Shown: positions 1-64,000 of the stretch, in pieces
Position numbering within the stretch: position 1 is the first letter of the stretch
Layout of the letters: each line of letters opens with the position of its first letter
IMG/VR virus record: IMGVR_UViG_3300037189_014399
Location: 1 to 64,000 of that record
From: a virus
Strand: one strand, 5' to 3'
Length of the DNA stretch: 64,000 nt
The notes under the pieces: generated by a model
The model's database searches: none
What the model saw: only the letters and a program-made list of their open reading frames with translations
What the model was told of the DNA's origin: nothing
Position numbers and translations under genes: made by a program

Positions 1-201
1 ATGTATGTTCTTGATACTAACAAGGATATCCCCGCCCCATTTTTACGTATGACTGCTGATGGGTGCGAGCGTATGTTCGTTCGTAACGACTTCGCCATAG
101 AGGTAGGTGAGCCTATGTCTATTCCCTGCTCATCTACGCCAGATGGTGCGGTAATGACGCTCTGTTCTACTCGTGTAGTAGAGGCTAAGCGTATTGCTTA
201 G
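1..201 (+). CDS. hypothetical protein (may be 5'-truncated by window edge)
   Basis: ORF track; same strand as neighbouring genes; no motif recognised. Confidence 0.5.
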   Translation: MYVLDTNKDIPAPFLRMTADGCERMFVRNDFAIEVGEPMSIPCSSTPDGAVMTLCSTRVVEAKRIA

Positions 202-208
202 ATGGCTT

Positions 209-242
209 TATGCCCCCCGCAGTTTTTACTGTGGAGGGTATA
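209..242 (+). other. imperfect hairpin after first ORF
   Basis: TATGCCC-C-CCGCAGT pairs with ACTGTGG-A-GGGTATA. Confidence 0.5.
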
Positions 243-257
243 TGGGTATCTAATCCC

Positions 258-551
258 AATAGGGGGAGAAAGACACACAGGTAATACGCACCCCGTTGAT
301 GTGTATGGATCTATGGACGAACTGATGAGAGTTCATAGGTAGCCACGCCCGTTCCCTTGAGCAGGAGTACGCCTGTCTGAGCGTATGGTTTGTAATGAAC
401 CATAGAACTAAGATGCCATATCAGATGCTTATAGGTAAAGAGTCGCCATTGGGGTATAGCCGGTCAACCTAGCCTGCAACTTAAGTTGTATTTATACGAC
501 TTTACTACTTGCAAGCACGCCTCGTTACCTGTGTGTCTCTCCCTCCCTATT
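258..551 (+). ncRNA. putative structured RNA A (~290 nt, closed by long terminal helix)
   Basis: AGACACACAGGTAA (271-284) is the exact reverse complement of TTACCTGTGTGTCT (525-538); outer AATAGGG/CCCTATT; several internal hairpins; non-coding gap. Confidence 0.65.
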
Positions 552-572
552 AGGAGGAGAAGGAAGGCAAAG

Positions 573-827
573 ATGCAATACAAGACTAAGGTTGTCTTGG
601 TAACTATCTATTACCGAGATACAGAGCCTAAGATTTCATTGGATGATTGGGAATCACCCGATTATCTCTTCCTCAATGATGCAATCCAAAGCTCGCTGAA
701 CAAATTCAATCCTGCGTCAAAAATCTTTGATGTCGCAATTGATCCCGTCAAAGAGTGGATCTTCCATACCGATAAATGGTGGATGCATTGGGCGTATCGA
801 CTGATAAGGAGAAAGAATGTCCTGTAA
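573..827 (+). CDS. hypothetical protein (start moved to ATG 573)
   Basis: strong SD AGGAGGAGAAGGAAGG upstream of ATG 573, within ORF 486..827. Confidence 0.7.
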   Translation: MQYKTKVVLVTIYYRDTEPKISLDDWESPDYLFLNDAIQSSLNKFNPASKIFDVAIDPVKEWIFHTDKWWMHWAYRLIRRKNVL

Positions 828-942
828 TCATCCCGTAAATAAGAAGGCATCGATCAAGTTCTGTCCTCACTGTCTATCAGGCTGTGCCTGTTGTGAGTGG
901 GGCAAGAAGGTAACTTGCGATTGCTGTTCATTAGCTGTTTGA
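817..942 (+). CDS. Cys-rich micro-protein, 41 aa (MSCNHPVNKKASIKFCPHCLSGCACCEWGKKVTCDCCSLAV)
   Basis: hand translation; AAGGAG SD; 9 Cys; below ORF-track cutoff. Confidence 0.65.
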   Translation: MSCNHPVNKKASIKFCPHCLSGCACCEWGKKVTCDCCSLAV

Positions 943-996
943 GTGAGCACGACAGCCCACAGGTGTCCGTCGCCTGTGGGTTGTAGTGTCTACTCA
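940..996 (+). other. long imperfect hairpin
   Basis: TGAGTGAGCACGACAGCCCACAGG pairs with CCTGTGGGTTGTAGTGTCTACTCA around a 9-nt loop. Confidence 0.6.
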
Positions 997-1005
997 GCGT
1001 AGGCA

Positions 1006-1144
1006 GACACTAGACATCACATCGATGGTGACGTATAAAAGAGGCCTAGATATAGTTCGTAAATACGTTGAGCCTATCTTCCCCCTTTGTATAGGCGAAG
1101 GACGTTGATTCGTTACGGCTATCGATCTCGCTCTGTCTAGTGTT
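1006..1144 (+). ncRNA. putative structured RNA B1 (~140 nt)
   Basis: GACACTAGACA/TGTCTAGTGTT closing stem, 4x7 internal loop, then ATCGATGGT/GCTATCGAT. Confidence 0.55.
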
Positions 1145-1191
1145 AAGTAGATGAATGCGGTCATAAGACCAAGTGACTCGAAACAAAAAGG

Positions 1192-1364
1192 AGGAGAGAG
1201 CGCAACAATTTATCAGGCCTAGTAGCAGCGTAGGACTGTTGGGCTTGCCCATTAGTGACACCAGGCAAAAGGCGGGGTTGATGAAGTTGAGTTAGCATCG
1301 AGGTTTGATGACTGTATAGATGGATTCGTAATTCCCTGATAGGTTCCGCTCTGCGCTCTCTCCT
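1192..1364 (+). ncRNA. putative structured RNA B2 (~170 nt)
   Basis: perfect 13-bp AGGAGAGAGCGCA/TGCGCTCTCTCCT, internal loop, then TATCAGG/CCTGATA. Confidence 0.6.
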
Positions 1365-1384
1365 ATCTAAAAGGAAGGAAAAGG

Positions 1385-2101
1385 ATGAGTGAACTAGTAA
1401 GACACTTAGATACAAATAAGTTGCCTTATCTAGATCGCGTTCATATGGCATTCCTTGAGAAGCATAAGAAAAGTGCTTCTTATGAGTGGCTTCAACATCG
1501 AGCAAGAATTATGGAGTATCAATGCCCCATAGTTATTCGAGATGAAGCCTATCAATTGGTTGCTATGAAGAACGGTAAGCATTCAGATCCTGATGGAATA
1601 CTCCTAATAAGACACGTCACACACGAACAAGCAATCGATATCATCAATGCAAGTGGTTGGTGGTATGGAAAAGGTATCGCTCGTTGTGATGAGGAGGGAA
1701 ACCACCTCGTCTTTTATTATGCATATAGCTTCAGTCGTTATGCATATACCTGGAGTACACCGGAAGATTCAGATACCGATCTAGATATTAACTTCCGTAA
1801 CTACTACATCAATTCCCTTTGTGCAATGAAGGGAACAACAAGGAAGGAGGTAGAGCGGATGTGCCATTGTTCAGGTAGATGCTATTGCGAACCAGCACTT
1901 GAGTATGAAGTGCGTGAACATAGCAATAGTGTAGTTCTTTCCAAAGGTCGTCAACAAATCAATGTAACAGTTGAGGAGTTGACAGGCTTGATGGGTTTCT
2001 TGGCTGGAGCTAAGCAAGAGATCAAGCGACTCAAGTTAGAGTCAATTGCTACTCAGATCGAAGATCTTGAGAAGCAGAAGAAGCAAGCAGAAGAACTCTA
2101 G
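1385..2101 (+). CDS. hypothetical protein (possible internal start at 1859)
   Basis: ORF with SD AAGGAAGG; internal CHCxxxCxC motif; C-terminal coiled coil. Confidence 0.75.
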   Translation: MSELVRHLDTNKLPYLDRVHMAFLEKHKKSASYEWLQHRARIMEYQCPIVIRDEAYQLVAMKNGKHSDPDGILLIRHVTHEQAIDIINASGWWYGKGIARCDEEGNHLVFYYAYSFSRYAYTWSTPEDSDTDLDINFRNYYINSLCAMKGTTRKEVERMCHCSGRCYCEPALEYEVREHSNSVVLSKGRQQINVTVEELTGLMGFLAGAKQEIKRLKLESIATQIEDLEKQKKQAEEL

Positions 2102-2110
2102 GGAGGATCG

Positions 2111-2488
2111 GTGTACATAGATGGACAAGAGTATGAAGATCTCATCAAGTTCTATCAAGACAACAAAGACAACAGTCAATGGGATCTTGATGGAGATGAC
2201 GATCTCATCAATCGTTACATACCGACTCGCCAATCACTCCGCATCTATTGGAGTGAGAAGCGAGCACAAGTCAGATGGACTTACTACAAGTTCAAGTGGC
2301 AAGCAAGACACACTGGTTACCGCTTAAAGTTTGGTGTGTATCCAAACCCAACAAAAGTTGTTGGGCAGACACTATTCAAATATGATGAGCCTTACAGCTT
2401 CGTTATGTTTGATGAGCTGAACTTTGTTTCCCCCAAAGTCAGTTCAATGATGCATTCAGTGCTATTCACTAGCCCTGAATCAGAATAG
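2111..2488 (+). CDS. hypothetical protein
   Basis: GTG start with GGAGG SD. Confidence 0.7.
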   Translation: MYIDGQEYEDLIKFYQDNKDNSQWDLDGDDDLINRYIPTRQSLRIYWSEKRAQVRWTYYKFKWQARHTGYRLKFGVYPNPTKVVGQTLFKYDEPYSFVMFDELNFVSPKVSSMMHSVLFTSPESE

Positions 2489-2496
2489 GAGGAACA

Positions 2497-2625
2497 ATGC
2501 GTCACTGTGAAATATGTGGTGCAATGCCAATGATCGATGGTTATCGTTGTGAGAACATACAAGATAATGATGTGTGCATTCACTGCTGTAACTGCGAGGA
2601 CCACAAGGGAGAAAGCAATGGCTAA
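2497..2625 (+). CDS. Cys-rich micro-protein, 42 aa (MRHCEICG...CIHCCNCEDH...)
   Basis: hand translation; AGGAGG SD; stop overlaps next gene. Confidence 0.65.
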   Translation: MRHCEICGAMPMIDGYRCENIQDNDVCIHCCNCEDHKGESNG

Positions 2626-2866
2626 AGAAATAAGCGAACACCTTGAGATCTCATTGTTTGAGGCTCAGAAGTTCGTACACGCAACACGGCACACCAATAG
2701 TAAGAGCAAGCACTGTCCCTTCTGCATTATTGTGGATGTGGCAGTTGGTACTTACAAAGCAGACACCAACAATCCGTTCGCTGTTGCTATCTTGACCGGA
2801 GAAGCCAAGTTAGCACACGACATAGTCAATGCAACAAAAGGAGGGAAGAAAGATGATGTTCTATAA
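2618..2866 (+). CDS. hypothetical protein (HCPFC motif)
   Basis: ATG 2618 with GGGAG SD within ORF 2537..2866. Confidence 0.65.
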   Translation: MAKEISEHLEISLFEAQKFVHATRHTNSKSKHCPFCIIVDVAVGTYKADTNNPFAVAILTGEAKLAHDIVNATKGGKKDDVL

Positions 2867-2993
2867 CGGATTCAATCTAATGATTGATATATTCCTAATT
2901 GCAGCCACATCATTTATTGTCTACCGCAATGCGTGGTGGGATGGATACCGCGATGGTATTGAAGATACAAAGGCAGGGCTTCACGATGAGTGA
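2853..2993 (+). CDS. small membrane protein, 46 aa
   Basis: hand translation MMFYNGFNLMIDIFLIAATSFIVYRNAWWDGY...; GGAGG SD; one hydrophobic segment. Confidence 0.55.
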   Translation: MMFYNGFNLMIDIFLIAATSFIVYRNAWWDGYRDGIEDTKAGLHDE

Positions 2994-3261
2994 AGACCTA
3001 TCTGATCAACCACACGATCACGTGGTGATGGAACTACGAGTTGATTTTGTAGTGCCACGTGATTACGATGAGCTGAGCACCATTTCTTATGGTCTTGAGT
3101 ATTTAAGTAATATACTCATAGATGCTGAAGGCATCACAGAAGAGGACAAAGAGAACGCAACGTTAAAGGTAACACAGCGTGCTCGTTGTGAAGATCTGGA
3201 TGAACCTGATCCAGAGATCACATTAGATAATGTGATTAACATACATAGGAAAACAACTTAA
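2986..3261 (+). CDS. acidic hypothetical protein
   Basis: ATG 2986 overlapping previous stop, within ORF 2899..3261. Confidence 0.65.
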   Translation: MSEDLSDQPHDHVVMELRVDFVVPRDYDELSTISYGLEYLSNILIDAEGITEEDKENATLKVTQRARCEDLDEPDPEITLDNVINIHRKTT

Positions 3262-3270
3262 TAGTATTAC

Positions 3271-3339
3271 GTGTGCCGACACAAACATCGGCAGCGCTGG
3301 CCTGGTGGCTCACTGTGGTTCGATTCCACACAGCGCACG
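3271..3339 (+). ncRNA. tRNA-like element t1 (no anticodon arm)
   Basis: T-arm TGTGG-TTCGATT-CCACA (3314-3330) abutting CAGCGCAC, which pairs with GTGTGCCG (3271-3278, one mismatch) or GCGCTG (3294-3299). Confidence 0.6.
3276..3287 (+). repeat. CCRACACAAACA motif copy 1
   Basis: CCGACACAAACA. Confidence 0.75.
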
Positions 3340-3421
3340 CATCATACTGATTGGCGAGGTCTTGGCCGTTGTAGTCATAGGTATCCGATGCCTTGGTTAC
3401 GGTTCCTAAGGTAAAACCGAT

Positions 3422-3554
3422 GGGTAGGCAAGTACTAATGCAGGAGAGATCAAATGTGATTGCTGATACGAAAAAAGGATCGGGCTCCCAAGTGACAATG
3501 GTTTCCATTGAATACTGGTCAAGGACAGTCCCTGCACATCAGGCTTGCCTACCC
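3422..3554 (+). ncRNA. putative structured RNA C (~133 nt)
   Basis: perfect 11-bp GGGTAGGCAAG/CTTGCCTACCC, 6x7 internal loop, then TGCAGG/CCTGCA. Confidence 0.6.
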
Positions 3555-3577
3555 CCTAGCTAAAAAGGAAGGTACAT

Positions 3578-4174
3578 ATGTTAGACATAACACTCCACGG
3601 TACTCCTCAACACCGCAATTCACTATCAATGGATATCAATGTACGTGGTTGGGTAATCAAAGCCAACCACGATTACAGAGGTTCTCATGAGTGTGCATTT
3701 AAGGTTAACAATGTAGGAATTACCTTTGAGGTAGAGTCTTCCAAGCTTGGATTCATGCCTGATCGCTTAAGCATTCAAGGCAATTGGTCTACCAAAGATG
3801 GAAGAAAGTGGATGGATAACGGGGGTTGGTTACCTTGGGACACGATGAACAAGTTAAAGTTTGAGTTCTTGCCTGATGCTATTCAGCAGATGGCATATCA
3901 AAACCTTGTTAAGTATCTTGAGCAATCAACAATTACTCTGGGTAAAAATCTACAGACTCTAAAGATAAACAAGCGCTTCGTACCGCTTGGATATGTAGAT
4001 ATGAATTCTAATGATGACTCTGAGGATGCATTGCCATTCTTACCATCAGTTAGAACAACTCAACCATCACCATTCATTGGTATGGATGTATCCAAATGGA
4101 AAGTAGCACGAGAGGAGATGGCGTGGGATCCATCAAAAGCTACATCAAACGCAGAAACCTCATCAGAGGTCTAA
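3578..4174 (+). CDS. hypothetical protein
   Basis: ORF with AAGGAAGG SD. Confidence 0.75.
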   Translation: MLDITLHGTPQHRNSLSMDINVRGWVIKANHDYRGSHECAFKVNNVGITFEVESSKLGFMPDRLSIQGNWSTKDGRKWMDNGGWLPWDTMNKLKFEFLPDAIQQMAYQNLVKYLEQSTITLGKNLQTLKINKRFVPLGYVDMNSNDDSEDALPFLPSVRTTQPSPFIGMDVSKWKVAREEMAWDPSKATSNAETSSEV

Positions 4175-4398
4175 AGCGTTCAGCTAAATACGGTGGTGAG
4201 TGGGACATCAATGATATTGGTTCCGTCTCACTACGTATGAAAGACGGCAGCAACAGAGAGTATCTATTCTTCTGGCCTTATGGTTGGAAGGATGGCATAC
4301 ACCTATCAACACAGAAGATTGATAGCCTTATGCAATGTGAGACTATCGATGATATCTACACATTGCAGGAGGTAAGCAATGGAGATAACAATATATAA
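4123..4398 (+). CDS. hypothetical protein
   Basis: GTG 4123 with GAGGAG SD within ORF 4096..4398. Confidence 0.6.
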   Translation: MGSIKSYIKRRNLIRGLKRSAKYGGEWDINDIGSVSLRMKDGSNREYLFFWPYGWKDGIHLSTQKIDSLMQCETIDDIYTLQEVSNGDNNI

Positions 4399-4519
4399 CT
4401 GGTGGTTTAGTATCTATATTCCACAAGTTGTTGAGTTCCATACACAAATGGGTTGGGCAATAGCTGCTGTAGTAACAGCTGTTCTATTGCGACAGCTCAA
4501 GCGCAGGTTTCTTGGGTAA
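4379..4519 (+). CDS. small membrane protein, 46 aa
   Basis: hand translation MEITIYNWWF...WAIAAVVTAVLLRQLKRRFLG; GGAGG SD. Confidence 0.6.
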   Translation: MEITIYNWWFSIYIPQVVEFHTQMGWAIAAVVTAVLLRQLKRRFLG

Positions 4520-4536
4520 GTAATCCAAGGATGGCG

Positions 4537-4617
4537 GTGCATAGATGGACACTAGATACTGGTTCTTGACTTCCCTTCTCCCCAGTATCTTGGAGGGTTC
4601 AATTCCCTCTATGCACA
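4537..4617 (+). ncRNA. tRNA-like element t2 (tmRNA-TLD-like geometry)
   Basis: perfect 7-bp acceptor GTGCATA/TATGCAC; T-arm GAGGG-TTCAATT-CCCTC; 10-nt stemless D region; 9-bp helix AGATACTGG/CCAGTATCT with 19-nt pyrimidine-rich loop; no CCA. Confidence 0.75.
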
Positions 4618-4618
4618 C

Positions 4619-4810
4619 GGAGAAGACAGAGACCTAATGAGAGATTGCAAGTGCTCGGTATCCCATGGGGAGACTAATCCGACACAAACAATCGATCAAA
4701 AGCCCAGCGTAGTCTATATGATTTAAAGTTCCGTTCGATAAACCCGGACAACCTGCCTACTGTGCGATCATGAACCAATGTTGGTGAAACTGGTGTCTCT
4801 GTCTTCTTCC
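4619..4810 (+). ncRNA. putative structured RNA D (~190 nt)
   Basis: perfect 13-bp AGAAGACAGAGAC/GTCTCTGTCTTCT plus GG/CC; begins immediately after t2. Confidence 0.6.
4679..4690 (+). repeat. CCRACACAAACA motif copy 2
   Basis: CCGACACAAACA. Confidence 0.75.
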
Positions 4811-4828
4811 TAAACATAAGGAGAACAA

Positions 4829-5143
4829 ATGAGCAAGCCAAGAAAAAGAGTATCTCTTGGCACTCCAGTCAACCTACCACCACAGAATATAGATAACTGG
4901 AAGTGGCAATTTGATGCAGCGTGCAGAGATGAAGATAACAATCTCTTTTACTATCAAGATCAAGAACGTGGTGATCAAAAAGCATCGCGTATAAAAGCAG
5001 CCAAAGCAATATGTGCTAGCTGTCCAGTAAGCACGGCCTGTTTAGAGTGGGCAACCAGAACAAAAGAAACTCATGGCATTTGGGGTGGATTGACCCCAGA
5101 AGAACGCGGCATTAAGATGCCACACGAAGAATTGGTGGACTGA
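4829..5143 (+). CDS. whiB: WhiB-family transcription factor
   Basis: W...AAC...CxxCPVxxxCLxWA...GIWGG signature. Confidence 0.95.
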   Translation: MSKPRKRVSLGTPVNLPPQNIDNWKWQFDAACRDEDNNLFYYQDQERGDQKASRIKAAKAICASCPVSTACLEWATRTKETHGIWGGLTPEERGIKMPHEELVD

Positions 5144-5215
5144 TCATCCATCATATAGGGAGACTAGAGCGGGAGTTACAAGGTAACGAAAACTCTTTTC
5201 CACACCCTATGTAGG

Positions 5216-5426
5216 GCAGGCACACAATGAGATCTCCATTAGTTAATAAAGGATCGCCTCAAGATGCCCGTCTCCAGCAACGTCTGCATACGTCTGCATA
5301 CAAGAGTCCTCACGCACTAGTGATGAAGGTACCGTGCTAGCACAGGTCAGAAAACATCATGAACGCTACGACAGGTTGCGTATTACGGTATTACGGTTCC
5401 GTGAGCGAAGGCTGAGGGGTGCCTGT
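5216..5426 (+). ncRNA. putative structured RNA E (~210 nt)
   Basis: GCAGGCAC/GTGCCTGT closing stem; nested CCTCA/TGAGG and CTCACG/CGTGAG; internal tandem duplications. Confidence 0.5.
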
Positions 5427-5500
5427 ACATGACAGGAGCAAGGAATAAAGACTAATTCGGTCAGCTATATCTAATAACGTAAAAGGATATAGAGAACATT

Positions 5501-5607
5501 GTGTGTGTTTCACCTCACAACTATACGTGTCTGCTTATCGGCGTGTCGTTGTGACAGGGGGAGGGCGTGACTAGCAGACTTCAGGGTGCAAGTCCCTGAC
5601 ACGCACG
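5501..5607 (+). ncRNA. tRNA-like element t3
   Basis: GTGTGTGT/ACACGCAC acceptor-like stem; T-arm CAGGG-TGCAAGT-CCCTG; helix GTCTGCT/AGCAGAC; 2-nt linker as in t2. Confidence 0.6.
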
Positions 5608-5639
5608 CAGTTATAACCACCATCGGGGTGGTTAGCTGT
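5607..5639 (+). other. hairpin directly upstream of ATPase RBS
   Basis: TAACCACC/GGTGGTTA flanked by GCAGT/GCTGT. Confidence 0.55.
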
Positions 5640-5661
5640 AAAGAAAAGGAAGGCAGTAACA

Positions 5662-7035
5662 ATGAAAACAGCGGTGTTTGTAGAAACGTACGAACCGGCA
5701 ATGGGCGCAGATCGTCGTCAGACTATCTTCGTACCATTTAATGAAGACGTGCGAGTGTATACCCGTGTCACTGATGGACAGAAAGGATTGTCTAATAAGT
5801 GGAACGAAGTTGCAATTGACATGTTGCACATTAGCGAGTCGGAACGTATCACTAACAAGCCAGTTGGTGTACGTGTTACTGAGAACGACAACGACGATAT
5901 CAGTGAAAAGGGTTACTCACCTGTACTCACTGTCAAAGCCGTCAATGCCCACCTCAAATCAACACCATATGGAGAGCATGATTACAATGTCCTTGATGTT
6001 GTACGTGATCTCTACCAACATGTTAGTGCTCAAGATAGTGTGGTTGAGTCAATGATTATTGACAATCGTACTAAGCCTGAGCCTTCTCCATTCATGCCTG
6101 TTACAGAAGCTGCTCCAGTTCAGGAGTATGTAGAGCGTCCAGCCGACACAAACAAATCGCTGTCGCTGGCACTCGCAACTATTCCTGCACCTGAGCTAGC
6201 TGATCGCTATGTAAGCCGTAAGATCTTCGGTCTCGTAGATTACGAGGTCTTTGATCGTAGCCGTGCAAATCATATCGACACTCTTATCTACGGCCCTACC
6301 GGTCCTGGTAAGACGTCATCTGTAATGGCGTGGGCTTCAAGCCGCAAATTACGTGTTGCTACAGTATCCGGCAATGCTGCTCTCGAGCCAAGTCAACTCA
6401 TTGGTAAGTATGTACCAGATGGGAAGGGTGGCTTTGAGTGGATTGACGGTCCTGTGACTGACGTAGTTCGCAATGGTGGTGTTCTTATCCTCGATGAGGT
6501 TAACTTCATCAGCTCTAAAATCTATACCGTCTTGTATTCATTGCTTGATGATCGTCGTGCTCTCATTCTGCTCGACCATCACGGTGAGACTGTTAGTGCA
6601 CATCGTGACCTAACAATCTTTGCGACCATGAATCCTAGCTATGTTGGCACAGTGCCACTTAACTATGCATTCCGCAACCGTTTCGGTCTACAGATCTTCT
6701 GGGACTATGACGATAAGGTCGAGGCCAAGTTAATTAAGTCCGATGCAATCCTAACTGTAATGCGTCAGCTACGCAGTGAGGCTGCTAAGGGTGAGATCGA
6801 GACTCCAGTATCTACCAATATGGGTATGGAGTTGGAATCATTCATTAACGTCTTCAATTATGAGTTTGCAATTGAGAACTTCATTGCTCACTTTGACATG
6901 GAAGAACAAGAAAAGGTCCGTCTAGTCTTCACTACCCACGAAGCTAACATTCGTGCTGACTTTGAAGAAATTCAAGTCGAGTTGGTAGAAAAGGAAGATG
7001 ACATTCAAGCAGTAACTACAACAGTAGGAGCATAG
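5662..7035 (+). CDS. MoxR/CbbQ/CobS-like AAA+ ATPase
   Basis: Walker A GPTGPGKT, Walker B LILDEVN, ATMNP sensor, AFRNRF Arg finger. Confidence 0.92.
   Translation: MKTAVFVETYEPAMGADRRQTIFVPFNEDVRVYTRVTDGQKGLSNKWNEVAIDMLHISESERITNKPVGVRVTENDNDDISEKGYSPVLTVKAVNAHLKSTPYGEHDYNVLDVVRDLYQHVSAQDSVVESMIIDNRTKPEPSPFMPVTEAAPVQEYVERPADTNKSLSLALATIPAPELADRYVSRKIFGLVDYEVFDRSRANHIDTLIYGPTGPGKTSSVMAWASSRKLRVATVSGNAALEPSQLIGKYVPDGKGGFEWIDGPVTDVVRNGGVLILDEVNFISSKIYTVLYSLLDDRRALILLDHHGETVSAHRDLTIFATMNPSYVGTVPLNYAFRNRFGLQIFWDYDDKVEAKLIKSDAILTVMRQLRSEAAKGEIETPVSTNMGMELESFINVFNYEFAIENFIAHFDMEEQEKVRLVFTTHEANIRADFEEIQVELVEKEDDIQAVTTTVGA
6143..6154 (+). repeat. CCRACACAAACA motif copy 3 (intragenic)
   Basis: CCGACACAAACA. 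Confidence 0.7.
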
Positions 7036-7038
7036 CTA

Positions 7039-8997
7039 ATGGCATATAAGGATAAGATCGAATCAGGAAGGGGTAGACGTGGCGACAAAGCTCGCACAGT
7101 ACAAGATCAATTACGTTCTTTACGTCTTGGCGCAATAGCTAGGATGTATCAGGGCGCAGATCGTATCTTGACTGGCGATCCTGTAGTCGTCAACGTTGTA
7201 GATGAGGGTCCGGCCCCAGCGTGGTCGGACGGCGCATCTATCACTCTCAATGCTGCGATGATCAATGATATGGATCTTGAGACTATTGCTCAAATCAACG
7301 GTCTCAATTACCATGAGTTGTCTCATCACCTCTACACTCCACGCAAGGGTACCCCACTAGTTCAGTGGGTCATTGAAGAGAATCTATTCCAAGCATTCAA
7401 TTGCTTGGAGGATCAACGCATTGACTCTCTACTATGTGCACGGTATCCAAGCATCATGCCGTTCTTGACTGCTACGGTTCTTCGCTATCTAGCGGAGACA
7501 CCAAAGGAGGCAACATCAGCATATGCAATCGTGCGTGGTCGTAGATATCTACCAGTAGAAATTCGTACAGGCTTTAGAGAAATCTTTCATAAGCCTGAAC
7601 TTATTCCTGACATTGTACGTATCGTTGATGAGTATCGAGTGCTTGCATTCCCTCGGGATTACAAGCGTGCTCAAGAACTAATCAAAGAGTTCAATGACAA
7701 GGTATTGGATAAGATGGATCAACCAACATCTGGGGGTGTTTCCCAGTGTGGTCATCGTGTTCCAATAGCTAAAGGTAGACCAGATCCTGGTCGTCAACAG
7801 GAAAAGGATGCTGCACGTGCCAAAGGTCAAGGTGCTAAAGAACCTGACCTAACCGATGAAGAACTCAAAGCCATGATTGAATACATGGATAAAGAGAACG
7901 TCATGGATGATGGCGATGGCAATGTCCCAACACAAACACCAGCCGAGGACAGCACAGACTCACAAAATGAGACTGATACTAACCTCACTGGTGCTGAGCA
8001 AGTAGAACAACGTCAACGCAATGTGGCTAACTCGACCCCCAAGGTTGGTAAAGGCCATGTTGCTAGTGATGGTGGCTTGCCTGACGACTTGGAAATCACT
8101 ATCCAAAATGCTCTTAATGACATCTATGGTCGTAAAGACGTACAGATGGACGTTAAGCGCAAGCAACGCATCATTGTCAATGGTGGCAAAGACGATGACT
8201 ATGAAGAGACTGGTGTTCGTGGTAAGTTTGACGAAGCAACAGTTCCTCAATCAGAAATCATCGTATATCGTAAGTTCGCTAAGGAACTTCAACGCCTACG
8301 TGATGATGCTGAACCAATGTGGGAAAAGGAGATGCCTTCGGGTCGTCTCAATGTCCAACGTGTAATAAGAGGCTGCGAGATTGATGAGGCCTTTGATCGC
8401 TGGACAGAGCAAGATGACAGCTGCAATATTGAGGCTGTTATCTGCATTGACCGCTCTGGTTCAATGTGTTCAAACCGCAATGACGAGCGTGCTTCGCTCG
8501 CCAGCTGGGTTATCAAGCGTGCATTAGAAAGCATCGGCGCTCCGGTGACTGTGTATGCGTTTGATGACAAGACCGAAGTTGCGTACGCTCGCAATGAATC
8601 TGCACACAATACCAAGTTCAAGTTTATCTTTGGTAGTGGTGGTACAGATCCATACGAGTCGTTAGTTATGGCAGAAAAAGTCTTACTAGCTTCTCAGCGT
8701 ACAAACAAGATGCTATTCGTTATTACTGACGGTGTGTTCAACACTGAAAAGAATGACGAGTTGATCAAGCGTATTGGTCAGCGTGGCATCTTGACATGCA
8801 TGGTACTTATCATGCGTACTCAGGAGTACAACAACTCCTTAGAATATAATAAGCAATCGATTGAAAGAAATGGCAGACCACACTGGGAATTCCGTCATGA
8901 AGCAGAGATTTTTGGCCAAGTAGATAGCGGCCGTGATCTCCTTAATCTGGCAAAGACCGTCGTGCTCGGTGCTATTAAAAAGAGATCGAGGAGATAG
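7039..8997 (+). CDS. vWA-domain protein with N-terminal HExxH metallopeptidase-like domain (CobT-like MoxR partner)
   Basis: HELSH and LEDQRID in N-terminus; acidic linker; MIDAS DRSGS...GGT...ITDG. Confidence 0.9.
   Translation: MAYKDKIESGRGRRGDKARTVQDQLRSLRLGAIARMYQGADRILTGDPVVVNVVDEGPAPAWSDGASITLNAAMINDMDLETIAQINGLNYHELSHHLYTPRKGTPLVQWVIEENLFQAFNCLEDQRIDSLLCARYPSIMPFLTATVLRYLAETPKEATSAYAIVRGRRYLPVEIRTGFREIFHKPELIPDIVRIVDEYRVLAFPRDYKRAQELIKEFNDKVLDKMDQPTSGGVSQCGHRVPIAKGRPDPGRQQEKDAARAKGQGAKEPDLTDEELKAMIEYMDKENVMDDGDGNVPTQTPAEDSTDSQNETDTNLTGAEQVEQRQRNVANSTPKVGKGHVASDGGLPDDLEITIQNALNDIYGRKDVQMDVKRKQRIIVNGGKDDDYEETGVRGKFDEATVPQSEIIVYRKFAKELQRLRDDAEPMWEKEMPSGRLNVQRVIRGCEIDEAFDRWTEQDDSCNIEAVICIDRSGSMCSNRNDERASLASWVIKRALESIGAPVTVYAFDDKTEVAYARNESAHNTKFKFIFGSGGTDPYESLVMAEKVLLASQRTNKMLFVITDGVFNTEKNDELIKRIGQRGILTCMVLIMRTQEYNNSLEYNKQSIERNGRPHWEFRHEAEIFGQVDSGRDLLNLAKTVVLGAIKKRSRR
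7927..7938 (+). repeat. CCRACACAAACA motif copy 4 (intragenic)
   Basis: CCAACACAAACA. Confidence 0.65.
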
Positions 8998-8998
8998 T

Positions 8999-9709
8999 AT
9001 GACTAACTGGCTACATCCAGCCAGGGTTCATACGTATGAAGAAGCAGTTGATTATCTGAGCAGGGGTCGCAATAAAGATATGCGACCCCTGTATCATATG
9101 GGGCTGTTCATCAAACGTCTAGAACCTGGCAATGAAAGTTCAAATATAGCCATCGGTTATTTTAATACCTACAACAGAACACCTGAACGATATAGAGCCA
9201 TGACTATGGTTATCTTTCGTGAAGATGGTTTAGTTGAGTTACCAGGTTGGAATACCTGGTCTGGTGCTAGACGAGCGATGGTTTCATACTCCAACCTTAT
9301 GGGTATGAGATACAGCAGGGGTAACATTAAGTTACGACAGCCTCACGACACAGTAAAGAAGCGTAGTAGAAGACCATGCAAAGTATGTCATGGTATGACT
9401 ACGTGGTTTGAGCGTGAAGACAGCGGTAACTTAAAAGAATCCAAATGCCATCAATGTATAGATGGTTGGAGTGTTAGCAGAGATTCAATTATCTCTGACA
9501 CTTGGCCACAACAGCAGATGAGCATTTACAGCGATTGGAATAAATCCTTAACAGCTGTAACTGTCTACAAGCGTATGCTTGTTAACCCCCAAACTCATAC
9601 AGTTATTGGATTTGTCGATCATCTTGATGACACAGATGAAAACATCCTAGCTGTAGAGCCCGTGATAAAGGTAACAAGAAAGGAGGTAACCGATGATAGT
9701 AATGCTTGA
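8999..9709 (+). CDS. hypothetical protein with CxxC...CxxC zinc finger
   Basis: ATG 8999 with GAGGAG SD; CKVCHG...CHQCIDG. Confidence 0.75.
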   Translation: MTNWLHPARVHTYEEAVDYLSRGRNKDMRPLYHMGLFIKRLEPGNESSNIAIGYFNTYNRTPERYRAMTMVIFREDGLVELPGWNTWSGARRAMVSYSNLMGMRYSRGNIKLRQPHDTVKKRSRRPCKVCHGMTTWFEREDSGNLKESKCHQCIDGWSVSRDSIISDTWPQQQMSIYSDWNKSLTAVTVYKRMLVNPQTHTVIGFVDHLDDTDENILAVEPVIKVTRKEVTDDSNA

Positions 9710-9932
9710 TGTTACTACGAACACACTTGTAGGTCCATTCGAGACGGAAGAAGCTGCCGTTGAGTTTAAGCTCAACGCATCTGAAGAGATCAATGATCCA
9801 GATCAACAGCTGGATTTGTATGAGTTGACATCACCACTACAGTGGATGTTAGATAACTTCACATCCGTATCGTTGGTAGACGAGGCGCCCAACACAAACA
9901 TTGCGCCCGCCTCCACCATAGAATTGGTTTAG
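9693..9932 (+). CDS. hypothetical protein
   Basis: AAGGAGG SD. Confidence 0.7.
   Translation: MIVMLDVTTNTLVGPFETEEAAVEFKLNASEEINDPDQQLDLYELTSPLQWMLDNFTSVSLVDEAPNTNIAPASTIELV
9889..9900 (+). repeat. CCRACACAAACA motif copy 5 (intragenic)
   Basis: CCAACACAAACA. Confidence 0.7.
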
Positions 9933-9969
9933 CGTCCAGCTGAGCCAATAACAAAGGGAGGAGATATAC

Positions 9970-10170
9970 ATGTCAGAACAACCGTTCATGACAATACGAG
10001 TCACAGTTGAAATGAGACTATACAAGGGGCGGTTATTGGAGGATCTTAACAATCCAGAAAATTACCGCATTGCGATATACGATCAGTTCTCTCGGATACT
10101 CAAATTCCATGATACGTTACGAGACGGCGAGTATATAGACCTGTTGTTTGTCGAACAGGTAGATCCCTAA
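9970..10170 (+). CDS. hypothetical protein
   Basis: GGGAGGAG SD. Confidence 0.7.
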   Translation: MSEQPFMTIRVTVEMRLYKGRLLEDLNNPENYRIAIYDQFSRILKFHDTLRDGEYIDLLFVEQVDP

Positions 10171-10173
10171 CGG

Positions 10174-10210
10174 GAAAGGCCCCTAGGTTCACGAGGCCTA
10201 GGGGCCTTTC
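10174..10210 (+). terminator. strong hairpin, probable terminator
   Basis: perfect 14-bp GAAAGGCCCCTAGG/CCTAGGGGCCTTTC just after stop codon. Confidence 0.7.
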
Positions 10211-10253
10211 ACACATTGAAGAGAAGGTGCAACATAATTATACAGGAGGAATT

Positions 10254-10430
10254 ATGGACGAATTGCAAATGTTTCTAGAGAGCCTAGAAGAACGTATGCA
10301 AAACCTAAAGGATGAAATCCTAGGGCTAGATGAAAATGATTCTACGTATCCTTATATTGAGGGATGCATAGAAACAATGCAGTGGGTTCTTGAAGAGCTT
10401 GCTGACATTGAAGTTCCAGCAGCAAACTAA
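10254..10430 (+). CDS. small acidic hypothetical protein
   Basis: ATG 10254 with AGGAGG SD. Confidence 0.7.
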   Translation: MDELQMFLESLEERMQNLKDEILGLDENDSTYPYIEGCIETMQWVLEELADIEVPAAN

Positions 10431-10446
10431 ACAAAGGAGAAGCAGG

Positions 10447-10986
10447 ATGCATACATTACAGTATGTAGCAATCCATGTTGATGAGCTGCCGGAGGGTGAA
10501 AACGGTAAAGAGTATGCTTTAGCTATGGCTAGAGATATGTTAGAAACCGATGACTCTCCAGCACGCTGGTCAGACTGGTGTCAAGTAGGTGGTGGTCGAT
10601 GGCAAGACGTTACCTGCGTATTAAATGGTGCTACTGATGAGGCAGACTTTAAAGCTGCTTTAACAGATGCAAAAAGAGGGCGTGCAAATAACCTTAAAGA
10701 TCTGGCTGATAAGGTTGATATGAAAAACCTTATGCAACTAACTAAGGGTTATATTGCAAAGCTTGAAGGAAAACCATTCCAACCCTGGAATGCAATAGAA
10801 GATCTTGGTATGAATATGGATATCTATCGCATTAACAGGATTACAACCGTATTGACTGGTGATTGGACTAGCGACAGCGGGTTCTATGACCTATCCACAT
10901 ACGACTCTGAGTTTAAATTCGTTGAACAACGTTTAGACGCAGAACCTGAAAAGCAATACCTAGTACCCGTTGACTTTCACTTCTAA
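10447..10986 (+). CDS. hypothetical protein (WSDW...GGGRW; C-terminal VDFHF)
   Basis: ATG 10447 with AAGGAG SD. Confidence 0.75.
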   Translation: MHTLQYVAIHVDELPEGENGKEYALAMARDMLETDDSPARWSDWCQVGGGRWQDVTCVLNGATDEADFKAALTDAKRGRANNLKDLADKVDMKNLMQLTKGYIAKLEGKPFQPWNAIEDLGMNMDIYRINRITTVLTGDWTSDSGFYDLSTYDSEFKFVEQRLDAEPEKQYLVPVDFHF

Positions 10987-10996
10987 GGAGGGTGAG

Positions 10997-11260
10997 ATGG
11001 CTAAAGTAATTTGGAACACATGGGAAGTAACTATCACTAAGAACCTTGAGAAAGGTGGTGCTTGGTTAACTCTGTGCGTATTAAAGGATGAGCTAGGTGA
11101 TACTGAAAAGGCAATCACCAATGCTTGGAGTAATGCATCGGCTGCAAAGCGTGATGTTAAGGCAACCGTTGGCCGTAAGACAATGAAGTTCATTGAGGCC
11201 GGAGAAGATGCCAAAGGCAAGCCAACTTCCTACACCGCCGTGGTGCAGGTTAAAAAATAG
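10997..11260 (+). CDS. hypothetical protein
   Basis: ATG 10997 with AAGGAGG SD. Confidence 0.7.
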   Translation: MAKVIWNTWEVTITKNLEKGGAWLTLCVLKDELGDTEKAITNAWSNASAAKRDVKATVGRKTMKFIEAGEDAKGKPTSYTAVVQVKK

Positions 11261-11269
11261 GAGAAACAA

Positions 11270-11542
11270 ATGGAGAAATGGAAGGCTGTACGTATGCTGG
11301 AGATCCTTTCAAAAGGATTATCAGAAGCAACAGCAGATGATATGCGTTATCTCACTAACAATGTAGAACCATTCAGTGAGTTCCTATATAACGTAGCAAC
11401 ACAAGAGTTCACCAAAGATGGTGTTGATCCTGAGAAGGTTAAATCAATACTTCATCCTCTTGTTGAGATCAGCAAGATGGCTGGTGCTAACTCCTTTGCT
11501 GATTACGTCCATGTAACTAATATAGTAGACGAGGAGGAATAA
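11270..11542 (+). CDS. hypothetical protein
   Basis: AGGAG SD. Confidence 0.7.
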   Translation: MEKWKAVRMLEILSKGLSEATADDMRYLTNNVEPFSEFLYNVATQEFTKDGVDPEKVKSILHPLVEISKMAGANSFADYVHVTNIVDEEE

Positions 11543-11543
11543 C

Positions 11544-11690
11544 ATGGAAGAGTGTGAAAGCTGTGGTGTTGTAAGCACCAAAGTAGCTCTCTACGAATTT
11601 GCCTTAGGCGAAGAGTATGAGGAGCACGGCACCGAGGTTATGTGGTGTCCAGACTGCACTGATGACGATTACGTATTAATAAATGGTTAA
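11544..11690 (+). CDS. acidic zinc-ribbon micro-protein, 48 aa
   Basis: hand translation CESC...CPDC; GAGGAGG SD. Confidence 0.6.
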   Translation: MEECESCGVVSTKVALYEFALGEEYEEHGTEVMWCPDCTDDDYVLING

Positions 11691-12189
11691 TACGTTCTTG
11701 CCATGGCCAGATCGTAAGCAGACTGCTGAGACATTGGATAACAAACGTCTTGGCAAGCAACGAGTCGAGGCATTACAAATACTAAGAGCTAACCTTGGTC
11801 TTACCAAAGGCTGGGTTAATCATCCTGCTGCAGTAATGTGGCGGGGTCACGAAGGATATCTCTATGGGTACACCAATGCTATGTGCATTACCTGGCGTGA
11901 ACGTGGTTATGAAGACAACGTTCAAGCTAGGTTGCAAGAGCTCTACCAAGAGCATGATCTGAAAGGCTGGGATGAACCGTGGTGGTTTAGTAACCCAACG
12001 TTCAACCTAAGTCATCAGTCAAATCTGTTGCGTAAAGATGAGCAGTACTATAGGATGTACTTCCCTCCTGATGTACCGATTGACTTGCCATATCAATGGC
12101 CAATGCCAGACGGCACATTTAGGATAGTACAACGGAAAGAAGCTAACAATGGACTACGAAAGCGTAGAGCTGATCGTGGGCAAACCTAA
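11683..12189 (+). CDS. pyrimidine dimer DNA glycosylase / endonuclease V-like (MSMEG_6728-type)
   Basis: TFLP...LDxKRLGKQRVEALQIL...HPAxxMWRG...SHQSNLLRKD pattern. Confidence 0.85.
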   Translation: MVNTFLPWPDRKQTAETLDNKRLGKQRVEALQILRANLGLTKGWVNHPAAVMWRGHEGYLYGYTNAMCITWRERGYEDNVQARLQELYQEHDLKGWDEPWWFSNPTFNLSHQSNLLRKDEQYYRMYFPPDVPIDLPYQWPMPDGTFRIVQRKEANNGLRKRRADRGQT

Positions 12190-12283
12190 CAGGGTATGCC
12201 AACAATGTGGCGGACGTGGTTTCCTATACTGGGGTAACACTCAGGAATATGATGTAGAGAAATGCGAATGTCAAAAGGATTAG
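12149..12283 (+). CDS. zinc-finger micro-protein, 44 aa
   Basis: hand translation CQQCGGRG...CEC. Confidence 0.55.
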   Translation: MDYESVELIVGKPNRVCQQCGGRGFLYWGNTQEYDVEKCECQKD

Positions 12284-12345
12284 CAAACATTTTACCCCTG
12301 CTTGAGAACTCTTCTCTGGTTCTCAATCAGGGGTAAAATGTTTGT
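12283..12345. terminator. very long hairpin at convergence of transcription units
   Basis: GCAAACATTTTACCCCTG-C-TTGAGAAC / GTTCTCAA-T-CAGGGGTAAAATGTTTGT. Confidence 0.65.
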
Positions 12346-12350
12346 GTCGG
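12339..12350 (-). repeat. CCRACACAAACA motif copy 6 (inverted)
   Basis: TGTTTGTGTCGG on + strand. Confidence 0.75.
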
Positions 12351-12393
12351 GCGGGCGGGCATATGTCTGACCAGTTACCTAGCGCAGACAACC

Positions 12394-12425
12394 AATACTC
12401 TTCTGTATAAGAAGAGTATTTTTTT
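12394..12425 (+). terminator. intrinsic terminator
   Basis: AATACTCTTC/GAAGAGTATT followed by T run. Confidence 0.65.
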
Positions 12426-12430
12426 ATGAA

Positions 12431-12571
12431 TTAAGACTCTTCCCAATCATCGTCTTCATCTTCATCCCAATCTTCATCTTCTTCATCCCAGTCATCGAGG
12501 TCTTCATCATCAAAGTCCTCGTCATCTAGTTCAAAAAGGTCTTCATCAAAGTTATCTTCTTGTGGTGCCAT
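12431..12571 (-). CDS. hyper-acidic micro-protein, 46 aa
   Basis: hand translation MAPQEDNFDEDLFELDDEDFDDEDLDDWDEEDEDWDEDEDDDWEES; starts 3 nt after RNR stop. Confidence 0.7.
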   Translation of the reverse strand: MAPQEDNFDEDLFELDDEDFDDEDLDDWDEEDEDWDEDEDDDWEES

Positions 12572-12574
12572 TTC

Positions 12575-14593
12575 CTATCCTATCTTTATCTCACAGACGT
12601 CAGTTGTACAGTAAGCCTCACCACTACCTTCTATTGCGTTGCCGGCATAGATAGGAGATAGGTCGATCCGCTTAATCTTTCCTACGTAGGAATTGTACTC
12701 GTCTTCCGTAATCTCAGTGTACGGTTGCTGAGGGTAGACGTCATTGCCTTTAGGTAGGAAACTTACGGTCTTGAGACGGCCCTCATACATATGTAGGACA
12801 GTTCCAATATGTTGGGCCTCTGTATCTGTATTGAAAGAAAGCGTTACTGAGACAGAGTTGTCGGCCCAATACTGCTGGGCGAGCGCTGCTAAGTTAGCCT
12901 TCTCAAAGATGGATACCGTCTGCTCTGGTCTTACAGCCACAGACTTTACAGGAAAGTAAACAACAGCTGTGTTGTTTGGATCCGTTACTGAATCTTCTAC
13001 CTTGTACTTGGCTGCCTTAAACAACTTAAGCATAGGATCTGATTTAGCAAACCTAATTGATCGCAGGATATATTGACCACCGATAGGCCAGTGAACTCCT
13101 GGAGTCTCTCCGGCTAGGATTGAGACAGTACCGGATGGCTTGATAGATGTGGTCTTGATTGACTCACGTACGCATAGCCATTCTGAATATACCTTGTCCC
13201 ACTTCTGAACCTCTGAGTAACCAGCGTCAAGCCATTCCCGTAACTTAGGTAGGCCTTTGGTATCAGCGAAGGCTGCCAACCCAGATACTGAACAACCAAT
13301 ACGACGATTACGTTGCATAATTGCATTAGTTTGAGGCCAGTGTGTTGGAATTAAAGTAACAGTCTTGGCGTACAAGTAAGCAAACTTTAGGGTACGTAGG
13401 TAATCCTTCAGGTCTGTATGACGATTAATGTAGGTCTCTACAAGAGTGCAGCATTCATATGATTCTAGTGTCTGCTCAGCACATGGGTTATAGCCGGCAG
13501 CTCTGTAATCCTTGTTGTTTGCTGGATCATTTAAACGTCCGTACTTACGGGATACGTCTAGCCAGATAAATCCTGGTTCACCGTTCAAAGCAATAGCCTC
13601 TGTAAATGGGGAGTAATCCATACCTACAGTTGCTTCCAGGGAATTGTTAGACATCCAACCCCAACCAGGAGACTGTGGGTCGTATGAGTTGCGCTCAGGG
13701 AATACTGAAGAGTTCTTTAGATTAAAGAAGTCCTTATCATCAGGCTGTCCCATAGCCAACTCTGCTGAACGACGTACGTTACCGGAGACTACGCACACAC
13801 CAATAAGATTAGCGATGTCTACAATATCTGTAGTGGTGAGTCTCTCACCTGCTCGTCCCTCGAATATTTTAATGAGCGACTTATGAAGTCTCTCTAGAGG
13901 CTCTGATCCGGCTGCCGTTCCACCGAAGGTTTTAATAGGCGTGCCTGCTGGACGGATCTCTTTGTAATCAAATACTGGAGTCTCCGAATCTCCTCGGAGG
14001 TAAGCATTGATGAGGAGTTGGACTGATTCAACCCAACCTTCTCTACTGTCGGGTACAAGGTAGGGGTAACTTCCTTTTGGTTCATAAATTAAGAATTCCT
14101 TACTTGCTCCCTTAGTATCAAAACCAACACCCACACCTAACATCGATGCTTCCATTAAGAATACGAATGGTGAGGCTGGGTCATTCTTTGACATATCTGC
14201 TGTGCTTACAAAGGCACAGTTCTGCAACGCTGCAGAGTTTCTTTGTTGCATTACAAACGGAGTACCCATCATCCAGAGCCCACGTCCGGGTGGTGTCCAC
14301 TTCAGGTTAAACATTCGATCAAATGCCTCTTGAGCAGAAGCTTGGGCCTGTGCCCCGTTCCATGGGAGACGGTTAGCCTTACAGTGATCTTTTTCAATTG
14401 AGAACATTCCCTCAATTACTCTTCTACAAACATCAACCCAGGTTTCTTTATTCCCGTCATCCTTGATTCGGGAGTAAGTACGCATGAAGGTGATCTCACC
14501 TACGGAGTTGCCACCGGCATCGGTGTATCCCCAAGGTACCTCTTTGGTTTGGTAAGAAGAAACAAAATCTTCTGTTAAACGGAATGAAAACAT
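12575..14593 (-). CDS. nrdJ: class II (adenosylcobalamin-dependent) ribonucleotide reductase
   Basis: PPGRGLW, NCAF, VVSGNVRRSA, NPCAEQ, KPSGTVS, C-terminal CxxxxC. Confidence 0.95.
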   Translation of the reverse strand: MFSFRLTEDFVSSYQTKEVPWGYTDAGGNSVGEITFMRTYSRIKDDGNKETWVDVCRRVIEGMFSIEKDHCKANRLPWNGAQAQASAQEAFDRMFNLKWTPPGRGLWMMGTPFVMQQRNSAALQNCAFVSTADMSKNDPASPFVFLMEASMLGVGVGFDTKGASKEFLIYEPKGSYPYLVPDSREGWVESVQLLINAYLRGDSETPVFDYKEIRPAGTPIKTFGGTAAGSEPLERLHKSLIKIFEGRAGERLTTTDIVDIANLIGVCVVSGNVRRSAELAMGQPDDKDFFNLKNSSVFPERNSYDPQSPGWGWMSNNSLEATVGMDYSPFTEAIALNGEPGFIWLDVSRKYGRLNDPANNKDYRAAGYNPCAEQTLESYECCTLVETYINRHTDLKDYLRTLKFAYLYAKTVTLIPTHWPQTNAIMQRNRRIGCSVSGLAAFADTKGLPKLREWLDAGYSEVQKWDKVYSEWLCVRESIKTTSIKPSGTVSILAGETPGVHWPIGGQYILRSIRFAKSDPMLKLFKAAKYKVEDSVTDPNNTAVVYFPVKSVAVRPEQTVSIFEKANLAALAQQYWADNSVSVTLSFNTDTEAQHIGTVLHMYEGRLKTVSFLPKGNDVYPQQPYTEITEDEYNSYVGKIKRIDLSPIYAGNAIEGSGEAYCTTDVCEIKIG

Positions 14594-14634
14594 ACAGTGC
14601 CCCTTTTCAAATAAAAATCGACTGTTATCAGGTG

Positions 14635-16074
14635 TTAGAGATCTAGACCCTCGGAGATTATCTTACTGGTTTCCTGTTCATTAAGTCCACCATTCGGTAG
14701 CTCTCTGAGGGTGTTAGCCCTGTCACCAAACAGGGCTGACATTACACCACCGCTAGATTGGCGCTCTGCGGTGATACGAATAAACTCTTTATTCTCTTCT
14801 AATTCCTTCATCTTAGCAACAAGTTTGAAGAGGCGATCCATCTCTTTTGATGTGTTAGGATCTGGGTAACCACCGTTTAATTCTTCAGAAAACCTAGCAA
14901 AAGCCACTCTTTGGCCCTGCATTTCAATAACTGCATTAAGTAATCCCTTGAGTTGATCTTTAGTTTTTACCTCAATTGGAATGTCGTATGCACAGTTATT
15001 ACCAGGTTTGAAAGCCGGACAATTGGTTGCAACAAAGCAAGAATTACATTGACGTAATGACGAACTAGAGTTATTTAAAACCGTAACATCCTTGATGGTG
15101 TCATGACCAAGGTCGTCTTTTTCTATAATTCTTTTAGTTGAAACGGAGAAAACTGGGAGAGTTTTGGTCTCTTCATTCCGCATCACAAGGCCCCTATTAT
15201 CAGGTGAAACACCACCAGTTTCCGCATCACCTGGATCATCCATGTACGCACTGTTATCAGATAACTTCTTGTTCTCCATTTTTGTAAGATGCTCCTCAAG
15301 TTTCAAATATGAGTAAATTGCGAGTTTTGTAACTTCGTTAGGATCATCTGCAAGAATGGCTTCGAAGTCTAATCCGGCCTGTTCTATGATTCCCTTGTAA
15401 CGAGGACGAGCCTCATCTTTCTGTTTTGCTTGATAGCGTACCAGCTTTGTACCGTCCCAGACAATCGTCTCTCCTCTCATCATTGGAGAAAGCCAAGCTA
15501 GGCTGCTTGCTGTCCGTACAGGGACGTCTCTAAGATTAGAGGGGTTGGCACAGGCTATGGCATGGAACTCGGTTCCTTTGGCCGTCTGAAGGCTTCTAAC
15601 ACGTGCTGACAGGGTCAGGTCCTGGTCTATAGAACGACCAAGCAAGCCTATGTGCGGGTACCGCTCAGACAGGGACATAAGCTCCGGGTAACCCTTGTGC
15701 CAGACAGGCATAAATCGATCTACCCCAAATGGTTCCCAGAAGTTCTTGCGTTCATCTTCCAGGATCTCTTGGTCATTGAGATCTAATTCTGCTGCCATAA
15801 AAATATTAGAATCATTGAGGGCTACAAAGTCCTCATAATCAGCAAGGTAATCTTCTAATTCAACTGGGGTTAGCTCAGCTTGAGCTTGGGTTCCCCCACC
15901 CGTTACGAACACACGTACGTCAGATGGGTACTTTTCAGACAAAAGGTAATCTTTGGTCACTGGCAGACCACGCTTTACAAGGCGCCAGTAATTTACTCCA
16001 ATATTCTTGACACCGGCTTCAATTAGAATCTTTCTATGGGACGGAACCTCGCCCCCAAGGAATACGAGCTCCAA
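14635..16074 (-). CDS. degenerate TGT/DpdA-like TIM-barrel protein with C-terminal Cys cluster
   Basis: order of ELD, PVWH, IGLLG, FHAIA, ASSLAW...G matches phage TGT-like barrels; CNSCxxxxxC...C. Confidence 0.55.
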   Translation of the reverse strand: MELVFLGGEVPSHRKILIEAGVKNIGVNYWRLVKRGLPVTKDYLLSEKYPSDVRVFVTGGGTQAQAELTPVELEDYLADYEDFVALNDSNIFMAAELDLNDQEILEDERKNFWEPFGVDRFMPVWHKGYPELMSLSERYPHIGLLGRSIDQDLTLSARVRSLQTAKGTEFHAIACANPSNLRDVPVRTASSLAWLSPMMRGETIVWDGTKLVRYQAKQKDEARPRYKGIIEQAGLDFEAILADDPNEVTKLAIYSYLKLEEHLTKMENKKLSDNSAYMDDPGDAETGGVSPDNRGLVMRNEETKTLPVFSVSTKRIIEKDDLGHDTIKDVTVLNNSSSSLRQCNSCFVATNCPAFKPGNNCAYDIPIEVKTKDQLKGLLNAVIEMQGQRVAFARFSEELNGGYPDPNTSKEMDRLFKLVAKMKELEENKEFIRITAERQSSGGVMSALFGDRANTLRELPNGGLNEQETSKIISEGLDL

Positions 16075-16075
16075 A

Positions 16076-16537
16076 CTATTCCCACCTATCTAATGGACCG
16101 TCTAATACAATTTTAGCAACCAAATCTTTTTGTTTCTGTAGCTCATCAGTAAGCTCGTTCCAGGGCTTGATCTGACGCTTTGTACGTACAAACTTGGGAG
16201 AAGCGAATAATAATGTTGTAATGCCCATCTGGACAGCTGCCTTACATCGATCCACGTCTGGATCTACAAATAGAACAATACGTCCTTGAGACTGAAGCAG
16301 CTTTAGGTGACGAACCTTCAGGTCTTCACCCTCAAAAGCGGAGTCGTTAGCTAGTAAATCTCCGTAACCGGATACAAGCTGTGTTCTTAGCCAGTGCTCG
16401 GCTGCAGCTTTATTGCCATCGGTAGATAAAACTACACGACCTGAAGCAAGTAACGCACTGTACAGCTTTAAACCCTGAGGAATAGGGTCACCAACTTCAG
16501 TGCGTAATACTCCATCTATGGAGATTAGCATTGTCAT
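16076..16537 (-). CDS. HAD-fold protein (PNKP-phosphatase-like, nucleophile Asp replaced)
   Basis: ISIDGVL motif I, VVLST motif II, K, LFVDPD motif IV. Confidence 0.65.
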   Translation of the reverse strand: MTMLISIDGVLRTEVGDPIPQGLKLYSALLASGRVVLSTDGNKAAAEHWLRTQLVSGYGDLLANDSAFEGEDLKVRHLKLLQSQGRIVLFVDPDVDRCKAAVQMGITTLLFASPKFVRTKRQIKPWNELTDELQKQKDLVAKIVLDGPLDRWE

Positions 16538-16539
16538 AT

Positions 16540-17460
16540 TTAGTACCTAGTAGCTGCCCTTCGAAGCAACGTTTCCGTGTTTGGTAGCTCAACTCCGTAA
16601 GTTGAGATGTCGTATTCTTTCTTAACTTCGTCTCTGTATTGCTTTATAGCCTTCAGTGCATTAACAGCGCCGGATTTCTTACCAGCCTGCCACCTATAAT
16701 TATTGTAATCAGCGTATCCAGCACCCTTAACACTAAATGCCAGCTTGCGCCCACCATGAATATCATCATAGAATGCTACTGCTTGGTCTACTACTAGTCT
16801 GAGCTTTCGCTCTGCGTTACGTCGATAGGCGTCATTAGGGGCGTTATGGAGTTCGTTTAGGGCCTGAGAGTAACGATTCAGCATTTCGACTGCTGTCTCG
16901 TAATCATGTTGAGCCTTTTGTTCCCACGCACGTGTATAAGGAATATGAGGAGACCTCTCAGGCTCTACAACCCAAGAGTCTGTATCTAAACTATATGCAG
17001 CATATGGATTTAAGTCACGAATATCTGATGCAGGATTTACATAGTAAGTTAATTCAAATCCATGCCAGTCCCTTGTGTAAGGAAGAATATCCGCATTAAA
17101 ATCTTCATTAAACATGTGTGCTATTTCTTCATTAGAAAGACCAATATATTCTGTGTTGTATTTTCTAAAAGAAATGTAATCAATACCTACCAAGCAATCT
17201 AGATCTCCTGGTGATCGTGCTGCAGACCATTGATATGAAATTCCAGATCCTGCTAACCACATATGTACCCAACGATCAGGTTGAGCAAAACGCTTAACTA
17301 GGTATTCCATAAGGATTCTACGTATACCGTTGCGTACTGCAGGGCGTAGTTCATTCCCCATAAATAGTCGGGCATCTAAGCTGGATTCAGGCGTGCTGAA
17401 ATACGAGGTATCACTCGGTTCAATGCTAATCTCTGAAAATGCCATGTTCATATTCTTCAT
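16540..17460 (-). CDS. Pol-beta-superfamily nucleotidyltransferase
   Basis: LAGS...GDLDCLV motif and distal acidic residue (FELTYY). Confidence 0.75.
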   Translation of the reverse strand: MKNMNMAFSEISIEPSDTSYFSTPESSLDARLFMGNELRPAVRNGIRRILMEYLVKRFAQPDRWVHMWLAGSGISYQWSAARSPGDLDCLVGIDYISFRKYNTEYIGLSNEEIAHMFNEDFNADILPYTRDWHGFELTYYVNPASDIRDLNPYAAYSLDTDSWVVEPERSPHIPYTRAWEQKAQHDYETAVEMLNRYSQALNELHNAPNDAYRRNAERKLRLVVDQAVAFYDDIHGGRKLAFSVKGAGYADYNNYRWQAGKKSGAVNALKAIKQYRDEVKKEYDISTYGVELPNTETLLRRAATRY

Positions 17461-17531
17461 TGTTTAGGGGTGTATGTCTCAGTAAATACAAAAGAGAGGA
17501 CCTAAGCCCTCTCCTTTGCACCTAAAATTAC

Positions 17532-17831
17532 TTATTCTGGCTTAGGTTCGTCTTGTGCCTTTAGCTTCATTGCTGTGTATTCAGCAGAGGCTTGAGCAGC
17601 TAGATCAAAGACGATCTCCTGTGAGTAACGACGTACCTCAATAAGTGTGGCATCTCGTTCACATGGAACGCCGACAATTGCTTGTGCGCTTCGTTCAATG
17701 AACATGTTGCCATCAGTATCAACTAGAACAACAAAACCAAACTTAATATTTGGAGTGTTAGCCGGTTGCTGATTATCGGTACTGCCATCGGCGTTTACCA
17801 GTGTTGCATCCTCAATTGGTTCTTCTGTCAT
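17532..17831 (-). CDS. hypothetical protein
   Basis: ORF in operon. Confidence 0.7.
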   Translation of the reverse strand: MTEEPIEDATLVNADGSTDNQQPANTPNIKFGFVVLVDTDGNMFIERSAQAIVGVPCERDATLIEVRRYSQEIVFDLAAQASAEYTAMKLKAQDEPKPE

Positions 17832-17838
17832 TTTATTC

Positions 17839-18405
17839 CTATTCGTATAGTCCGGACTGTTGTCTTGCCTTGGTTACCATAAACGTCTTAGCTGGACAAA
17901 AATCACAAAGAAATACATTTGTGACTGGTTTTGTAGAGAGGCCAACCTCTTTGCGTTCAGCTGCCGTTTTAGGTACCAATTTTTTGTTGTCTGCTTTCCA
18001 ATCGGGGCAGCGACCCTCAGGACGCAAATGTGCCTTGTAACAGCTCATTGCATCATCATAAAATGTTGCTTTAGTGGTGTAGTAATCGGGATCAATATCG
18101 GCAAGTCCACCACCAACACGATCACGCATGTTCTTAATAATCTCTTTACGAAACTTCTCTTGAGCCCAGAACTTAACACCGATCTTTGATAAGAAACCCG
18201 TGTGTTTGATCCCGGCACTTTCATGCTTTTCAATTAATACAGACAATAAATGATCATCATCTGGGTGACCTTCAAAGTCTGGAAGCTCTTCAATTGTTTT
18301 ACATTGATAGCAATAGAGCAGACGAATCTGAGGACCTTTGTCCTCAATAACTTTATATTCCCCACCTGTGTCAGCAGGTAAGCCGTTAGCACCTAGGATG
18401 CTCAT
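17839..18405 (-). CDS. Zn-binding hypothetical protein
   Basis: CYQC, CxxxH...C and CDFC motifs; AAGGAGG SD. Confidence 0.75.
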   Translation of the reverse strand: MSILGANGLPADTGGEYKVIEDKGPQIRLLYCYQCKTIEELPDFEGHPDDDHLLSVLIEKHESAGIKHTGFLSKIGVKFWAQEKFRKEIIKNMRDRVGGGLADIDPDYYTTKATFYDDAMSCYKAHLRPEGRCPDWKADNKKLVPKTAAERKEVGLSTKPVTNVFLCDFCPAKTFMVTKARQQSGLYE

Positions 18406-18450
18406 AAAACCCTCCTTACGTTGAGAGTTCTATCCTACCCTATTCTGAGA

Positions 18451-19833
18451 CTACTTGCGACGATCGTTTGTTTCAGGTTTACGTGAAGGTGGAAGAAGGC
18501 TTGACCAGTCTAATCTAACTCTAGGTTCCATATCTGTACCTAATCCTGCTGTAGAAACCGGCTGTTGAGACACCTGACCAGGACCAGCCGTTGGTAGATC
18601 TGTAACTTTGACTTCTTTACCGTCTCTAGTCTCTGTACGTGCCTTAATACGAGTAGTTTTACGCTTTGGAGTACCACCTGCGTCAAAGGTATTCAAGAAA
18701 TCTTCGTGTGTACCGCCGTTATTAATGTGGTGCTTATAAGCTGCAGCGTATCCTCTATGACCTAGAGCATCCTCATGTGAAATGAGCTCTTGTCCACCCA
18801 ATTTTTCCTTACGAAGCTGAATGATGTCTCTAGTTCTACCCTGGGATGTAGTTGTAACTGCGCCAGGCTTACGTACCACTTCAGACCTACGCACACCACG
18901 TACACCACGAGCACGATCAAGGTTTCCTGCGGCGGCAGCAGCGTGGGCCTGTGACCCAACCACTCCGGCACGTACGGCTTCCCTACGTTCTGGGGTTTGG
19001 TTTGCTTCAGCAACGTCTGGTCTAACTGTTTGGCGTTCACCTACAGGTACCTTTGTACCTAAAATACTGAGTATAACGTTAGGGGTTTCAGGGCCGCTTC
19101 TTCTTACATCATTTTTATCTAAATCTCTTAAAGACTTTCTATGTAAAGAACGAAGTTTCTTAGTGTCTAGATTTCCACTAGAGTCTAGGGATCTAATTAC
19201 AAGCTTATGACCCTCACTTAAAGATTGACCACTAGTGTGGCGATCTATGGCCTCATCTACGTAATTATTCATATCCTGCTCATGTTCAGGATACCAATTT
19301 TCTTGAGAAGGAAAGAATCCAGCTTTTAAGAACTTGCTATTAGCTAGGGGATTACCGGTAGCAAGCCTTGATACTCTTTGAGTTCTTGCTTTGCGTTTAC
19401 CGCTAGAACTAAGTCGATCAATATTTCCAGTTCTACGAAGCTTTTCTAATTCTTTTGTACGACGTGAAAGCTTTGTTATTGCGTATCCAGACTGTGCTTC
19501 AGCTCCTGAATACTCGGCTTTCTTCTCTCCAGTTTTAGGATCAACAGTTTCTGTTACTGTATCGTTTTCCATTTTAAATCCGTATTTAGATACGGGTACT
19601 TTAACAGCATTTTCTCTTGTTAACTGAGTTCTGCCTTCTAAAGCTTTTGTTGCAGCTTTAAGGTGAGTTTTGCAAAGAACAGCACGATTTTCTTCACCCT
19701 CTTGTTGTTCTCCACCTTTTGTTAATGTAAGAATGGAATGTGGTTCTTCTCCACAACCTGTTTGATCGCATGACAAACCAGATCCGGTATGTCCTGAACC
19801 GGAACGTCTATCGGGTATGCGTGTAAATGCCAT
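18451..19833 (-). CDS. large basic, low-complexity hypothetical protein
   Basis: Arg/Lys/Gly-rich; N-terminal CxxxxC...CxxH. Confidence 0.7.
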   Translation of the reverse strand: MAFTRIPDRRSGSGHTGSGLSCDQTGCGEEPHSILTLTKGGEQQEGEENRAVLCKTHLKAATKALEGRTQLTRENAVKVPVSKYGFKMENDTVTETVDPKTGEKKAEYSGAEAQSGYAITKLSRRTKELEKLRRTGNIDRLSSSGKRKARTQRVSRLATGNPLANSKFLKAGFFPSQENWYPEHEQDMNNYVDEAIDRHTSGQSLSEGHKLVIRSLDSSGNLDTKKLRSLHRKSLRDLDKNDVRRSGPETPNVILSILGTKVPVGERQTVRPDVAEANQTPERREAVRAGVVGSQAHAAAAAGNLDRARGVRGVRRSEVVRKPGAVTTTSQGRTRDIIQLRKEKLGGQELISHEDALGHRGYAAAYKHHINNGGTHEDFLNTFDAGGTPKRKTTRIKARTETRDGKEVKVTDLPTAGPGQVSQQPVSTAGLGTDMEPRVRLDWSSLLPPSRKPETNDRRK

Positions 19834-20030
19834 TATGCTTTATATCCGTTAGTTTCTATTCCTGGTTTAAAAATTGGAACTACATTCTCAGGAAGCGGCT
19901 CATTAGCAATAGAGTTACGAAACTCTTCTATATGGGCAACACGATCTTGCTCACGTTGAATACGTGATTTGTGTTCTAGAAAGCTTGCTCTCTGTCGAGC
20001 AAACCGGGCTTCCTTGGAGTTATCCCCCAT
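19833..20030 (-). CDS. hypothetical protein
   Basis: GGAGGA SD; TAATG coupling. Confidence 0.65.
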   Translation of the reverse strand: MGDNSKEARFARQRASFLEHKSRIQREQDRVAHIEEFRNSIANEPLPENVVPIFKPGIETNGYKA

Positions 20031-20042
20031 GGGATGTCCTCC

Positions 20043-20324
20043 TTAGTAGTTAGCACCCATCTGGTTATTGATGGTGTCAGCAACAGGAAGGCTGCGGTTA
20101 CGTGAAGGACGAGCGCTATCTGAAAGAGGCTCTACTTTTACAGGAGCTTCTTTATCAATGAAGTCATAGTTCCAATAAGGATTAAGATCTGCACGATTTG
20201 CCTTAACGATTTCTTCACCCATACCCTGAGCAACTTCAGTGTTAGGACGAGCTTTACGGTACTTGCCGTCAGTTGATCCCTCTGATAGTGATCCTCTGAG
20301 TGAGCGTGAGTTGTTAACTGCCAT
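20043..20324 (-). CDS. hypothetical protein
   Basis: ATG 20324 within ORF 20043..20366. Confidence 0.65.
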   Translation of the reverse strand: MAVNNSRSLRGSLSEGSTDGKYRKARPNTEVAQGMGEEIVKANRADLNPYWNYDFIDKEAPVKVEPLSDSARPSRNRSLPVADTINNQMGANY

Positions 20325-20496
20325 ATTTTTCTGCTCCATTATCTTTGAAATCACTTGTTGGCACATGTGACTTTACAACTTCTGCATTACTAATATTCTT
20401 AAGAAGGGTTAAACCCTCTCCACTTTTATTAAATTCTACAGAACGAGTAGCACGAATTGCTTGACGTCGTGCGTGATTAGGACGAAGAAACGCCAT
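20314..20496 (-). CDS. small basic hypothetical protein
   Basis: ORF track; TAATG coupling. Confidence 0.55.
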   Translation of the reverse strand: MAFLRPNHARRQAIRATRSVEFNKSGEGLTLLKNISNAEVVKSHVPTSDFKDNGAEKYGS

Positions 20497-20669
20497 TATT
20501 TTCTCTTACCCTTCGTTTTGCTGTCTGTAGTCTTCTTTTGAGGCTTGCCTTCCTCACGGACCTTTTGCTTAGCCCGCTCTACATCCTCATGCTTTTTTTC
20601 CTTCATAGGCTTAACTGTGTGCTTCTGAGGCTTACCCGTAATTGGGTTAGTAAGCTTAGATATAGACAT
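20496..20669 (-). CDS. Lys-rich micro-protein, 57 aa
   Basis: hand translation MSISKLTNPITGKPQKH...KTKGKRK. Confidence 0.6.
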   Translation of the reverse strand: MSISKLTNPITGKPQKHTVKPMKEKKHEDVERAKQKVREEGKPQKKTTDSKTKGKRK

Positions 20670-20714
20670 AGGTATAGTTTCCCTTACTTGGTCCGAATTG
20701 TCTTTACAAATTGC

Positions 20715-20891
20715 CTATCGGCGGTTACTCATTATGGACTTTGCTTGCTTAGCGTAAAGCTGATCCCTGCAATCGGCACAATGCCCCGTTGAACCGCTGT
20801 AGAAATGCTCGATTGGAGTCATTAGCCTCTTGCATCCTGGACAAGTAACCGAGCCAGAATAGATAGTTTGGGTTGTATTCTCGGTATCCAT
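20715..20891 (-). CDS. zinc-ribbon micro-protein, 58 aa
   Basis: hand translation CPGC...CADC; AGGAG SD. Confidence 0.65.
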   Translation of the reverse strand: MDTENTTQTIYSGSVTCPGCKRLMTPIEHFYSGSTGHCADCRDQLYAKQAKSIMSNRR

Positions 20892-20939
20892 TGATATCTT
20901 CTCCTAATACTTTGAGACTGTTGTCGTACCAAATTAGCA

Positions 20940-21299
20940 TTACCAGAACCCACCGCTTTGAGCATTGCGTTCTGTTCCCTGGTATCCGGCTTGACCACCA
21001 GTAAAATCTACACGTGTAGGAGGTTGATCCTCGTTTACGTCCATGACGTCCATAAGACCAATCTCTCTTGTTCTGTAGCCCTGTGTTTCTCTAAATAATT
21101 GTAGCTGAGGAAGTCGAGGCCTAACAACACGTTGAACTTCAGCTCTTGGCATTGTTACTACGTTTAAAGCTTGAGATAAAAGCGCATCTTGAAATGATGC
21201 AAAGGGACCCATGTAATCATAACGAATACCTGGATCCATAGACTCTTGAGTAATTGGACGAGGCTTGGAATGATCATATACTCCATCAGGTGAGTTCAT
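20940..21299 (-). CDS. hypothetical protein
   Basis: ORF track. Confidence 0.65.
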   Translation of the reverse strand: MNSPDGVYDHSKPRPITQESMDPGIRYDYMGPFASFQDALLSQALNVVTMPRAEVQRVVRPRLPQLQLFRETQGYRTREIGLMDVMDVNEDQPPTRVDFTGGQAGYQGTERNAQSGGFW

Positions 21300-21363
21300 T
21301 TGTAATCACCCAGCCACTGCCCCAAGAAAATTGGACCTGGGGTTAATTTTTTAATCGACATAT

Positions 21364-21906
21364 TTAAGCCCAATGCGGTCTCAAATGATTAAATCTATTA
21401 TTGGTTGCTGGATTAAACTCAGCAGGAACCATAGATGATGTGTTTGCCTTGCCATCATTGACAAGCTTTGGATTCTCTGCAAGTTTAAAGTTAGGTGCTT
21501 GACGTTGTACAAACATCTCTGTTCCACCATCTACATTAACCAAAGTAACTTGACGCTTCACTCCACGATCTGGTTTTAATCCTGCAGGCCATAGGTATTG
21601 TGATGCGTCAATGCGTTCACCTTTGTGAACACCTCGTTGATAGCCACGTTGATTCTGACGACTTTTTAAAGAGTCAAGTACAGTATCTGAAGTTGAGTAA
21701 GGCTTGCCTTTGTCGTCACGACGTGTGCGTATGGTGCCTAGATATCCGTCTGGATACTCTGCCTCTGGTTTACGGCCAACACCTAACCGTAGGTAATCCA
21801 TGTCACTACGAGGGACGACGGGAGTACCGCCACCGCCTGTAGTTGTGTAAGCACCTATGTAACCGTTGGCTCCAAGGTACTGCCAGTTTTGATGGGATTG
21901 AGGCAT
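21364..21906 (-). CDS. hypothetical protein (YPDGYLGTI...RGVHKGERID)
   Basis: ORF track; no function recognised. Confidence 0.7.
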   Translation of the reverse strand: MPQSHQNWQYLGANGYIGAYTTTGGGGTPVVPRSDMDYLRLGVGRKPEAEYPDGYLGTIRTRRDDKGKPYSTSDTVLDSLKSRQNQRGYQRGVHKGERIDASQYLWPAGLKPDRGVKRQVTLVNVDGGTEMFVQRQAPNFKLAENPKLVNDGKANTSSMVPAEFNPATNNRFNHLRPHWA

Positions 21907-21931
21907 GATTAAATGATACAGACAAAAGAAA

Positions 21932-21955
21932 AGACCGGAGGGTTATCTCCGGTCT
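21932..21955 (-). terminator. intrinsic terminator after lysis genes
   Basis: AGACCGGAG/CTCCGGTCT with T-rich tail on - strand. Confidence 0.7.
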
Positions 21956-21970
21956 ATTCTTATTTAATAA

Positions 21971-22162
21971 TTACTTTGCAGTAATACCAAACGCTGAATC
22001 CTTAGGATTCAATGCACGTAGAAGTGGGCCTGCAACTGATGCCAAAGCCGCACTTGCGAGCGCCTTAGCGTCTGTGTTTCCAGCTAGATACAACGCTAGT
22101 ACTGCTGAGATAGCTGTACGTCCGTATGAAGCTGCTGCTGCTTGTAGTGCCTTTGAGTTCAT
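21971..22162 (-). CDS. holin
   Basis: 63 aa, two Ala-rich hydrophobic segments, LRALNPKDxAFG tail, next to endolysin. Confidence 0.75.
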   Translation of the reverse strand: MNSKALQAAAASYGRTAISAVLALYLAGNTDAKALASAALASVAGPLLRALNPKDSAFGITAK

Positions 22163-22201
22163 TTTTCCTCTTTCGATAGGTAACCCGTTAGGGTGAACTT
22201 A

Positions 22202-22699
22202 TCATACACCCGCTGGATACTTTGGTCGAGCAATGCCCATGACTAGGGCGTACGAACGATGACGAAGAAATACGCCATCTCCGTTAGCCTGAGATCCTCC
22301 CGTATGGGACTCTCCTGAGGTGTTACCTTCGATAGTTGTAAGGGTGCCCTTACCATCATTTGATACAACAATACCCACATGCTCTGTGTCATTTGGGTTC
22401 TTGTCAAAATTAAAGAATACGATATCTCCAGCTTGTGCTTTACCTACTGGAACAATCTGCTTATTCTTTTGAAACCACTGGAAACCTGCATCGCATGACG
22501 CAAAGCCCTTCTTTGTGGATGCTGCCACTAGCGCAGACAATCCTGCTTCATCAAAACACTTAGAGACGAACATTGCACACCAAGGTTGGTGATTCATTCC
22601 GTACCAAGTACCAAAAATTGTGTCGTTATTTGTACCTTCTTTGTAGCCCTGATCAGCGTACTTCTTAGCTGTAGCTACTACTGTTGCGGCGTTCGCCAT
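22202..22699 (-). CDS. endolysin, CHAP-family amidase/peptidase
   Basis: PWCAMFVS (Cys), GDIVFF, HVGIV (His), TIEGNT. Confidence 0.9.
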   Translation of the reverse strand: MANAATVVATAKKYADQGYKEGTNNDTIFGTWYGMNHQPWCAMFVSKCFDEAGLSALVAASTKKGFASCDAGFQWFQKNKQIVPVGKAQAGDIVFFNFDKNPNDTEHVGIVVSNDGKGTLTTIEGNTSGESHTGGSQANGDGVFLRHRSYALVMGIARPKYPAGV

Positions 22700-23007
22700 G
22701 AGTGCTCCTCAATATGTTGTTCAAATTTTCCTTCAAGCTTAGAAACAGTTTGACTGATCTCTACTTGATTTGCCCTTAGCTCTTTTACTAAAGGAAGTAG
22801 CTGTAATTTTACTACATCTACCAGAGAGCTTCCGCCATTGTGTCGCAGCTCAGCGGCAACGTCCTTCATCTCTTCTTTGGCTCTAAGTGCATTCTCTTCA
22901 ATAACATGATGGATTGCTTTTTTTAACACGAACCAGATTCCTCCCCCTAGGGCTGCGGTTACAAAGAAATATGAGTAGACAATTGTTGCCCAGTCTGAAG
23001 CTGACAT
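22678..23007 (-). CDS. membrane protein of lysis cassette
   Basis: N-terminal TM, NGGSSL motif, coiled coil. Confidence 0.7.
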   Translation of the reverse strand: MSASDWATIVYSYFFVTAALGGGIWFVLKKAIHHVIEENALRAKEEMKDVAAELRHNGGSSLVDVVKLQLLPLVKELRANQVEISQTVSKLEGKFEQHIEEHSWRTPQQ

Positions 23008-23049
23008 CAGGACTCCCTATGAGATACAAATAATGTACATACTATGCCC

Positions 23050-23077
23050 TTGAATTTGTAATACGTAATGCTAAACT
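23050..23077 (+). promoter_or_regulatory. putative sigma-A-type promoter
   Basis: TTGAAT-N16-TAAACT with TG extended -10, in divergent gap. Confidence 0.45.
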
Positions 23078-23103
23078 GACCGTAACTACATAAGGAGAGA
23101 GAA

Positions 23104-24993
23104 ATAAAAGCACTGCGTCTATTCGCAGCATTATTCCTAGCACTTATTTCGGCACTATACCCAGTAATACTTTTAGAATCAGCGTACGGCGATGGGTCAT
23201 CCCTTAGCGCACCCAGACAGCTTCAAGTTGAAGTAAGTGATGGTGTAGTTAAACTTGAATGGGAAGCACCAGCACAAGGTACGGTAGAACGCTATGCCGT
23301 TTTCTTTGACTGTCCAACAGACTTTACTGGTTGTGGTCAAGGTTGGGCTATTCCTAGTGGCAATGGTGGCGACGCAAGCGCACTAAAGACAACTATGAAC
23401 ATACCTGTAGAGTTATTAAATTCTATAGTGCCTACAGCAACTATGTGGGATTTTAGAGTTAGAGCTGATAACGATACAGATCATCTTTACTCTCCACTTT
23501 CAAATGGAGTTAAGATCCGAATTGCTCCTGCTCCGGCTCCGAACCCAACCCCAACTCCGACTGCCACTCCTCAACCAAGTCCAACTCCCACATTAGATCC
23601 TCAGCCAAGTCCATCACCAAGTCCAACAAGTTCTCCGACTCCGTCTCCAAGCGCCTCACCCGAGGCATCGCAGACCAGTAGCCCAGCACCAAGCCCGACA
23701 CCAAGCCCAGAACCAACACCGCAATCAACTCCATCTGTTCATTCCTTTCCTGAAAATTCAGTACATTCTACTGGTGAAGAGTGGGGATCTATAACATTAG
23801 AGGCCCCAAGTAACTCCGTATTTACTAGTGTTTACTTTGCTAATTATGGACTGCCTATTGACTACCGTGCAAACTCAGAATGCTCTGCTGATGTGTCAGG
23901 CTATGTTGCTAATGCTTTTATAGGTAAAAGCGTTGGAACTGTAGACGTAACAAATGTAACAGCAAATGGCGATCCATGCTACGGCATTGGAAAGCACCTA
24001 TCAATAATTCTTATTTATGGTCCTGCTCCTCAGCCTACCATCCCCGTTGTTTCTTCCACACCAGCTCCTGCTCCAACCGATGCACCTGCGCCAGCGCCTG
24101 ATCCAATTCCTTCTCCAACACCTCAACCCGATCCTGTAGTTCCACCTCAACCACCGGTTGTTGTACCAGATCCTGTACCAGCTCCTGCGCCAGCTCCTGA
24201 ACCGGTGCCAGCTCCTGCTCCAGAACCTGCACCTGCTCCAGCACCTGAACCTGCACCTGAGCCAGCCCCAGAGCCAGCGCCAGAGCCTGCTCCAGCTCCC
24301 GAACCAGACCCTGAACCAGCTCCCGAGCCCGCTCCAGAGCCACAACCTGCTCCTGAGCCCGCTCCGGAACCACAGCCTGAGCCTGCGCCAGCCCCAGAAC
24401 CTGCCCCAGCTCCTGAGCCTGCGCCTGCACCCGATCCTGCTCCTGCCCCAGAACCCTTACCAATTCCTGAACCTGCTCCAGAACCTGCACCTGAACCTCC
24501 TCTAGTAAATGGACTTGTACCTAATAGTCCTGATCAATTACCAGAGGATACACCAAAGGAAGCACCAGAGGAAGTACTCGTTCCTCACATACAGGTTGAT
24601 AAACCAGGTGTAGAGAACGGTGGCATTGAGTTCTTTGGTACTAAGTCTCAACCTCAAGTAGTTCAGGAAGACGGAACGCTAACACCTCCGCCACCATTGC
24701 CTGGTTCAGGAGATCCAATTCCTCCTGATGCGATCACTATTACTGAAACCTTTATCGGACAACCAGGTGGAACTACATTCAATGCACCTGACGTTGCTGT
24801 CCCAGTAGAACCAATTGTTGTAAACATTGACATCCCAGGTGTAGGCGATGCAGCGCAAGCTGTTGCTGACGCCTATGTTGCATTGGCAAATATTGGCAAT
24901 GACATGAGTCCAGTTACCCGTAAGAAAGCTAAGAAGATTCTAGTTGCAACAATTGTTGCTTCTGGTATTGCCCAGTTAAGAAGGAGATTCTAA
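23104..24993 (+). CDS. surface protein: signal peptide, FN3, SUEL-type lectin, Pro-rich stalk, C-terminal anchor (probable ATA start)
   Basis: frame open 97 codons upstream of ATG 23395; AAGGAG-N6-ATA; KALR+hydrophobic+AYG; LxWEAP...FRVRAxN; ANYG...GK...GDPC...KHL. Confidence 0.75.
24160..24500 (+). repeat. coding (PA/PE)n low-complexity repeat
   Basis: degenerate CCN-GCN/GAR codon repeats. Confidence 0.85.
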
Positions 24994-25178
24994 TGAAAGG
25001 TCTATTACAAGATCTAGCTAATCAAATCTGGACCTTTGTAGGTCTATTTGCTGCATGGCTAGTACTAACCGGTAGCGCTAAGACAGTCGTAGGAGATGCA
25101 ATTCTTATTTCAGTCTTCCTATGGATTGCTACTTACCGTCTACGTAACCCTAAGGATAAAGATGAACAGACTGACTAA
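24993..25178 (+). CDS. small 2-TM membrane protein
   Basis: TAATG coupling; hydrophobic. Confidence 0.7.
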   Translation: MKGLLQDLANQIWTFVGLFAAWLVLTGSAKTVVGDAILISVFLWIATYRLRNPKDKDEQTD

Positions 25179-25452
25179 TACTATTGCCCGTATCTTTGCA
25201 GTATTTGCTGCATCGGGCCTATCAGTAATTGGAGCCGGCGCTCTTGCAGGTATATCAACTGTTAAAGCAATTATCATGGCTGGAATTACTGGTGTTGCAA
25301 CAGTTGTAGAAAGACTTGCACGATCATTTCTTGATGATGGAAAGCTAGACAAGCTAGAGATTGATGCTGCTTTCTCACAAATTGATAACAAGTCTTTGAC
25401 TGAGGAAGACCTTACCCTTATAAAGAAAAAAGGCCCGATCTCTCGGGCCTAA
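25162..25452 (+). CDS. 2-TM membrane protein with EF-hand-like tail
   Basis: ATG 25162; hydrophobic N-half; DDGKLDKLEID. Confidence 0.65.
   Translation: MNRLTNTIARIFAVFAASGLSVIGAGALAGISTVKAIIMAGITGVATVVERLARSFLDDGKLDKLEIDAAFSQIDNKSLTEEDLTLIKKKGPISRA
25431..25450. terminator. hairpin at convergent gene ends
   Basis: AGGCCCGA/TCGGGCCT preceded by A run. Confidence 0.6.
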
Positions 25453-25455
25453 TTC

Positions 25456-26646
25456 CTACTTCTTTATTCTGGATCTAAACTCTTGACCACGGTATAAAGT
25501 CTTACCGTCATCAATATGTACTAGCTCCACATGGAAAGAACCCTCTGGCTTGTAAGTAATAACAGATATGCCCTGTTGCCAGTTCTCGTAATAGGTGACT
25601 GGCTTACCATCAATACCAATTGATCCCTTAACACTAGGCACAGCACCGTCTACACGGCACAAGCAACCTGGTGAAACAGCCATAGATTTAATCTTGCCAA
25701 CACGATCAAATGTTGTGCGAGATTGAATCTCCTGGCGGTGGATGTGGCCAAAAATTGTAGACACATGAGGCATGTCATTGGTGTATCCGGCAGCAGTTGA
25801 TCCGTTAGAACGGACCTTGTCACCGTGAATAGCACGAAGCTTTTCATTAATCCAATGTGTGCCCGCTGGGTACGCATCTACATACTCAACCTCTAGCTCA
25901 TCCATACGAAGCAGATAAGGTAGAGACATGACTGGCCATGAATCTGGAATGTTTGCTCGCTTTAATCCAAATGCAGCCATAGCATTTAATGTTATGAACT
26001 TTTGCATTCTACGATCATGGTTACCTTCAAGAACAATGATCTTTGCATCAGGTGCTGCTGCACGCTGTTCTGCTAAGAACAAGTGTCCTTCATCAATAGC
26101 CATCTGAGCTGTGTGAGCAAAGTTTGCTTCCTGTTCGTACTTGCCATACATAGGTAAATCTAGATAATCTCCTAGGTTGACGACCTGATTTACACCTACC
26201 TCATGGTCTAGGTACGAAAGAATCTGTAGCGCAACATCCATCGCATCGTTATCATGGAATGGATCTACGGTTCCATCTTCGTAATAGCGGAATCCAATCT
26301 GTGGATCTGGGAGAACGACAGCTGTTTCCCAACCCTTTAAAGGAACTCTGCTCTTCTTATCAGAAGCTTTGATTACAGTTGGCTTTGCTTGTTGTACAAC
26401 AGGCCACTCTGGACCTGATTCCCATTTAGGATTAATTTGGAAACCAATTAAATCCTTTACCTGGAACTCACCATCTGCATCTTTTGCTGCAGCTTGATAC
26501 ATCTTGATCTTCTCAATAGAACCGATCTCTTCAAGATCGATGTTATTGCGATCAAGCATGTCACGAATTGCACCTAGAGCAGCATGCTTATTTACATCTT
26601 CTCTAAGGTTTTTAATCTTATCTCCTAAGCCTTCGGTTGAAGACAT
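25456..26646 (-). CDS. calcineurin-like metallophosphoesterase
   Basis: PDPQ, LGDYLD, EGNHD, IHG, FGHIHR motifs. Confidence 0.9.
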   Translation of the reverse strand: MSSTEGLGDKIKNLREDVNKHAALGAIRDMLDRNNIDLEEIGSIEKIKMYQAAAKDADGEFQVKDLIGFQINPKWESGPEWPVVQQAKPTVIKASDKKSRVPLKGWETAVVLPDPQIGFRYYEDGTVDPFHDNDAMDVALQILSYLDHEVGVNQVVNLGDYLDLPMYGKYEQEANFAHTAQMAIDEGHLFLAEQRAAAPDAKIIVLEGNHDRRMQKFITLNAMAAFGLKRANIPDSWPVMSLPYLLRMDELEVEYVDAYPAGTHWINEKLRAIHGDKVRSNGSTAAGYTNDMPHVSTIFGHIHRQEIQSRTTFDRVGKIKSMAVSPGCLCRVDGAVPSVKGSIGIDGKPVTYYENWQQGISVITYKPEGSFHVELVHIDDGKTLYRGQEFRSRIKK

Positions 26647-26894
26647 ATGCACTCCTTCATTCGATGCTTACGAATTGTTTCACTTGAAAAATCTACACTT
26701 ATTGTCTTTAAGAAATTCATAATTTCTTTTGAAGTCATAGGTGTATCAAAGAACAAAGCATTAACTTCTTTCTGATCTTCTTCAGAAAGTTCATTCATCC
26801 ACCAGCCTACTTTGCATAGTTTGGTTTCAAGAATTACATGCTCTTCTTTGTATTTAGCTAAGGCCTCAGCAATTTTCATTAAGGCATTCTCCAT
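26625..26894 (-). CDS. hypothetical protein (HTH-like, C...HR...CxC)
   Basis: ORF track. Confidence 0.65.
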   Translation of the reverse strand: MENALMKIAEALAKYKEEHVILETKLCKVGWWMNELSEEDQKEVNALFFDTPMTSKEIMNFLKTISVDFSSETIRKHRMKECICLQPKA

Positions 26895-26906
26895 CGCATA
26901 AACATA

Positions 26907-26933
26907 AAGCCGGTAGGAATTTCCTACCGGCTT
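26907..26933 (-). terminator. intrinsic terminator
   Basis: AAGCCGGTAGGA/TCCTACCGGCTT inverted repeat. Confidence 0.7.
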
Positions 26934-26948
26934 ATATGCTACACCAAA

Positions 26949-27290
26949 TTAATACGAATCGCCCATTCCTGACTGGAAGTTAGGGGCCTGACGCTGCATG
27001 ACTGCCGGAATGATGCGGCCGTTAGCTTGAGTTGCGCCAGCTGAAGGTTCATTTTGTTTCATGTAACGGGAGCCTACGCTGTAGGCTGCGCCGTGCTTCT
27101 CAGTCATCTTGCGATGCTGAGCAGTGCCTGCGCCTGTTGGGTCGCCAGCTTGAGCGCCCTTCTTAGCTACAAGCTTGCCACTCTTTGGAGCAGCGGCAGT
27201 GAAGTGAGTTGCTTCATTGCCCATAGATTGACGTCCATTCTGATTTTCAGCAGATACAGCGTCATCCATAGGGTTAGATGATTTGGCCAT
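26949..27290 (-). CDS. hypothetical low-complexity protein
   Basis: AAGGA SD; Ala/Gly/Gln-rich. Confidence 0.7.
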   Translation of the reverse strand: MAKSSNPMDDAVSAENQNGRQSMGNEATHFTAAAPKSGKLVAKKGAQAGDPTGAGTAQHRKMTEKHGAAYSVGSRYMKQNEPSAGATQANGRIIPAVMQRQAPNFQSGMGDSY

Positions 27291-27334
27291 TAGTACATCC
27301 TTAGTTAGAGTTGAGATCTCGTATACAGTTTATA

Positions 27335-27610
27335 TTAATTAATAAATACTGTAAAGACAATCGCACTGATTTGGCCATCTCTTGAATCCACAGTAGTAAA
27401 TCCTGGGATGCAAGCTAGTCGCATGCCTCGTGGGGCGACATATCCGCTTGCGATTGCAATGGCTTTTACAGCCTGGTTAACAGCAGAGGCGCCTACGGCA
27501 CGTACTTTAATCTCAGGCTTTTCATAGAGAGCATGGGCAATTGCCGAGCCCACTGATTGGGCATTTGAGCCTGCGCCTACACGCAGGAACTTTTCTTCTT
27601 CTGTAGTCAC
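27335..27610 (-). CDS. spoVS: SpoVS-family (Alba-like fold) protein
   Basis: SVGSAIA...AVGASAVNQAVKAIAIASGYVAPRG...CIPGF closely follows the SpoVS consensus. Confidence 0.9.
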   Translation of the reverse strand: MTTEEEKFLRVGAGSNAQSVGSAIAHALYEKPEIKVRAVGASAVNQAVKAIAIASGYVAPRGMRLACIPGFTTVDSRDGQISAIVFTVFIN

Positions 27611-27660
27611 TAGTTGTATTCCTTAGGGGTCGAGTTAGTAGTGCCCTCAGGAAACTAGTA

Positions 27661-28281
27661 TCAGGGTTTCTCCCTATATTTGGGGTCTAAAAGCTTGGTT
27701 AATATTTCCTTTTCATACTCCAGATCAGCCATGCCAGCAGCGATCCTAGCCAGAGCGTAGGAATCAGCAGCATTATCATTATCGAATTCTACCCCCCATT
27801 TCTTATAGGTCTGCATAAGGATCTGATTCTTCTGAACTCCCTGACCTTTGCCTGTTACATACTTCTTTATCTGGGATGGAACCACAATCAAGGGGTACTT
27901 TGCATTGATCTGACTCTCATCATGAAACCAAAAGAACATCTCTAGCTTGACCATACCGCCCAGTTCTCCAGCCATATGAGCCATCTGAGAGCCATAGGCA
28001 TAGCCTTCCATAGCTACGTTCTCTACATGGGTACTAGACCACTCTAAGTAATTTCCTAGGAATGATTGGATGTCACGTAAACGATCTGCACCACGTCCTT
28101 GACCTTCGTATACCTCGGTGTAGTAGCGACCGTCTTCGACTATAGAAGTTATAGCAAATCCACTATAGGACTGATCGATCCCTATGTAGCGCTTACCTGG
28201 ATCATCCCAGGCAAGACCACCATCATAGATCTTGGGGTTGGACTTCTTCTTCAAGGTTCCATTCCTTTTTAAAGTTTGCAA
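27661..28281 (-). CDS. ruvC: RuvC-like Holliday junction resolvase (true start possibly TTG 28254)
   Basis: IGIDQS, AMEGY, KKYVTGKG, DNAADSYALA. Confidence 0.85.
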   Translation of the reverse strand: MQTLKRNGTLKKKSNPKIYDGGLAWDDPGKRYIGIDQSYSGFAITSIVEDGRYYTEVYEGQGRGADRLRDIQSFLGNYLEWSSTHVENVAMEGYAYGSQMAHMAGELGGMVKLEMFFWFHDESQINAKYPLIVVPSQIKKYVTGKGQGVQKNQILMQTYKKWGVEFDNDNAADSYALARIAAGMADLEYEKEILTKLLDPKYREKP

Positions 28282-28480
28282 TAAACTCTATCTGTCCTGC
28301 CATTTCCTTTTCAACAAACTCGACTTCTTGTTCAGTCATCTTATCTTTGTTGTCCTCATACATCTTCTTACCAAGCTCAAAGTTATTCTCAAGCCAGGCA
28401 AGCTCAAGCTTGCGACGTTCTTTAATGAACGCCTGTTGCTCAGCTTTGTTTCTTGCAATCTTTTCTTGACGCTTGCTCAT
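28223..28480 (-). CDS. hypothetical protein
   Basis: ORF in coupled operon. Confidence 0.65.
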   Translation of the reverse strand: MSKRQEKIARNKAEQQAFIKERRKLELAWLENNFELGKKMYEDNKDKMTEQEVEFVEKEMAGQIEFIANFKKEWNLEEEVQPQDL

Positions 28481-28767
28481 TTGTTTCTACGCTCCCTCTC
28501 ATCTTTAACCATTTGAATGGTCCCAAAGTAACCGGCACCATCTACAAGATTGTCACGCTTAGGCATGTATGCCTCTCGTGCAATCTTGACACCAACCATT
28601 GCTAGTCCCACTTGCTCCTCTGAAACTTCGATGCCAAATATAACGCTCCATATGCGAGCAATGCGATTAAAGTTGTCGAGAGGATGGTCGTACGTTTGGT
28701 TACGATCTCCGGTGATGAGTCGTTGTGCTTCTTCGTTGATCGTTTCAAGATCATACTCTGAAGGCAT
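28477..28767 (-). CDS. DUF6378-type helical protein (nucleotide pyrophosphohydrolase-like)
   Basis: GDRNxxYxHPxxNFxRIAxxW...KIAR...DNLVDGAGY. Confidence 0.75.
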   Translation of the reverse strand: MPSEYDLETINEEAQRLITGDRNQTYDHPLDNFNRIARIWSVIFGIEVSEEQVGLAMVGVKIAREAYMPKRDNLVDGAGYFGTIQMVKDERERRNK

Positions 28768-29230
28768 CCTTACGGGATCTGATGCCGGATAGTCCACTTG
28801 TCCGTCTCGTAAGTTCTCTGGATACGACTTGAGAGTTTCGTTCAACATCATCTGCCCTCGTTTCTAGTAGTTTTCTAAACGCATACTTGGTATCTAAATC
28901 ATATTTCAACTCTGCAACTTCAGGATCAGCGGCAACCTTTGCTTTAACTAAAGCAATGCGATCTGCTGAGCCGCCCTTCCATTGGTTTAGGAACTCATCT
29001 GATTCTTTATTTGTTACTAGGCGATCTGCTTCTCTTTCATTGATCACTGCAATAGCTCTAGCTCCAGATAGGTAGTCGCTCCACCCAGTAAACTGAACGA
29101 AGAGGTCCATTAGGGCCTCATCATCCAGCTCACTTATGTCTCTTGGTAGTTCTGGAATAGGAAAGTCAGGCTTAGCTGCAAGTGCGATGCCAAGTTTATT
29201 TAAACTATCAACAACTTCTTTACTAATCAT
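28751..29230 (-). CDS. coiled-coil hypothetical protein in recombination cluster
   Basis: ATG 29230; C-terminal SRELTRR. Confidence 0.7.
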   Translation of the reverse strand: MISKEVVDSLNKLGIALAAKPDFPIPELPRDISELDDEALMDLFVQFTGWSDYLSGARAIAVINEREADRLVTNKESDEFLNQWKGGSADRIALVKAKVAADPEVAELKYDLDTKYAFRKLLETRADDVERNSQVVSRELTRRTSGLSGIRSRKDAFRV

Positions 29231-29597
29231 TTGGGATGTCCTTATCACTTGAGTGCCACTTCTCCCAATATGGGATTCCATCCTCATCATAGTCTGAACC
29301 TAGGCGATCTAGCACCTCGTCAGTATTGGCGTCTGAGATTGCACGAAGGACTGCTTGGGTATGAGGATCCTCTGCATTCATTTCCATCTCAAGCCTGTTG
29401 TAAAGATCTTCAAAGCAACGAAACACAACGTACTGTGCTTCTTTAAGTCCGTTTACATATGCATGAGTTAATGCTTTCTTTTCAGGATCCTCTGTCATGT
29501 CTATAGCCTCGTTGAGGTTGTCATCAATGATAGAAGTTAGAACTGTATTGACATCTAACTCAAGATCTTTTAGCTCAGCTATTCTTGTCTTCTTCAT
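29223..29597 (-). CDS. acidic hypothetical protein
   Basis: ORF track. Confidence 0.65.
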   Translation of the reverse strand: MKKTRIAELKDLELDVNTVLTSIIDDNLNEAIDMTEDPEKKALTHAYVNGLKEAQYVVFRCFEDLYNRLEMEMNAEDPHTQAVLRAISDANTDEVLDRLGSDYDEDGIPYWEKWHSSDKDIPND

Positions 29598-30468
29598 TTT
29601 CCCCCCTAAATGGTTCGCAACGTTTACATCCCTTTACAGGATTAACTGTACATACTGGTGGCCTATTATTGTCAACCGCCCAAGCTACGTCAAGTGCAGA
29701 TTCAAATACACTTGCGATGTGCTCTGGGTTGTACTGTACTACAAACTCTTTATAAGATTGGTCTGCCTTTAATTCGTATAGAAATACGATCTCCTCAGGA
29801 GCTGAGGGCAGCAATCCTTCTTCAACCATTAGGTGAGCCAGGTGAAGGTATACCTGGCCCTGCTTATAATGAGAATTAAATGGCCTACGAATATTCTTCC
29901 AGGCTGTGTCTAAGCTGTTCTCTGCACCAAAGAGAGATGGTTCCTCTAATCTTATAGTGCCGGCACCTATAGATTTGATCTCTATAAGACAGTCTTCTCC
30001 GATGCCTTTAATCCAACCATCGGAGTGACCTGAGATCTTATGCTTGGCGCTAGACAGTGGTACCTCTCTATATTGAATGGTGTTCTTTAAACCCACTAAA
30101 TCTTTAGAGGTAGCCCAGGTATAGTCGTTAGTCTTTGGGTCAAACCACTTGCCATAAAGAACACCCATCTCACCAAAGTAGCCTTGCCACTTTGAGTGGA
30201 TGGCGTGTCCTTCATCAAAAATAGATTGTAATCGAAGGGATGGCTTTTCTCTAACCTCGACATAGTTCCCACGTAGAGCATGGTAAGAAGCCAGTGCACA
30301 CCATTCAGATTTAATAATGTCTGATGGGTGTAGGACGTTCTGTGCTCTAGCCTCGAAAGGCTTAGAGAGTATGTGTCGTTCTACAGACCCTAGTAAACGT
30401 GTGTCACGCTTATTAGCATCTAGAAATGCTGACATATTCTTGCTGGGAATTGTCTGAGGTTTTTTCAT
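29575..30468 (-). CDS. Cas4-like PD-(D/E)xK exonuclease
   Basis: HPSD...C, GHAIH, GHSDG, EIKS, QxxxY, C-terminal Cys cluster. Confidence 0.85.
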   Translation of the reverse strand: MKKPQTIPSKNMSAFLDANKRDTRLLGSVERHILSKPFEARAQNVLHPSDIIKSEWCALASYHALRGNYVEVREKPSLRLQSIFDEGHAIHSKWQGYFGEMGVLYGKWFDPKTNDYTWATSKDLVGLKNTIQYREVPLSSAKHKISGHSDGWIKGIGEDCLIEIKSIGAGTIRLEEPSLFGAENSLDTAWKNIRRPFNSHYKQGQVYLHLAHLMVEEGLLPSAPEEIVFLYELKADQSYKEFVVQYNPEHIASVFESALDVAWAVDNNRPPVCTVNPVKGCKRCEPFRGENEEDKNS

Positions 30469-30776
30469 TCTCTATCCAACCATTCGTCCAAGGTAAGGCC
30501 TAATCTTTCATACTTACGTTTCATAGCATTTCTTTCTCTGTGGGACATGCCCCCAAAGATTCCATGCAACTCATCGTTACGTATTGCTTCTTTTAAGCAT
30601 TGCTTTCTAACAGGACAGGCGGGTAACCCATCCTTACCTAAACAGATTGCTTTAGCTTTATCAGCGATCTGCTTGTATAGATCTTTGTCTCTTGGTGGAA
30701 AAAAGATTTCAGTGTCTTCACCTTGACACTTAGCCTCGTATCTCCATGCCCAGGGAGGATTATCCCTGTTGTCCAA
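30465..30776 (-). CDS. whiB: WhiB-family transcription factor
   Basis: WRYEAKC...FFP...C...CPVRKQC...GIFGG. Confidence 0.92.
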   Translation of the reverse strand: MDNRDNPPWAWRYEAKCQGEDTEIFFPPRDKDLYKQIADKAKAICLGKDGLPACPVRKQCLKEAIRNDELHGIFGGMSHRERNAMKRKYERLGLTLDEWLDRE

Positions 30777-31091
30777 TTATTCACCTTTGATAGAGTTACG
30801 TAATTCAAAGAAATCCTCCTCTCCTAAGATAACATAGTTACTACCGTTGAGATGAAACCCAACGATTGGGATACGACTAACTACTATAGCTTCTTTCCAG
30901 ATCTTCTCTAGAACTTCTGCCTTGACAGTAAACTGTTTTTTACCAGTCCACTTATGTTCAATTAATAGTTCTTCGTTTCTTACATCGCCTTTTCTGTCTA
31001 ATGCGCCAGAAGCAGCGTTGCGAGTACCGCCTATAACTTTAGCTAATCGCTTCTCGTGTTTGAGCGATTGTTTCTGACCCTCAGTCCTCAT
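30777..31091 (-). CDS. small PD-(D/E)xK nuclease (Hjc-like resolvase)
   Basis: E...SGA...KGD...IEHK. Confidence 0.7.
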   Translation of the reverse strand: MRTEGQKQSLKHEKRLAKVIGGTRNAASGALDRKGDVRNEELLIEHKWTGKKQFTVKAEVLEKIWKEAIVVSRIPIVGFHLNGSNYVILGEEDFFELRNSIKGE

Positions 31092-32142
31092 CGGTTGCGA
31101 TCATCAACTTAGGTTGAGTCTTAAGCGTATCCATAACTGCGTTACTAATTTCCGCACTAAGATCTACTTCCTCACGTAAGGAATCAATCAAAGCTTGGGC
31201 ACCTTGCCACTTTCGATCGCCGTAGTACATCCACCCTCCACGGCGTTCAACAATCCCATTTAGGATTGCTAAAGCAACAATTTCCTTACCCCTATCATAC
31301 TCTCCTTCTGAGACTACTCCGCCAGCTGAGAAGTAAAAGTCAAGGTATGCGGTCTGTTGTGGGGCAAAGGTCTTGTTCTTAATGGTCTTGACTCTAATAG
31401 TCTGACCCACTCGACGCTTCTCCTGGCCGGTACCTACCTCTAGCCACTCATCACGCTTTACTTCACAGCGGATAGTAAAGGCGTAGTCCTTGCCCAACCC
31501 TCCTGGGGTTGTTCTAGGATCTCCATGCATCACACCGATCTTCATACGGTACTGGTTAATCATGATGCCTAGTACTGGTCGTTCGTCTCCACCGATTTCA
31601 CGTCGGGTAGCTGACGATACTTTTCTAAAGAACTTATTGGTAATAAGTGCGCCACGACCCACAGTGAATTCATCCATGTCCTTTTCATCTTCTGCGCCAG
31701 GAACCAGGGCAGGAAGGGAATCAACAACAACGAGGTCCACACCTTTGCTTTCCATGAAGCGAATGACTGCGTCATAAGCATCCTCCATATTATTAGTTTC
31801 AACAAGTAGAACACGTGAGGTATCTACCCCACACATTTCTGCATAGCCTGCATCAAATGGCTCTGCTGCAATCCAAGCAGTGGTGAACTCTGGATCAATA
31901 GCCTGATTGGTTGCAATGGTCTTAAGAGCAATTGCAGTCTTACCGTGAGAGGCCTCACCAATAATCTCAACCCACTGATTCATAGGCCAGCCACCACCCA
32001 ATACAACATCGAGTGTTAGTGATCCGGTTGGAATACGTTTGATAGTGCTTACCTGATCGGCGGTAACCACTGTATTAACTCCCAGCTTTTTGTTTAGCTG
32101 AGCAACTACTTTGAGAACATCTGCGTTTAGTGTCATTGTCAT
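31081..32142 (-). CDS. recA: RecA recombinase
   Basis: GEASHGKT, VVVDSL, INQYRMKIGVMHGDPRTTPGG, KNK. Confidence 0.95.
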   Translation of the reverse strand: MTMTLNADVLKVVAQLNKKLGVNTVVTADQVSTIKRIPTGSLTLDVVLGGGWPMNQWVEIIGEASHGKTAIALKTIATNQAIDPEFTTAWIAAEPFDAGYAEMCGVDTSRVLLVETNNMEDAYDAVIRFMESKGVDLVVVDSLPALVPGAEDEKDMDEFTVGRGALITNKFFRKVSSATRREIGGDERPVLGIMINQYRMKIGVMHGDPRTTPGGLGKDYAFTIRCEVKRDEWLEVGTGQEKRRVGQTIRVKTIKNKTFAPQQTAYLDFYFSAGGVVSEGEYDRGKEIVALAILNGIVERRGGWMYYGDRKWQGAQALIDSLREEVDLSAEISNAVMDTLKTQPKLMIATDED

Positions 32143-32540
32143 TATCCGATCCTATCAATAATTGTGTGTGGTTGGAACCCACCGCTTTGTCCTACCTGCT
32201 TTGCAGGAATAACTGTGCCTCCGTTTTGACCTTGAACCCCACCAACGCCTGAACCTGATTGACGCAGTGGATACCCACAGTCGTAGCAACGCTTAAGTTT
32301 GGTTCCCATAGGAGCCATGTAATTTCCAGATCTGCACTCAGGGCAATTCTCAGATTCCTTTGCTGCTTGAGATTTTTGCATAGCGTTATCTAAAGCAGGA
32401 TCATAGTTGACCGGGACATTGTCTTGTCCTGGTTGCCATCTATATGGAACCGGCTGTGCTGGGGCAGATGGGGGAGTTGATACCGGAGGCTTTGGTGCTC
32501 CCATCTTTCTTGCATACCAGTCTGCATCACTCATCTTCAC
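32142..32540 (-). CDS. zinc-ribbon hypothetical protein
   Basis: CPEC...CYDCGYP. Confidence 0.7.
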   Translation of the reverse strand: MKMSDADWYARKMGAPKPPVSTPPSAPAQPVPYRWQPGQDNVPVNYDPALDNAMQKSQAAKESENCPECRSGNYMAPMGTKLKRCYDCGYPLRQSGSGVGGVQGQNGGTVIPAKQVGQSGGFQPHTIIDRIG

Positions 32541-32949
32541 TTACCTTCGTTTCTATTAGGTCTAGGTGTAACAATGTAGAAATACAAGAGACAGCGGCTG
32601 ACATAGAAACCAGTTTAAACAAACCGGATAGGTCTTCAACGTTATCTCCTGTAATGAAATCATCCTTGCCTTCTTCTTTAGCCTGGATGATGTATGCGGA
32701 AGCAGCAATGCGAGCAGCAATGTCTGAGTGTGCATCAATGATAGGAATTAAAGATGCAAACGAACTTATACGATTGCTACTTGCTATAGCTTCCATCTCT
32801 GAAACATCCTTTGAGACAGGAGACAGCCCAAGCATGTCTGCAATCTCTTCTGCATGTTCTTCAAAGATTGAATCGTAAATAGCTTGACGAATCAATACAG
32901 GCATTGGTACTGCATGTACAGATACTTTTTTTCTTCTACGTCTAAACAT
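32527..32949 (-). CDS. hypothetical protein
   Basis: ATG 32949 coupled to polymerase stop. Confidence 0.7.
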   Translation of the reverse strand: MFRRRRKKVSVHAVPMPVLIRQAIYDSIFEEHAEEIADMLGLSPVSKDVSEMEAIASSNRISSFASLIPIIDAHSDIAARIAASAYIIQAKEEGKDDFITGDNVEDLSGLFKLVSMSAAVSCISTLLHLDLIETKVSEDE

Positions 32950-34925
32950 TACTTTGCATCCCCCCACTTATCAACGATCTTAACATCTGCAATCATAGGA
33001 ATAGAAAGAGCAACGATGCCTTCCATAGCCGATCTGATTGCCTCAGCAGTTTCTTCTGCTAGATGATCTGGAGTTACTGTAACCAATTCATCGTGTACAG
33101 TCAAAATTAAGCTGGCCTCTGTAGGCACCAGGTTCCTTGCACGAACCATGGCTAGCTTGATGATGTCTGCTGCTGAGCCCTGGATCACAGTGTTGAATGC
33201 CTGACGTTCTGCCTTGGCTCGCAGGGTAACTTCCTTAGCCCGTAGGTTAGGTAGGTAACGTCTACGACCCAACATAGTTGAGACATAAGGCACAGGAGTC
33301 TTTAGGCGTGCGTTCTGGATCACATGCTTCTTGTACCGAACAACCGATGGGAACTTAGCCATAAAGGTATCTAGAAGCTCTCTAGCTGCCTCTACAGAAC
33401 AGTTCAAAGAGTTGGCAATCTTGTCAGGACCAACACCGTAGGCAAGGGATAGAACAAGTTCTTTTCCTGCCTTGCGGTCAACCCCCATAGTATTTCCAAT
33501 AGTTGTATAGAGATCTTCCTTGTCAGCGTATGCCTGGCACATGATTCGATCCTTACTAAAGGATGCAATGATGCGAGGTTCGATCTGAGAGTAGTCGGCA
33601 ACTACAAGCTTATGTCCCTCAGGAGCTACAAATAGATTACGTACTGCTTTTCCATTAGCGGTATGGGGAGCAGGAACATTCTGTAGGTTTGGGTTACGAC
33701 TAGAGAAACGACCAGTCTCTGTTCCATACTGAACAAAGTCTGTGTGAACACGTCCGTTGAGAACGATACTTTCTCTAGCAACTACCTTTGTCTTTCCTGC
33801 AACAGTCTTTGCAGTCATGCCACCTTGGTATGGAAGCACGTAAGTAGTCATCAACTTGTTAAGATCTGAATAGTTGAGAAGCTCATCGATAAGAGGATCT
33901 CGTCCACGCATATACTCCATGGCATCGTGAGCTACCGAGAAGTCATGCACAGTCAATGGCTTGCCCTCTTGCTGTCTACGCAATCCGGCAGGAGTCATCT
34001 TCTTAGGACGGATACCACGTCCGCCTTCTTTCTTTGGTGAGAAAAGAATGCGTTGCTTCTCTTGTACAGAGTTAATGTTAAATGCTCTACCTGCAAGCTG
34101 ATAGATAGTTGCCTTTGTTTCCTCAAGCTGACGATCTACCTCTGTCTTTAGATCAGACAATGCAGAGAGATCAATGTTTGCTCCATGTAGTTCCATCTCA
34201 CAGATGACCTGTAGGACATCCATCTCGAGTCTGAATATACCCATGAGCTTATTGGTCTCAAGATCTTGTTGGTACTTCTCATAGAGTTTAAAGGTCCACT
34301 CAGCATCTAGTGCGGAGTAAGTAGCAACCTCATCAAAGGTGTGCTTCTCGATCTCTTTACCTACGCCCTTGACCATCTCGTATCTGAACTCACGCTTTAG
34401 ACAATCGTCAAGACCTAAAGAGTGTCGGTTCTGATTATTAATAATGAAGGCAGCGTTTAATGTACAGAAGTAAGTAGGTTCAGGAAGACCACCGATGTAC
34501 TTAGATACGCTCTGCAAGTCAAACTTAAGGTTGTGCCCAACCTTTACCTTATCTCCGGTAAGTAAAGGCTTAAGAGCTTTGAATACTTCTCCAGGAGTAA
34601 GTTGATCTGGTGCCGGTCCAAAGACCTTTACACCTTTCTTTTCATCCTTACTGTAGTCATCCTCACGTAGCTCTTGACCTTTGGCAAGACGACGTTGACC
34701 ACTTACTAGAAGTGGGAAGTCAGTTCGAATGTACTCTCCGTTTGGATGTCCCATAGGAATAACATCAACACGAGATTTGTTTGCTAATGAGATCCACACG
34801 ACACGATTCTGTCGTGGATCGCCACGGTGATCTCCCATGGTTTCTACGTCAAATGCAAAGGCATCTTCTTTTTCATATGCCTTAACTAAATCTTTTAGTT
34901 CCTCTTGTGTACGAATTACGTTCAC
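32949..34925 (-). CDS. polA: family A DNA polymerase with 3'-5' exonuclease
   Basis: FDVET, GHNLKFD, TGRFSSRNPNLQN, ADYSQIEPR, NTVIQGSAAD, VHDE. Confidence 0.95.
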   Translation of the reverse strand: MNVIRTQEELKDLVKAYEKEDAFAFDVETMGDHRGDPRQNRVVWISLANKSRVDVIPMGHPNGEYIRTDFPLLVSGQRRLAKGQELREDDYSKDEKKGVKVFGPAPDQLTPGEVFKALKPLLTGDKVKVGHNLKFDLQSVSKYIGGLPEPTYFCTLNAAFIINNQNRHSLGLDDCLKREFRYEMVKGVGKEIEKHTFDEVATYSALDAEWTFKLYEKYQQDLETNKLMGIFRLEMDVLQVICEMELHGANIDLSALSDLKTEVDRQLEETKATIYQLAGRAFNINSVQEKQRILFSPKKEGGRGIRPKKMTPAGLRRQQEGKPLTVHDFSVAHDAMEYMRGRDPLIDELLNYSDLNKLMTTYVLPYQGGMTAKTVAGKTKVVARESIVLNGRVHTDFVQYGTETGRFSSRNPNLQNVPAPHTANGKAVRNLFVAPEGHKLVVADYSQIEPRIIASFSKDRIMCQAYADKEDLYTTIGNTMGVDRKAGKELVLSLAYGVGPDKIANSLNCSVEAARELLDTFMAKFPSVVRYKKHVIQNARLKTPVPYVSTMLGRRRYLPNLRAKEVTLRAKAERQAFNTVIQGSAADIIKLAMVRARNLVPTEASLILTVHDELVTVTPDHLAEETAEAIRSAMEGIVALSIPMIADVKIVDKWGDAK

Positions 34926-34967
34926 CTTTTTATGCTCCCTGTCTGGTTGTGCTCCCCCTTAGCAACT

Positions 34968-35018
34968 GTTAGAGGACCCTAGGAAAAAGGAGGAGGGAAA
35001 ACCTAGGGTCCCTCTAAC
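34968..35018 (-). promoter_or_regulatory. long hairpin with CU-rich, anti-SD-containing loop
   Basis: 16-bp stem with one bulge; loop TTTTCCCTCCTCCTTTTT on - strand. Confidence 0.55.
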
Positions 35019-35028
35019 TATTGAGAGA

Positions 35029-35733
35029 TTACTGAGCGGCGAGAATTTCCCTTGCAATTTCTTCAAGCTCAGACTTAGTGGATGGCCGGAGAGCTTCGGG
35101 TCCTAGTGGCTTGAATTTGTTAAGGATCTCAGCAGCAGCAACAGGATCAATCTCCCAATCCTCTGCAAGGTCACGTTCCTTGACTACTTGAATTGAGTAG
35201 GTGGTCTTCGTGCCTGTACCTGACTTAGCTACAGCCCAGTAGAGATCATTACGGTGGATTGGACCTGTTGCCTTTGAAGTTGAAAGCTTCTCAAGCTGAG
35301 AGAACAAACGTACGCCAACAACCATTAGCTGTACTTTTGGTTCTTCTTCTCCAGTCAAGTTAACAACGCTGAATGCAAACTTGCGTTCAGGACGATTGCC
35401 TACTCGCTCTAGCGGATCTCCGCTCCATCCAATGAATGACTTCTTTCCTGGACGTTGTACCCAGTGTTGCAAGAACACCATAGGTTCATCGCTAAGGAAC
35501 TTAATTAGTTGCACATCTTCTGTGAACTTAAAATCTGATGTAAAAGAAGCGCTGGCTTCGTCTTTAGCTTTCTTAGCTGCAGCCCAACCAACCTGGATCA
35601 CTGATGAGCGATCCGGCACTTCGTTCTCATCCTCTTCTTCGAACACATCGGGATTGAACTCTTCCATATCTGGTGAGTATGTGTCCATGTTTACTTCATC
35701 CTTGCGAATACGCAAGCTGTTATTAGTTGTCAT
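35029..35733 (-). CDS. probable single-stranded DNA-binding protein
   Basis: OB-like pattern (IKFL, QHW, KSGTGTKTTYSI); adjacent to polymerase. Confidence 0.6.
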   Translation of the reverse strand: MTTNNSLRIRKDEVNMDTYSPDMEEFNPDVFEEEDENEVPDRSSVIQVGWAAAKKAKDEASASFTSDFKFTEDVQLIKFLSDEPMVFLQHWVQRPGKKSFIGWSGDPLERVGNRPERKFAFSVVNLTGEEEPKVQLMVVGVRLFSQLEKLSTSKATGPIHRNDLYWAVAKSGTGTKTTYSIQVVKERDLAEDWEIDPVAAAEILNKFKPLGPEALRPSTKSELEEIAREILAAQ

Positions 35734-36214
35734 TTCCATTTCCATTTCCATTGGCAGTTTCATTGGCATGAATCTTAGTCCATGTTTCTACCAATTCAAT
35801 TGATAGATCACGATGTCGATTCCAATCAATCCTAGGGGCTTCGAGAAGTCCCCGAGATTGAAAGCTCTGTAAGGAGGACTCTATCATAGCACGACTGTAC
35901 ATACGCCAGCCTGGCTTTTTCTTACCGTCCACCATCATTGATTTTAATCTATATGGTGCTTTAGGGATATACCCCTTGCGTTCCCATAGTCGTACAGTAA
36001 CTAATGGCCTACCCAGCGCAGCAGCAAATGCTCCAGCGCTATAGAGCTCAAGTGTCTTGCCATTAGGAAGCTTTTTTATAACTGGCTTTACTTCCCAGTT
36101 ATCTTTGTCAAGCTTTTCTTTTACAGGCTTCTCGACAGCACGACGTTTACGTTTGGAACCAGGATAGAACTCATCAAGCTTTCCAAACATATCATCAATT
36201 GCGTCCTTGGCCAC
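35723..36214 (-). CDS. MerR-like HTH DNA-binding protein
   Basis: YSAGAFAAALGRPLVTVRLWERKGYIP...RMYS. Confidence 0.75.
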   Translation of the reverse strand: MAKDAIDDMFGKLDEFYPGSKRKRRAVEKPVKEKLDKDNWEVKPVIKKLPNGKTLELYSAGAFAAALGRPLVTVRLWERKGYIPKAPYRLKSMMVDGKKKPGWRMYSRAMIESSLQSFQSRGLLEAPRIDWNRHRDLSIELVETWTKIHANETANGNGNGNDN

Positions 36215-36296
36215 GGCACTCCTTACACAAGTAAACGCTAGTAACTCCGAAGAGTGTTAAGTCCTCGGAGGTACCGCATTTAAAACATACGTTCAT
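36195..36296 (-). CDS. zinc-ribbon micro-protein, 33 aa
   Basis: hand translation CFKC...CKEC; ATGA overlap. Confidence 0.5.
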   Translation of the reverse strand: MNVCFKCGTSEDLTLFGVTSVYLCKECRGQGRN

Positions 36297-36378
36297 TTAC
36301 ATCCCATGCAGTAATTAGGTACACGAAGGTTGGCTCGAGCAGTTTTATACTCACGCCCACAATGTGAACAAGTTACAT
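36293..36378 (-). pseudogene. zinc-ribbon micro-ORF with out-of-frame start
   Basis: CSHC...CMGC frame; coupled ATG (TAATG) is followed immediately by TAA and is out of frame. Confidence 0.4.
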
Positions 36379-36824
36379 TAACGCTTTGATGGTACGAATG
36401 CCCAAGAGATAGTCTTGGGATACATAGAGTCAATTTCGTCTTCCGAAATCTTACCTGTATAGAGGGCAGCAAGTACCTTTTCTTCGTTGACCATCGGGAC
36501 CATTTCAACACAGTCTTCATATAGACCACGCTCCTTCAATATGCGCTCTGCTTCTTCCATGTCAAACTTCTTTGTGACACGACGCTGACGCTGTAGTGAT
36601 GTGTAACCACTGATCTCTTCTGGCAACTGAAGCCAGTAGTGACCCTCGGTATCTTCTTCTCCGCTAAGTTCTACTGCTTCCATCAAGTCACCCTTGATTT
36701 CATTAGAAGCTTTAGTTAGCTTATCGATCTGAGTTTTGTAATTTAAAAACTCACGGATTTTTGTTAGGAGTTCTGACTCCTGCTTATGATGCGGCTCTCT
36801 AGCCGGTTCTGCGATCTTTGGCAT
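36378..36824 (-). CDS. hypothetical protein (Gam/gp157-like coiled coil)
   Basis: AAGGAGG SD; N-terminal coiled coil. Confidence 0.65.
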   Translation of the reverse strand: MPKIAEPAREPHHKQESELLTKIREFLNYKTQIDKLTKASNEIKGDLMEAVELSGEEDTEGHYWLQLPEEISGYTSLQRQRRVTKKFDMEEAERILKERGLYEDCVEMVPMVNEEKVLAALYTGKISEDEIDSMYPKTISWAFVPSKR

Positions 36825-36858
36825 AGCACCCTCCTTAAGGTGTACCTACAATAACACA

Positions 36859-36887
36859 AAACCCCCCGGTTTCAAAACCGAGGGGTT
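36859..36887 (-). terminator. intrinsic terminator
   Basis: AACCCC-C-CGGTTT / AAACCG-A-GGGGTT. Confidence 0.55.
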
Positions 36888-36904
36888 GTGGGTAAGTCCG
36901 TGTA

Positions 36905-37051
36905 TTAATCCTCTTTTATGTACGCCTTTAGGGCTTCGATAATAACGTCTGTGACGGTTCGCTTGTCCTCTGCAGCCTTTACCTTCACAGCTGCCCATAA
37001 CTCTGACGAGACACGAATAGTGCGAGTTGGGGTCTTTGGTGCGTTTGGCAT
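36905..37051 (-). CDS. ribbon-helix-helix DNA-binding protein, 48 aa
   Basis: hand translation TPTRTIRVSSELWAAVKVKAAEDKRTVTDVIIEALKAY; AGGAG SD. Confidence 0.8.
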   Translation of the reverse strand: MPNAPKTPTRTIRVSSELWAAVKVKAAEDKRTVTDVIIEALKAYIKED

Positions 37052-37058
37052 TTCTCTC

Positions 37059-38639
37059 CTAGATCATTGCGGCCTGTAAGAATGACCTCAAGCTACCGGC
37101 CGTAAGGTTGACACCTCCACGGTCATTAATGCCCTCACCATCTACAACAGCGTTAGCTACTGCCGTCTTCTGTTGAAGCATGGCGTGTTGACGTTCTTCT
37201 ATTGAACCTCTTACGAGTATGTCTTGTATGACGATGTGGTTCCATGTGCTTGAGGCACGCTTTATTCTACCGTTTCTTTGCACAGCTAGCCCGGCATTCC
37301 AAGGTAAATCGTAATTAATTAAAAGATTAGCTTGAGGTAGATCTACACCATATCCTCCAGCATCTGATGAGATCAGTACACGACATTCTGGATCAGTTTG
37401 AAATTCAATCTTTGATTTCTCTTTTTCTTTTGCAGACATACGACCGGTGTACTTAGCAGACTTGTATGGAATAGCCTCAGCTAATAGGTCTACCATCTTT
37501 ACATAGGATGTAAAGATTACAATCTTATTGCCATCGTAATCTGATAAAAAGTTATCTACGTATTCTTTTACTACATCAAGCTTGACTGGCTTGAGTGGAG
37601 CATCTAGGTATCCCAACTCTTTTAGGTCTGCAGCGTATGCCGATCCCTCACCAGTTAATGGGCTGTAGATATTTGCAGAATGCTTTACTAGATCTGGGTG
37701 ATCACATAACATGCGTAGGCAAGTTAGTTTAGACATGATGCGACCACGGAGTTCATCCATGATGCCGCCCTGGTCAGATCCTCCGTAATGATCAAAGAGA
37801 TCAAAGCTTGATCCAAAGGAGTTAAGAGCATCGTCAAGATCACGAAGTAGATCATCAGCTATGTGCTGATAGAGCTTTGCAGCTGAGGAGTTCATATCTA
37901 CCAGAATAGGTTCAGCTGTAATAGTCTCAGGTAGATACGGAGCTACATCAGGATCTTGTTGACGCTTACGTACACACGCCTTACTTAAAGCCTCATGAAG
38001 TGTGGGTAGGTTTCTGTAACGATCTACTCCACCAAACTGGTTTCGTACAATGAATGTCTTGTCAAACAAATCAAATCTTCCAAGCACAGATTGATCTACG
38101 AACTGCATGATTGAGTACAGCTCTTCAGGTCGTCCGTTCTCTACAGGTGTTCCGGTAAGAGCAAACTTGTAACGACTGTCTAGCTTCTTTATATACTTAG
38201 ATCGTTTTGATCTGAAAGACTTGATTGCTGTTGCTTCGTCAATAACGATGAAGCTTCTGTTGAGCTGCTGTACTTGCTCCCAGTCGTTAACAACCTGCTC
38301 GTAGTTAATAATGACGTAATCAACAAGCGAATGCCCCCAGTCGAGGGCCTCTGTATATTGCTCGAGTCGTTTCTTTGGCGTTCCGTCAATGACCAAAGTG
38401 TTTGCATGTCCATCGGTAAACTTTTCTATTTGTGCGGCCCATTGATATTTCAATGAGGAAAGACAAATTATAAGGCCTGGCCCTGTAATTTTCCCCTCAT
38501 CTCGAAGGCGCTCTATTGCTGCAATGGTAAGTACTGTCTTACCAAGACCTAGGTCATAGGCAACAAGCATCTTACGTCGCTCGACCATACGATCAACAGC
38601 TTCTGGTTGATAGGGTAGGAGAGTTCCTGTAAAGGTCAT
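37059..38639 (-). CDS. SNF2-family helicase
   Basis: DLGLGKT, DEAT, LTGTP, GGYGVDL, QRNGRIKR. Confidence 0.92.
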   Translation of the reverse strand: MTFTGTLLPYQPEAVDRMVERRKMLVAYDLGLGKTVLTIAAIERLRDEGKITGPGLIICLSSLKYQWAAQIEKFTDGHANTLVIDGTPKKRLEQYTEALDWGHSLVDYVIINYEQVVNDWEQVQQLNRSFIVIDEATAIKSFRSKRSKYIKKLDSRYKFALTGTPVENGRPEELYSIMQFVDQSVLGRFDLFDKTFIVRNQFGGVDRYRNLPTLHEALSKACVRKRQQDPDVAPYLPETITAEPILVDMNSSAAKLYQHIADDLLRDLDDALNSFGSSFDLFDHYGGSDQGGIMDELRGRIMSKLTCLRMLCDHPDLVKHSANIYSPLTGEGSAYAADLKELGYLDAPLKPVKLDVVKEYVDNFLSDYDGNKIVIFTSYVKMVDLLAEAIPYKSAKYTGRMSAKEKEKSKIEFQTDPECRVLISSDAGGYGVDLPQANLLINYDLPWNAGLAVQRNGRIKRASSTWNHIVIQDILVRGSIEERQHAMLQQKTAVANAVVDGEGINDRGGVNLTAGSLRSFLQAAMI

Positions 38640-38848
38640 CGCTCAGCCTTTGCCCAGCTTCTGTGGTTCTTAATGTAGACAGCCATGTATGCAACTGATC
38701 CTAGGTAGAAACCATATTGCTTAGTCTGTGTAGCGTAGATCAACCAGAGAGTTTCATTAAAGAACAATACAACCCAACCCAGTTTGTTTTTGGTACCCAC
38801 AATAAATGTACCTGTGATGCCGCATATAGCTAGGACCCAAGACCACAT
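38636..38848 (-). CDS. PnuC-like half-size membrane protein
   Basis: three short TM segments, GW...W...YG pattern. Confidence 0.6.
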   Translation of the reverse strand: MWSWVLAICGITGTFIVGTKNKLGWVVLFFNETLWLIYATQTKQYGFYLGSVAYMAVYIKNHRSWAKAER

Positions 38849-39789
38849 TAGATTAAAGCCGCCTCTCCCATTACACAGTGCTTCGAGTTTTCAAGAGACC
38901 AGTCTATCTGATCTTTTGTCATGTCTCCAATGTCTTTGACTTCAAAGTCACCGTAGTTAAATACAAAGAACTCAATGCCTTCTTTTCTCAGCTCTTTAAA
39001 TAGAACTCTAGTTGATTCCTTGCCGGCAGCATCGTTGTCTAAAGCTAGGATCAGCTTGTCTGCCCTACGCATTATCTTTATCTGGTCATGGCTGATGATG
39101 GCACCACAGGCAGCTACGCCGCCCTGGATGCCTAAGCTATGTAGACGTACAGCATCTAGTGGGGATTCCACAATAATCATTGTTCCCTCTTCCCACTTGT
39201 GTAAGCCAAAGAATGTTCGTGACTTAGGAACTCCTGGTGGGCGATTAAAGAACTTCCTTGTGATCTGACCCTTCTCTTGCCAGCCCATTAAGTTTCCATC
39301 TTCTCCCCTTATAGGAAGGATCCAGGTAGAGTCACCCTCACGCCACAAGACCCCGTAATGATTACAGGACTCAACGGTTAGCTTGCGTGCCTCTGCAGCC
39401 CACTCTGGTACTTCTTTAAACAAACCTAGTCGTCCCTCTGACATAGGAACAATGCGTGGCACTGCATAGTAAGTCTTGCGTGCTTCTTCTAACTGCTCTG
39501 ATACAAAGTTCCAATCAACCTCTACATTTTCATTAAGCCAAGCTTTAGCTTCATCGAGGTTACCTAGATCTAAGTAGTCTGAGATAAGAGTTAATAGGTT
39601 TCCCTTATACCCACAGGAGAAACAATTGTGAAGGCCACTGCCCACGTGAATTCCCCATGAGGGATTTCTATCCTCTGTGCCTGTTACAAACTTATGCATA
39701 GGACAAAGCGCAGTGATGTTGTCACCACGTTGAACACCTTCGATACGAAGTCGAAGCAGGATGCGTTCTACATCCCCGTCCTTAAACAA
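38848..39789 (-). CDS. dnaG: DNA primase (CHC2 zinc finger + TOPRIM)
   Basis: CPMH...CFSC; IVESPLD; LDNDAAG; KDIGD. Confidence 0.92.
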   Translation of the reverse strand: MFKDGDVERILLRLRIEGVQRGDNITALCPMHKFVTGTEDRNPSWGIHVGSGLHNCFSCGYKGNLLTLISDYLDLGNLDEAKAWLNENVEVDWNFVSEQLEEARKTYYAVPRIVPMSEGRLGLFKEVPEWAAEARKLTVESCNHYGVLWREGDSTWILPIRGEDGNLMGWQEKGQITRKFFNRPPGVPKSRTFFGLHKWEEGTMIIVESPLDAVRLHSLGIQGGVAACGAIISHDQIKIMRRADKLILALDNDAAGKESTRVLFKELRKEGIEFFVFNYGDFEVKDIGDMTKDQIDWSLENSKHCVMGEAALI

Positions 39790-40057
39790 GGTTTGGCCGA
39801 TCTACTGGTGTAGGTGCGAGAGCATACGTTCCACAGATAGCACACTCCATCTGTAGAAGGTATGAGGAGATCTCATAGTCAGCAAATGAAACTTTAAGGT
39901 TCCACAAGTTGCTTTCACACTTAGGACATTCATGGCATATAACATCTTCATACTCCATGGTGCCTGTGTAGTCAGGTTTGATTTCTCTAACTGACTTTGC
40001 GACTTGCTCTCCTTCTGATCCGCTTTCGGTCATTGTGATCCGTACCTCCCCACACAC
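39782..40057 (-). CDS. zinc-ribbon protein (start uncertain)
   Basis: CPKC...CAICG. Confidence 0.6.
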   Translation of the reverse strand: MCGEVRITMTESGSEGEQVAKSVREIKPDYTGTMEYEDVICHECPKCESNLWNLKVSFADYEISSYLLQMECAICGTYALAPTPVDRPNLV

Positions 40058-40256
40058 CTAATAGACTTGAGTCAGACAAAGCATACTCTAAACATTCAAA
40101 CTTAATTGAACACCCCATGCATACAGCCTTTGCTGCCTGCACGGTTGCCAAGTACTTAGGGTCATCGTCTTCTGGAAAGAAGAGATCTGGATCTGCATCT
40201 AAGCATGCTTGATCTCCATTAAAAGGAGAAGTTGCCTGTATCGTAAGGATTTCCAT
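39987..40256 (-). CDS. whiB: WhiB-family transcription factor
   Basis: AC...DPDLFFP...CMGCSIKFECLEYAL...GVWGG. Confidence 0.92.
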   Translation of the reverse strand: MEILTIQATSPFNGDQACLDADPDLFFPEDDDPKYLATVQAAKAVCMGCSIKFECLEYALSDSSLLGVWGGTDHNDRKRIRRRASRKVS

Positions 40257-41478
40257 ATTCCTCAAACCTTCCTTGTTCCCAGTCCCATAGTAATTCGGTT
40301 TCAGCAAAGCCACTTGAACGGCTCTTATCAATTCGTAGTACACGTGAGCTATCGTCTTCTTCATCTTTTCTTTGTAGTACAAGTACTACGTCAGAGTCTT
40401 GAACGAATGAAGACGAGTAACCAATAGCATCAGAAGTAACCTTGCCCTTAGTAACCTTGCTACTAAGAACCTGAGTTGTCTGAATAACGGGAATATCAAA
40501 ACGCTGAGCAATACGCTTCATGCCCTGAGTAATGTGTTGTAGATTCTGCCAGCTACCAAAGCGTTGCTCACCACGTGTTGCTTGCTCATCCTCCATAAGG
40601 TAAACACCATCAACGAATAAAGCATCAGGCTTAAACTTTTCTACCTTTGCAATCAAAGCAGTCAAAGTCATAGCAGTGATTGACTCTGTTAGGTAGAAAG
40701 GATGCATATCCTTAGACTTGTCATACCAAGCCTTTAGTAACTCTTCTTCTTCAGGAGTTGACTGTCCACGCATAAATCTATAGCTAGAGATGTGAGAACA
40801 CATACAGTCGTAACGACGTTGCTGTTCTATGTTTGTCATTTCAAAAGATTGAAACATAGGAACAAAGCCATCAAGGTGCAGGTTAATGGCTGTTTGTAAT
40901 GCAAGCACAGACTTACCTGTCTTTGGTGGAGCAATGATAGTTACAAGCTGACCTGGTTGCAGACCACCGGTTGCAAGATCAATAGTTTTAAATCCTGTAG
41001 GCATTCCAATAAGACCATCTGGACGCAGCTTAATATTTGTATATTGCTCCCAGCGTTCTTCGGTAGTCTTTGTAAGATCTACGTCGTGGCTTTCACTTCC
41101 ACCAGTCTGACTGATCTTGTGTAAGCCGGCGCTAAGTATTGTTATAGCCGAGGTGTGATCCCCGGCAGCAATTGAAGATCCTGCTTCTTGAACCGTATCG
41201 ATAATGCTTTGACGATTACGATATTCAATAAGTTGATCTAATAAATACTTTACCGAGTCGTCAACCTTCAACAACCTAAAGGTTGGGAAGTTATCTAAGA
41301 CGGTGACTGCTGTAGGTACTTCGCTGTACTTTACATAGTGCTCACGGATAAATTTCCATACAGCTCTATTTTCTTCAACAAAGAACCAGTCATCTTGTAC
41401 GCCACGTTCTAGTAGGTACCCGATGCTGCGGTCACGGACGGCCTTAGATATAAGCCGGAGTTCGTTATCAGCTGCCAC
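40219..41478 (-). CDS. dnaB: DnaB-like replicative helicase
   Basis: PTGF, APPKTGKS, FEM, FVDGVYL, QDSD. Confidence 0.92.
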   Translation of the reverse strand: MAADNELRLISKAVRDRSIGYLLERGVQDDWFFVEENRAVWKFIREHYVKYSEVPTAVTVLDNFPTFRLLKVDDSVKYLLDQLIEYRNRQSIIDTVQEAGSSIAAGDHTSAITILSAGLHKISQTGGSESHDVDLTKTTEERWEQYTNIKLRPDGLIGMPTGFKTIDLATGGLQPGQLVTIIAPPKTGKSVLALQTAINLHLDGFVPMFQSFEMTNIEQQRRYDCMCSHISSYRFMRGQSTPEEEELLKAWYDKSKDMHPFYLTESITAMTLTALIAKVEKFKPDALFVDGVYLMEDEQATRGEQRFGSWQNLQHITQGMKRIAQRFDIPVIQTTQVLSSKVTKGKVTSDAIGYSSSFVQDSDVVLVLQRKDEEDDSSRVLRIDKSRSSGFAETELLWDWEQGRFEEYGNPYDTGNFSF

Positions 41479-41883
41479 TTATACCCTCTCAAATTCTAGA
41501 TACCAATGTCCATACGAAAGCGCTCTATCGGGAATGTCTACTACATTTTTAACTTCCGGTCTATATGGAAGTTGCGATGCAAAGTCAGACGCTGTCCGGT
41601 ATGCGGTAGAGTAGTTAAACGGATTAGTACCTGAGTTGTCAAGATCTTCCATGACATCTCTCATATCCTTTTTTGTATATCCGAATCCAACTAACTCTAG
41701 TGTGAAGCCATGCTTGTGTGCAAAGTTCCACAACCTTCCTAGGGCCATTTGATTGTATTCAATTTCCTCTGTTGCTTGCAGTATGCCGAGGAAGCGCTTT
41801 CCTGATGGACGGCGTGTAAGAATGCAGTCCAAAGAAACCACTACTCTGAGTGGTAACTCGTTTGAAATATCGCCCCCCTTCAT
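41479..41883 (-). CDS. hypothetical protein (degenerate HAD-like fold possible)
   Basis: VVVSLDCIL; VVDIPD. Confidence 0.65.
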   Translation of the reverse strand: MKGGDISNELPLRVVVSLDCILTRRPSGKRFLGILQATEEIEYNQMALGRLWNFAHKHGFTLELVGFGYTKKDMRDVMEDLDNSGTNPFNYSTAYRTASDFASQLPYRPEVKNVVDIPDRALSYGHWYLEFERV

Positions 41884-41886
41884 TTC

Positions 41887-42174
41887 TTATGGCAGTGTTT
41901 CTACTTTGCCCCAACGAATGAGTAACTTACGGAATGCATCATGAGAATGCTTAGCTTCTTCAATAGCTTCCTTTGGTGCATACTTTGAGATCTCTACAGG
42001 AAAGATTCCATCCTTTAGAGATTGTGAACACCACTCAGTGTGCTTGCACTTGGAACGAGCCTTAAACCCCTTGCAAGAGCAGCGTAGTTCTTTAGCAGTA
42101 GACGCTTCTACTTCATCGACTCCGTCGTCTGACAAGAAGAACTTAATCGTTTTCCATTCCACAGTTAAACTCAT
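41887..42174 (-). CDS. SWIM zinc-finger protein
   Basis: CSC-x8-CKH. Confidence 0.75.
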   Translation of the reverse strand: MSLTVEWKTIKFFLSDDGVDEVEASTAKELRCSCKGFKARSKCKHTEWCSQSLKDGIFPVEISKYAPKEAIEEAKHSHDAFRKLLIRWGKVETLP

Positions 42175-42851
42175 TTCCTTCTATCCCCCTCCATAGAAAT
42201 TACCTGATACGTTGTAAAAGCTTCGTGTAGGAAACTATACATAGATTCCCCATAAACTTCACCCCAGCTTTCGATGGGAACGTTAGTGGTAATAATTGTA
42301 GGCAAGCCGTAATTAAAGCGGGTGCGAAGCAAAGCATCAAATTGATTCTCAGCCCACCCTGAGGCTGTCCTGTATTCTTTGCCAAGATCATCTAGAATTA
42401 GAAGCTTTACATTTTCTGATTTAGATTCTCCGTAGATTGCTGTTAGCAACTCTCGTTCATCCTCATTACCTTCATCCCATTGACGCTTCTCCATACGAAG
42501 AAGCTTTGGATAGTCTGTAAAGTAAACAGGACGATCAGCAATATGTTGCTTATCCCAAATCTCTCTAGGAGCTTTTAGGATCAATGCTTGAGCAATAGCG
42601 CAAGCCAGTGTTGTTTTACCGTGACCAGGTCTGCCAACAAAGAGCAAACCCTTTCCACAGTTTTCTTTGTCGTTACTTGAAATAACCTTACCTGCAAGTA
42701 CGTCATCGATCCAAAGCTGTACAAGTTCGTTCATACGTTGCTTGTACGGCTTTAGATCAGACAACTCAACACCAACGTGCTTTGCAGGAAGCGATGAAGA
42801 TTTAATCTGTGACTTAAGACTGTAAGGTCTTAGTTCGTTTATATCAAACAT
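42171..42851 (-). CDS. DnaC/IstB-like helicase loader ATPase
   Basis: GRPGHGKT, LILDDLGKE, TIITTN, GDRR. Confidence 0.9.
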   Translation of the reverse strand: MFDINELRPYSLKSQIKSSSLPAKHVGVELSDLKPYKQRMNELVQLWIDDVLAGKVISSNDKENCGKGLLFVGRPGHGKTTLACAIAQALILKAPREIWDKQHIADRPVYFTDYPKLLRMEKRQWDEGNEDERELLTAIYGESKSENVKLLILDDLGKEYRTASGWAENQFDALLRTRFNYGLPTIITTNVPIESWGEVYGESMYSFLHEAFTTYQVISMEGDRRK

Positions 42852-42995
42852 CTTTCTTCCTAACTATGTCCACTGCCCATTGAAGTCCTTTGGTTACTGC
42901 ACGATTTAAATCGTCTTCATGTGGTTCCATTACTGCCAAGATCTCTGCTGCGATTTTCTCACGCAGGGTATCTTCGCATTTGCAATTCTCGCCCA

Positions 42996-43958
42996 TCACT
43001 CACCTCCTAACGCTTTCAACATCTCATTCTGCTTACGAAGTAATGACTCTGTCAAATACTGATCTTCTTCAACGGCAACTGCATTGACCTTTGCATGGAC
43101 GGTTGGGTAGAACTTAAAGAACCGAACCATCAGTGATTGACCAAAGCCGGCCTCACGGATCAAGCGTGGGTCGTTAAAGAACATCCGTATGGCTTTAAGG
43201 ACTCCAAGGTGGCTTCCGCCGTCCCGAACCATCTTGTTGATATAAGTTGCCAGGCGAGCGCCGTTAACCTGTCCTGGGACCCCTGGAGCCTTTATACGGA
43301 GCAAGTCATAGAACTCTGCTACCAGGTCTGCGGTTTTCCAGTCTTCCTCAGGTCGATCTGAACGCTCGGCGGATTTAGGTACTGCCTCAAACTTTGTGTA
43401 CTTAAGCTGACGCAGTTTCTTCTTGTCTTCAACGTTGCCTATAGAACCTGGCGCTGTGTCATCGATCTGACCACGCTTTGGTTCTGACTTCTGTTCCTCA
43501 AATGGCCAAGCCATCTCAACCTCCTCAGAAATATCTTCACCGACTTCTGGTAAAGACCTCATCGGGCGAAGCCCGTGAGGAACATTAGAAGTACGTAGTA
43601 CTTCTAATGTATTAACGCTACTAGCTATAGCTAAGCTATTATCTATAGCGGTACTACTGATTGTAACAAGGGGTTCACCGACCGTCGGTTCTTCGATAGT
43701 CGGTGGAATGAAATTAAGCGAATCCTCGCCAAATAAAAGCTGCGTTCCAAAGCGACCATGCTTGGTCTGGTAGCGCATAGCTTTGATGTAACCGGCTTGC
43801 TTCAACTCAGACATGCCGTTTGTAATAGCTGTACGGCCTTCAGGAAGGAAGCCGACGAGTTCATCGACTGTTAGTACCCGACCCATATGAACGCACAGCA
43901 AATAAATAAATCTAGCCTTTGATGTCAAGGCGTGATCTGTGTAGATTTCCTTTTTCAT
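42996..43958 (-). CDS. replication initiator-like protein with N-terminal winged HTH
   Basis: LTSKARFIY...ELKQAGYI; upstream of DnaC-like loader. Confidence 0.7.
   Translation of the reverse strand: MKKEIYTDHALTSKARFIYLLCVHMGRVLTVDELVGFLPEGRTAITNGMSELKQAGYIKAMRYQTKHGRFGTQLLFGEDSLNFIPPTIEEPTVGEPLVTISSTAIDNSLAIASSVNTLEVLRTSNVPHGLRPMRSLPEVGEDISEEVEMAWPFEEQKSEPKRGQIDDTAPGSIGNVEDKKKLRQLKYTKFEAVPKSAERSDRPEEDWKTADLVAEFYDLLRIKAPGVPGQVNGARLATYINKMVRDGGSHLGVLKAIRMFFNDPRLIREAGFGQSLMVRFFKFYPTVHAKVNAVAVEEDQYLTESLLRKQNEMLKALGGE
43563..43706. other. candidate replication origin (palindrome cluster in initiator gene)
   Basis: perfect 13-bp inverted repeat ACATTAGAAGTAC-N3-GTACTTCTAATGT, AGCTATAGCT, CACCGAC...GTCGGTG. 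Confidence 0.45.
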
Positions 43959-43975
43959 TTGCCCTCCGGTTTAAG

Positions 43976-44251
43976 TTATCTTGGTGCGACCCTCTCAGGG
44001 AGTTTGCGAAACTCTCTGGTTGAGACACCGGTAAAAGTTTGCTCTACAAACATGGACAATGTCAAGCCGACAAAGGTTGAAGCGAGTATCGAAAAAACCG
44101 ACTCTCGGTTAAACGGTTCCATAACCAGGCAAGCTACCATAGAAAAGATCAAAGATACAAGTCCACGGAATTTGCCCAGTGAAACCAAAAGACCCTCTAC
44201 AGCCGTTAAGACGCAGGCGGTAGAGAGTCCAGCAATTAATACTAGGTTCAT
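43976..44251 (-). CDS. small membrane protein
   Basis: three hydrophobic segments. Confidence 0.65.
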   Translation of the reverse strand: MNLVLIAGLSTACVLTAVEGLLVSLGKFRGLVSLIFSMVACLVMEPFNRESVFSILASTFVGLTLSMFVEQTFTGVSTREFRKLPERVAPR

Positions 44252-44257
44252 AGTTTC

Positions 44258-47200
44258 CTACTGTTCTAGAAGCGTCCTATCAATGTAGAACGTATTCGGG
44301 GTAGATGGGGTGTCAGGCGTAAAGGATACCGTCATATCAGCGTAGCTTGTCTGTAGACCGTACACCTCAGGCTGACGGGTAATAACACGTAGATAGTACC
44401 AAATGTTTGGCTGGGTGATGTGGATCGTTTCAGTCTTAGTTAATACCAAAGTCTGAGTAATCGTATAGAACTTGACAGTCAGGGTGTAGGTGCCGTACCC
44501 TGTTGCATCTGGGGCCTTAAGCACCACAGATCCAACTACTCCTCGGTTTGTATAAAGCTCACCCAAACTTGACGTTAGACCAAACGTTCCTGTACCCTGT
44601 ACAACGCAGTATGCCTGTCCGTGGCTACAAAGATCATTAAATAACGATCCCTTAGATACAGTTCTGTAAAGCTTTGCAGCATTGTTCGGTGTCCAACCTA
44701 CCAAGCTCTTTTCAAATGATGGTGACTTAATAAGATTGTTAATGCCGTACTCGGTATATACATCTAGGCTTGCAGCGTTACCACGGTTAAATGCCCAGCT
44801 AGAACCAAGAGGCATGTGATCTTTTACGTTCTCTCCTAAACGGAATTGTTTTAAAGAGAGGTTGTTCCAGTTGTTACTGACACCACCGTGCACGCTAGGT
44901 TCTCTTGTTGCATAATAGAACTTACCTTGTGATCCTAAGCTAGGAACTGTAAAGGTAGTTGCATCCTGTGGGTTAATAAACTTAGAAGTAAACTTTCCAA
45001 ACTCTACCTGTACACCGTCAACATAGAAGGTTGATACAGTACTCGAGATGGATAAAGTAAAGGTTGTCTCTCCAGCCCATGGAATTCTTTGTAGGGACAT
45101 GCGTGTCCAAGTGTTTGCATTGTTAGCATCAATACTAATTGTTGCTGTATCTACGTGATCTCCTGAGGTTGCTTTAAGGGTGTAGTCTCCAGCAGCTCCA
45201 TATATATAAGCAGAGCAAACGTAATCTTCACTTTGTGATCCCTCATCAAGCGCAGCATATGGGGCGTACACAGTTGTATTTAAGAATGCTGTAGCACCTG
45301 TTTTAACTACCTTACCTGAATGGGTTCCAAATTTTGCCTGCTCATTAGAGCGGGTTAAGGTACATCCAGTGGTTGACCAGTCATTAGTGTTAGTAATAAA
45401 TGATGGGTTATTAATATAATTAAATCTATTACGGGTTTCCCATACACACTCATCAGGATTAAAGTAATGCTCGTGTACTGGATCCATCAACATAGGAGAT
45501 CCAGAACCACTGAAGGTTTCAATTACTGCAGGATCTTCATAGGTTGCTTTAGGGGTATTAGTTAAAATTGCATTGTTAATATAAAACGTATCTCCAGCAG
45601 TAGCCCCCACAATATAGATAGATGCCTTAGCTAATGGCTGTGGGGAGTCAACAGTTTTTTCTGGTGAGAGTAGGGTGACAGAGATAGGGGACGCTGTAGA
45701 AGTTAGGGCTACCGGATCGCTATCAATTAACTGGTTAGCATTAAGATAGTAAGGAACGCCATTTACATCTAACTGTAGTTGGTTCTGATCGGTGTCGTTT
45801 TGAGGAGAAGAGTATTCTAATCTTACCTTTGCAGAAATGTTTTGTGCAGAAGCAACGTCTACCTGGAAAGTATATGTCTTTGATGCATCGGCAGCAACCC
45901 ACTCTGTGATCACTCCAAAGTCCCCATTTGCAGCAGCGGTTACTTTTAAAGCTGTTGTATTAAAATAACTATAGAAGCTAACCACACCATCAACCTTGGT
46001 TGATAGGGGGGATGTCAATGTAAGGATTGCACTTTGATTGCTGTTTTGAAGATCAAAGCTATCAATAGTATGTGCAGTCCCATTAATGTATACGGTTGTA
46101 AACCCTGAGATATCAATGTAGTTAATAGGAGCGTAACCACTATACTGATTATTAAGAAGGAGTTGAGTAGAGCCAGATTCTCCATACCCATAGGTATCTA
46201 CTTCAATGTCTTTTCTTAAGATGCCCTGTATAGGGTTGTGATCTTGTTCAAGAATTGCGTTGTAAGCAACCCACCCAGCAATTCCATCTTCAAATGTAGG
46301 GTTAGGTACGTTGTTGTTTTGTTCACCCTCAATAACGATAGTAGATCTTCTAGGGTCTTGATACTCAAGTGATATAGCTTCACCTTCAGTAACTTGACAC
46401 ATATCAAAAAGAATACGATCATTTGTACTTTGAGGTATTACTGTTAAAGTAAATAAAACGTAGCTTGCTCCAATTGGAACTTCAGCACCTCGTCTACTTA
46501 CCCCACCAGAAGTAAATTCAGTCCAAGAAGTTGTAGTTGTGTGCACATCGGAGGTGCTGTCATTTCCTAAGTGAGTACCTGTTTTATCATAAAAACTTGT
46601 AGTAACAGCAATAGTTGCTGGGCTATCTAAGTGTTTAATCCAGCCACTAAATAGCATGTATTCATACTTCTCTACCGGAATACCGTACTTAAGAGCATTA
46701 AGCTTTGTTGCAGGTGCTTGATCGTTAGGGTAGGTAGGCAAGGTTAGAACAGCTGATGCTTCGGTTACTGTAAGTAATCCGTAGCCTTTTGTTCTAGGTG
46801 GATAGTCAATATCAACAAAGTTTGGAACTGGTGCAGTCTGCTGGGTTCCAACATCCGTAGATGAAGTAGAGTACTGTTTACTTACAAAAGTACCACCCGT
46901 TACTGTCCAGTGTCCTACGTTCTCTTCAAATGAAGCGTCATTGTAATCAAGCATTCTATTAATGCCTGGTTTAATAACGGTATCCCAGTGAGTTAAAGCA
47001 GTGGTTAGTGACTGGATCTGAACTCCGGTTCCCTTTTCTCCAAGGGAACGAAGAGCTCCCTTATATAAAGAGCGGTGATATAGATCACCTAGAGATGGCT
47101 CATAGGTAAAACCAAAGTCAATAATCTGTTGGGTCAAGATCTTTGTTGGGATGTAACGACTTTGACTAACGTTTTCAATAAGTCCTGCCTCAGCTCTAAA

Positions 47201-47713
47201 CTTATCGTATTGAAAAGCAAAAGCAGATAGAATGCTATTTAAGAATCCTGTTTCAGGTTCTCCGGTCGCATCTCCATATCCGTCATATTCATTTAACCAA
47301 GCAGAAGGTAACCACTTCTCAATTTTAGTCAGTGTGTCCGTATCGCCAACAAGCGTGTCATATCCGGCCCCACAAAGAATCCAATCGCGTCCATTGAACA
47401 CCCATAAAGAATAGTGAACTTCAAACCCGTAGTTAATATCAACATCATAGTAAGAGCTTTTAAAATTATTAAAGGTTCCACCATCTAGAATAATTCCATC
47501 GTCTGGTCTATCTGGAATTCCTGAATAGCTTTTAATTAACTTCCAGTGTGTAATAGTTCTATCTTGTGGGTCTCCTGTAACCGCTTTCCACTTAATAACA
47601 ACGCGACCATAGTCGTAGGACCACACCGTAAGGTCAGCGTTATAGAAGGCACCTACGTTGAGAATCTCACCGTATTTTTCTGTGCCGTACAGAAAGAGAT
47701 TATACTTTGCCAT
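44258..47713 (-). CDS. baseplate wedge / tail protein with repeated carbohydrate-binding-like modules
   Basis: P2 gpI-like segment then repeated N(P)SFE...W modules; follows baseplate J. Confidence 0.75.
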   Translation of the reverse strand: MAKYNLFLYGTEKYGEILNVGAFYNADLTVWSYDYGRVVIKWKAVTGDPQDRTITHWKLIKSYSGIPDRPDDGIILDGGTFNNFKSSYYDVDINYGFEVHYSLWVFNGRDWILCGAGYDTLVGDTDTLTKIEKWLPSAWLNEYDGYGDATGEPETGFLNSILSAFAFQYDKFRAEAGLIENVSQSRYIPTKILTQQIIDFGFTYEPSLGDLYHRSLYKGALRSLGEKGTGVQIQSLTTALTHWDTVIKPGINRMLDYNDASFEENVGHWTVTGGTFVSKQYSTSSTDVGTQQTAPVPNFVDIDYPPRTKGYGLLTVTEASAVLTLPTYPNDQAPATKLNALKYGIPVEKYEYMLFSGWIKHLDSPATIAVTTSFYDKTGTHLGNDSTSDVHTTTTSWTEFTSGGVSRRGAEVPIGASYVLFTLTVIPQSTNDRILFDMCQVTEGEAISLEYQDPRRSTIVIEGEQNNNVPNPTFEDGIAGWVAYNAILEQDHNPIQGILRKDIEVDTYGYGESGSTQLLLNNQYSGYAPINYIDISGFTTVYINGTAHTIDSFDLQNSNQSAILTLTSPLSTKVDGVVSFYSYFNTTALKVTAAANGDFGVITEWVAADASKTYTFQVDVASAQNISAKVRLEYSSPQNDTDQNQLQLDVNGVPYYLNANQLIDSDPVALTSTASPISVTLLSPEKTVDSPQPLAKASIYIVGATAGDTFYINNAILTNTPKATYEDPAVIETFSGSGSPMLMDPVHEHYFNPDECVWETRNRFNYINNPSFITNTNDWSTTGCTLTRSNEQAKFGTHSGKVVKTGATAFLNTTVYAPYAALDEGSQSEDYVCSAYIYGAAGDYTLKATSGDHVDTATISIDANNANTWTRMSLQRIPWAGETTFTLSISSTVSTFYVDGVQVEFGKFTSKFINPQDATTFTVPSLGSQGKFYYATREPSVHGGVSNNWNNLSLKQFRLGENVKDHMPLGSSWAFNRGNAASLDVYTEYGINNLIKSPSFEKSLVGWTPNNAAKLYRTVSKGSLFNDLCSHGQAYCVVQGTGTFGLTSSLGELYTNRGVVGSVVLKAPDATGYGTYTLTVKFYTITQTLVLTKTETIHITQPNIWYYLRVITRQPEVYGLQTSYADMTVSFTPDTPSTPNTFYIDRTLLEQ

Positions 47714-47721
47714 TTAATTAA

Positions 47722-48276
47722 TTACATTCCCGCCAGCATGAATGGATCAAATGGATTGGCGTTTGCTGCTGCAGTCAAAGTTGCAATTGCAGCTGTAAGG
47801 GCGTTGTACTCAGTACTGTTCACATAGACAACGTTGTTAGGTCCTACTTTAGGATTGCCGGCACCATCTACTGCAAAGCCCAATGTATTTGTATAATCAT
47901 AGGTTTCAAGTAAGTTGGTTCCATTAGTAGCAAGAATGTTCTTTGCCTTAATAGCAACTGAGTTAGCTACCGTTACTGTATCGCCTGACTTCTTAAAGTA
48001 TGGGCTGTTACCGGTAGTAACACCATTAACAAGGCCTGCCTCAATATTGTTAATGCGATCAGATAGAGATGGCCAAGCCGTTCCACGCTGTACGAATGAT
48101 CCAGACCAGTTAGAGGTAAGCATGCCAGCCTGAGGACTACTGGTTCCATTGAGGTAGTACTCAATGTTATAGACCTCAGTCTGAAGAGAGTTAACGTCGT
48201 CAGCGTTTACTGTGTCCTGAAGGTTTACCTTAGGAACGAAGGTGCGTACGTTAATCGGAAAGTATTGTGATGGCAT
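47722..48276 (-). CDS. baseplate/tail structural protein
   Basis: VNADDVNSLQTEV motif; position in baseplate operon. Confidence 0.6.
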   Translation of the reverse strand: MPSQYFPINVRTFVPKVNLQDTVNADDVNSLQTEVYNIEYYLNGTSSPQAGMLTSNWSGSFVQRGTAWPSLSDRINNIEAGLVNGVTTGNSPYFKKSGDTVTVANSVAIKAKNILATNGTNLLETYDYTNTLGFAVDGAGNPKVGPNNVVYVNSTEYNALTAAIATLTAAANANPFDPFMLAGM

Positions 48277-48289
48277 TTATTCCTCTTTC

Positions 48290-49825
48290 TTAGCTGTGCC
48301 CACCGGTTGGATTGATAGTTAGTGCGCTCGCAGTCATGTAAGGTACTTGATCTGGATTTAAAGTAAGTGTAGCTAAACCACCGGCATTGTCGGCATTTAA
48401 CGCAGTAAGATCTACAGAGAGCACACCTTCAATAGATGAGATAGCAGTAATAACTGAAGAGATAGTTACAATTCTTTGGAAAGTATTGTTGTCATAGGAG
48501 AATAGTCCTGTTGCACTTAACAACGCTTTCTTAATGTTAATTACAACAGTAGATTGTTTATAGGCGCCATCAATAAGAATATTTGCTGTGGCGTAAATAG
48601 GAACATAGGTAGGAGGAGATACGGTAACAGTTGTTCCAATTAAAGATGGAGCTGTAAGAGCGGTCGTAACAGCAAGGGAGATATCATTCCAAGCGCCAGT
48701 AGCAATACCTGAAACAATACCTGGAGTATATGTTCCATCATCTTGTGGTTGAACGTATACAGTAACTGAAGTCCAGCTGCCAGCTACGGCATTTGCCTTA
48801 CCCACACCAGGAACTTGCTTAGCAAGGTTTACATAGTCATCAAGGGTTACAGCTCTGTTTCGTGTGTTTACAGATGCTTTAATCTTGCTACGAAGTTTAG
48901 TAAGATCGTCTGCATCTGCACCACCAAAAGCAGCGTATGAGTTTGTTACAGACAAGGAACCTACAGCTGCTGGGTCTGGGTTTCCTGGAATAAAGGTAAC
49001 TTCAGAGATAGAACCAGCAGTAATATTTCCAGATATACCTGAGCTTGTTTTATAGACAGCACCAACTAGCTGTCCGGTTGGTGGGATTAAACCATTTGTT
49101 CCATCACCAAATATAACGTTAGTGGATCCATCATCGTTTAACTTTGTAGTAAACACGTGATCTTGTGGGCCGTATTCAATTAAAGAAGATACATATTGCC
49201 ATGGAGCAAAAGCAACGCCTTGACCAATATAGACCTTTAAAGATCCGGTTACAAGATTCGTATCAAAGATATAAAAAGATTGGTTAGATGAACCGTCAGT
49301 TGTTCCAAGGCTAATTGGAATTGGTAGGTGATAGGTAGGATCAATAAGGTCAGGTCGATCCGTATTAACTGTCTTGCCTTCTACCGCGGTAACGGACTGA
49401 GTATCTCCAGCAGCAAGCTGGCTTAATAACTGTGTTGTCTCAAAGAATACTTCACGGTATGGACCATATACAAGGGGAGCCATAACCTGTGTTCCAATAG
49501 GAAGGTCTATAGGAGAGGTACCGTTATTAGTAAAAGCCACTGTAACGGCTGCTGGCTTTGGGCCAGATGGGTTATATCCGTATAGCTCAGCAAAGTTAAG
49601 AAGGGTTGTGGTTTTTACAGCGGTACTGATTGCCGTCTCATTTGCTGCTCTATCAATGTAGTAGTTAACGACATCGCCCATATAGGCAAACGCCTCTACA
49701 AGAACATTACCCAGATCATTGTAATCTGTAGGGTCCCAGTTAAGGCCTGTTCGTGCATTGATCAGCTTAATCAGATCCGTTTTAAGGGAGTTAAAGTCCC
49801 TAGAGGTGTAATCTATTTGCATCAT
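48290..49825 (-). CDS. baseplate J-like wedge protein
   Basis: DYTSRDFNSL, FGDG, GGAD, RAVTLDDY. Confidence 0.92.
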   Translation of the reverse strand: MMQIDYTSRDFNSLKTDLIKLINARTGLNWDPTDYNDLGNVLVEAFAYMGDVVNYYIDRAANETAISTAVKTTTLLNFAELYGYNPSGPKPAAVTVAFTNNGTSPIDLPIGTQVMAPLVYGPYREVFFETTQLLSQLAAGDTQSVTAVEGKTVNTDRPDLIDPTYHLPIPISLGTTDGSSNQSFYIFDTNLVTGSLKVYIGQGVAFAPWQYVSSLIEYGPQDHVFTTKLNDDGSTNVIFGDGTNGLIPPTGQLVGAVYKTSSGISGNITAGSISEVTFIPGNPDPAAVGSLSVTNSYAAFGGADADDLTKLRSKIKASVNTRNRAVTLDDYVNLAKQVPGVGKANAVAGSWTSVTVYVQPQDDGTYTPGIVSGIATGAWNDISLAVTTALTAPSLIGTTVTVSPPTYVPIYATANILIDGAYKQSTVVINIKKALLSATGLFSYDNNTFQRIVTISSVITAISSIEGVLSVDLTALNADNAGGLATLTLNPDQVPYMTASALTINPTGGHS

Positions 49826-50215
49826 TTACTCCGCTGTAATAGTTCCGTTAGCTCTAAACACTGCTGTTCTAATTACGGTCTGCACCACAGTTCCATTAGG
49901 AATTTGTATAGAAACGTCTAGTGTGGCTTTTCCATCCCTATCAAAGATAGCTGAGGATACCCGGATTAATTTTACATCAGGCATCCACCGTTTAACGGCT
50001 GTATTTACAGCAGCTTCTACGGACTGTTGAATACGGCCTTCGTTTTCAAATAAGGCAGTACCAAAGTCAGTCCCATACTCTGGATACATTGGACGTTGAC
50101 CAATATGTGTAGATAGTAAAGTTACCAAGCGATCAAGGTAAATTGAACCTAGATCTTCAGTAGCAGAGATAACCCCATACTTATCTAGTGTCAGTGGGTA
50201 CTTTATAGATTTCAT
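49826..50215 (-). CDS. gp25/GPW-like baseplate protein
   Basis: LLSTHIGQRPMYPEYG...RWMP. Confidence 0.88.
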   Translation of the reverse strand: MKSIKYPLTLDKYGVISATEDLGSIYLDRLVTLLSTHIGQRPMYPEYGTDFGTALFENEGRIQQSVEAAVNTAVKRWMPDVKLIRVSSAIFDRDGKATLDVSIQIPNGTVVQTVIRTAVFRANGTITAE

Positions 50216-50823
50216 TGAACTCCAATCCATACTGGGTATTCAGGATCTCCAGCTATAAACATGATCCAAACCATTTGTCCCTCCACAGGAACCAACCTAT
50301 GAAAGGTATGCTCTGGAGTAGTTACGCCAGCTGTAGTTGTAGTTCCTGGTGCGGTAACTCCATTTTTATAAATACTTTCCTCAGCAGAATCCGTTGTAGA
50401 AGTAGTACTGGAAGTTAAAGCTCTTATCTTTCCCTTTGTTTCAACCATAGACTTAGTTGTTGTGTGAGCATGGTTAAGCTGCTTTGTAGCGTCCTTAGCA
50501 ACAACTGTTAAAGCTGGAATAGTAACTTGATGTGTGTGGGTTCCCACGGGGTAGGATGGTCCATTTCCAGATGTAACCGTTTTAGCTTCGGTAGTAAGAA
50601 GGGCCGCAACTTGAGCTGCGGTGTGGGGTAGGTGGTCGGGATGGTAAGACTCTGAAGTAATGGGCAGTACAGCTCTAGCCCAACCGGTTATAGCTTCACC
50701 TGTTGGTTGAAATACTTGAACTTGAATTCTATTTTTCTTTAATGGGTCTCTAATACTAATGACCTTAGCTTCATATATTCCGTAAAATCTAAGGCGACCA
50801 ATGTCATCCATTCCGTAATTCAT
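50212..50823 (-). CDS. baseplate spike (gpV/Vgr OB-fold) with internal His-rich insertion
   Basis: YGIYEAKV...DPLKKNRIQV...WA at N-terminus; PxxGQMVWIMFIAGDPEYPVWIG at C-terminus. Confidence 0.8.
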   Translation of the reverse strand: MNYGMDDIGRLRFYGIYEAKVISIRDPLKKNRIQVQVFQPTGEAITGWARAVLPITSESYHPDHLPHTAAQVAALLTTEAKTVTSGNGPSYPVGTHTHQVTIPALTVVAKDATKQLNHAHTTTKSMVETKGKIRALTSSTTSTTDSAEESIYKNGVTAPGTTTTAGVTTPEHTFHRLVPVEGQMVWIMFIAGDPEYPVWIGVQ

Positions 50824-51440
50824 TAGATTATTTTACTACCCTTCGTTGCAACCCAGCTCGTAGTTCTAGGGGCTACCTGGTAATTGGGGATAGTTGAATC
50901 ATGGCTGTAGGGATTGGTTGATCCAGGAACAAAGCTAACTGGTTTAACTACCTTAGGAGATGCAGTTAACTTAGGAACAGGAATGCTATTTTGATTTGGG
51001 GCAACTGCATATGAGGTTAGAGCAGAGCTTGAAGAGCTAAGATCCTTGCCTGCTAACTCATTGTTAACGTTTCTAGTTTCGGATGCAGATGCTGCATTGG
51101 GATTTACATCACCAAGCAGATCACAACCCAGCTCTAGCTCCATCATGTATGGGGCTTCTGTTCCACCGAATATGTGACGGATAGATAAGACCGTCCAGTA
51201 CCCAGATAAGTTATTAGGTACCCCATCAATGTAGACAGGATCATATGGACGAAGGTTTGAATTACCCACAACGTAAGCTCTAGCTCGGTATGCGTATCGA
51301 TCTGTGTCCGCAATATCGCTAGCAATATACTTAGCTTCAGTTAAAGAGGTAGCTACTTCATAGACATTATGCTTTTTAAACTTAGCTTTAGGTTTATTAG
51401 ACTTGCCTACATTTGAGAACCGAGGTGTATTAGATGCCAT
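50823..51440 (-). CDS. baseplate hub, C-terminal part (gpD-like)
   Basis: GNSNLRP...IDGV...SGYWTVLSIRH. Confidence 0.75.
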   Translation of the reverse strand: MASNTPRFSNVGKSNKPKAKFKKHNVYEVATSLTEAKYIASDIADTDRYAYRARAYVVGNSNLRPYDPVYIDGVPNNLSGYWTVLSIRHIFGGTEAPYMMELELGCDLLGDVNPNAASASETRNVNNELAGKDLSSSSSALTSYAVAPNQNSIPVPKLTASPKVVKPVSFVPGSTNPYSHDSTIPNYQVAPRTTSWVATKGSKII

Positions 51441-52281
51441 ATAAGAAGTAATCCTCACTAGGTATTACAGATCCGTTAACAGAGATAGTGTGGTCTTTGG
51501 TCTGATGTGTGGTAGCAATTACATCTCCTGTATTTACAGAGAAGCCGCTTACAACACGATCAACAATAACTGCTCTATCTGGACTTTCATCTGAAAGCTC
51601 AGGCTTAAACATAAAGCAGGTTCCATACATACGTTGAGCTTTTGTTACCCCATCGTTATATTTAAAATAGGGTGCAGATGCTTTCTTGTCACCGTAGATC
51701 TTATTCTTTGATAAGAAATAAATAGTTGTGTTTTCTGCCCTTAAAGCAAAACCACACTGCTTTGCAAGACGTTGAAGCATTTGCCAATCACTCTGTCCTG
51801 CTTGAACTACCTGCTCACGAATTCGTGGATGACGTTCAGTAATAGTATTTAGTCCATGCTTCTTGCAAATCTTAGCAACAACAGAATCAGCTGTAGCATT
51901 CTTATAGATTTGCTGATCTGTATTCTTAAGAACGTATGAGGCAGCTACGCAAGTAATGGTTGTATTGTTAGTTGATGTTCCCGTTTCAGGATCAAGGTCG
52001 TATACGTAGCCATTAAAGGATGATTCGTTTGGTCCGGTGCTCCAAGTAAACACAACAGGATCCCCAGATACAATTCGTGTTGAATCTAAAAAGGGTTTAC
52101 CCTTAAACTGCAGGACCAATACGTCGTGAGAGTTTACAGTCTGAAATAGTTCAGCACCAATAAGTATTAGTTCAATAGCAGGTGTGTTTGGAAACTTTAC
52201 TCCAAACTGAGAGGAGCGGGCAGCACCTTCCCATACAAAGTCATGTTGAGCACCCCTAGAATTAAAGACTTCATTAGACAT
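51430..52281 (-). CDS. baseplate hub, N-terminal part (gpD-like)
   Basis: QAGQSDWQMLQRLAKQCGF. Confidence 0.8.
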   Translation of the reverse strand: MSNEVFNSRGAQHDFVWEGAARSSQFGVKFPNTPAIELILIGAELFQTVNSHDVLVLQFKGKPFLDSTRIVSGDPVVFTWSTGPNESSFNGYVYDLDPETGTSTNNTTITCVAASYVLKNTDQQIYKNATADSVVAKICKKHGLNTITERHPRIREQVVQAGQSDWQMLQRLAKQCGFALRAENTTIYFLSKNKIYGDKKASAPYFKYNDGVTKAQRMYGTCFMFKPELSDESPDRAVIVDRVVSGFSVNTGDVIATTHQTKDHTISVNGSVIPSEDYFLYGI

Positions 52282-52564
52282 GAGGGATCCTTATGATGGT
52301 TCCAGGTTCAATAGAAAATGGATCTGTGATCTCTGGATTTAAATCCATGATCTTCCACCAGTACTCAGAGGTATATAAGATTCCAGAGTTGTAAGCAAGG
52401 TTAGCTAAGCTATCTCCTTCTTCCCAGGAATGGTCTACGTACCTTGCGGTTTGAGACTCAGGAAACTTTCTAAACACAGCAATGTTATAGATGCCTGCTT
52501 CTGTCTTTGCAGGAAGCTGAGCAATTGGTCCATCGTAATATCTAGACAATCTACTTATACTCAT
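52274..52564 (-). CDS. LysM / tail X baseplate protein
   Basis: GDSLANLA...WWKIMDLNP...PGTIIRIP. Confidence 0.85.
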   Translation of the reverse strand: MSISRLSRYYDGPIAQLPAKTEAGIYNIAVFRKFPESQTARYVDHSWEEGDSLANLAYNSGILYTSEYWWKIMDLNPEITDPFSIEPGTIIRIPHV

Positions 52565-54399
52565 TTAGTACCCAATCCACCAGTAACGGTCTTTCTAACG
52601 GTTGCAGTAGAGTTTTGGAATACTGCCTCAATAGCAGGATCGATATCTCCAAACGCTGGGATTCTAGTCATAGAGACATCAACAGTAGATAGCATAGGAA
52701 CCATGTCTTCTGTAAACAGAACATGGTTTACTTGAATAGAGTTTAAAGATACTTTGTACCTTAGGTTATCGTGGAACTTTATCCAGAATGGAATACCAGT
52801 TACGTAACCAAAATCAGAGCTCTTTGCCCCAACAGATCCTTGAAGCAATCCTTGAGAGGCGTCTTCAGGGTTACCATTTACAATTCTGTAAAAGAATTCA
52901 AGGTCGTATTCAGTTCCTCGGCTTAATATGCCTGCAATCTCTTTAGGTCCTAATGCTCTTGGATAGTTAATGCTGTATGCGGACTGACCAACAGCCTTAC
53001 GCAACTCAGTCATGTCTGCAATTCTATTTAGATACAAAGTGCAGGAGACAGCTGTGTTACCACCAAGTACGTTAGCTGGATCTGCGTTTCCTAATGTCCA
53101 GTCAATTGAAGTATTACTTTGTGTAGTGTAGGCAAGAGTTGTAGGGTTATAGTTAAAGTGAAACCTTAATTTACCTGTAGAGTTTTGAGTCTCTGCAGAT
53201 TGCTTATCTTGATAGCAATAACCTAGGTTGTTTGTAAACCCAGGGGTTTCAAAATCAAGACCACGACCACCATTCTCTACTCCTATACCGGACATCTGAC
53301 GTTTCATGTATGGAATATCACGAGTGTAGAAATGGTTAGGGGGATTCTCTTGAGGTTCAGTGGTGTCATAGGGAGCAGCTTTGCCTGGGTCGTTACCGCC
53401 GCCACCATTACCACCGCCGTTACCATTATTTGTTGTAGCAAGGCAATTTGTTTTAGATTGAATAACTTTCTTTGCTGCTACGTATCGACCATCTTTTTGA
53501 TCAGGAAGAATATTAGGACGACCTTCAGAGTCAGTTCCGCCAACTGCTATAGCATTAATATCATAGGTAGGTGTAAGTGAAGTCTTTTTATTTCCGTGCT
53601 CATCGTAAACATTGATTGTTCCTTTGTAACGATTTTTAAGAGCAGAAGAACCCACATTAGAAATGGTTTGTTGAATACCTACTTCAAGTACATACCAAAG
53701 GCCATCACAAGGACAAAGCCCACCATATCCACCAACTGTAACGGCATTGCTAACCTCGCTAGGTATTTGAGTTGCATTTCCCTTACCGGCTGTAAATGTA
53801 ACAGCTAAAGGTTTCTTTCTATACTTAGATGCCGGCACTTCATAATCACTGGCAGAAGTATTAAGTGTTGAATTTTTTGTTAAAGTAACTCGTACAGGGG
53901 GTACACCAATTGATCCTGTTTTTCCTGCAATTGGATACGCATAAAGATAAAACGCATCTCCAGAGAAATATGCATGACGATAGCCTGCAGATACAAACTT
54001 TGGTGGCTCTTGGTTTAAAGAAAAATTACTTGATCCACCATGTACGTTTTGAATGCCTGTAATTCTTGCAACCTTATTGTTGCTGTCAGCCCAAGTACGA
54101 AGAGTGTAGCCGGTGTCAAAACCTATTTTTACACCATCGCTGTTTACTAAAGAAGCGGATCCATTAGATCCTTCTTTCCAAACACGGATTACGTAACAAA
54201 TTAATTGTTCATTTGAAACTGTTCCATTAGTTAATGGAATAAACCCGCCCCTAGTTCCAAAATAATTCCATACAAGATTCTTTGTAGTGCTGCAGATATC
54301 ATCTGAGCTTGCAACAATTGATCGTTCTTCTGGTTGAGATGTAACAATGAGTGCCGATACAAAAGCCTCTACTGTATAGTAGACATCTGTTGTTGCCAT
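52561..54399 (-). CDS. tail tube initiator-like protein with N-terminal extension
   Basis: FHFNYNPTTL and VPMLSTVDVSM in C-half; follows tape measure. Confidence 0.6.
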   Translation of the reverse strand: MATTDVYYTVEAFVSALIVTSQPEERSIVASSDDICSTTKNLVWNYFGTRGGFIPLTNGTVSNEQLICYVIRVWKEGSNGSASLVNSDGVKIGFDTGYTLRTWADSNNKVARITGIQNVHGGSSNFSLNQEPPKFVSAGYRHAYFSGDAFYLYAYPIAGKTGSIGVPPVRVTLTKNSTLNTSASDYEVPASKYRKKPLAVTFTAGKGNATQIPSEVSNAVTVGGYGGLCPCDGLWYVLEVGIQQTISNVGSSALKNRYKGTINVYDEHGNKKTSLTPTYDINAIAVGGTDSEGRPNILPDQKDGRYVAAKKVIQSKTNCLATTNNGNGGGNGGGGNDPGKAAPYDTTEPQENPPNHFYTRDIPYMKRQMSGIGVENGGRGLDFETPGFTNNLGYCYQDKQSAETQNSTGKLRFHFNYNPTTLAYTTQSNTSIDWTLGNADPANVLGGNTAVSCTLYLNRIADMTELRKAVGQSAYSINYPRALGPKEIAGILSRGTEYDLEFFYRIVNGNPEDASQGLLQGSVGAKSSDFGYVTGIPFWIKFHDNLRYKVSLNSIQVNHVLFTEDMVPMLSTVDVSMTRIPAFGDIDPAIEAVFQNSTATVRKTVTGGLGTK

Positions 54400-57300
54400 T
54401 ATAGACCCCCTCCAATTCCATGTACTTTGAGTTTTTTATTTAATTCTTTATTAAAGGTATCAATCAATACTTGAGCATCTTTAGCCCCACCGTTTTGAAG
54501 TGTGACTCTCATATCTACTTTGATCTCTACTTTCTGAGAGGCTGAGAAGTTTGCGCTAACGTTTCTATTAGCATGAGATCTTGCAGCAGCAACTTCAGCC
54601 ATAGCCATACCTGCGGCGGAGTCATCTCCACCCTTGCCGTAATACCCATCATTCTTTGCAACTTGTTGAGCATCGTCAAGGTACTTAATAAACTGCCCAC
54701 CAGTATATGTAGACCAGGCTTTCCAACTCTTACCGTGGCTACTCTTTTCCCATGCAGCACGGATGTTGTACTTAGGATCACGAAGTCTTGATCCATCACG
54801 ATACTGATCGTGACTTCCCTTGCCATCGTAGTTCTGCCAGTGCTTCAAAGAACGAATCTGGAATAGACCGTAGCTAGGTCCCCACTTAGCATCTTGTAAC
54901 TTAACATCTCCTGTAGCCCCTGGATCAAGATGTGATTCGGCCATTGAAACAGCAAATGCTGTCTCTAAAGACTTTCCACGGAAGCCCTGTGTGTACAACA
55001 TACGCATGTATGCTTCACGACTTCCACCAGGAATCTTATGAGAGATATCTCCAAGCACTACGTTTAGTGAAGGATCAATAAGAGGATCACCTGATGCATC
55101 TTTTGCATACGCAGCTTTAGATCCAAGTTCTTTTGTAATGTCTTTAATGTTTAAAGATAGACCACGTTCCATAGCGGTACCAAGACGAGCAGATAACTCC
55201 ATAGAGTTTAAAAGTGACGCATCACTTATTGTATTGATTGCAAAAGATTTATTCTTTGTACCATTAGGATTAAACAATGGATAGCCACCCTCTGTAGGAA
55301 GTGGTGGACTGAACTTAGCATCCTTACCAATGTACTTTCTTGGATCAACACGACCTTGTGCACCAGGACCTCCGTTGTCACGAAGTTCAAAGTGAAGGTG
55401 AGGACCAGTAGAGTTACCTGCACCGGTGTCTCCTGGCTTACCACCAGAACGACCAATCTCTTCTCCTTGATGAACGGTCTGTCCTGTACGAACCTTGATA
55501 TAAGAAAGGTGACCGTACAGTGTTGACTTCTGACCGTGAGTAATGATTACGTAGTTGCCGTAATCTTTATGCTTTCCTGTGTGGGTTACCTTACCGTCAG
55601 CTGCAGAGTAAACAGGAGTTCCCTTTTTTACACCGTAGTCAATACCACTGTGCTTTACAATCTTTCTTTTTGTTGTGTGAGGATCCTGACGCATACCAAA
55701 GCCGGATGTAACAATGGCTTTCCTTGTAGGGGCCTGGAATTTAGAGGCTACCTTCTGGCTAGCCAGTGACTGGGTACCGCCGCTTTCCCCTCCATGACCA
55801 AATACGCCGTGACCATGGTCGCCCATTCCAAGGCCTGGAACGTCGTTACCGCCGCCTCCACCCATAAGACCTGAGATAAGACCCCAGATGGTGCCTCCGA
55901 CGGCTCCTATGGCCGTTCCAGGGCCCGGTAAGAAGGATCCTATGGACGCTCCTATGGCAGCATCTTTACCCACATTTAGGGCTAGATCTCCAAACTTCTT
56001 AAGACCAGGGTTATTCTTAGCTAGCTTGGTATTGTCCAGGGGGTTCTTAACTGCCTGAGCAAGCATGGCTAGAAGGGCTAGAGGCCCGCCTCGTCTAATT
56101 CCCTTACCTAAAGCGCCCCGTATTCCTCCGCCACCCTTAGCTAAGCTGGCAGCAACAGATCCCTCTGTAGCCAAAGCTGCAGGATTGTTCATCATTGTCA
56201 TGGCTTGCATCATTGCCTTGTTTTGCATGTAACCATAACCCATACCAATTGCACCAGAGGTTACAGCTGAGATAGTTCCTCCAACACCACCTAATCCAGG
56301 CACGGTTTGAAGTACGCCCTTTAATCTTCCAAGAAGATTAGTTACCTCAGGAAGTGCCGCAGCAAAATCAGCAAGCGCATTGTTAGCAGCGGCTACGCTA
56401 TTTAAAGATGTGTTGTACCCAGAAACTAATCCCTGGTTAGTATTCTGAAGAAGCTTAGCTTCACTTGTATTGTAATTAAACTGAGCTCGCAACGGAGAGT
56501 TCTTTGCCACACCCATTAGATCTAAAGCTTTAGTAGATCCCTTAAAGGCGTCCTTACCTAAAGCTCCGTTGTTTCTTACTCTAGCTACAAGACCCATTTG
56601 AATTTGTGCCATAAGATCCTGGTTACCACCAGTGATCTGAAGAAGTGAGTTGTAGCCCTTACCACCAGGATTCATGACAGATGTCATGACCTGATCTACT
56701 GTTACTTTCTTTCCACCAAATAAAAAGTTATAAACGTCATTGACGATTGTAGGGATTGGTTTAAGCTGACCATTCTTATCACGAATTTGTACTCCCATTT
56801 TTAGGAAGGACATTCCGTTCATCTGTGATAGGGCACCAGCTACCTGCTCGTTAGTTCCTCCAGTGAGTGCACTGAGTCCACCAACAGAGGACATAATATT
56901 CTTTGAGCTTAATGTGTTTGCAAGGAAGCCACCACTATATGCAACTGAAGCCATAGCTTGAGTTGGACCAACGGCACTAGTTGCACCATTTCCTACAGCA
57001 CGGTTTGCACGAACAATAGAGCTCTGAGCTGACATTCCGCTAAGGCCTGCCATAGTATCTGCGGCCATACGAAGGTTAACAGCTGATTGCGTGTTGGGCA
57101 TTAAGCCCATACCAAGCGCAACAGTTCCAGCAGCTACAGTAATGCCACCGGCAATCTTTTCTGCCTTTGTGTAAGGCATTTCTGGCATGTCACCCATGCC
57201 AAGTTTCTTTGCAGGAGAGTTAGTCCCACCACCACCAGTGGGACTATCGCCTGTACTTAATTTTACATTTGCTGCACTCTTAATACTCTTTTCAGTATTT

Positions 57301-57461
57301 GCTGCAGACTTTTCAATCTTCTGAAATACGCCGTAGAGTTTTCCAGCAGCGGTAATTGCTAAGTTAAAGAACTTTTGGACACCGGCATTTGAGCCCATGC
57401 CAATGGAGCCCTTCTCATTATTTCCATCTGAGGGGCTAAATAAGTTCTGGTTACTTGCCAT
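54399..57461 (-). CDS. tape measure protein with M23 peptidase and lytic transglycosylase domains
   Basis: Ala/Gly-rich helical N-half; HSGID...YGHL...HLHFE; MAES...YGLFQI...WKAWS. Confidence 0.9.
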   Translation of the reverse strand: MASNQNLFSPSDGNNEKGSIGMGSNAGVQKFFNLAITAAGKLYGVFQKIEKSAANTEKSIKSAANVKLSTGDSPTGGGGTNSPAKKLGMGDMPEMPYTKAEKIAGGITVAAGTVALGMGLMPNTQSAVNLRMAADTMAGLSGMSAQSSIVRANRAVGNGATSAVGPTQAMASVAYSGGFLANTLSSKNIMSSVGGLSALTGGTNEQVAGALSQMNGMSFLKMGVQIRDKNGQLKPIPTIVNDVYNFLFGGKKVTVDQVMTSVMNPGGKGYNSLLQITGGNQDLMAQIQMGLVARVRNNGALGKDAFKGSTKALDLMGVAKNSPLRAQFNYNTSEAKLLQNTNQGLVSGYNTSLNSVAAANNALADFAAALPEVTNLLGRLKGVLQTVPGLGGVGGTISAVTSGAIGMGYGYMQNKAMMQAMTMMNNPAALATEGSVAASLAKGGGGIRGALGKGIRRGGPLALLAMLAQAVKNPLDNTKLAKNNPGLKKFGDLALNVGKDAAIGASIGSFLPGPGTAIGAVGGTIWGLISGLMGGGGGNDVPGLGMGDHGHGVFGHGGESGGTQSLASQKVASKFQAPTRKAIVTSGFGMRQDPHTTKRKIVKHSGIDYGVKKGTPVYSAADGKVTHTGKHKDYGNYVIITHGQKSTLYGHLSYIKVRTGQTVHQGEEIGRSGGKPGDTGAGNSTGPHLHFELRDNGGPGAQGRVDPRKYIGKDAKFSPPLPTEGGYPLFNPNGTKNKSFAINTISDASLLNSMELSARLGTAMERGLSLNIKDITKELGSKAAYAKDASGDPLIDPSLNVVLGDISHKIPGGSREAYMRMLYTQGFRGKSLETAFAVSMAESHLDPGATGDVKLQDAKWGPSYGLFQIRSLKHWQNYDGKGSHDQYRDGSRLRDPKYNIRAAWEKSSHGKSWKAWSTYTGGQFIKYLDDAQQVAKNDGYYGKGGDDSAAGMAMAEVAAARSHANRNVSANFSASQKVEIKVDMRVTLQNGGAKDAQVLIDTFNKELNKKLKVHGIGGGL

Positions 57462-57617
57462 CAACCAACCCTAGGTTTCTCTAAGGCTTTGGATATCCAA
57501 AGCACTCTTTCTCTTACCGAAAGATTACGGATCTCAGTCAATGTCCACCCAGGATAGTTCTGTGAAAGAACATCATAGGTTTGAATGATTAGATCGTAAT
57601 CTATTTCACTCCTGAAA
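57461..57617 (-). CDS. tail assembly chaperone C-terminal extension (probable +1 frameshift product)
   Basis: startless frame ...YPGWTLTEIRNLSVRERVLW ending in TGATG overlap with tape measure. Confidence 0.7.
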
Positions 57618-58421
57618 CAAAGAAGCCAGTGTTAGTGGCAACGGGACCTCCGACCCGCAGAACTGACAAGGCTTAGTAATTTCATCAAGTTGTGGACCTG
57701 GGTTGCGATCTGAAATGGCTTTAAGGATATCTCTACGATCTTTGATTCCAAGGTTGCGAACCTCGTCACCGTCAATCAAGGGAATACCGTTAATCGATTT
57801 AACGCAGCTCTTTAATACAATGGTGTCCAATTCGGCTGCGGTTTTATTATTAGAGTTTACTAGACTCTTTTGTGTGTGTCCTGTAGGAAGTGATACTTCT
57901 ACAGTCCCAACCTTACAAGTAATATTAAAGGTCTTATCAGATTCAAGCTTTTTAAGCTTTACATCTGTGTTAAGTCCAACAGTTAAGGTCTGGGTTTGAT
58001 CTGGGCACTTTGAGCATAGAGGACCTTCAAAGATAACCTCATCACCAAAGGTGACACGGCGGATTGCAAGCAGGAGCATTTCACGATCTCCGGCTAGCAA
58101 CATATCCAAAACGTCTTTTTCTGCTGGCTTGTCTCCAAGGCGTACAACCGCACGCTCTAGAATAAGCATCAAAGCCCTACCAATATCGGCCGCCTTTGCA
58201 ATGGCTTCCTCATCAGCCCCAGTTAATTCTCGTACTTCTGCTGTAGAGATGAATCCTTCAAATGGATCCATCAATCCAGCTACTAGTTCAACGGTGGTGT
58301 CAGGAGGAGTAGGAGCCTTACGTCTTACTGGCTCCTGACTCCCTACCTGATCACTTAATGCTTCTTCTGCGATTTGATTAACAAGTTGTGGATTATCTAC
58401 TGCACTGATTTTTGTAGTCAT
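57606..58421 (-). CDS. tail assembly chaperone (T4 gp26-like Cys motifs)
   Basis: VRELTGADEE, GDRExLLLAIRRxTFG, CxxC pairs; between tube and tape measure. Confidence 0.75.
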   Translation of the reverse strand: MTTKISAVDNPQLVNQIAEEALSDQVGSQEPVRRKAPTPPDTTVELVAGLMDPFEGFISTAEVRELTGADEEAIAKAADIGRALMLILERAVVRLGDKPAEKDVLDMLLAGDREMLLLAIRRVTFGDEVIFEGPLCSKCPDQTQTLTVGLNTDVKLKKLESDKTFNITCKVGTVEVSLPTGHTQKSLVNSNNKTAAELDTIVLKSCVKSINGIPLIDGDEVRNLGIKDRRDILKAISDRNPGPQLDEITKPCQFCGSEVPLPLTLASLFQE

Positions 58422-58442
58422 TTTATACCTTATCTTTCGTTA

Positions 58443-59105
58443 TTAAGCTAGTGGTGTGTAATTCATACCTGATGCTTGAGAAGGATCCGCAGCAGTTGTT
58501 GCGTAGTCTGTTGCATAGGCAACGTCAAAACCTTCGTGAACAATCTGCATTTCTTCAACCATCAATGTGTTAGCTCCTGCATCAAGGTTGCTGTAGCTGA
58601 GGTTTGTGATCCATGCGTTATAAATATGGAAGTGAATTGACGCATGCTGCTCACCTGGAGTAGTGGCTGCCGCACCAGCTGAGGTCTTTGTAGCCTTTGG
58701 GTTTGGATGGCTAAGAACCTGGATATCAATGTCGCAACGGAAGTCTGCGCCAATACCTGACTGTGCATTACCAGTCAAGGTTGAGAATAGGCGCTTCATC
58801 CATAGGACGTTTGCATTCTGACCTAGTAGTACACCCTTTGAGAATGTAATAGGTGTGAATGAAGACTGTCCAGGAATCTGGTGGAAGTTGGTGTTGTATC
58901 CGCCTTCACGGTAAGCGATTGCTTCTGTAGCAATACTTAAACCAGAAACGGAGACGAAACCCATCTTTCCCCAAGTATCGGTGGTAGTTTTCCACCCCTG
59001 AGCAGAGTCAGTGTTCGTTGGGTTAAAAGAAACCACGAACTTGAAGTTACGTACTGGATCGGTTAGCAGTGTGCTAAACGGTCTTAGAATTGGCGAATCG
59101 GCCAT
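58443..59105 (-). CDS. tail tube protein (gp19-like)
   Basis: DPVRNFKF, GFVSVSGL, YREGG, ITFSKG, LDA...EEMQIVHEG. Confidence 0.92.
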   Translation of the reverse strand: MADSPILRPFSTLLTDPVRNFKFVVSFNPTNTDSAQGWKTTTDTWGKMGFVSVSGLSIATEAIAYREGGYNTNFHQIPGQSSFTPITFSKGVLLGQNANVLWMKRLFSTLTGNAQSGIGADFRCDIDIQVLSHPNPKATKTSAGAAATTPGEQHASIHFHIYNAWITNLSYSNLDAGANTLMVEEMQIVHEGFDVAYATDYATTAADPSQASGMNYTPLA

Positions 59106-59119
59106 GATAGTTTATCTCC

Positions 59120-60682
59120 TTACGCCGTAGCGTTTCCTGTGAGTTGTCCAAGCTTGATAACAATGAATTCGGCTGGGTACTCGAGAGCAACGCCTACTTC
59201 AATGTTAACAATGCCATTTTGAATATCAGCTTCTGAGTTATTAGTTCCATCGCAAATAACATAGAAAGCTTGCTGAGGTGAAGTTCCACGAAGACCGCCT
59301 TGCTGCCAGTATCCGCGTAGGAATGTATTGATGCCGGTACGAATACGTGACCACAAGATTGAGTCGTTGTTCTCAAAGAGAGCAAACTGACTGCGGTTAT
59401 CGAGTTCTGTCTTCAAGTACATCATTGAACGACGAACGTTGATGTAACGGTTTGAAGATGTATTGTTAAGTGTACGAGCACCCATAAGTACAATGCCTGC
59501 GCCAGGAACCTGACGGATTGCATTGATAGGTTCTGTGCCGGTGTTTAGTGTGTCTAAGTCTGTATTTGAAAGCTGAGTCTGTGTTGACACTGCTAATGCG
59601 ACACGGTTTCCAAAACCTGCTGGAGCCTTGAATACACCACGTGATGTATCTGTTGCCAAGAACTGACCAGCTGCAATAGCACCTGGGGCCTGTAGGCGTG
59701 TTGCTCCACGAGCAGCCTTTGTTGTATCTGGGATATTAACCCAAGGATAGTAGATTGCTGCTACTTCTCCATGGTTGTTTCCAGAGAAAGGTGAGGTTGA
59801 TTTTAGATCTGAAGCGTACTGTTTAGCATCTGAGACGGTTAATCCAGCAGGAACATCGCAGATTGCAAATGCATTGTCACGGCTAGCGCAGTAATCAACC
59901 ATGTCAGCTTGAAGCTGCATAGACAATGTGCGATCGGCTGAGCTTCCTGCAGTGTTGTAAACATAAGCAGCATTAGGAACGTTAAACACAAGTGGGTTCT
60001 TTACTGGATCAAACAATGTATATGCAGATGAGTAATTAGAACGTGTTGGTGTGCTTCCATCTAGGCCGCCAGTAAGAGCGTGAGGAACACCATCTGCCGT
60101 TGGGCGGTTATCTGGGGCAACAGAGGCTGAATTTTGATCAGTCAATGTAATGTAAGATGAAGATGCATTTACATATGAAATTGCATAACGTGGGTCTGTT
60201 TTTACCATGCTTAGATCAGCAAACTGTTCTACAAGAACGGTGTTTCCTGAAAGTGACTGGTATACATAAAGTGCAAAACGATTAGCAGCACCAGAGTCAA
60301 TAACTTGAACTGCAAAGTTATTACCCCAAGCTCCTGCGTTATTTGCCTTTACTAAAAGTGTAGCCAGTGCTGATTGTGAACGGTCTGTCAATACAACAGA
60401 TGCTTGTGCGGCGTTTGAACCGACTACACGCTTGATGTAGGCCTGGTTACCACCGTTAGCAAAAAAGTTATATACAGCCCAGGTCATTGGATAGGCGTCA
60501 TTGACATCGCCAAAGGTATCGACGAAGTTTCTCCAAGAACGTACTAGAACAGGTAACGCTGTTGAACCCATCGCTGCTGGGCCGACAAATGCGCCTACTG
60601 CTGATCCGTTGTCAGACAACTGAATCGTCTGAGCAACTGGTACCTCTTGTACATAGACACCAGGTCTACTAAATGTAGCCAT
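59120..60682 (-). CDS. contractile tail sheath protein
   Basis: PGVYVQE, YYPW, GVFKAPAG, GARTL, YINVRR, PAEFI. Confidence 0.96.
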   Translation of the reverse strand: MATFSRPGVYVQEVPVAQTIQLSDNGSAVGAFVGPAAMGSTALPVLVRSWRNFVDTFGDVNDAYPMTWAVYNFFANGGNQAYIKRVVGSNAAQASVVLTDRSQSALATLLVKANNAGAWGNNFAVQVIDSGAANRFALYVYQSLSGNTVLVEQFADLSMVKTDPRYAISYVNASSSYITLTDQNSASVAPDNRPTADGVPHALTGGLDGSTPTRSNYSSAYTLFDPVKNPLVFNVPNAAYVYNTAGSSADRTLSMQLQADMVDYCASRDNAFAICDVPAGLTVSDAKQYASDLKSTSPFSGNNHGEVAAIYYPWVNIPDTTKAARGATRLQAPGAIAAGQFLATDTSRGVFKAPAGFGNRVALAVSTQTQLSNTDLDTLNTGTEPINAIRQVPGAGIVLMGARTLNNTSSNRYINVRRSMMYLKTELDNRSQFALFENNDSILWSRIRTGINTFLRGYWQQGGLRGTSPQQAFYVICDGTNNSEADIQNGIVNIEVGVALEYPAEFIVIKLGQLTGNATA

Positions 60683-60740
60683 TGTGATTTACTCCTTAGT
60701 TAAGTTAGTTATTTTCTTAGGGGTCCGTATTGTTTTAAAT

Positions 60741-61340
60741 TTATACACTGAATCTAATAGTCTCTTTGTCTGGAAGAGAAGCAGTAATCGATATATTTGG
60801 CGGTTGAGTGACTGGGTAGATTTTATCAAGTACATCAGGCAATAGCTCTGAATACACTCGAATAGTATAGACGTTACTAAACAATCTTTTATCCTGTTCA
60901 GTTCTGTCTCTTTTGACGTAGCCTAAGAAGTCCACACGTCGGGCTGTGCCGTCTTGTGGAATTAGTAGCTGGCCAAATCTAAATGGGATATATCCCGGGG
61001 ATAGCAGAGTGGCAATGATCTGTCGATCATGCTGTGGATATCTGCAGTATGTTGTTATCTGATAGTCAAGGTTTACTGGGATTGGATACCAGGTTTTAGC
61101 AACCTCGGTAGCTCCCTCAGGAATATATGAAGTCTCTACATATCCTCTGTGGGCACGATCATTGGCTTCAGATACATCTATAAGTTCAATAGTGATGTAT
61201 GGGTAAGACTGCTGACGAATAGCAAGGTCTGGCTGACCGTAGAAGACAGCCACTGGACGATTAGGGTTTGCCTGATCTGAGACAGTGATGCCTTTTAGCA
61301 ATTCTTTTACAGCAGCATCTTCATTGAGAAGGAATGTCAT
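60741..61340 (-). CDS. tail terminator / neck protein
   Basis: YPYITIE...PVNLDYQIT; upstream of sheath. Confidence 0.65.
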   Translation of the reverse strand: MTFLLNEDAAVKELLKGITVSDQANPNRPVAVFYGQPDLAIRQQSYPYITIELIDVSEANDRAHRGYVETSYIPEGATEVAKTWYPIPVNLDYQITTYCRYPQHDRQIIATLLSPGYIPFRFGQLLIPQDGTARRVDFLGYVKRDRTEQDKRLFSNVYTIRVYSELLPDVLDKIYPVTQPPNISITASLPDKETIRFSV

Positions 61341-61651
61341 AGTAGGCCCTCTTCTTCAAAGGCAAGATCAAACTCAGCAGTTATATCGTCTTCACTTATG
61401 TCATTTAAGAATCGACGGATGAATGGATCTGCTGGCTCGCCTTCAGGGCCGAACTCGTCATCATAGATCTCATCACTGTGATGATAGGGAAAGTTGGCTT
61501 CAAAGATATCTTCTTCATGAGAGATCTCAAGCATGCGGCCGTAAGACTTACCTACAGTCTCGGCTTCGTACTGAATCTTTGCAGTTAGGGTTTGATCTAA
61601 CCGTTTATCTGCTACTCCAAATGCGTTTAGGACTCTGGCTCTGATGGTCAC
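61337..61651 (-). CDS. head-tail/neck-associated protein
   Basis: EFG...PFIR motif; position. Confidence 0.55.
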   Translation of the reverse strand: MTIRARVLNAFGVADKRLDQTLTAKIQYEAETVGKSYGRMLEISHEEDIFEANFPYHHSDEIYDDEFGPEGEPADPFIRRFLNDISEDDITAEFDLAFEEEGLL

Positions 61652-61806
61652 TTAGTCCGCCTTGAAGCTAGGTACCCTGCAATTAAACCAACGGCAATTT
61701 TTGTATTTGCCTTCTTAGGGTCTGCAGATCCCGTAACTCCACGGATAAACTCTCGGCGGTCAGCCTCGGACTCCTCACGTAGGAGGCGTCGAACTAGCAT
61801 AATCAT
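61648..61806 (-). CDS. small hypothetical protein, 52 aa
   Basis: hand translation; GGAGG SD; GTGA overlap. Confidence 0.55.
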   Translation of the reverse strand: MIMLVRRLLREESEADRREFIRGVTGSADPKKANTKIAVGLIAGYLASRRTK

Positions 61807-61883
61807 CAAAATCCTCCAGTAGAAGGCGCAGGGTCTTGCAGCAAAATCCCAAGGGTTTGGGCGTCAAGACAAGGATAAAGCAA

Positions 61884-61903
61884 AGGCCCCCAGTTGGGGG
61901 CCT
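61884..61903 (-). terminator. intrinsic terminator
   Basis: AGGCCCCC/GGGGGCCT then TTGCTTT on - strand. Confidence 0.7.
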
Positions 61904-61908
61904 AAGCA

Positions 61909-62052
61909 TTACTTCTTCTTGACAGCCTTTTTCTTAGTTGTCTTCTTGACCTTCTTAGCTAGCTTGGCATCATTCTTTTCATCCTGAGCCTCAAACTTTT
62001 TCTTCTGAGCTGGGGTCATGCCCTTTTCAAACTTGCTATCTTTGTGTGCCAT
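61909..62052 (-). CDS. Lys-rich micro-protein, 47 aa
   Basis: hand translation MAHKDSKFEKGMTPAQKKKF...KKAVKKK; TAATG coupling. Confidence 0.7.
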   Translation of the reverse strand: MAHKDSKFEKGMTPAQKKKFEAQDEKNDAKLAKKVKKTTKKKAVKKK

Positions 62053-62192
62053 TACATTCCCTTCTTACGGTTCATTGACTTCTTCTTGGCTGGGGCAGGG
62101 GCTGACTTCTTAGCAAACTTCTTATTTGCTGCAGACAGGGTCTTCTCCCCATGCTTAGCTTTTGGCTTCATGCAGCCACAGGTAGCGCACAT
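62052..62192 (-). CDS. Lys-rich micro-protein with MCxxCGC head, 46 aa
   Basis: hand translation; TAATG coupling. Confidence 0.7.
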   Translation of the reverse strand: MCATCGCMKPKAKHGEKTLSAANKKFAKKSAPAPAKKKSMNRKKGM

Positions 62193-62368
62193 TACTTCTT
62201 CTTCTTTCTTAGAGCAGCAAAGTCAGATCCCTCTAACTCACCGTTGTTATTTGCATCAAGCTTCTTTTGCTTAGCTGTAAGGGGTTTCTTAGCAGCTTTC
62301 TTTTTACCCTTTTTGCAGGCACCTTTGCAGCCAGGCTTTGAGCAGCCACATCCACATGATTTACACAT
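62192..62368 (-). CDS. Lys-rich micro-protein with Cys-rich head and EF-hand-like loop, 58 aa
   Basis: MCKSCGCGCSKPGCKGAC...LDANNNGELEGSDF; TAATG coupling. Confidence 0.7.
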   Translation of the reverse strand: MCKSCGCGCSKPGCKGACKKGKKKAAKKPLTAKQKKLDANNNGELEGSDFAALRKKKK

Positions 62369-62574
62369 TATTTTTTACCTTTCTTATGGGGGTTCTTCTT
62401 ATGCCATTCTTTAGTAGCTTTGACGCCTTGCTTTACTGTCTTAGCTCCGGCCTTCTCAGTAAGATTAATCTTATCCCACTTTGGGTCGTTCTTACCGGCG
62501 TGATCAACTATCACATCGCCTTTTTTATTCTTCTTGACCTCGTGGACCTTGCCACTAACTTTTATTTTTGCCAT
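62368..62574 (-). CDS. Lys-rich small protein
   Basis: ORF track; TAATG coupling. Confidence 0.7.
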   Translation of the reverse strand: MAKIKVSGKVHEVKKNKKGDVIVDHAGKNDPKWDKINLTEKAGAKTVKQGVKATKEWHKKNPHKKGKK

Positions 62575-63902
62575 TATTGAGCCAAGTAACTTCCCGATAA
62601 GTTAAAGGTTGTAGAGGTAGCAAAGTTACCAAGAAGGTTTTTAGTCAATGGGTCAAGTACTAGCTTGTTTCCAGGACCACCTGCGCTCTGCCCGTAGAGG
62701 GTAATAGTTGTAGAGCCAGCGGTTGTTGTGCCCACAATTGGGTAGATGGTTCCACCGATATTGAGAGTGCCTGAGAGGCTTGATGGGCCATAAGCTGCAA
62801 CTGGCAGTGTGAGGGTATAGGCACCTGTTCCAAAGTTAGAGACGTTGGTGCAAGCAACTGCAATCTGGAATTGGATAATCTTGCCAGTTCTTGCGTAGTA
62901 GCTAGTAGTAGGTGTGCCACTAAAAATAAGACCAGTACCCGCCCATGTAGACGTGTAAGAGGTATTAGCTGGTGAGACGTAAGCTGTGGTCTGGCTAGTA
63001 GAGTCGTTATAGTTAACTGTAGTAACAGCTAGAGTAGGCAACTGAGCCTGAGCAATTCCGTCAATATTAAAAACACCGTTGTTAATGGTAATGCCGGCAT
63101 TACTACCTAATGATTGATCTGTAATATATATGGTTCCGGGCCCGACGTGTATAGACTTCCAACGAAGAGCATCTGAACCTAAGTTGTAGGTATTATCTAG
63201 GGCAGGAATTACATCCGTAGAAATATTATTAAGGCTGGCTGCTTGAGCAAAGACAATGTTGTCCGTGCCAATCTTAATGCCGTAATCAACCATAGTTCCT
63301 GTCAAACTCTCAAAGAACGTTTTGTTTCCATTAAGAGTTCCATAAAGAACAAGTACTTGATCGCCTTGAGATACTTGACCTTGAACACTATTATCATAAT
63401 CAGTAGCACGGGTAAGAATAGGTGTTAGACCAGCAACCATACGGGTTGCCACATAGATACCATTTTGTTTAGCATCTACTTGGTCTTTAATAAGAACACG
63501 GTCATTTGGAGCAATAGTGCGACTATCAAGTCCAATAACCCCCGGTGTAGTCGATGTAAAGTTTGCACCAACACCGGTTCCACCATCAGCGCCTGCGCTA
63601 CCTGCGTGGTAAGTCCAAACACCGCTAAGAGGTGCAGTAGTGGCAGCAACAACCGCAGCGTGAATATTGGTTGTGCCTGCAGGACCTGTAGGTCCTGTTG
63701 CTCCTACTGCTCCCGTGGATCCAGTGGCACCAGCTGGTCCAGTTGGGCCCACAGCTCCTGTGGATCCAGTTGGGCCAGTTGCTCCCGTTGCTCCTGCACT
63801 TCCTGCAGCACCTGTAGGTCCAGTCGTTCCCGTGTCACCCTTTGCTCCAACCGGTCCTTGTGGACCAACTCCTCCGCTATTTGAATAATGAATGTTTGCC
63901 AT
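62574..63902 (-). CDS. collagen-like fibre protein
   Basis: about 20 G-X-Y triplets, then DRVLIKDQ...QNGIY...LTRATD module and YNLGSxxxRW. Confidence 0.85.
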
Positions 63903-64000
63903 TATCGATTAACCTTTAGAACTGCTACGTAACCTGCTCCACTTGAAGATAACGCATAAACTTCATCTGTTGTGTAAAGGTTATCAATTGTAAGCGCTCC

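Follow-up and report, generated by a model that had tools for sequence, protein, structure and literature searches.

The window analysed here, a stretch of 64,000 nucleotides, comes from an uncultured lake (freshwater) actinophage with a genome of ~105 kb. Between its first genes lie gaps that encode a series of folded RNA units, several of which are evolutionarily kept and absent from RNA catalogues. These units (Table 1) comprise five modules closed by a terminal helix (A to E), three elements that copy the top half of a tRNA (T1 to T3) and three long plain hairpins (H1 to H3), and the genes among them include whiB behind module E and a MoxR-type ATPase gene behind H3. The structured array runs on across the end of the record (genome positions 103724-103991, z -6.3, and 104433-104735, z -10.6). 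An earlier note on this DNA had described the rest of the window as having almost no intergenic space, which is overstated, as other gaps of 200-800 nt are present on a crude ORF map. The 3' ends of modules lie 18-38 nt upstream of start codons, on the sense strand throughout, with 18-23 nt for the modules of the window and 17-24 nt in a sister family, which closes the spacer ahead of a gene of 78-79 amino acids and shows double changes in 13 of its 19 pairs. This sense-strand spacing fits the role of a leader or stabiliser at least as well as that of a released RNA.

Table 1. Structured elements of the early region; z-scores are from 150 dinucleotide shuffles and are inflated for segments picked for complementary ends.
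Feature	Position	Strand	z	Structure and context	Distance to start codon
Hairpin H1	209..242	+	-5.8	15 pairs; follows the first ORF and precedes module A by 15 nt	
Module A	258..551	+	-4.9	294-nt RNA; closing helix ~26 bp with 14-bp perfect core	21 nt to ATG at 573
Closing helix A	271-284/525-538	+		14 bp, perfect	
Hairpin H2	940..996	+	-8.0	~25 pairs	
Module B	1006..1144	+	-2.6	139 nt; 11-bp outer stem, internal loop, 9-bp inner stem; 10-bp perfect core	
Closing helix B	1007-1016/1134-1143	+		10 bp, perfect	
Module C	1192..1364	+	-2.9	173 nt; 13-bp perfect closing helix	20 nt to ATG at 1385
Closing helix C	1192-1204/1352-1364	+		13 bp, perfect	
Small hairpin	3274..3293	+		just ahead of T1; loop holds the 12-mer CCGACACAAACA; minimum-energy fold	
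Mini-tRNA T1 (core)	3294..3337	+	-1.4	6-bp acceptor-like stem, 5-bp T stem, loop UUCGAUU, D-loop-like linker GGCCUGGUGGCU, discriminator A	
Irregular hairpin	3350..3420	+		closed, between T1 and D; minimum-energy and centroid folds; absent from the earlier note	
Module D	3422..3554	+	-3.9	133 nt; 12-bp closure	23 nt to ATG at 3578
Closing helix D	3422-3432/3544-3554	+		11 bp, perfect	
Mini-tRNA T2	4537..4617	+	-2.9	7-bp acceptor stem 4537-4543/4610-4616, one inserted arm, T arm 4593-4609 (5-bp stem, loop UUCAAUU), discriminator A4617	
Module E	4619..4810	+	-4.0	conserved RNA family member; one base separates it from the T2 discriminator	18 nt to whiB ATG at 4829
Closing helix E	4621-4633/4795-4807	+		13 bp, perfect	
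Segment F	5216..5426	+	0.0	unsupported as clamped RNA; two short tandem duplications inside	
Mini-tRNA T3 (core)	5565..5605	+	-0.5	5-bp acceptor-like stem 5565-5569/5600-5604, 12-nt linker, T arm 5582-5598 (5-bp stem), discriminator A5605	
Hairpin H3	5607..5639	+	-4.0	begins 2 nt after the T3 discriminator	22 nt to MoxR-type ATPase ATG at 5662

Six helix-clamped segments had been proposed, of which A to E stand and F does not. The perfect Watson-Crick closing helices of A, B, C, D and E were located exactly where they had been described, and the five segments fold below their dinucleotide-shuffled controls (z -2.6 to -4.9, inflated as noted in Table 1), whereas F equals its shuffles. Segment F was rejected as a clamped RNA: its closure is 8 bp with one G-U pair, it contains no stem of at least 10 bp, it scores 0.0 on the plus and -0.5 on the minus strand, and the homologue search returned only a weak relative of its 5' flank (5163-5221). 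The minimum-energy folds of B, C and D show the neck of outer stem, internal loop and inner stem that had been described for three segments. The three long hairpins are likewise real by the shuffle comparison. Genome-wide, stems of at least 10 bp spanning 60-400 nt number 29, which is about chance level; only five in 105 kb reach 13 bp, and three of these are A, C and E, the arithmetic expectation for the ~2.3 kb of early spacers being ~0.01 such 13-bp stems; closing helices are thus far commoner in these spacers than chance would give. Across 62 relatives, some of whose loci are near-duplicates, the density of long-range stems of at least 11 bp is 0.199 per kb on the upstream side of the MoxR gene and 0.061 per kb on the downstream side, with a chance level of ~0.076 per kb.

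To the eye, these segments present terminal inverted repeats, and minus-strand folding energies resemble those of the plus strand, as would be expected if the arms were DNA-level features (miniature inverted-repeat elements, cruciforms or origin-like repeats) or chance inverted repeats. However, the stem statistics exclude chance, each arm pair is unique in the genome and thus not a multi-copy element, no target-site duplications were seen, and the arms change by compensatory and G-U substitutions that preserve pairing in a plus-strand RNA. The DNA-level reading is therefore disfavoured and, in our estimate, very improbable; a miniature inverted-repeat transposable element in particular was rejected, as such elements have many copies with shared terminal repeats, whereas each arm pair here occurs once and the arms covary as RNA pairs. 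The strand was decided from G-U counts in alignments because the folding scores of the two strands are similar: G-U pairs are ~5 times commoner than A-C pairs (20 versus 6 in the E family and 20 versus 2 in the sister family), which points to a plus-strand RNA.

In an alignment of module E from 11 phages (A3; 11 distinct sequences), 94.8% of the cells are paired and double changes are seen in 17 of 35 pairs, where shuffles give 6.5 ± 1.7 and slid controls 5-6; none of 500 shuffles reaches the count of the family, and an HMM of E matches all full-length E loci. At the nucleotide level, nothing in the region is better conserved than the interior of E, which carries conserved unpaired motifs. The conserved part of the closing stem spans just 9-10 bp in 10 of the 11 phages and opens into a multi-helix junction. 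The best-kept hairpin of E, which is invariant, was found in 31 viral contigs and was absent from 596 Gb of cellular genomes. In about half of these contigs the hairpin lies inside a different RNA of a sister phage lineage, a stand-alone unit equipped with an extended -10 promoter of its own and with a terminator-like stem and U-tract. These alignments identify module E as a new conserved structured RNA family. Module A has a homologue (L019:6366-6638, z -4.8), in which a 25-bp closure is kept with four pairs now G-U on the plus strand. The counterpart of module D (L052:7574-7729, z -4.1) lies directly behind a T1-like element and ahead of a homologous gene, and has an 11-bp closure of different sequence and an interior that could not be aligned. 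Thus, A and D each keep the closing helix in the single relative possessing them; the stem of H3 covaries among five phages (alignment A5). The homologue search found none for B or C, each of which is represented by one sequence only, and B is the weakest of the five modules. Covariation in E, the helices kept in A and D and the excess of G-U pairs agree with the earlier proposal of plus-strand RNA, and the comparisons indicate that the modules are plus-strand RNA structures under selection.

The gene behind E is whiB in 6 phages and an unrelated gene of 93-96 amino acids in 6 others, and the gene after module A differs between the window and L019. At least E and A are thus, as judged from gene order, independent modules that are not bound to the downstream gene, and a gene-specific cis-regulatory leader was rejected for both. 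The same evidence bears on the idea that each module is a gene-specific riboswitch or translational operator, in which the Shine-Dalgarno sequence would be an alternative pairing partner for the 3' strand of the closing helix. Ribosome-binding sites do adjoin the modules, and the purine-rich 5' strands that A, C and E have in the window resemble a Shine-Dalgarno sequence, which would allow their 3' strands to pair with the genuine one a few nucleotides downstream. We nevertheless hold this idea to be quite improbable: the likeness is absent in B and D and is not conserved (the E-family closing stem reads GGGCAGAGAC in relatives, and the closing stem of the sister family reads UUUGGUUGGCU), the downstream genes of E and A change, and a 12-mer intervenes between the closing helix and the ribosome-binding site in most E relatives.

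The structured segments are interleaved, as had been claimed, with tRNA-like elements, all three of which are real and prove to be mimics of the acceptor and T-arm kind recognised by RNase P and RNase Z. T1 to T3 copy the top half of a tRNA only: in each, a 5-bp T stem stacks with an acceptor-like stem and carries a 7-nt loop, which is of the UUCRANY type in T1, T2 and the relatives of T3, and an unpaired discriminator follows. Such mimics are 39-81 nt long, with discriminator A and a CG trailer and without an encoded CCA. The spans described earlier for T1 and T3 were longer than the conserved cores (3294-3337 and 5565-5605). ARAGORN reported 0 tRNA or tmRNA genes within the window, and with no Rfam tRNA or tmRNA match even at E-values of up to 5, true tRNA or tmRNA identity was rejected for all three. 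Relatives keep the stems by compensatory changes. For example, T1, which was picked up by an acceptor/T-arm search, has a copy at L052:7528-7571 in which GCGCUG/CAGCGC versus GCGUUG/CAACGC and UGUGG/CCACA versus CUGAG/CUCAG are compensatory, and T3 is conserved in L052, L005, L006 and L015 with the canonical loop UUCRAGU (UGCAAGU in the window). At the position of T2, more distant relatives have a plain 11-bp minihelix ending in GCACG. The early regions of relatives contain true tRNAs, which have both the strand and the A-C-G trailer in common with the mini-tRNAs. The distance from mini-tRNA to helix is 1 nt for T2 and E, 2 nt for T3 and H3 and 0-3 nt throughout the E family, and the T1-like element in L052 adjoins D directly. 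Overall, 7 of 15 mini-tRNAs have a helix of at least 9 bp starting at most 5 nt away, against 13 of 90 control positions; the other 8 have no close helix, T1 of the window is followed by 12 unpaired nucleotides, and no mini-tRNA lies in front of A, B or C. We suggest from these sequence features that the half-size tRNA look-alikes probably mark sites in the message that are cut by host enzymes.

Starting from the folds, their conservation, strand and modularity and the adjacency of mini-tRNAs and helices, all of which are observed, the best explanation, which we think about equally likely to hold or to fail, is an early polycistronic transcript with self-contained RNA modules, cuts at mini-tRNAs, helix-capped ends and an extra function of E and probably A. 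We infer a single transcription unit because sigma-70-type promoters are not enriched in positions 1-6000 (9 found versus 12 expected) and none of the terminator-like sites there (7 versus 3.9 expected) coincides with the edge of a module. The rightward block of early genes would thus yield a long polycistronic RNA in which protein genes alternate with folded modules. A terminal helix closes each module, and therefore the whole spacer could fold independently, leaving only 18-38 nt with the ribosome-binding site single-stranded. Some modules stand directly behind a tRNA top-half mimic, with true tRNAs in a like position in the early regions of relatives, and host RNase P and RNase Z are predicted to cut at the mimics. 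Cleavage would create a new 5'-monophosphate end 1-4 nt from a helix (the closing stem of E, that of D in L052, and H3), and with such a helix in front, the message downstream, or the module set free, may be protected against 5'-end-dependent decay through RNase E or RNase J. The modules likely need a second function because a simple stabiliser requires neither interiors of 100-270 nt nor the unpaired motifs of E; at least E, and probably A, would perform an added sequence-specific job, most likely protein binding via the invariant hairpin. Against this explanation stand the need for such a second function, the adjacency of mini-tRNA and helix, which is frequent and not universal, the lack of a mini-tRNA ahead of A, B and C, and the single sequences that represent B and C.

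The earlier interpretation, in which host nucleases cut the early transcript, was upheld for the selected plus-strand RNA structures and is not supported for RNase III as general cutter or for F as an array member. RNase III needs roughly two helical turns. A near-continuous helix of at least 20 bp, the length of such a site, is reached by A (~26 bp; 25 bp in L019) and H2 (~25 bp), the necks of B, C and D (stem, internal loop, stem) resemble those of T7 sites, and the candidate helices are located between cistrons, all of which would suit closing helices that are RNase III sites, as between T7 early genes, with interiors as passive spacers. However, the conserved stem of E has only 9-10 bp and the closure of D 11-12 bp, both far under that length, which speaks against RNase III as the general cutter; the conservation of the E interior argues against a passive spacer, and no RNase III gene was found in the phage genome. 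We consider this alternative improbable.

Instead, as the earlier note had envisaged, excision from the early transcript might turn the modules into free, stable small RNAs that build up and act in trans by binding or titrating host or defence factors. For this model speak the change of downstream gene behind E and A, the conserved unpaired motifs of E, of the kind found in protein- or ligand-binding RNAs, and the invariant hairpin that E shares with the promoter-driven stand-alone RNA; stable RNAs, moreover, typically have both ends paired. A precedent exists in the processed, stable and host-toxic early RNAs of cluster A mycobacteriophages (PMC5712189). On the other side, no 3'-end-forming signal is evident downstream of the modules (nor is there a U-tract downstream of H1), all instances lie in the sense orientation 17-38 nt ahead of a ribosome-binding site, as leaders would, a trans target or partner is only hypothetical, and the interior of D is not conserved even in the closest relative. 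Release as decoy RNAs is thus possible judging from the sequence, and we regard the model as unlikely, though a serious contender.

As the earlier note had surmised, the elements match no known family. Rfam 15, including 6S, Ms1, Y RNA/YrlA, riboswitches and self-cleaving ribozymes, gave 0 matches at the gathering threshold over the 64-kb window; with relaxed thresholds, the best match in positions 1-6000 was to an unrelated plastid leader (E-value 0.11), and among 13 related loci only true tRNAs match. Among 50,697 phage records, none matched the region or E in blastn searches. A Y RNA/YrlA identity was rejected, with no Rfam match and no TROVE domain in the 105-kb genome (control genomes were positive), and so was a hammerhead ribozyme, suggested by the word CUGAUGA in A, which has no Rfam hammerhead match and reads CUAACGA in the L019 homologue.

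Cluster A mycobacteriophages L5, D29 and StarStuff likewise express abundant stable non-coding RNAs early, from Pleft (PMC5712189). These are several hundred nucleotides long, lie ahead of the first early gene, are processed to species of 100-400 nt of unknown function, and are toxic to the host (PMC5712189). They resemble the present case as actinophage non-coding RNA in the early region; however, the blastn searches show no sequence similarity to them, and they form one block behind one promoter, unlike an array interleaved with genes and mini-tRNAs. The tRNA punctuation and t-elements of mitochondrial transcripts and the tRNA-like 3'-end formation of MALAT1/mascRNA share an acceptor/T-arm mimic that borders functional units in a long transcript. 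In these systems, cellular RNase P and RNase Z can define the ends at the mimics, whereas here the setting is a phage operon, the top halves are 39-81 nt with a helix within a few nucleotides, and cutting is predicted. The T7 early RNase III sites (R0.3-R1.3) are also structured intercistronic elements of an early polycistronic transcript, some with stem, internal loop and stem necks. They are hairpins of ~50-60 nt with a helix of ~20 bp, while the helices here enclose 100-270 nt of further structure and the conserved stem of E falls short of what RNase III needs. The ompA leader of E. coli, the aprE leader of B. subtilis and the early RNA of phage SP82 have a helix near the mature 5' end (predicted here) and directly before the ribosome-binding site. 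Such 5'-terminal stabilisers are simple hairpins, to which only H3 is similar, A to E being large multi-helix domains and E having conserved unpaired motifs. Finally, the T4 species 1 and species 2 RNAs, stable RNAs of unknown function, are co-transcribed with tRNAs, have paired ends and are matured by the tRNA-processing machinery; they lie inside a tRNA gene cluster, whereas the modules described here lie ahead of protein genes.

An exhaustive search of the whole genome for perfect Watson-Crick stems of at least 10 bp with a span of 60-400 nt finds 29, about the chance number, and the closures of the folded RNA modules A, B, C, D and E account for five of them. Stems reaching 13 bp number only five in 105 kb, of which three are those of A, C and E, whereas by our own arithmetic ~0.01 stems of 13 bp would be expected by chance in the ~2.3 kb of early spacer. 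The complementary ends that an earlier note had taken to clamp these segments are thus found for all five, and the neck of outer stem, internal loop and inner stem that it described for three segments is seen in the minimum-energy folds of B, C and D. On z-scores that carry the bias stated in the table caption, A-E and the three long hairpins H1-H3 fold more strongly than their shuffles, but segment F, which had been placed in the same array, shows no excess folding and has a closure of only 8 bp, and it was dropped as a clamped RNA. F holds two short tandem duplications (CGTCTGCATA twice and GTATTACG twice, at 5283-5302 and 5381-5398). An extra closed hairpin lies between the tRNA-like element T1 and D, and a small one stands right behind the whiB stop codon, the core of which (GAGCGGGAG..AACGAAAAC..CUCUUUUCC) recurs in the related loci L052 (~9340-9390) and L046 (3765-3791, 96% over 27 nt). 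Two further structured spacers, which precede window coordinate 1 in circular order, are folded more strongly than the segments of the earlier note; the second is conserved in part in L052 (around 4840-4900), and a CCUUCCCU stretch in it is paired, in the minimum-energy fold, with the next gene's Shine-Dalgarno sequence ~180 nt away.

Coordinates of the features (window positions unless marked as genome or locus); z of modules and hairpins is against 150 dinucleotide shuffles and is biased by the picking of segments with complementary ends, the minus strand scoring similarly
Feature	Coordinates	Strand	z	Remarks
Module A	258-551		-4.9	
Module B	1006-1144		-2.6	
Module C	1192-1364		-2.9	
Module D	3422-3554		-3.9	
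Module E	4619-4810		-4.0	
Segment F	5216-5426		0.0	
Hairpin H1	209-242		-5.8	
Hairpin H2	940-996		-8.0	
Hairpin H3	5607-5639		-4.0	
Mini-tRNA T1, core	3294-3337	+		6+5 bp; D-loop-like linker
Mini-tRNA T2	4537-4617	+		7+5 bp; one extra arm
Mini-tRNA T3, core	5565-5605	+		5+5 bp; 12-nt linker
Closed hairpin between T1 and D	3350-3420			
Closed hairpin behind whiB	5156-5210			
WhiB regulator (whiB)	4829-5143	+		
MoxR-type AAA ATPase	5662-7035	+		vWA protein follows
Three true tRNA genes (Gln-CTG, Gly-GCC, Asn-GTT)	genome 102355-102580 (L105:356-581)	minus		adjoin divergent point
Structured spacer	genome 103724-103991 (L105:1725-1992)		-6.3	rightward block
Structured spacer	genome 104433-104735 (L105:2434-2736)		-10.6	rightward block
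True tRNA (anticodon CAU) of relatives	L005:7235-7307; L006:7309-7381; L062:1204-1276			
Stand-alone RNA, ~270 nt	L095:3938-4246; also L074, L075, L077, L082, L087, L089-L091, L094, L100, L102			carries GGGUAUCCCAUGGGGA..CUCCC hairpin

The 104,858-bp IMG/VR virus record, whose first 64 kb make up the window, has an 87-bp terminal repeat at its ends. Since it carries a WhiB gene, since more than 600 homologues of its MoxR-type ATPase are found, often on ~100-kb contigs, and since the few DNA sequencing runs listed with parts of the region are labelled as freshwater metagenomes (no RNA run is among them), the phage represents an uncultured actinophage lineage, probably from freshwater. The number of ATPase homologues suggests that ~100-kb phages of this kind are common in lakes, and the WhiB gene and the relatives point to the dominant freshwater actinobacteria as their hosts. 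Every plausible gene from position 1 to ~12 kb lies on the plus strand, in a rightward block that starts near genome 103,560, past the divergent point, and crosses the record end, such that coordinate 1 is not its start. The ORF at 1-201 (with genome 104736-104858) truly begins at genome 104736, ahead of the 87-bp terminal repeat, so that the record opens inside a gene. Folded RNA instead of protein takes up about 40% of the initial 5.7 kb. Positions 1-6000 show no enrichment of sigma-70-type promoters and no terminator-like site at any module boundary, and neither ARAGORN nor Rfam finds a true tRNA gene in the window. The phage genome encodes no TROVE/Ro protein, CCA-adding enzyme or RNase III, and Pfam searches with ten further phage proteins returned nothing RNA-related.

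A profile of the ATPase yielded 66 related viral loci, each taken with up to 10 kb upstream. Close relatives were not found by the ATPase alone among viral and metagenome contigs, a search of metagenome contigs by a 20-nt DNA pattern matched a single phage, L052, and neither positions 1-6000 nor an E element had a blastn match among 50,697 phage records. The module architecture recurs in relatives despite next to no nucleotide similarity to the window, L052 included, which is the closest of them (70% identity in the ATPase). L052 is syntenic with the window: a T1-like element abuts a closed 156-nt RNA ahead of the homologue of gene 3578, a T2-like element abuts the E homologue ahead of whiB, and a T3-like element with a hairpin precedes the ATPase. 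Over 62 loci, some of them near-duplicates and hence not independent, long-range stems of at least 11 bp occur at 0.199/kb upstream of the ATPase versus 0.061/kb downstream, with ~0.076/kb expected by chance. In Gordonia phage Chidiebere, the nearest cultured relative by ATPase, a gap of 1.2 kb precedes the ATPase block, and no comparable clamps or mini-tRNAs were seen in it. Among relatives, a conserved ~45-nt word containing ACAAGGCTAAACTGCTCA (L019:6331-6380; also L024, L028, L043, L054, L062 and L069) stands ahead of structured spacers that differ from each other and ahead of some whiB genes.

Homologues were searched and their structures compared using HMMs and RNAalifold. In the alignment of E (11 sequences), 94.8% of cells are paired and 17 of 35 pairs show double-sided changes, as compared to 6.5 +/- 1.7 in shuffles (0/500 as high) and 5-6 in a slid-partner control, which marks E as a conserved RNA family. 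A sister family, absent from the window, which in relatives closes the spacer before a gene for a 78-79-aa protein, has double changes in 13/19 pairs. A has one homologue (L019), where the 25-bp closure keeps its 3' strand and four G-U pairs stand where the 5' strand changed, and the D counterpart in L052 retains a closure, 11 bp long and of different sequence, while its interior cannot be aligned. No homologue was found for B or C, each of which rests on one sequence; covariation is seen for E, and closures are kept in one relative each for A and D. G-U cells outnumber A-C cells 20 to 6 (E) and 20 to 2 (sister family), counts from related and hence not independent sequences, and this excess fits a plus-strand RNA, as the earlier note had read from G-T pairs; a cruder count around seed stems (104 to 99) was uninformative, and the alignment counts were used instead. 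A transposable element or other DNA-level reading was rejected, as there is no multi-copy inverted repeat and the arms covary. Searches of Rfam, including 6S, Ms1, Y RNA, riboswitches and ribozymes, gave no family match for the modules, consistent with the first impression that none belongs to a known family, and a hammerhead word in A is not conserved and was rejected. Taken together, the modules are self-contained plus-strand RNA folds under selection.

T1, T2 and T3 mimic the top half of a tRNA. Although negative as tRNAs by ARAGORN and Rfam, each has an acceptor-like stem stacked on a 5-bp T stem with a 7-nt T-type loop, followed by an unpaired A. T1 shows compensatory changes in both stems relative to L052 and T3 is kept in four other phages. 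The three tRNA-like elements proposed for the array are borne out. In distant relatives a plain 11-bp minihelix takes the place of T2, which shows that the feature under selection is the coaxial acceptor/T helix. The early regions of relatives carry true tRNAs on the same strand; true and mini-tRNAs have a common A-C-G trailer, and neither has an encoded CCA. In three relatives (L005, L006 and L062) a true tRNA with anticodon CAU has, within ~15 nt behind it, a ribosome-binding site that serves the following early gene, an arrangement that amounts to tRNA punctuation by a genuine tRNA.

Some mini-tRNAs are closely followed by helices. E begins 1 nt past the discriminator plus one base of T2, H3 begins 2 nt past the discriminator of T3, and the spacing between mini-tRNA and helix is 0-3 nt throughout the E family. 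In a blind search, a helix of at least 9 bp begins within 5 nt of 7/15 mini-tRNAs versus 13/90 control positions. T1 in the window is an exception, with 12 unpaired nt and a closed hairpin ahead of D. Each module ends 18-38 nt before a start codon, and some directly follow a mini-tRNA. We consider it about an even chance that the modules serve as leaders, punctuation and stabilisers. The early block would be transcribed as one transcript, which host RNase P and RNase Z would cut at the mini-tRNAs as at the true tRNAs of relatives; the new 5'-monophosphate end, buried in a helix, would keep RNase E or RNase J from degrading the RNA downstream, and closure of the module would insulate each ribosome-binding site from the long spacer. 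RNase III, which had been proposed to cut the flanking stems, was rejected as a general reader given a conserved closing stem of 9-10 bp in E and a closing stem of 11-12 bp in D, but A and H2 (~25 bp each) are compatible with it in length. A toggle between the closing helix 3' strand and the Shine-Dalgarno sequence would suit A, C and E of the window but is not conserved in relatives, and so gives no general rule.

The array comes closest to mitochondrial tRNA punctuation and t-elements, MALAT1/mascRNA, the RNase III sites of T7, 5'-terminal stem-loop stabilisers and the species 1 and 2 RNAs of T4. A further near analogy is found in cluster A mycobacteriophages, whose early non-coding RNAs are abundant and processed (PMC5712189). 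None of these has sequence in common with the modules, and in none do mini-tRNAs and closed multi-helix modules stand together between protein genes. If the cutting model were true, the array would be for a bacterial virus what tRNA punctuation is for mitochondria, and a compact natural design to insulate and stabilise cistrons.

The modules are independent of the gene that follows. The next gene after E is whiB in the window, L052, L005, L006, L015 and L020, and one for an unrelated 93-96-aa protein in L063, L030, L058, L018, L022 and L055; the gene behind A differs between the window and L019, and no A was detected with the homologues of gene 573 in other phages. At least one early RNA exceeds its neighbouring genes in nucleotide-level conservation. 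E retains the invariant unpaired words CAUAAUGA, UCAAAACA and ACUAAAUG and an almost invariant hairpin (GGGUAUCCCAUGGGGA..CUCCC), a 24-nt pattern of which matched 31 viral contigs and had zero matches in 596 Gb of cellular genomes. About half of these contigs bear full E elements and the remainder bear the hairpin in a different, ~270-nt RNA of a distantly related sister phage lineage. This stand-alone RNA has an extended -10 promoter, paired 5' and 3' ends and a terminator-like stem with a U-tract, and zero matches in Rfam. Because the interior of E is conserved and its hairpin is common to the stand-alone RNA, E seems to need an additional sequence-specific function, probably protein binding, which could act in cis or after release. 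That the modules at large are released trans-acting RNAs, which would make them a new class of phage takeover RNAs, we regard as unlikely, and other readings as less likely than this one. It is also rather unlikely that host tRNA-maturation enzymes act as scissors freeing a panel of different helix-capped RNAs from the first transcript of the phage, with at least E as a trans-acting takeover RNA whose virus-only hairpin captures a host factor, a hairpin that the sister lineage would deliver by a stand-alone small-RNA gene. Whichever model holds, three RNAs lack a catalogue entry and are ready to be described in the manner of Rfam: the E family, the sister family and the stand-alone RNA.

An oriented 12-mer, CCRACACAAACA, occurs in the window at 3276-3287, in the hairpin loop right before T1, and at 4679-4690, inside E. 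In L020, L063, L030, L058, L018, L022 and L055 it stands just behind E, ahead of the ribosome-binding site, and in most relatives its first two bases are the last two of the closing helix of E; where the 12-mer stands with respect to the RNA modules may matter for its function.

Follow-up and report, generated by a model that had tools for sequence, protein, structure and literature searches.

A 12-nt word of fixed transcriptional orientation, evenly spaced through the early gene block of uncultured actinobacterial phages

The word and its sites in this genome

The window, the whole stretch of 64,000 nt analysed here from a phage genome of 104,858 bp, holds a rightward early gene block encoding a WhiB, a MoxR-type ATPase, a vWA protein and a conserved 79-aa ORF, and this block converges with a leftward one at a bidirectional terminator. 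The word CCRACACAAACA occurs in the window in six exact copies, five on the plus strand, starting at 3276, 4679 and 6143 (CCGAC...) and at 7927 and 9889 (CCAAC...), and one on the minus strand at 12339–12350. Exact searching confirmed every position and strand listed in the initial annotation. The rarity check proposed there, by exact and one-mismatch counts, set these six copies against a mean of 0.02 in dinucleotide shuffles (n = 100), none of which reached six; allowing ≤1 mismatch added no copies. The remaining 51 kb of the window is indeed free of the word, as is the rest of the 104,858-bp genome, in which the 8-mer CACAAACA is restricted to the six word copies.

Two of the plus-strand copies are intergenic. 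Copy 1 (CCGACACAAACA, 3276–3287) is followed 3 nt downstream by the beginning of a tRNA-like mini-fold, and its core lies within an 8-nt loop closed by the stem GCCGA/TCGGC, while copy 2 (CCGACACAAACA, 4679–4690), with a CGA...TCG mini-stem, precedes the start of the WhiB gene by 139 nt. The other three fall in open frames and in two registers, as first described. Copy 3 (CCGACACAAACA, 6143–6154) is in the ATPase gene at register offset 1 and replaces a decayed ancestral copy at 6115–6126 on the same strand, where codons 152–155 read CCA GTT CAG GAG (PVQE) and relatives carry the word in frame (PTQT). Copy 4 (CCAACACAAACA, 7927–7938) is in frame in the vWA gene (PTQT), at a site whose position is kept family-wide. 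Copy 5 (CCAACACAAACA, 9889–9900) is at the 3' end of the 79-aa ORF at register offset 1, in a loop closed by GGCGC/GCGCC, with the next start 70 nt on.

The inverted copy (CCGACACAAACA on the minus strand, 12339–12350) is in the 3' untranslated stretch past the last leftward gene, and is thus sense for the leftward block. It lies between the end of the last leftward ORF (12431) and a long hairpin at 12274–12334, which belongs to the bidirectional terminator where the two blocks converge (-38 to -43 kcal/mol, z about -7 to -8); this hairpin includes the last four bases of the copy and pairs with the six flanking bases that follow. Because the copy sits between that ORF and a hairpin of -38 kcal/mol, leftward transcription ends at the inverted copy, as had been proposed. 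A second hairpin with a T run (12394–12420, plus strand) resembles a terminator for rightward transcription.

Mini-stems (CGA...TCG or CAA...TTG) close four of the five plus copies here, far above a control rate of 2.3%, with loops of 8, 9, 10 and 8 nt. The mini-hairpin first described is therefore present on four plus copies, but it is lineage-specific and not a family signal (5/336 copies in relatives). Its variable loop spacing would suit a hairpin, not a rigid duplex site. The word is ~73–75% unpaired in predicted folds because it is composed of A and C only, and its accessibility (0.726) is not above the composition effect (0.701 for the word set at random sites). Across the family, hairpins are not enriched upstream or downstream of plus copies, and no second motif was found at fixed or loose distance from the word. 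The sole flanking signal is a T-poor, C-rich tract of 10 nt downstream, whose source may be linkers and ribosome-binding sites. Rfam and ARAGORN searches returned nothing relevant, and the word has no association with tRNA-like elements.

Conservation and selection across related phages

The local word is a form of a family word, YCRACRYAAACA, and its layout is common to ~60 related IMG/VR phage loci from a family of uncultured actinobacterial phages with genomes of about 100 kb. Each relative carries 2–12 sense-strand copies spread over its sole rightward gene block. The gap from copy to copy has a median of 1,231 bp and a CV of 0.29, against 0.83 for random placement, and gaps below 750 bp are nearly absent. 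Among ~340 non-redundant copies from these loci, those in rightward blocks are 100% sense strand. The single opposite-strand copy per locus is sense for the leftward block, and in nearly all relatives it stands 3 nt ahead of the GC hairpin of the bidirectional terminator. The first copy comes ~1 kb into the block in relatives and ~4 kb into it in this genome, where the stretch from the first plus-strand gene (103992) across the record join to 3276 holds no copy.

The word was initially described as confined to the early region, which holds for this genome, but three complete relatives have a few additional sense-oriented copies in their late blocks (14 sense versus 4 antisense at ≤1 mismatch; shuffled words gave 1.8 and 1.0). 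Two of the late-block copies also precede an intrinsic terminator hairpin, by 3 and 15 nt. DNA comparison with a collection of cultured phages found no close relatives. The nearest cultured phages, the Gordonia GMA6 group and Brevibacterium phage Cantare, have the ATPase domain alone in common with this phage (~45% identity), and the gene map of Cantare, the sole one inspected, is arranged differently.

The word is a real, strongly selected control signal, and selection targets its nucleotides rather than the encoded protein, since in-gene copies occupy all three registers (88 in register 0, 57 in 1 and 8 in 2) and since the site in this genome's ATPase gene has turned over, the ancestral in-frame copy having decayed and a new one having arisen 28 nt downstream in another frame. 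These registers and the family-wide orientation uphold the original description of an asymmetric, transcription-oriented signal that protein constraint does not explain. The word stays exact although identity among the surrounding proteins has fallen to about 55%, and it even determines amino acids in these proteins. Copies beginning 0–7 nt past a stop codon make up 28% (97/345; controls 7/345), and for 28% of copies a Shine–Dalgarno sequence plus start codon follows 10–40 nt downstream (controls 6.6%); the distance from word to start codon is at least 10 nt with one exception. Of all copies, 42% lie deep within genes, and the best-conserved ones hold fixed positions inside the two most conserved genes. 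Variants are transitions only, at positions 1, 3, 6 and 7, and the family consensus reads AACAC (302 A versus 9 G). One lineage, L058, carries YCGCAACAAACA in its three plus copies and its inverted copy alike; this change in all copies implies a trans-acting reader that co-evolves with the word.

Such a reader is supported by the data, so the suggestion of a regulator-bound signal survives, but none of the candidates first named (RHH, MerR-like and WhiB proteins) could be tied to the word. Clustering finds WhiB in 17 of 31 complete blocks, and the geometry is unlike WhiA/WhiB activation; a first scan of genome contigs with WhiB gave no match. For a MerR-like protein the sole match, an HTH of the replication module, falls below threshold. 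Searches of the phage genome gave no match to a NusG domain (a host factor may serve instead), sigma-70 or a T7-type polymerase, no recognisable repressor and, over the complete genome, no match to Phage_integrase or Resolvase. Core early proteins present in 31/31 blocks are the ATPase, the vWA protein, a 241-aa protein with two CxxCxGxG knuckles and an acidic protein of 66–79 aa. A basic 87-aa protein occurs in 28/31 blocks and is absent from several word-bearing loci. AlphaFold models had no match over Z 6, fold searches with the conserved early proteins P241 and P93 were uninformative, and comparison with the Atlas gave a weak DUF1508-like hint and nothing else. The first 120 homologues listed for an adjacent DpdA-like gene all come from the same phage family.

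How the word may be read

We tentatively favour recognition of the word during transcription, on RNA or on the non-template strand, a reading we consider plausible without calling it probable. The word would then be a strand-specific cis signal of the early operon, recognised as transcription passes or shortly afterwards, in the form of nascent RNA or of the exposed non-template strand. Its reader would be a dedicated trans-acting factor co-evolving with it, most probably phage-encoded, which would punctuate the transcripts at intervals of about 1.2 kb, and the leftward block at its 3' end. Support for this view comes from the uniform sense orientation, the ties to stop codons, start signals and terminator hairpins, the A/C-only composition, the mini-stems of this genome with their unequal loops, the transition-only variation, the concerted change in L058 with a background-level word in actinomycete genomes, and the selection on nucleotides. 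We infer both reading on a single strand and its consequence, which might be altered elongation or termination by RNA polymerase or the marking of points for RNA cleavage or protection. An RNA-bound factor beside a terminator hairpin would fit the geometry of the inverted copy; a duplex-DNA roadblock just before the hairpin would be expected to stall polymerase ahead of hairpin formation.

Even spacing of ~1.2 kb and in-gene copies are not specific predictions of an RNA model, and the word's accessibility, the family-wide lack of hairpin enrichment and the negative search for a reader protein likewise weigh against this view. Duplex-DNA stoperators obey the same orientation rule (PMC9283540). 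The word could be the address of a hitherto undescribed phage device for gauging distance within a single operon, which we regard as possible but rather unlikely. This might be a sequence-specific factor on the transcript or non-template strand that lasts about a kilobase and is then renewed, or a strand-specific mark, a nick or modified base, placed only where the template strand stays unharmed; neither form matches known classes of phage regulator.

The main rival to a transcription-read signal is a stoperator-like polar roadblock, to which we assign a limited but appreciable likelihood. Here a monomeric two-domain phage protein on an asymmetric duplex site would stop or slow RNA polymerase from one side, shutting off the early block or excluding antisense transcription from it. 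That all copies changed together in one lineage is consistent with such a protein, and tolerance of transitions only is compatible with a protein–DNA interface. However, the divergent promoter region has no copy, the first being ~1 kb inside the block in relatives and ~4 kb inside it in this genome. The phage, lacking integrase and resolvase, has no lysogeny to maintain, nor has it a recognisable repressor. Sites just 3 nt ahead of a terminator hairpin would presumably draw no benefit from a roadblock, and the variable-loop mini-stems of this genome are unsuited to a duplex site.

An improbable alternative places the word in DNA metabolism, as a barrier that prevents head-on encounters of replication forks with the convergent blocks, as a strong site for priming or helicase loading, or as a site nicked on one strand only, with sense orientation selected so that the template strand escapes damage. 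With gaps of less than 750 bp nearly absent, the ~1.2-kb spacing is similar in scale to Okazaki fragments; the copies, like Ter sites, converge where the two gene blocks meet; and the phage itself encodes a DnaG-type primase, DnaB, a DnaC-like loader, PolA and UvsX. The word is A/C-only, as T7 primers are, and its complement contains GTY. Three of ~28 contig ends in the block lie within 4 nt of a copy (p about 0.01, a rough estimate), but an assembly of the source run, the probable source sample, passes all six sites unbroken. Priming sites would be needed genome-wide, whereas 90 kb hold none or few; the side with many barriers appears to be the wrong one for a simple fork trap; and placement after stop codons and before terminators points to transcript landmarks.

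It is very unlikely that the word is a boundary or recombination signal, a short shared junction for swapping cassettes of small early genes between phages, as has reportedly been proposed for the promoter-stem-loop repeats of T4-type phages. The block does hold small, fast-changing genes, and copy number ranges from 2 to 12 among relatives. Homology between genomes breaks off at the word about twice as often as at random positions, and in L059 homology in the ATPase begins 28 nt past a copy, but gene boundaries alone would yield a twofold excess. The best-conserved copies keep fixed positions in the two genes that are themselves the most conserved, a 12-bp match is short for exchange by homology, and the inverted copy would cause DNA inversion.

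We disfavour the remaining readings. The word could scarcely be a promoter, or one element of a promoter to which a phage factor (WhiB acting with host WhiA, for example) redirects the host polymerase, even though numerous copies lie shortly upstream of genes, the block codes for a WhiB and this genome's variant includes GACAC, the asymmetric WhiA site (PMC10243135). In WhiA/WhiB promoters GACAC stands upstream of -35/-10 elements in either orientation and at variable distance (PMC10243135), whereas the present word has the consensus AACAC, is strictly one-way and has no promoter partner or second element at fixed distance. Some copies are 10–20 nt from a start codon, others directly precede an intrinsic terminator in the same direction and others are retained inside long genes, and we found neither a sigma factor nor a phage polymerase in the genome.

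RNA–RNA pairing, in which a rightward small RNA over the inverted copy would pair with plus copies and trigger decay of early messages, is highly improbable. The 12-nt complementarity is perfect, the plus strand at 12274–12420 has a hairpin-seed-terminator layout, and all variants, being transitions, could be absorbed by G-U pairing. Yet A-C mismatches would arise, the inverted copy having G at position 3 in this genome, L008 and L061, where two, eight and eight plus copies, respectively, have A. The inverted copy is as variable as the plus copies and so is no universal partner, and the genome holds no other complement of the word, G-U allowed.

Least credible of all is a host-system word, whether a recombination signal of the Chi type, a guide for uptake or for a translocase, or an rRNA-pairing sequence: the word is oriented, over-represented and short, with a G/T-rich complement like known Chi sites, but in 401 sampled genomes of the class Actinomycetes it stays at background, 0–8 per strand, about equal to a reversed control. 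That sample includes four unpublished genomes (G013, G021, G269 and G379), on which the absence of enrichment does not depend. The sole cluster among the sampled genomes, seven copies in G228, consists of repeats within giant ORFs (up to about 14 kb), which we read as probable polyketide synthase modules. The 16S rRNA and flanks of two small actinomycete genomes show no complementarity of at least 10/12, and 12 nt is longer than any Chi site we know of.

Comparison with known systems

Ter/Tus and rDNA fork barriers resemble the present sites in layout, as asymmetric polar sites converging on one junction, but here many sites lie on one side and one on the other, evenly spaced. We know of no Tus- or RTP-like protein in actinobacteria and saw none in this phage. 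T4 RegB recognises GGAG in early messages, 4 nt within ribosome-binding sites, and is alike in that a short word in early transcripts lets a phage factor single them out; the present word differs in being 12 nt long and evenly spaced, and to our knowledge no nuclease for it has been described.

Stoperators and nut sites, the analogies first drawn, are fair ones. Lambda nut (boxA/boxB) and ops/RfaH are short oriented signals on nascent RNA or the non-template strand that reprogramme polymerase, and boxA and ops are also 12 nt. They occur once or twice near the operon start, whereas the present word has 2–12 copies, none in the first kilobase, shares no sequence likeness and comes with no NusG paralogue found in the phage genome, which speaks against an ops/RfaH-type site unless a host factor is used. 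NusB–NusE bind boxA-like sequence and NusA binds a U-containing spacer (AUU/AUA); the word lacks U and has only AACAA in common with rrn boxA (PMC2724277), so we rejected identity with nut/boxA and mimicry of NusA BoxC. The rrn leaders of two actinomycete genomes did not contain such a word.

The SAS/ESAS of Cluster K mycobacteriophages are reportedly asymmetric 13-nt actinophage repeats, upstream of starts and co-oriented with genes, and SAS is said to hold the ribosome-binding site a few bases from the start codon. The present word, which is without G, usually abuts the preceding stop codon and keeps its distance from starts; it also lies deep in genes and before terminators, and is not SAS.

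Closest are the stoperators of Cluster A mycobacteriophages (L5 gp71, TipsytheTRex repressor), likewise an asymmetric, multi-copy word of 12–13 nt with transcription-tied orientation, a preference for short intergenic spaces and concerted lineage-specific variants (PMC9283540). The present word matches them in being asymmetric, transcription-oriented and present in many copies (six here, ~340 in relatives). Stoperator systems have an operator copy at the early lytic promoter and belong to temperate phages with an integrase and an immunity repressor, which binds the duplex site and halts elongation in one orientation. Strictly taken, the present word is not of this kind, because neither an integrase nor a copy near the early promoter was found. 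It occurs mainly in one 13-kb block, evenly spaced at ~1.2 kb, kept in long genes and with one inverted copy fixed 3 nt ahead of a terminator hairpin. No described phage control element explains such a layout, in which copies a kilobase apart all face one way and one inverted copy stands at the terminator. Few non-coding features are as strongly conserved in this large, abundant group of lake actinophages. Discovery of its reader would show how the early programme of these phages is timed or protected, and could also supply a compact, orientation-dependent control part for actinobacterial genetics.

The oriented word and its conservation

The phage is a myovirus-type actinophage whose complete record spans 104,858 bp with an 87-bp end repeat, the window being its first 64 kb. 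Rightward genes occur only from ~103.9 kb through the record's join to 12.2 kb (the early block), which encodes WhiB, a MoxR-type ATPase with its vWA partner, and a denV-like glycosylase. All other genes run leftward (the late block) and encode, among others, ribonucleotide reductase, a DpdA-like protein, PolA, DnaB, a DnaG-type primase, a DnaC-like loader, UvsX and the baseplate. No integrase or resolvase was found in the phage genome, nor was NusG, sigma-70 or a T7-type polymerase.

The pattern CCRACACAAACA, hereafter the word, matches exactly at six places in the window, compared with 0.02 matches expected from shuffles. Five are on the + strand (3276, 4679, 6143, 7927 and 9889; copies 1–5) and one, the inverted copy, is on the − strand at 12339–12350. 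A one-mismatch search of the window added no match, and genome-wide the 8-mer CACAAACA was found only within the six copies. The coordinates and orientations reported by the initial annotation are thus confirmed by exact matching, and its impression that the remaining DNA holds no copy is borne out, also over the rest of the genome, where zero further copies were detected. Because rightward genes are confined to one block, all five + copies lie on the sense strand of that block. The inverted copy is likewise in sense orientation, for the leftward block, and lies between the end of the last leftward ORF (12431) and a very stable predicted hairpin at 12274–12334. This ORF (46 aa, 12431–12571, −) occupies the same place as the last leftward gene of relatives, which adjoins the inverted copy and, in our reading of the DNA, has a strongly acidic tail.

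ATPase homologues number more than 600, on contigs of about 100 kb, and an alignment-based scan yielded a family set of 70 IMG/VR loci. Nearly all loci with ATPase identity of at least 50% display the same layout, with 2–12 + copies and then a single − copy where the block ends on the right. These family counts are not independent, given the shared history of the genomes, although the pattern holds within each genome. Across 311 non-redundant + copies the consensus reads YCRACRYAAACA, with A as the next base in 69%. Positions 2, 4, 5 and 8–12 are invariant, and positions 1, 3, 6 and 7 vary by transitions only; G at position 3, present in four of the six copies here, is unusual for the family, and at positions 6–7 a mixture of AC, AT and GT is seen in other lineages. 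Successive copies are separated by a median of 1,231 bp, with one gap of 255 below 500 bp and a coefficient of variation of 0.29 versus 0.83 under random placement.

Placement and selection at the nucleotide level

Word starts fall 0–7 nt past a stop codon (counting those that close open frames of at least 50 codons) in 97 of 345 copies versus 7 of 345 controls, and 62 of the 97 start 0 or 1 nt past the stop. Copies are also enriched 10–40 nt upstream of an SD-plus-start codon (28% versus 6.6% of controls) and depleted deep inside genes (42% versus 59%). Stretches that lack an intergenic space, such as the genes of 1.4 and 2 kb, carry the word within a linker instead, suggesting that a copy is needed about every kilobase.

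Intragenic copies across the family occupy registers 0, 1 and 2 (88, 57 and 8 copies, respectively). Relatives carry the ATPase copy in frame, as P-T-Q-T codons within an otherwise variable linker. The ancestral codons of this genome, at 6115–6126, have decayed to CCA GTT CAG GAG, whose replacement, a new copy, is found 28 nt downstream and in a different register. The ATPase gene records word-site turnover, and selection on the word acts at the nucleotide level. The earlier argument that protein constraint is not the explanation is upheld by both the registers and this turnover.

The surroundings of the inverted copy are equally ordered in 47 non-redundant relatives. Along the + strand, the last rightward gene is followed by an A-rich stretch, a GC hairpin, three A/T bases, the complement of the word, and the end of the last leftward gene. 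In the leftward transcript, the word thus precedes the terminator hairpin by 3 nt; for rightward transcripts, the complement of the word supplies the U-rich tract of that terminator. Late-block copies with at most one mismatch in complete relatives number 14 sense and 4 antisense, against shuffled-word expectations of 1.8 and 1.0. Two of these closely precede an intrinsic terminator hairpin, by 3 and 15 nt, and in one case the T run is clear. This genome has no late-block copy.

A proposed common reader of the word

A common trans-acting reader with its own specificity, likeliest phage-encoded, fits the sequence evidence best, on four grounds. First, the word of L058, a 37-kb IMG/VR contig, has changed in concert to YCGCAACAAACA, with positions 4–5 swapped, at 682, 2421 and 4723 (+) and in the terminator copy at 6958 (−), leaving one canonical copy at 3776. 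Second, the word occurs at background frequency in 401 genomes sampled from class Actinomycetes. Third, no complement of the word was found elsewhere in this genome, even with G-U pairs allowed. Fourth, position 3 is G in the inverted copy but A in + copies (this genome and the related loci L008 and L061), so copies drift independently within one tolerated set without mutual pairing. The only cluster among the 401 genomes comprises seven exact same-strand 12-mer copies in a GC-rich actinomycete (G228:C1:2854728-2899637). These copies fall in near-identical repeats, probably polyketide synthase modules, within giant ORFs that reach about 14 kb, and they are unrelated to the phage signal.

Four proteins are present in 31 of 31 complete early blocks: the ATPase, the vWA protein, a 241-aa protein (8999–9706, +) and a small acidic protein (9693–9932, +). 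The 241-aa protein (about 240 aa) bears two CxxCxGxG knuckles (zinc), and its gene precedes the ATPase in some genomes and follows the vWA gene in others. Its N-terminal domain is confidently modelled and has no fold match. A basic 87-aa protein (10997–11257, +; 28 of 31 blocks) is well conserved, with a mean column identity of 52% and the conserved motifs GGAWL and SAAKR, and has a beta3-alpha-beta2 model with only weak structural likeness to DUF1508. It is, however, missing from several word-bearing loci, including all those with variant words. Neither model (pLDDT 84 for the 87-aa and 71 for the 241-aa protein) gave a fold match above Z 6.

The MerR-like candidate of the initial annotation is probably a 163-aa protein of the replication module (35723–36214, −) with a sub-threshold N-terminal MerR-type HTH (E 0.035), for which no link to the word was found. 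WhiA/WhiB binding is disfavored: the variant of this genome contains GACAC, but the family consensus is AACAC, and the geometry is unlike that of a sepX-type complex.

Mode of reading and relation to known systems

The word may be read during transcription, either as RNA or from the non-template strand, the interpretation we rank first, though tentatively. Such single-strand reading is favored by the sense rule, obeyed even by the rare late-block copies, by the fixed position beside stop codons and terminator hairpins, and by an A/C-only make-up that would keep the word unpaired. Against it, accessibility is no higher than composition alone gives, and hairpins around the word were not found as a family feature. 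Single-strand reading is also favored, in this genome only, by mini-stems (CGA...TCG three times, CAA...TTG once) that four of the five + copies can form, with loops of 8, 9, 10 and 8 nt. The compensatory change noted earlier is real, as variable loop length suits a hairpin and not a rigid duplex site, but the hairpin is lineage-specific, recurring at 5 of 336 copies in relatives (control rate 2.3%).

A stoperator-like roadblock bound as duplex is the main rival and seems less likely than single-strand reading. Stoperators are duplex sites that obey the same orientation rule (PMC9283540), a point against single-strand reading; the variable-loop mini-stems of this genome do not resemble a rigid duplex site. 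A nick or break at the word is a weak lead. Three of about 28 contig ends in the block (starts of L019 and L062, end of L044, all related loci) coincide with a copy or lie at most 4 nt from one, more than expected (p about 0.01 by our estimate). They might hint that the DNA is physically interrupted there; the source assembly, however, runs through all six sites. A recombination junction is disfavored, since the twofold excess of homology ends at the word is no more than gene boundaries by themselves would produce. A promoter is likewise disfavored, with no partner element, some copies 10–20 nt from start codons and others directly before same-direction terminators. A boxA or NusA BoxC signal is disfavored since the word is without U, and no rRNA pairing was found. 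Two tRNA-like mini-folds, at 3291–3328 (3 nt past copy 1) and 4537–4618 (+), combine an acceptor stem with a GGTTCGATTCC-type T arm but lack an anticodon arm; ARAGORN called no tRNA at either, and such elements have no link to the word family-wide.

Stoperators, the analogy drawn by the initial annotation, are indeed the nearest described kind and share the orientation rule (PMC9283540). Strict membership does not follow: an early-promoter copy and a lysogeny module, two defining features of stoperators, were looked for here and not found, and the even spacing and single terminator copy of the word have no counterpart in stoperators. We class the word as a new form of the asymmetric repeats, oriented with transcription, that actinophages carry.

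Follow-up and report, generated by a model that had tools for sequence, protein, structure and literature searches.

The 64,000-nucleotide stretch analysed here (the window) covers positions 1 to 64,000 of IMG/VR record IMGVR_UViG_3300037189_014399 and belongs to the 104,858-bp genome of an uncultured lake phage, of myovirus type, whose hosts are freshwater Actinomycetota. At 23104-24993 on the plus strand lies a gene for a predicted lectin carried on a proline-rich stalk, referred to below as the stalk lectin, and two small membrane-protein genes, g2 and g3, follow it on the same strand. This cassette opposes its neighbours. The features of the locus are as follows.

22202-22699, minus strand: endolysin of 165 aa, CHAP only, no wall-binding domain (phrog_21357, E=8e-63; Pfam CHAP, E=4e-12)
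22678-23007, minus strand: orf109, N-terminal membrane helix followed by a helical body; part of the same lysis module, divergent from the cassette
23050-23077, plus strand: promoter candidate, TTGAAT, 16 nt, extended -10 TGcTAAACT (read from sequence)
23092-23097, plus strand: Shine-Dalgarno sequence AAGGAG of the stalk-lectin gene, 6 nt 5′ of the ATA
23104-23106, plus strand: ATA start codon of the stalk-lectin gene (sequence, homologue alignment, read contig)
23104-23190, plus strand: signal peptide, residues 1-29, predicted cut after SAYG (inspection)
23113-23128, plus strand: 5-bp hairpin, CTGCG, 6 nt, CGCAG, inside codons 4-9 (hairpin scan)
23209-23523, plus strand: FN3 domain, residues about 36-140 (AF2 model, Foldseek)
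23524-23736, plus strand: P/S/T-rich linker (pLDDT <50 in the AF2 model)
23737-24024, plus strand: SUEL/rhamnose-binding lectin domain, residues 212-307 (profile and fold match)
24025-24501, plus strand: Pro-rich rod, mostly (PA/PE)n (sequence)
24502-24990, plus strand: conserved membrane-proximal domain and C-terminal helical hairpin (alignment, AF2)
24993-25178, plus strand: g2, 61-aa membrane protein with two hydrophobic helices (16 invariant columns)
25162-25452, plus strand: g3, 96-aa holin-like membrane protein (phrog_26427, E=4e-22; holin phrog_443, E=0.005)
25431-25450, minus strand: GC-rich hairpin between convergent genes (T-run on the minus strand)

An in-frame TAA at 23083-85 precedes the stalk-lectin frame, which stays open from 23086 up to the TAA at 24991-93. 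Inspection finds no ATG, GTG or TTG in this frame between 23086 and ATG 23395, the latter being codon 98 when counting starts at ATA 23104. The ORF caller places the start at 23395, and P0004, the closest database protein, is likewise annotated from an internal ATG. The first-pass annotation had proposed that translation begins instead at the ATA, 6 nt 3′ of AAGGAG, and the sequence agrees with its description of both the open frame and the spacing. Translated from the ATA, the conceptual product begins I-KALR, continues with a hydrophobic core of 19 residues and reaches SAYG, with D after the predicted cut, so that the predicted mature N-terminus reads DGSSLSAPR. We estimate, assuming uniform codon use, that a run of about 100 codons lacking stops, or lacking the three usual starts, would in each case be expected less than 1% of the time. 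A scan of the 104,858-bp genome returned this one long ORF only in which a strong Shine-Dalgarno sequence and an ATH codon lie far 5′ (97 codons) of the first canonical start. Across the window, a crude caller assigns ATG to 59 of 83 genes. The tRNAs of the genome are those for Gln, Gly and Asn only, and a phage-encoded initiator or Ile tRNA able to read AUA is absent.

It is very improbable that the ATA results from faulty sequencing or assembly, or from a recent mutation that inactivated the gene, leaving it dead or starting at CTG codon 4 or at ATG 23395, even though ATA starts are very rare and the gene calls at 23395 and in P0004 begin internally. An independent assembly, a Logan contig of run X1 at a depth of about 16, is identical over 22900-23466, with the ATA included. 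The Shine-Dalgarno spacing suits the ATA (6 nt) and not the CTG (15 nt), and inspection finds no such sequence ahead of ATG 23395. Ahead of 23395 the sequence codes for a signal peptide that is conserved and for half of an FN3 domain that folds well; since the FN3 fold spans residues about 38-139, a start at ATG 23395 would cut it, as had been predicted.

Comparison with relatives places the ATA in a family context. In a census of 68 distinct related cassettes from viral contigs (IMG/VR loci), the aligned start codon is TTG in 41, ATA in 15, ATG in only 6, GTG in 3, ATT in 2 and ATC in 1. Homologous signal peptides align codon by codon with ATA in those 15 distinct cassettes, which differ among themselves at many other sites. 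In three of them (L011, L054 and L041) the ATA is immediately preceded by a stop codon. The N-terminal 140 residues of the window's protein are 84% identical to L007. Because of this aligned-codon census and the three preceding stops, the ATA is best read as a conserved weak start rather than an error, and by the same comparison the stalk-lectin gene is taken to be real, intact and starting at ATA. On a tree built from the 3′ part of the stalk gene and g2, ATA requires at least 7 changes, a count that recombination may have inflated, because the 5′ domains of the gene are shuffled and the tree represents its 3′ part. Each of the six ATG rows forms a single tip on this tree, and ATA clades persist. 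AUG is avoided in about 90% of the 68 distinct cassettes, TTG, ATA, ATT and ATC interchange within the family, and g2 and g3 begin with ATG at most loci. We infer that weak starts are under selection in the stalk family, and the low-level translation suggested by the first-pass annotation is consistent with this conservation.

A conserved non-AUG start behind a good Shine-Dalgarno sequence is likewise found in infC (IF3) and in other genes starting with AUU, AUC, AUA or UUG. AUA, AUU and AUC are non-canonical for IF3, which rejects AUH starts, so that output is low (a phage murein hydrolase reached 5-7.5% of its level with AUG) and dependent on the state of the translation apparatus; nutrient limitation and ppGpp affect non-AUG starts most (PMC5499595). 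In contrast to infC, the stalk lectin is a phage envelope protein and not a translation factor, with no feedback loop known, and its family interchanges ATA, ATT, ATC and TTG and has a hairpin 3′ of the start. Among bacteria and phages, conserved initiation at AUA is very rare; with the stalk family, the reasons for selecting weak starts can be studied in a natural system. The evidence for ATA initiation here is comparative. The family has been systematically misannotated, because gene callers truncate it and many database entries are without the signal peptide.

The hairpin at 23113-23128 begins 9 nt after the start and is present in the minimum-free-energy fold. In 20 distinct sequences, 100% of its cells are paired, with compensatory changes of G:C to A:U in 4 and U:A to C:G in 1; the observed pairing is reached by 0 of 500 shuffles, and slid controls pair at 20-56%. 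Its conservation is partly protein-level, since it overlaps the conserved peptide motif LRLFAA. A lower helix pairing the start codon with a downstream TTATT, predicted in the window, was dropped since it is not kept across loci. An Rfam search of the window gave no match.

The promoter candidate, also recognised in the first-pass annotation, carries an extended -10 motif with a single occurrence in the window and is kept in related loci: TG(C/T)TAAACT lies 23-28 nt 5′ of the start in the window and in L007, L011, L054, L024, L043, L049, L057 and L066, and TGnTATAAT lies 34-44 nt 5′ of the start in about 20 further loci. A consensus scan of the window did not flag the candidate. At the other end of the cassette, the terminator that had been assigned to it suits the convergent gene better, since the T-run of this hairpin (25431-50) is found on the minus strand. 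A host-type extended -10 promoter could imply early rather than late expression, which counts against a role in lysis.

The domain order of the product is signal peptide, FN3, P/S/T linker, SUEL lectin, (PA/PE)n rod and conserved tail, and sequence and fold models agree with the first-pass annotation on this order. The signal peptide that it had read from the ATA is predicted by inspection, and homologues retain its n-region and h-region as well as the small residues at -3 and -1. AF2 models both the FN3 and the lectin fold at pLDDT around 90, with values >90 for most of the lectin fold, which spans residues about 219-307. A Pfam search places the window's own sequence below the cut-offs for both families, and homologues pass. 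For fn3 (PF00041) the window is without a match and homologue P0074 passes with 26.7 bits (cut-off 25); Foldseek gives many FN3 matches at probability 1.0 and TM (target) 0.6-0.79. For PF02140 (Gal_Lectin) the window scores 15.3 bits (E=0.027), below the cut-off of 31.4, and P0016 (34.7) and P0012 (33.6) exceed it. Both of the folds assigned in the first-pass annotation are confirmed.

A profile of 4 phage lectin copies searched against the PDB matches SUL-I (5h4s, E=5e-29), CSL3 (1e-14) and RemA (1e-13); a single-protein scan with the lectin domain returned the nearest relative only. Foldseek matches the lectin to 5h4s at 31% identity and to latrophilin lectin domains at a TM (target) of about 0.7. 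SUEL-type lectins carry the motifs YGR, DPC and KYL (PMC10817417). The window's lectin has ANYG(L), GDPC and K-H-L, the R of YGR being replaced, and Y37, G38, D79, P80, C81 and K86 are invariant in the lectin alignment A3. The phage lectin thus shares its fold and the ANYG and GDPC..K.L motifs with SUL-I 5h4s, CSL3 2zx0 and the lectin domain of Flavobacterium RemA 8gl6. Unlike these SUEL lectins, it is a single domain on a stalk and has two cysteines only (C49 and C81 of A3) in place of the eight-cysteine, four-disulfide pattern. Its E15, Y37, N73, D79, G83 and K86 match what we take to be the sugar-binding residues of CSL3, a correspondence not counted as evidence here. Profile and fold models together confirm the domain as a SUEL/rhamnose-binding (rhamnose/galactose-type) fold, for which sugar binding is predicted.

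The rod, if fully extended, would measure roughly 50-80 nm by our estimate (about 190 + 75 residues). Because this is longer than any wall, it suits reaching outward, as in adhesion, better than a purely wall-internal role. The tail (residues 467-629; about 150-163 aa) is the best-conserved part of the stalk lectin, the lectin head being less so; its identity to the window is 65-83% in a 31-sequence alignment and 56-85% by BLASTP across 70 loci, and it carries the conserved motif ANIGNDMSP(I/V)TRKKAKK. Its hydrophobic segment (24937-24978) is flanked by KKAKK and RRRF, and at 11-14 residues the hydrophobic anchor is short. The AF2 model of the tail (pLDDT 72.7) contains helices at 114-133 and 137-162 in tail numbering; a fold search with it returned generic helical hairpins only (Z of 6 or less), and an ESM Atlas search gave no usable match. 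A cleavable signal peptide is predicted to direct export, and the C-terminal hydrophobic/basic helix to hold the product in the membrane.

M protein and protein A exemplify the LPXTG-type surface proteins that span the wall of Gram-positive bacteria. Like the stalk lectin, these combine a signal peptide with functional domains at the tip, a wall-spanning stretch rich in proline, a hydrophobic segment and a basic tail. The stalk lectin differs in that its C-terminal 60 residues contain neither LPXTG nor LAXTG, its hydrophobic segment of 11-14 residues has basic clusters on both sides, and it is encoded by a phage.

The two small membrane genes that had been reported downstream are both present, but the second runs from 25162 to 25452 and not from 25096. 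The ATG of g2 overlaps the stop of the stalk gene (TAATG), and g2 has its own AAGGAG at 24981-86 with 6 nt to ATG 24993, the same spacing as in the stalk gene. In 74 of 74 g2 loci the C-terminal domain of the stalk protein lies directly 5′ of g2, which never occurs without the stalk tail, and g3 is kept 3′ of g2 in nearly all loci. Relatives share the order stalk, g2, g3, and most also carry the CHAP endolysin on the same strand. Orf109 matched no Pfam family; in L002, L004, L006, L012 and L070 its homologue shares the strand of the stalk gene and immediately precedes it. Judged by this gene order, the stalk-lectin gene is the first gene of a lysis cassette, and the family would add a previously undescribed part, a lectin that spans the wall and is obligately coupled to a small membrane protein, to the lysis cassettes of freshwater actinophages, which are abundant.

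Extra lysis proteins of actinophages (LysZ/LysY) handle membrane-anchored glycopolymers (bioRxiv 10.1101/2025.06.24.661397), and a lectin in a lysis cassette agrees with this recent evidence that actinophages need extra factors against envelope glycopolymers. The glycopolymer target of LysZ would suit a lectin head such as that of the stalk protein. Of the LysZ layout (N-terminal membrane helix, long helical body, Pro-rich linker and C-terminal helix, beside the endolysin), the stalk protein shows the Pro-rich linker, the C-terminal helix and the cassette position. LysZ itself, 146 aa long in Corndog, is a small protein whose N-terminal membrane helix precedes a helical body; in architecture, orf109 resembles it more than the stalk lectin does. 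The window's stalk protein differs in being without a helical body and in having an N-terminal segment that looks cleavable; relatives such as P0005 have an Ala-rich helical body. BLASTP detects no similarity between LysZ (Corndog gp75) and the stalk lectin, and hhalign gives a probability of 0.1. Relative to u-spanins, the C-terminal helix and cassette position are present, and the lipobox and a Cys near the cleavage site are absent.

Taken together, the ATA-started stalk lectin opens the lysis module and probably serves as a lysis accessory or regulator engaging envelope glycans. Its strongly conserved segment would adjoin the membrane, its Pro rod is long enough to cross the wall, and the lectin and FN3 domains would sit at the tip. 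The non-AUG start (TTG, ATA, ATT or ATC in about nine of ten cassettes), the strong Shine-Dalgarno sequence and the small hairpin would throttle its translation, and since g2 shares the Shine-Dalgarno sequence and spacing but uses ATG, little stalk protein and much g2 and g3 are expected. Stalk output would then depend on how strictly host IF3 treats non-AUG starts. The conserved tail would act in or at the membrane together with g2 and the holin-like g3, and the exchangeable glycan-binding head would engage host-envelope polysaccharide; with the tail at the membrane and the head on polysaccharide, the membrane step of lysis would be linked to the glycan layer beyond the wall. A contact between the tail and g2 or g3 is a proposal. 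As to the specific function, we tentatively place first a helper that loosens or releases the outer glycan layer at lysis, a third step like that of spanins and LysZ; a low-copy regulator or sensor of holin triggering is possible at a lower weight, and other roles share the rest.

The first-pass annotation had favoured an independent display cassette. According to this reading, which we now regard as unlikely, a self-contained accessory module serves receptor masking (superinfection exclusion, or protection of progeny from debris), cell adhesion or grazer deterrence, and merely adjoins lysis genes, a position common among the accessory genes of Gram-positive phages. The hypervariable, shuffled heads are what would be expected of parts tracking the glycans of the host surface, the gene carries an extended -10 promoter of its own, of host type, the rod exceeds what a wall needs, and the family is phage-only. 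However, the obligate pairing of g2 with the stalk tail directly upstream, and its overlap with the stalk stop, argue against a self-contained module, as does the order with a holin-like gene and endolysin kept across the family. Conservation also sits in the membrane-proximal tail and not in the head, and selected weak starts fit poorly with covering an abundant wall glycan, so that stoichiometric masking is disfavoured by deliberately weak translation. Adhesion or exclusion via the variable lectin head may still occur.

Lysis-cassette membrane proteins can also act on timing: in lambda, the dual starts of S107/S105 and the sdi hairpin set the ratio of regulator to holin, and T4 RI is a lysis regulator. 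The stalk lectin is comparable in being a lysis-cassette membrane protein whose amount relative to holin is proposed to be set at initiation by codon and hairpin, but unlike lambda S it is a separate large gene and not a dual start of the holin gene, and its regulatory effect is a proposal. An antiholin-like, low-copy lysis-timing regulator, in which the tail would keep g2 or g3 inactive, the lectin head would report a surface signal and the weak start and hairpin would set the regulator-to-holin ratio, is a fainter prospect than display. It would account for translation that is low relative to g2 despite an identical Shine-Dalgarno sequence and spacing, for covariation in the start-proximal hairpin, for obligate pairing with g2 and for the two holin-like genes of the cassette, and it agrees with the action of IF3 and ppGpp on non-AUG starts (PMC5499595). 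Yet among known antiholins none has a 600-aa lectin-bearing ectodomain, no candidate signal for the lectin head is known, and the commonest start, TTG, is only moderately weak. More speculative still is the extension in which start codons, Shine-Dalgarno sequence and hairpin form a translational gate that reads host initiation fidelity (IF3 level, ppGpp, growth state) and so determines how much of a glycan-sensing, wall-spanning regulator is made relative to its holin partner. Were this doubtful gate real, host physiology and the encounters of the lectin head at the cell surface would together tune lysis timing, which would amount to a lectin-based lysis-timing sensor without a described counterpart.

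The stalk family, with roughly 190 members, is almost confined to phage contigs and almost absent from cellular genomes. A search of 1.84 billion representatives with the tail returned 58 clusters at E<=1e-30. Against cultured phages, neither megablast of 10 kb nor tblastn of the tail domain gave a match, and the match of P0013 was confined to an FN3 segment of Actinomycetia phage DSL-LC01. Across relatives, the heads are hypervariable, with shuffled domains (FN3, SUEL, PA14, coiled coil), with SUEL or PA14 domains borne by relatives' heads, and these exchangeable heads (SUEL, PA14, FN3) may tell which surface glycans matter in uncultured hosts.

Comparative evidence strongly supports initiation of the stalk gene, which encodes a lectin protein on a proline stalk, at ATA 23104. 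The features of this gene and its surroundings in the window are the following.

22202-22699, minus strand: CHAP endolysin
22678-23007, minus strand: orf109, an N-terminal membrane helix and helical body, overlapping the start of the CHAP endolysin gene
23104-24993, plus strand: stalk gene, starting at ATA
23113-28, plus strand: hairpin CTGCG, 6 nt, CGCAG, in codons 4–9 of the stalk gene
24993-25178, plus strand: g2, 61 aa, two hydrophobic helices and 16 invariant positions
25162-25452, plus strand: g3, 96 aa, weak match to a holin family and strong match to an uncharacterised phage family
25431-25450: GC-rich hairpin in the 3′-terminal part of g3, preceded by an A-run; its T-run is confined to the minus strand

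The stalk frame has an upstream in-frame stop, TAA 23083-85, and is open thereafter up to 24993, with no ATG, GTG or TTG between this stop and 23395, and the Shine-Dalgarno AAGGAG (23092-97) is separated from the ATA by 6 nt. The g2 gene shares AAGGAG and the 6-nt spacing, yet begins with ATG, the start that a crude gene caller assigned to 59 of 83 genes in the window. A whole-genome scan found no second long ORF with a strong Shine-Dalgarno and ATA, ATT or ATC far upstream of its first usual start. The ATA proposed in the first-pass annotation has read support in an independently assembled public-read contig (run X1, depth ~16, which may be the source sample of the virus record) that is identical to the window over 22900-23466.

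Homologue comparison bears this start out. A protein search returned ~200 relatives of the stalk protein, in which N-termini of the type M-K/R-x-L-R-L-F-A-A-L align with a ten-residue stretch of the window's product. Many database members begin inside or after the signal peptide (e.g. P0004, P0011, P0027, P0032, P0038, P0058, P0084, P0101), so the starts of this family evidently caused difficulty for gene callers; automated calls appear to be shortened where the true start is other than ATG, GTG or TTG. The codon aligned with the first residue was read in viral-contig loci, 70 of them fetched with the stalk protein and a further 77 with g2. Among the 68 distinct cassettes it is TTG in 41, ATA in 15, GTG in 3, ATT in 2 and ATC in 1, while ATG, whose presence in homologues had been considered a sign of error or recent mutation, accounts for only 6; all 68 have a GGAG-type site 5–9 nt before the start. 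In L011, L054 and L041 a stop codon lies immediately 5′ of the ATA, so an upstream start is impossible at these loci. Judged from these alignments, ATA is a conserved start and not an error. At most loci both g2 and g3 begin with ATG. In a tree built from g2 and the 3′ portion of the stalk gene, ATA requires at least seven changes of state. Since each ATG row is a lone tip while ATA clades persist over 0.1–0.3 changes per site, ATG seems to be a transient step between TTG and ATA. These counts could be inflated if the shuffled 5′ domains have recombined with the 3′ portion.

The 23113-28 hairpin has standard pairs in 100/100 pair cells across 20 distinct sequences, and two of its pairs have changes on both sides, G:C to A:U in four sequences (costing Ala to Val) and U:A to C:G in one (costing Leu to Pro). 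None of 500 shuffles reaches the observed values, and a slid partner pairs at 20–56%. Because the stem sits in a conserved peptide motif, these data suggest a selected RNA element but do not prove one. At many TTG loci the Shine-Dalgarno site is itself part of a small hairpin, ATTCC-GAGG-GGAAT; in one clade of TTG-start cassettes (L026, L029, L038, L042, L051, L067, L068, L098, L100, L106) this hairpin is perfect, holds the GAGGGG site and lies two bases before the TTG, in the 25 nt preceding the start. The hairpin of this clade may be a second way to throttle the stalk gene. Taken together, the start codons and hairpins point to throttled initiation.

By inspection, residues 1–29 of the stalk protein resemble a cleavable signal peptide, with a basic start, 19 hydrophobic residues and SAYG ahead of D. 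The FN3 and lectin domains called earlier are confirmed by an AF2 model of residues 30–309, in which Foldseek matches the first of two domains (pLDDT ~90) to many FN3 domains and the second to rhamnose-binding lectins (SUL-I and the latrophilin lectin domain); a profile from four phage lectin copies also matches SUL-I at E=5e-29. The lectin domain keeps ANYG and GDPC..K.L, defining motifs of the rhamnose-binding lectin family (PMC10817417), but has just two cysteines where eight are usual. It is followed by a (PA/PE)n rod of ~190 residues. In relatives the head is exchanged for PA14 domains, Ala-rich helices or lectins in other arrangements. Conservation in the family is highest in the tail, the last 163 residues, with 65–83% identity and 52 invariant positions in a 31-sequence alignment and 56–85% identity by BLASTP in all 70 loci. 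In its model, proline-rich sequence runs in extended form and two helices lie at the C-terminus; a fold search found no solved structure that accounts for the tail. The final hydrophobic run (24937-24978) has only 11–14 residues across the family, between KKAKK and RRRF basic clusters; a hydrophobic segment this short, basic on both sides, is unusual for a membrane-spanning anchor.

At 24981-24995 the stalk stop overlaps the g2 ATG as TAATG, and the RRRF codons at the stalk gene end (AGA AGG AGA TTC) make the AAGGAG of g2, so that the conserved RRRF tail may be constrained at both protein and RNA level. The two small membrane genes reported behind the stalk gene are those of g2 and the holin-like g3; the order stalk, g2, g3 holds in nearly all loci, and a CHAP-type endolysin follows g3 on the same strand in most. 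The clade that includes the window has the endolysin and orf109 divergently upstream of the stalk gene instead, and an orf109 homologue lies directly upstream on the same strand in L002, L004, L006, L012 and L070. Of the 77 loci added by the g2-only search, 74 have enough upstream DNA, and a stalk tail lies directly before g2 in all 74. In Actinomycetia phage DSL-LC01 (OQ999401; Dishui Lake; L154 4778-5303), a homologue with 51% identity to g3 and a gene of 60 aa sit directly behind ribonucleotide reductase without a stalk gene; g3 can therefore occur without the stalk protein, and g2 was never found so. The hairpin at 25431-25450, previously assigned as the cassette's own terminator, looks from its minus-strand T-run like that of the convergent metallophosphoesterase gene (25456-26652, minus strand).

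What is established is the domain architecture, a weak start kept across the family and, within the lysis module, an obligate pairing of the gene with g2. The first-pass annotation had read an isolated display cassette with a masking or adhesion role; the g2 pairing and the order with g3 and endolysin place the gene in a lysis module, to which its function should be reassigned, and masking or adhesion now seems unlikely. We propose that the stalk protein would be exported and tail-anchored beside g2 and g3, reaching through the wall, with a head that binds a rhamnose- or galactose-containing envelope glycan. As the tail is conserved and the head exchangeable, the family-wide role, performed with the holin-like proteins, would lie in the tail, and contact specific to each host in the head. 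IF3 rejects AUH starts, which in a phage hydrolase yielded 5–7.5% of the level from AUG, and nutrient limitation and ppGpp hit non-AUG starts hardest (PMC5499595), from which a low amount of stalk protein relative to g2, varying with host state, would be expected. LysZ is an extra lysis-cassette membrane protein that actinophages need against membrane-anchored glycopolymers (bioRxiv 10.1101/2025.06.24.661397). No sequence similarity was found between the stalk protein and LysZ, or between orf109, whose architecture is closer to LysZ than that of the stalk protein, and the LysZ Corndog gp75; a lectin at this cassette position would nevertheless fit the same need. Of the two lysis roles considered, a glycan-layer helper is rated a little more probable than a low-copy regulator of holin triggering.

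The stalk family is undescribed. Its tail is present in just 3 of ~186,000 species genomes. Among 1.84 billion representatives, 58 clusters contain it at E≤1e-30, and ~120 clusters make up a wider set that has only the terminal helices in common with it; no tail homologue was found in cultured phages. The whole virus record is complete at 104,858 bp with direct terminal repeats, and the window encodes a tail sheath, baseplate proteins, a family A DNA polymerase, helicases and ribonucleotide reductase besides the CHAP endolysin. The sheath best matches those of ~113-kb Streptomyces myophages (36% identity), and two of the only three cellular-genome contigs with the stalk family are labelled Actinomycetota MAGs, making a freshwater actinobacterium the likely host. 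The genome has only three tRNA genes, in a tight cluster of Gln-CTG, Gly-GCC and Asn-GTT (L156 18355-18580; genome ~102.35-102.58 kb).
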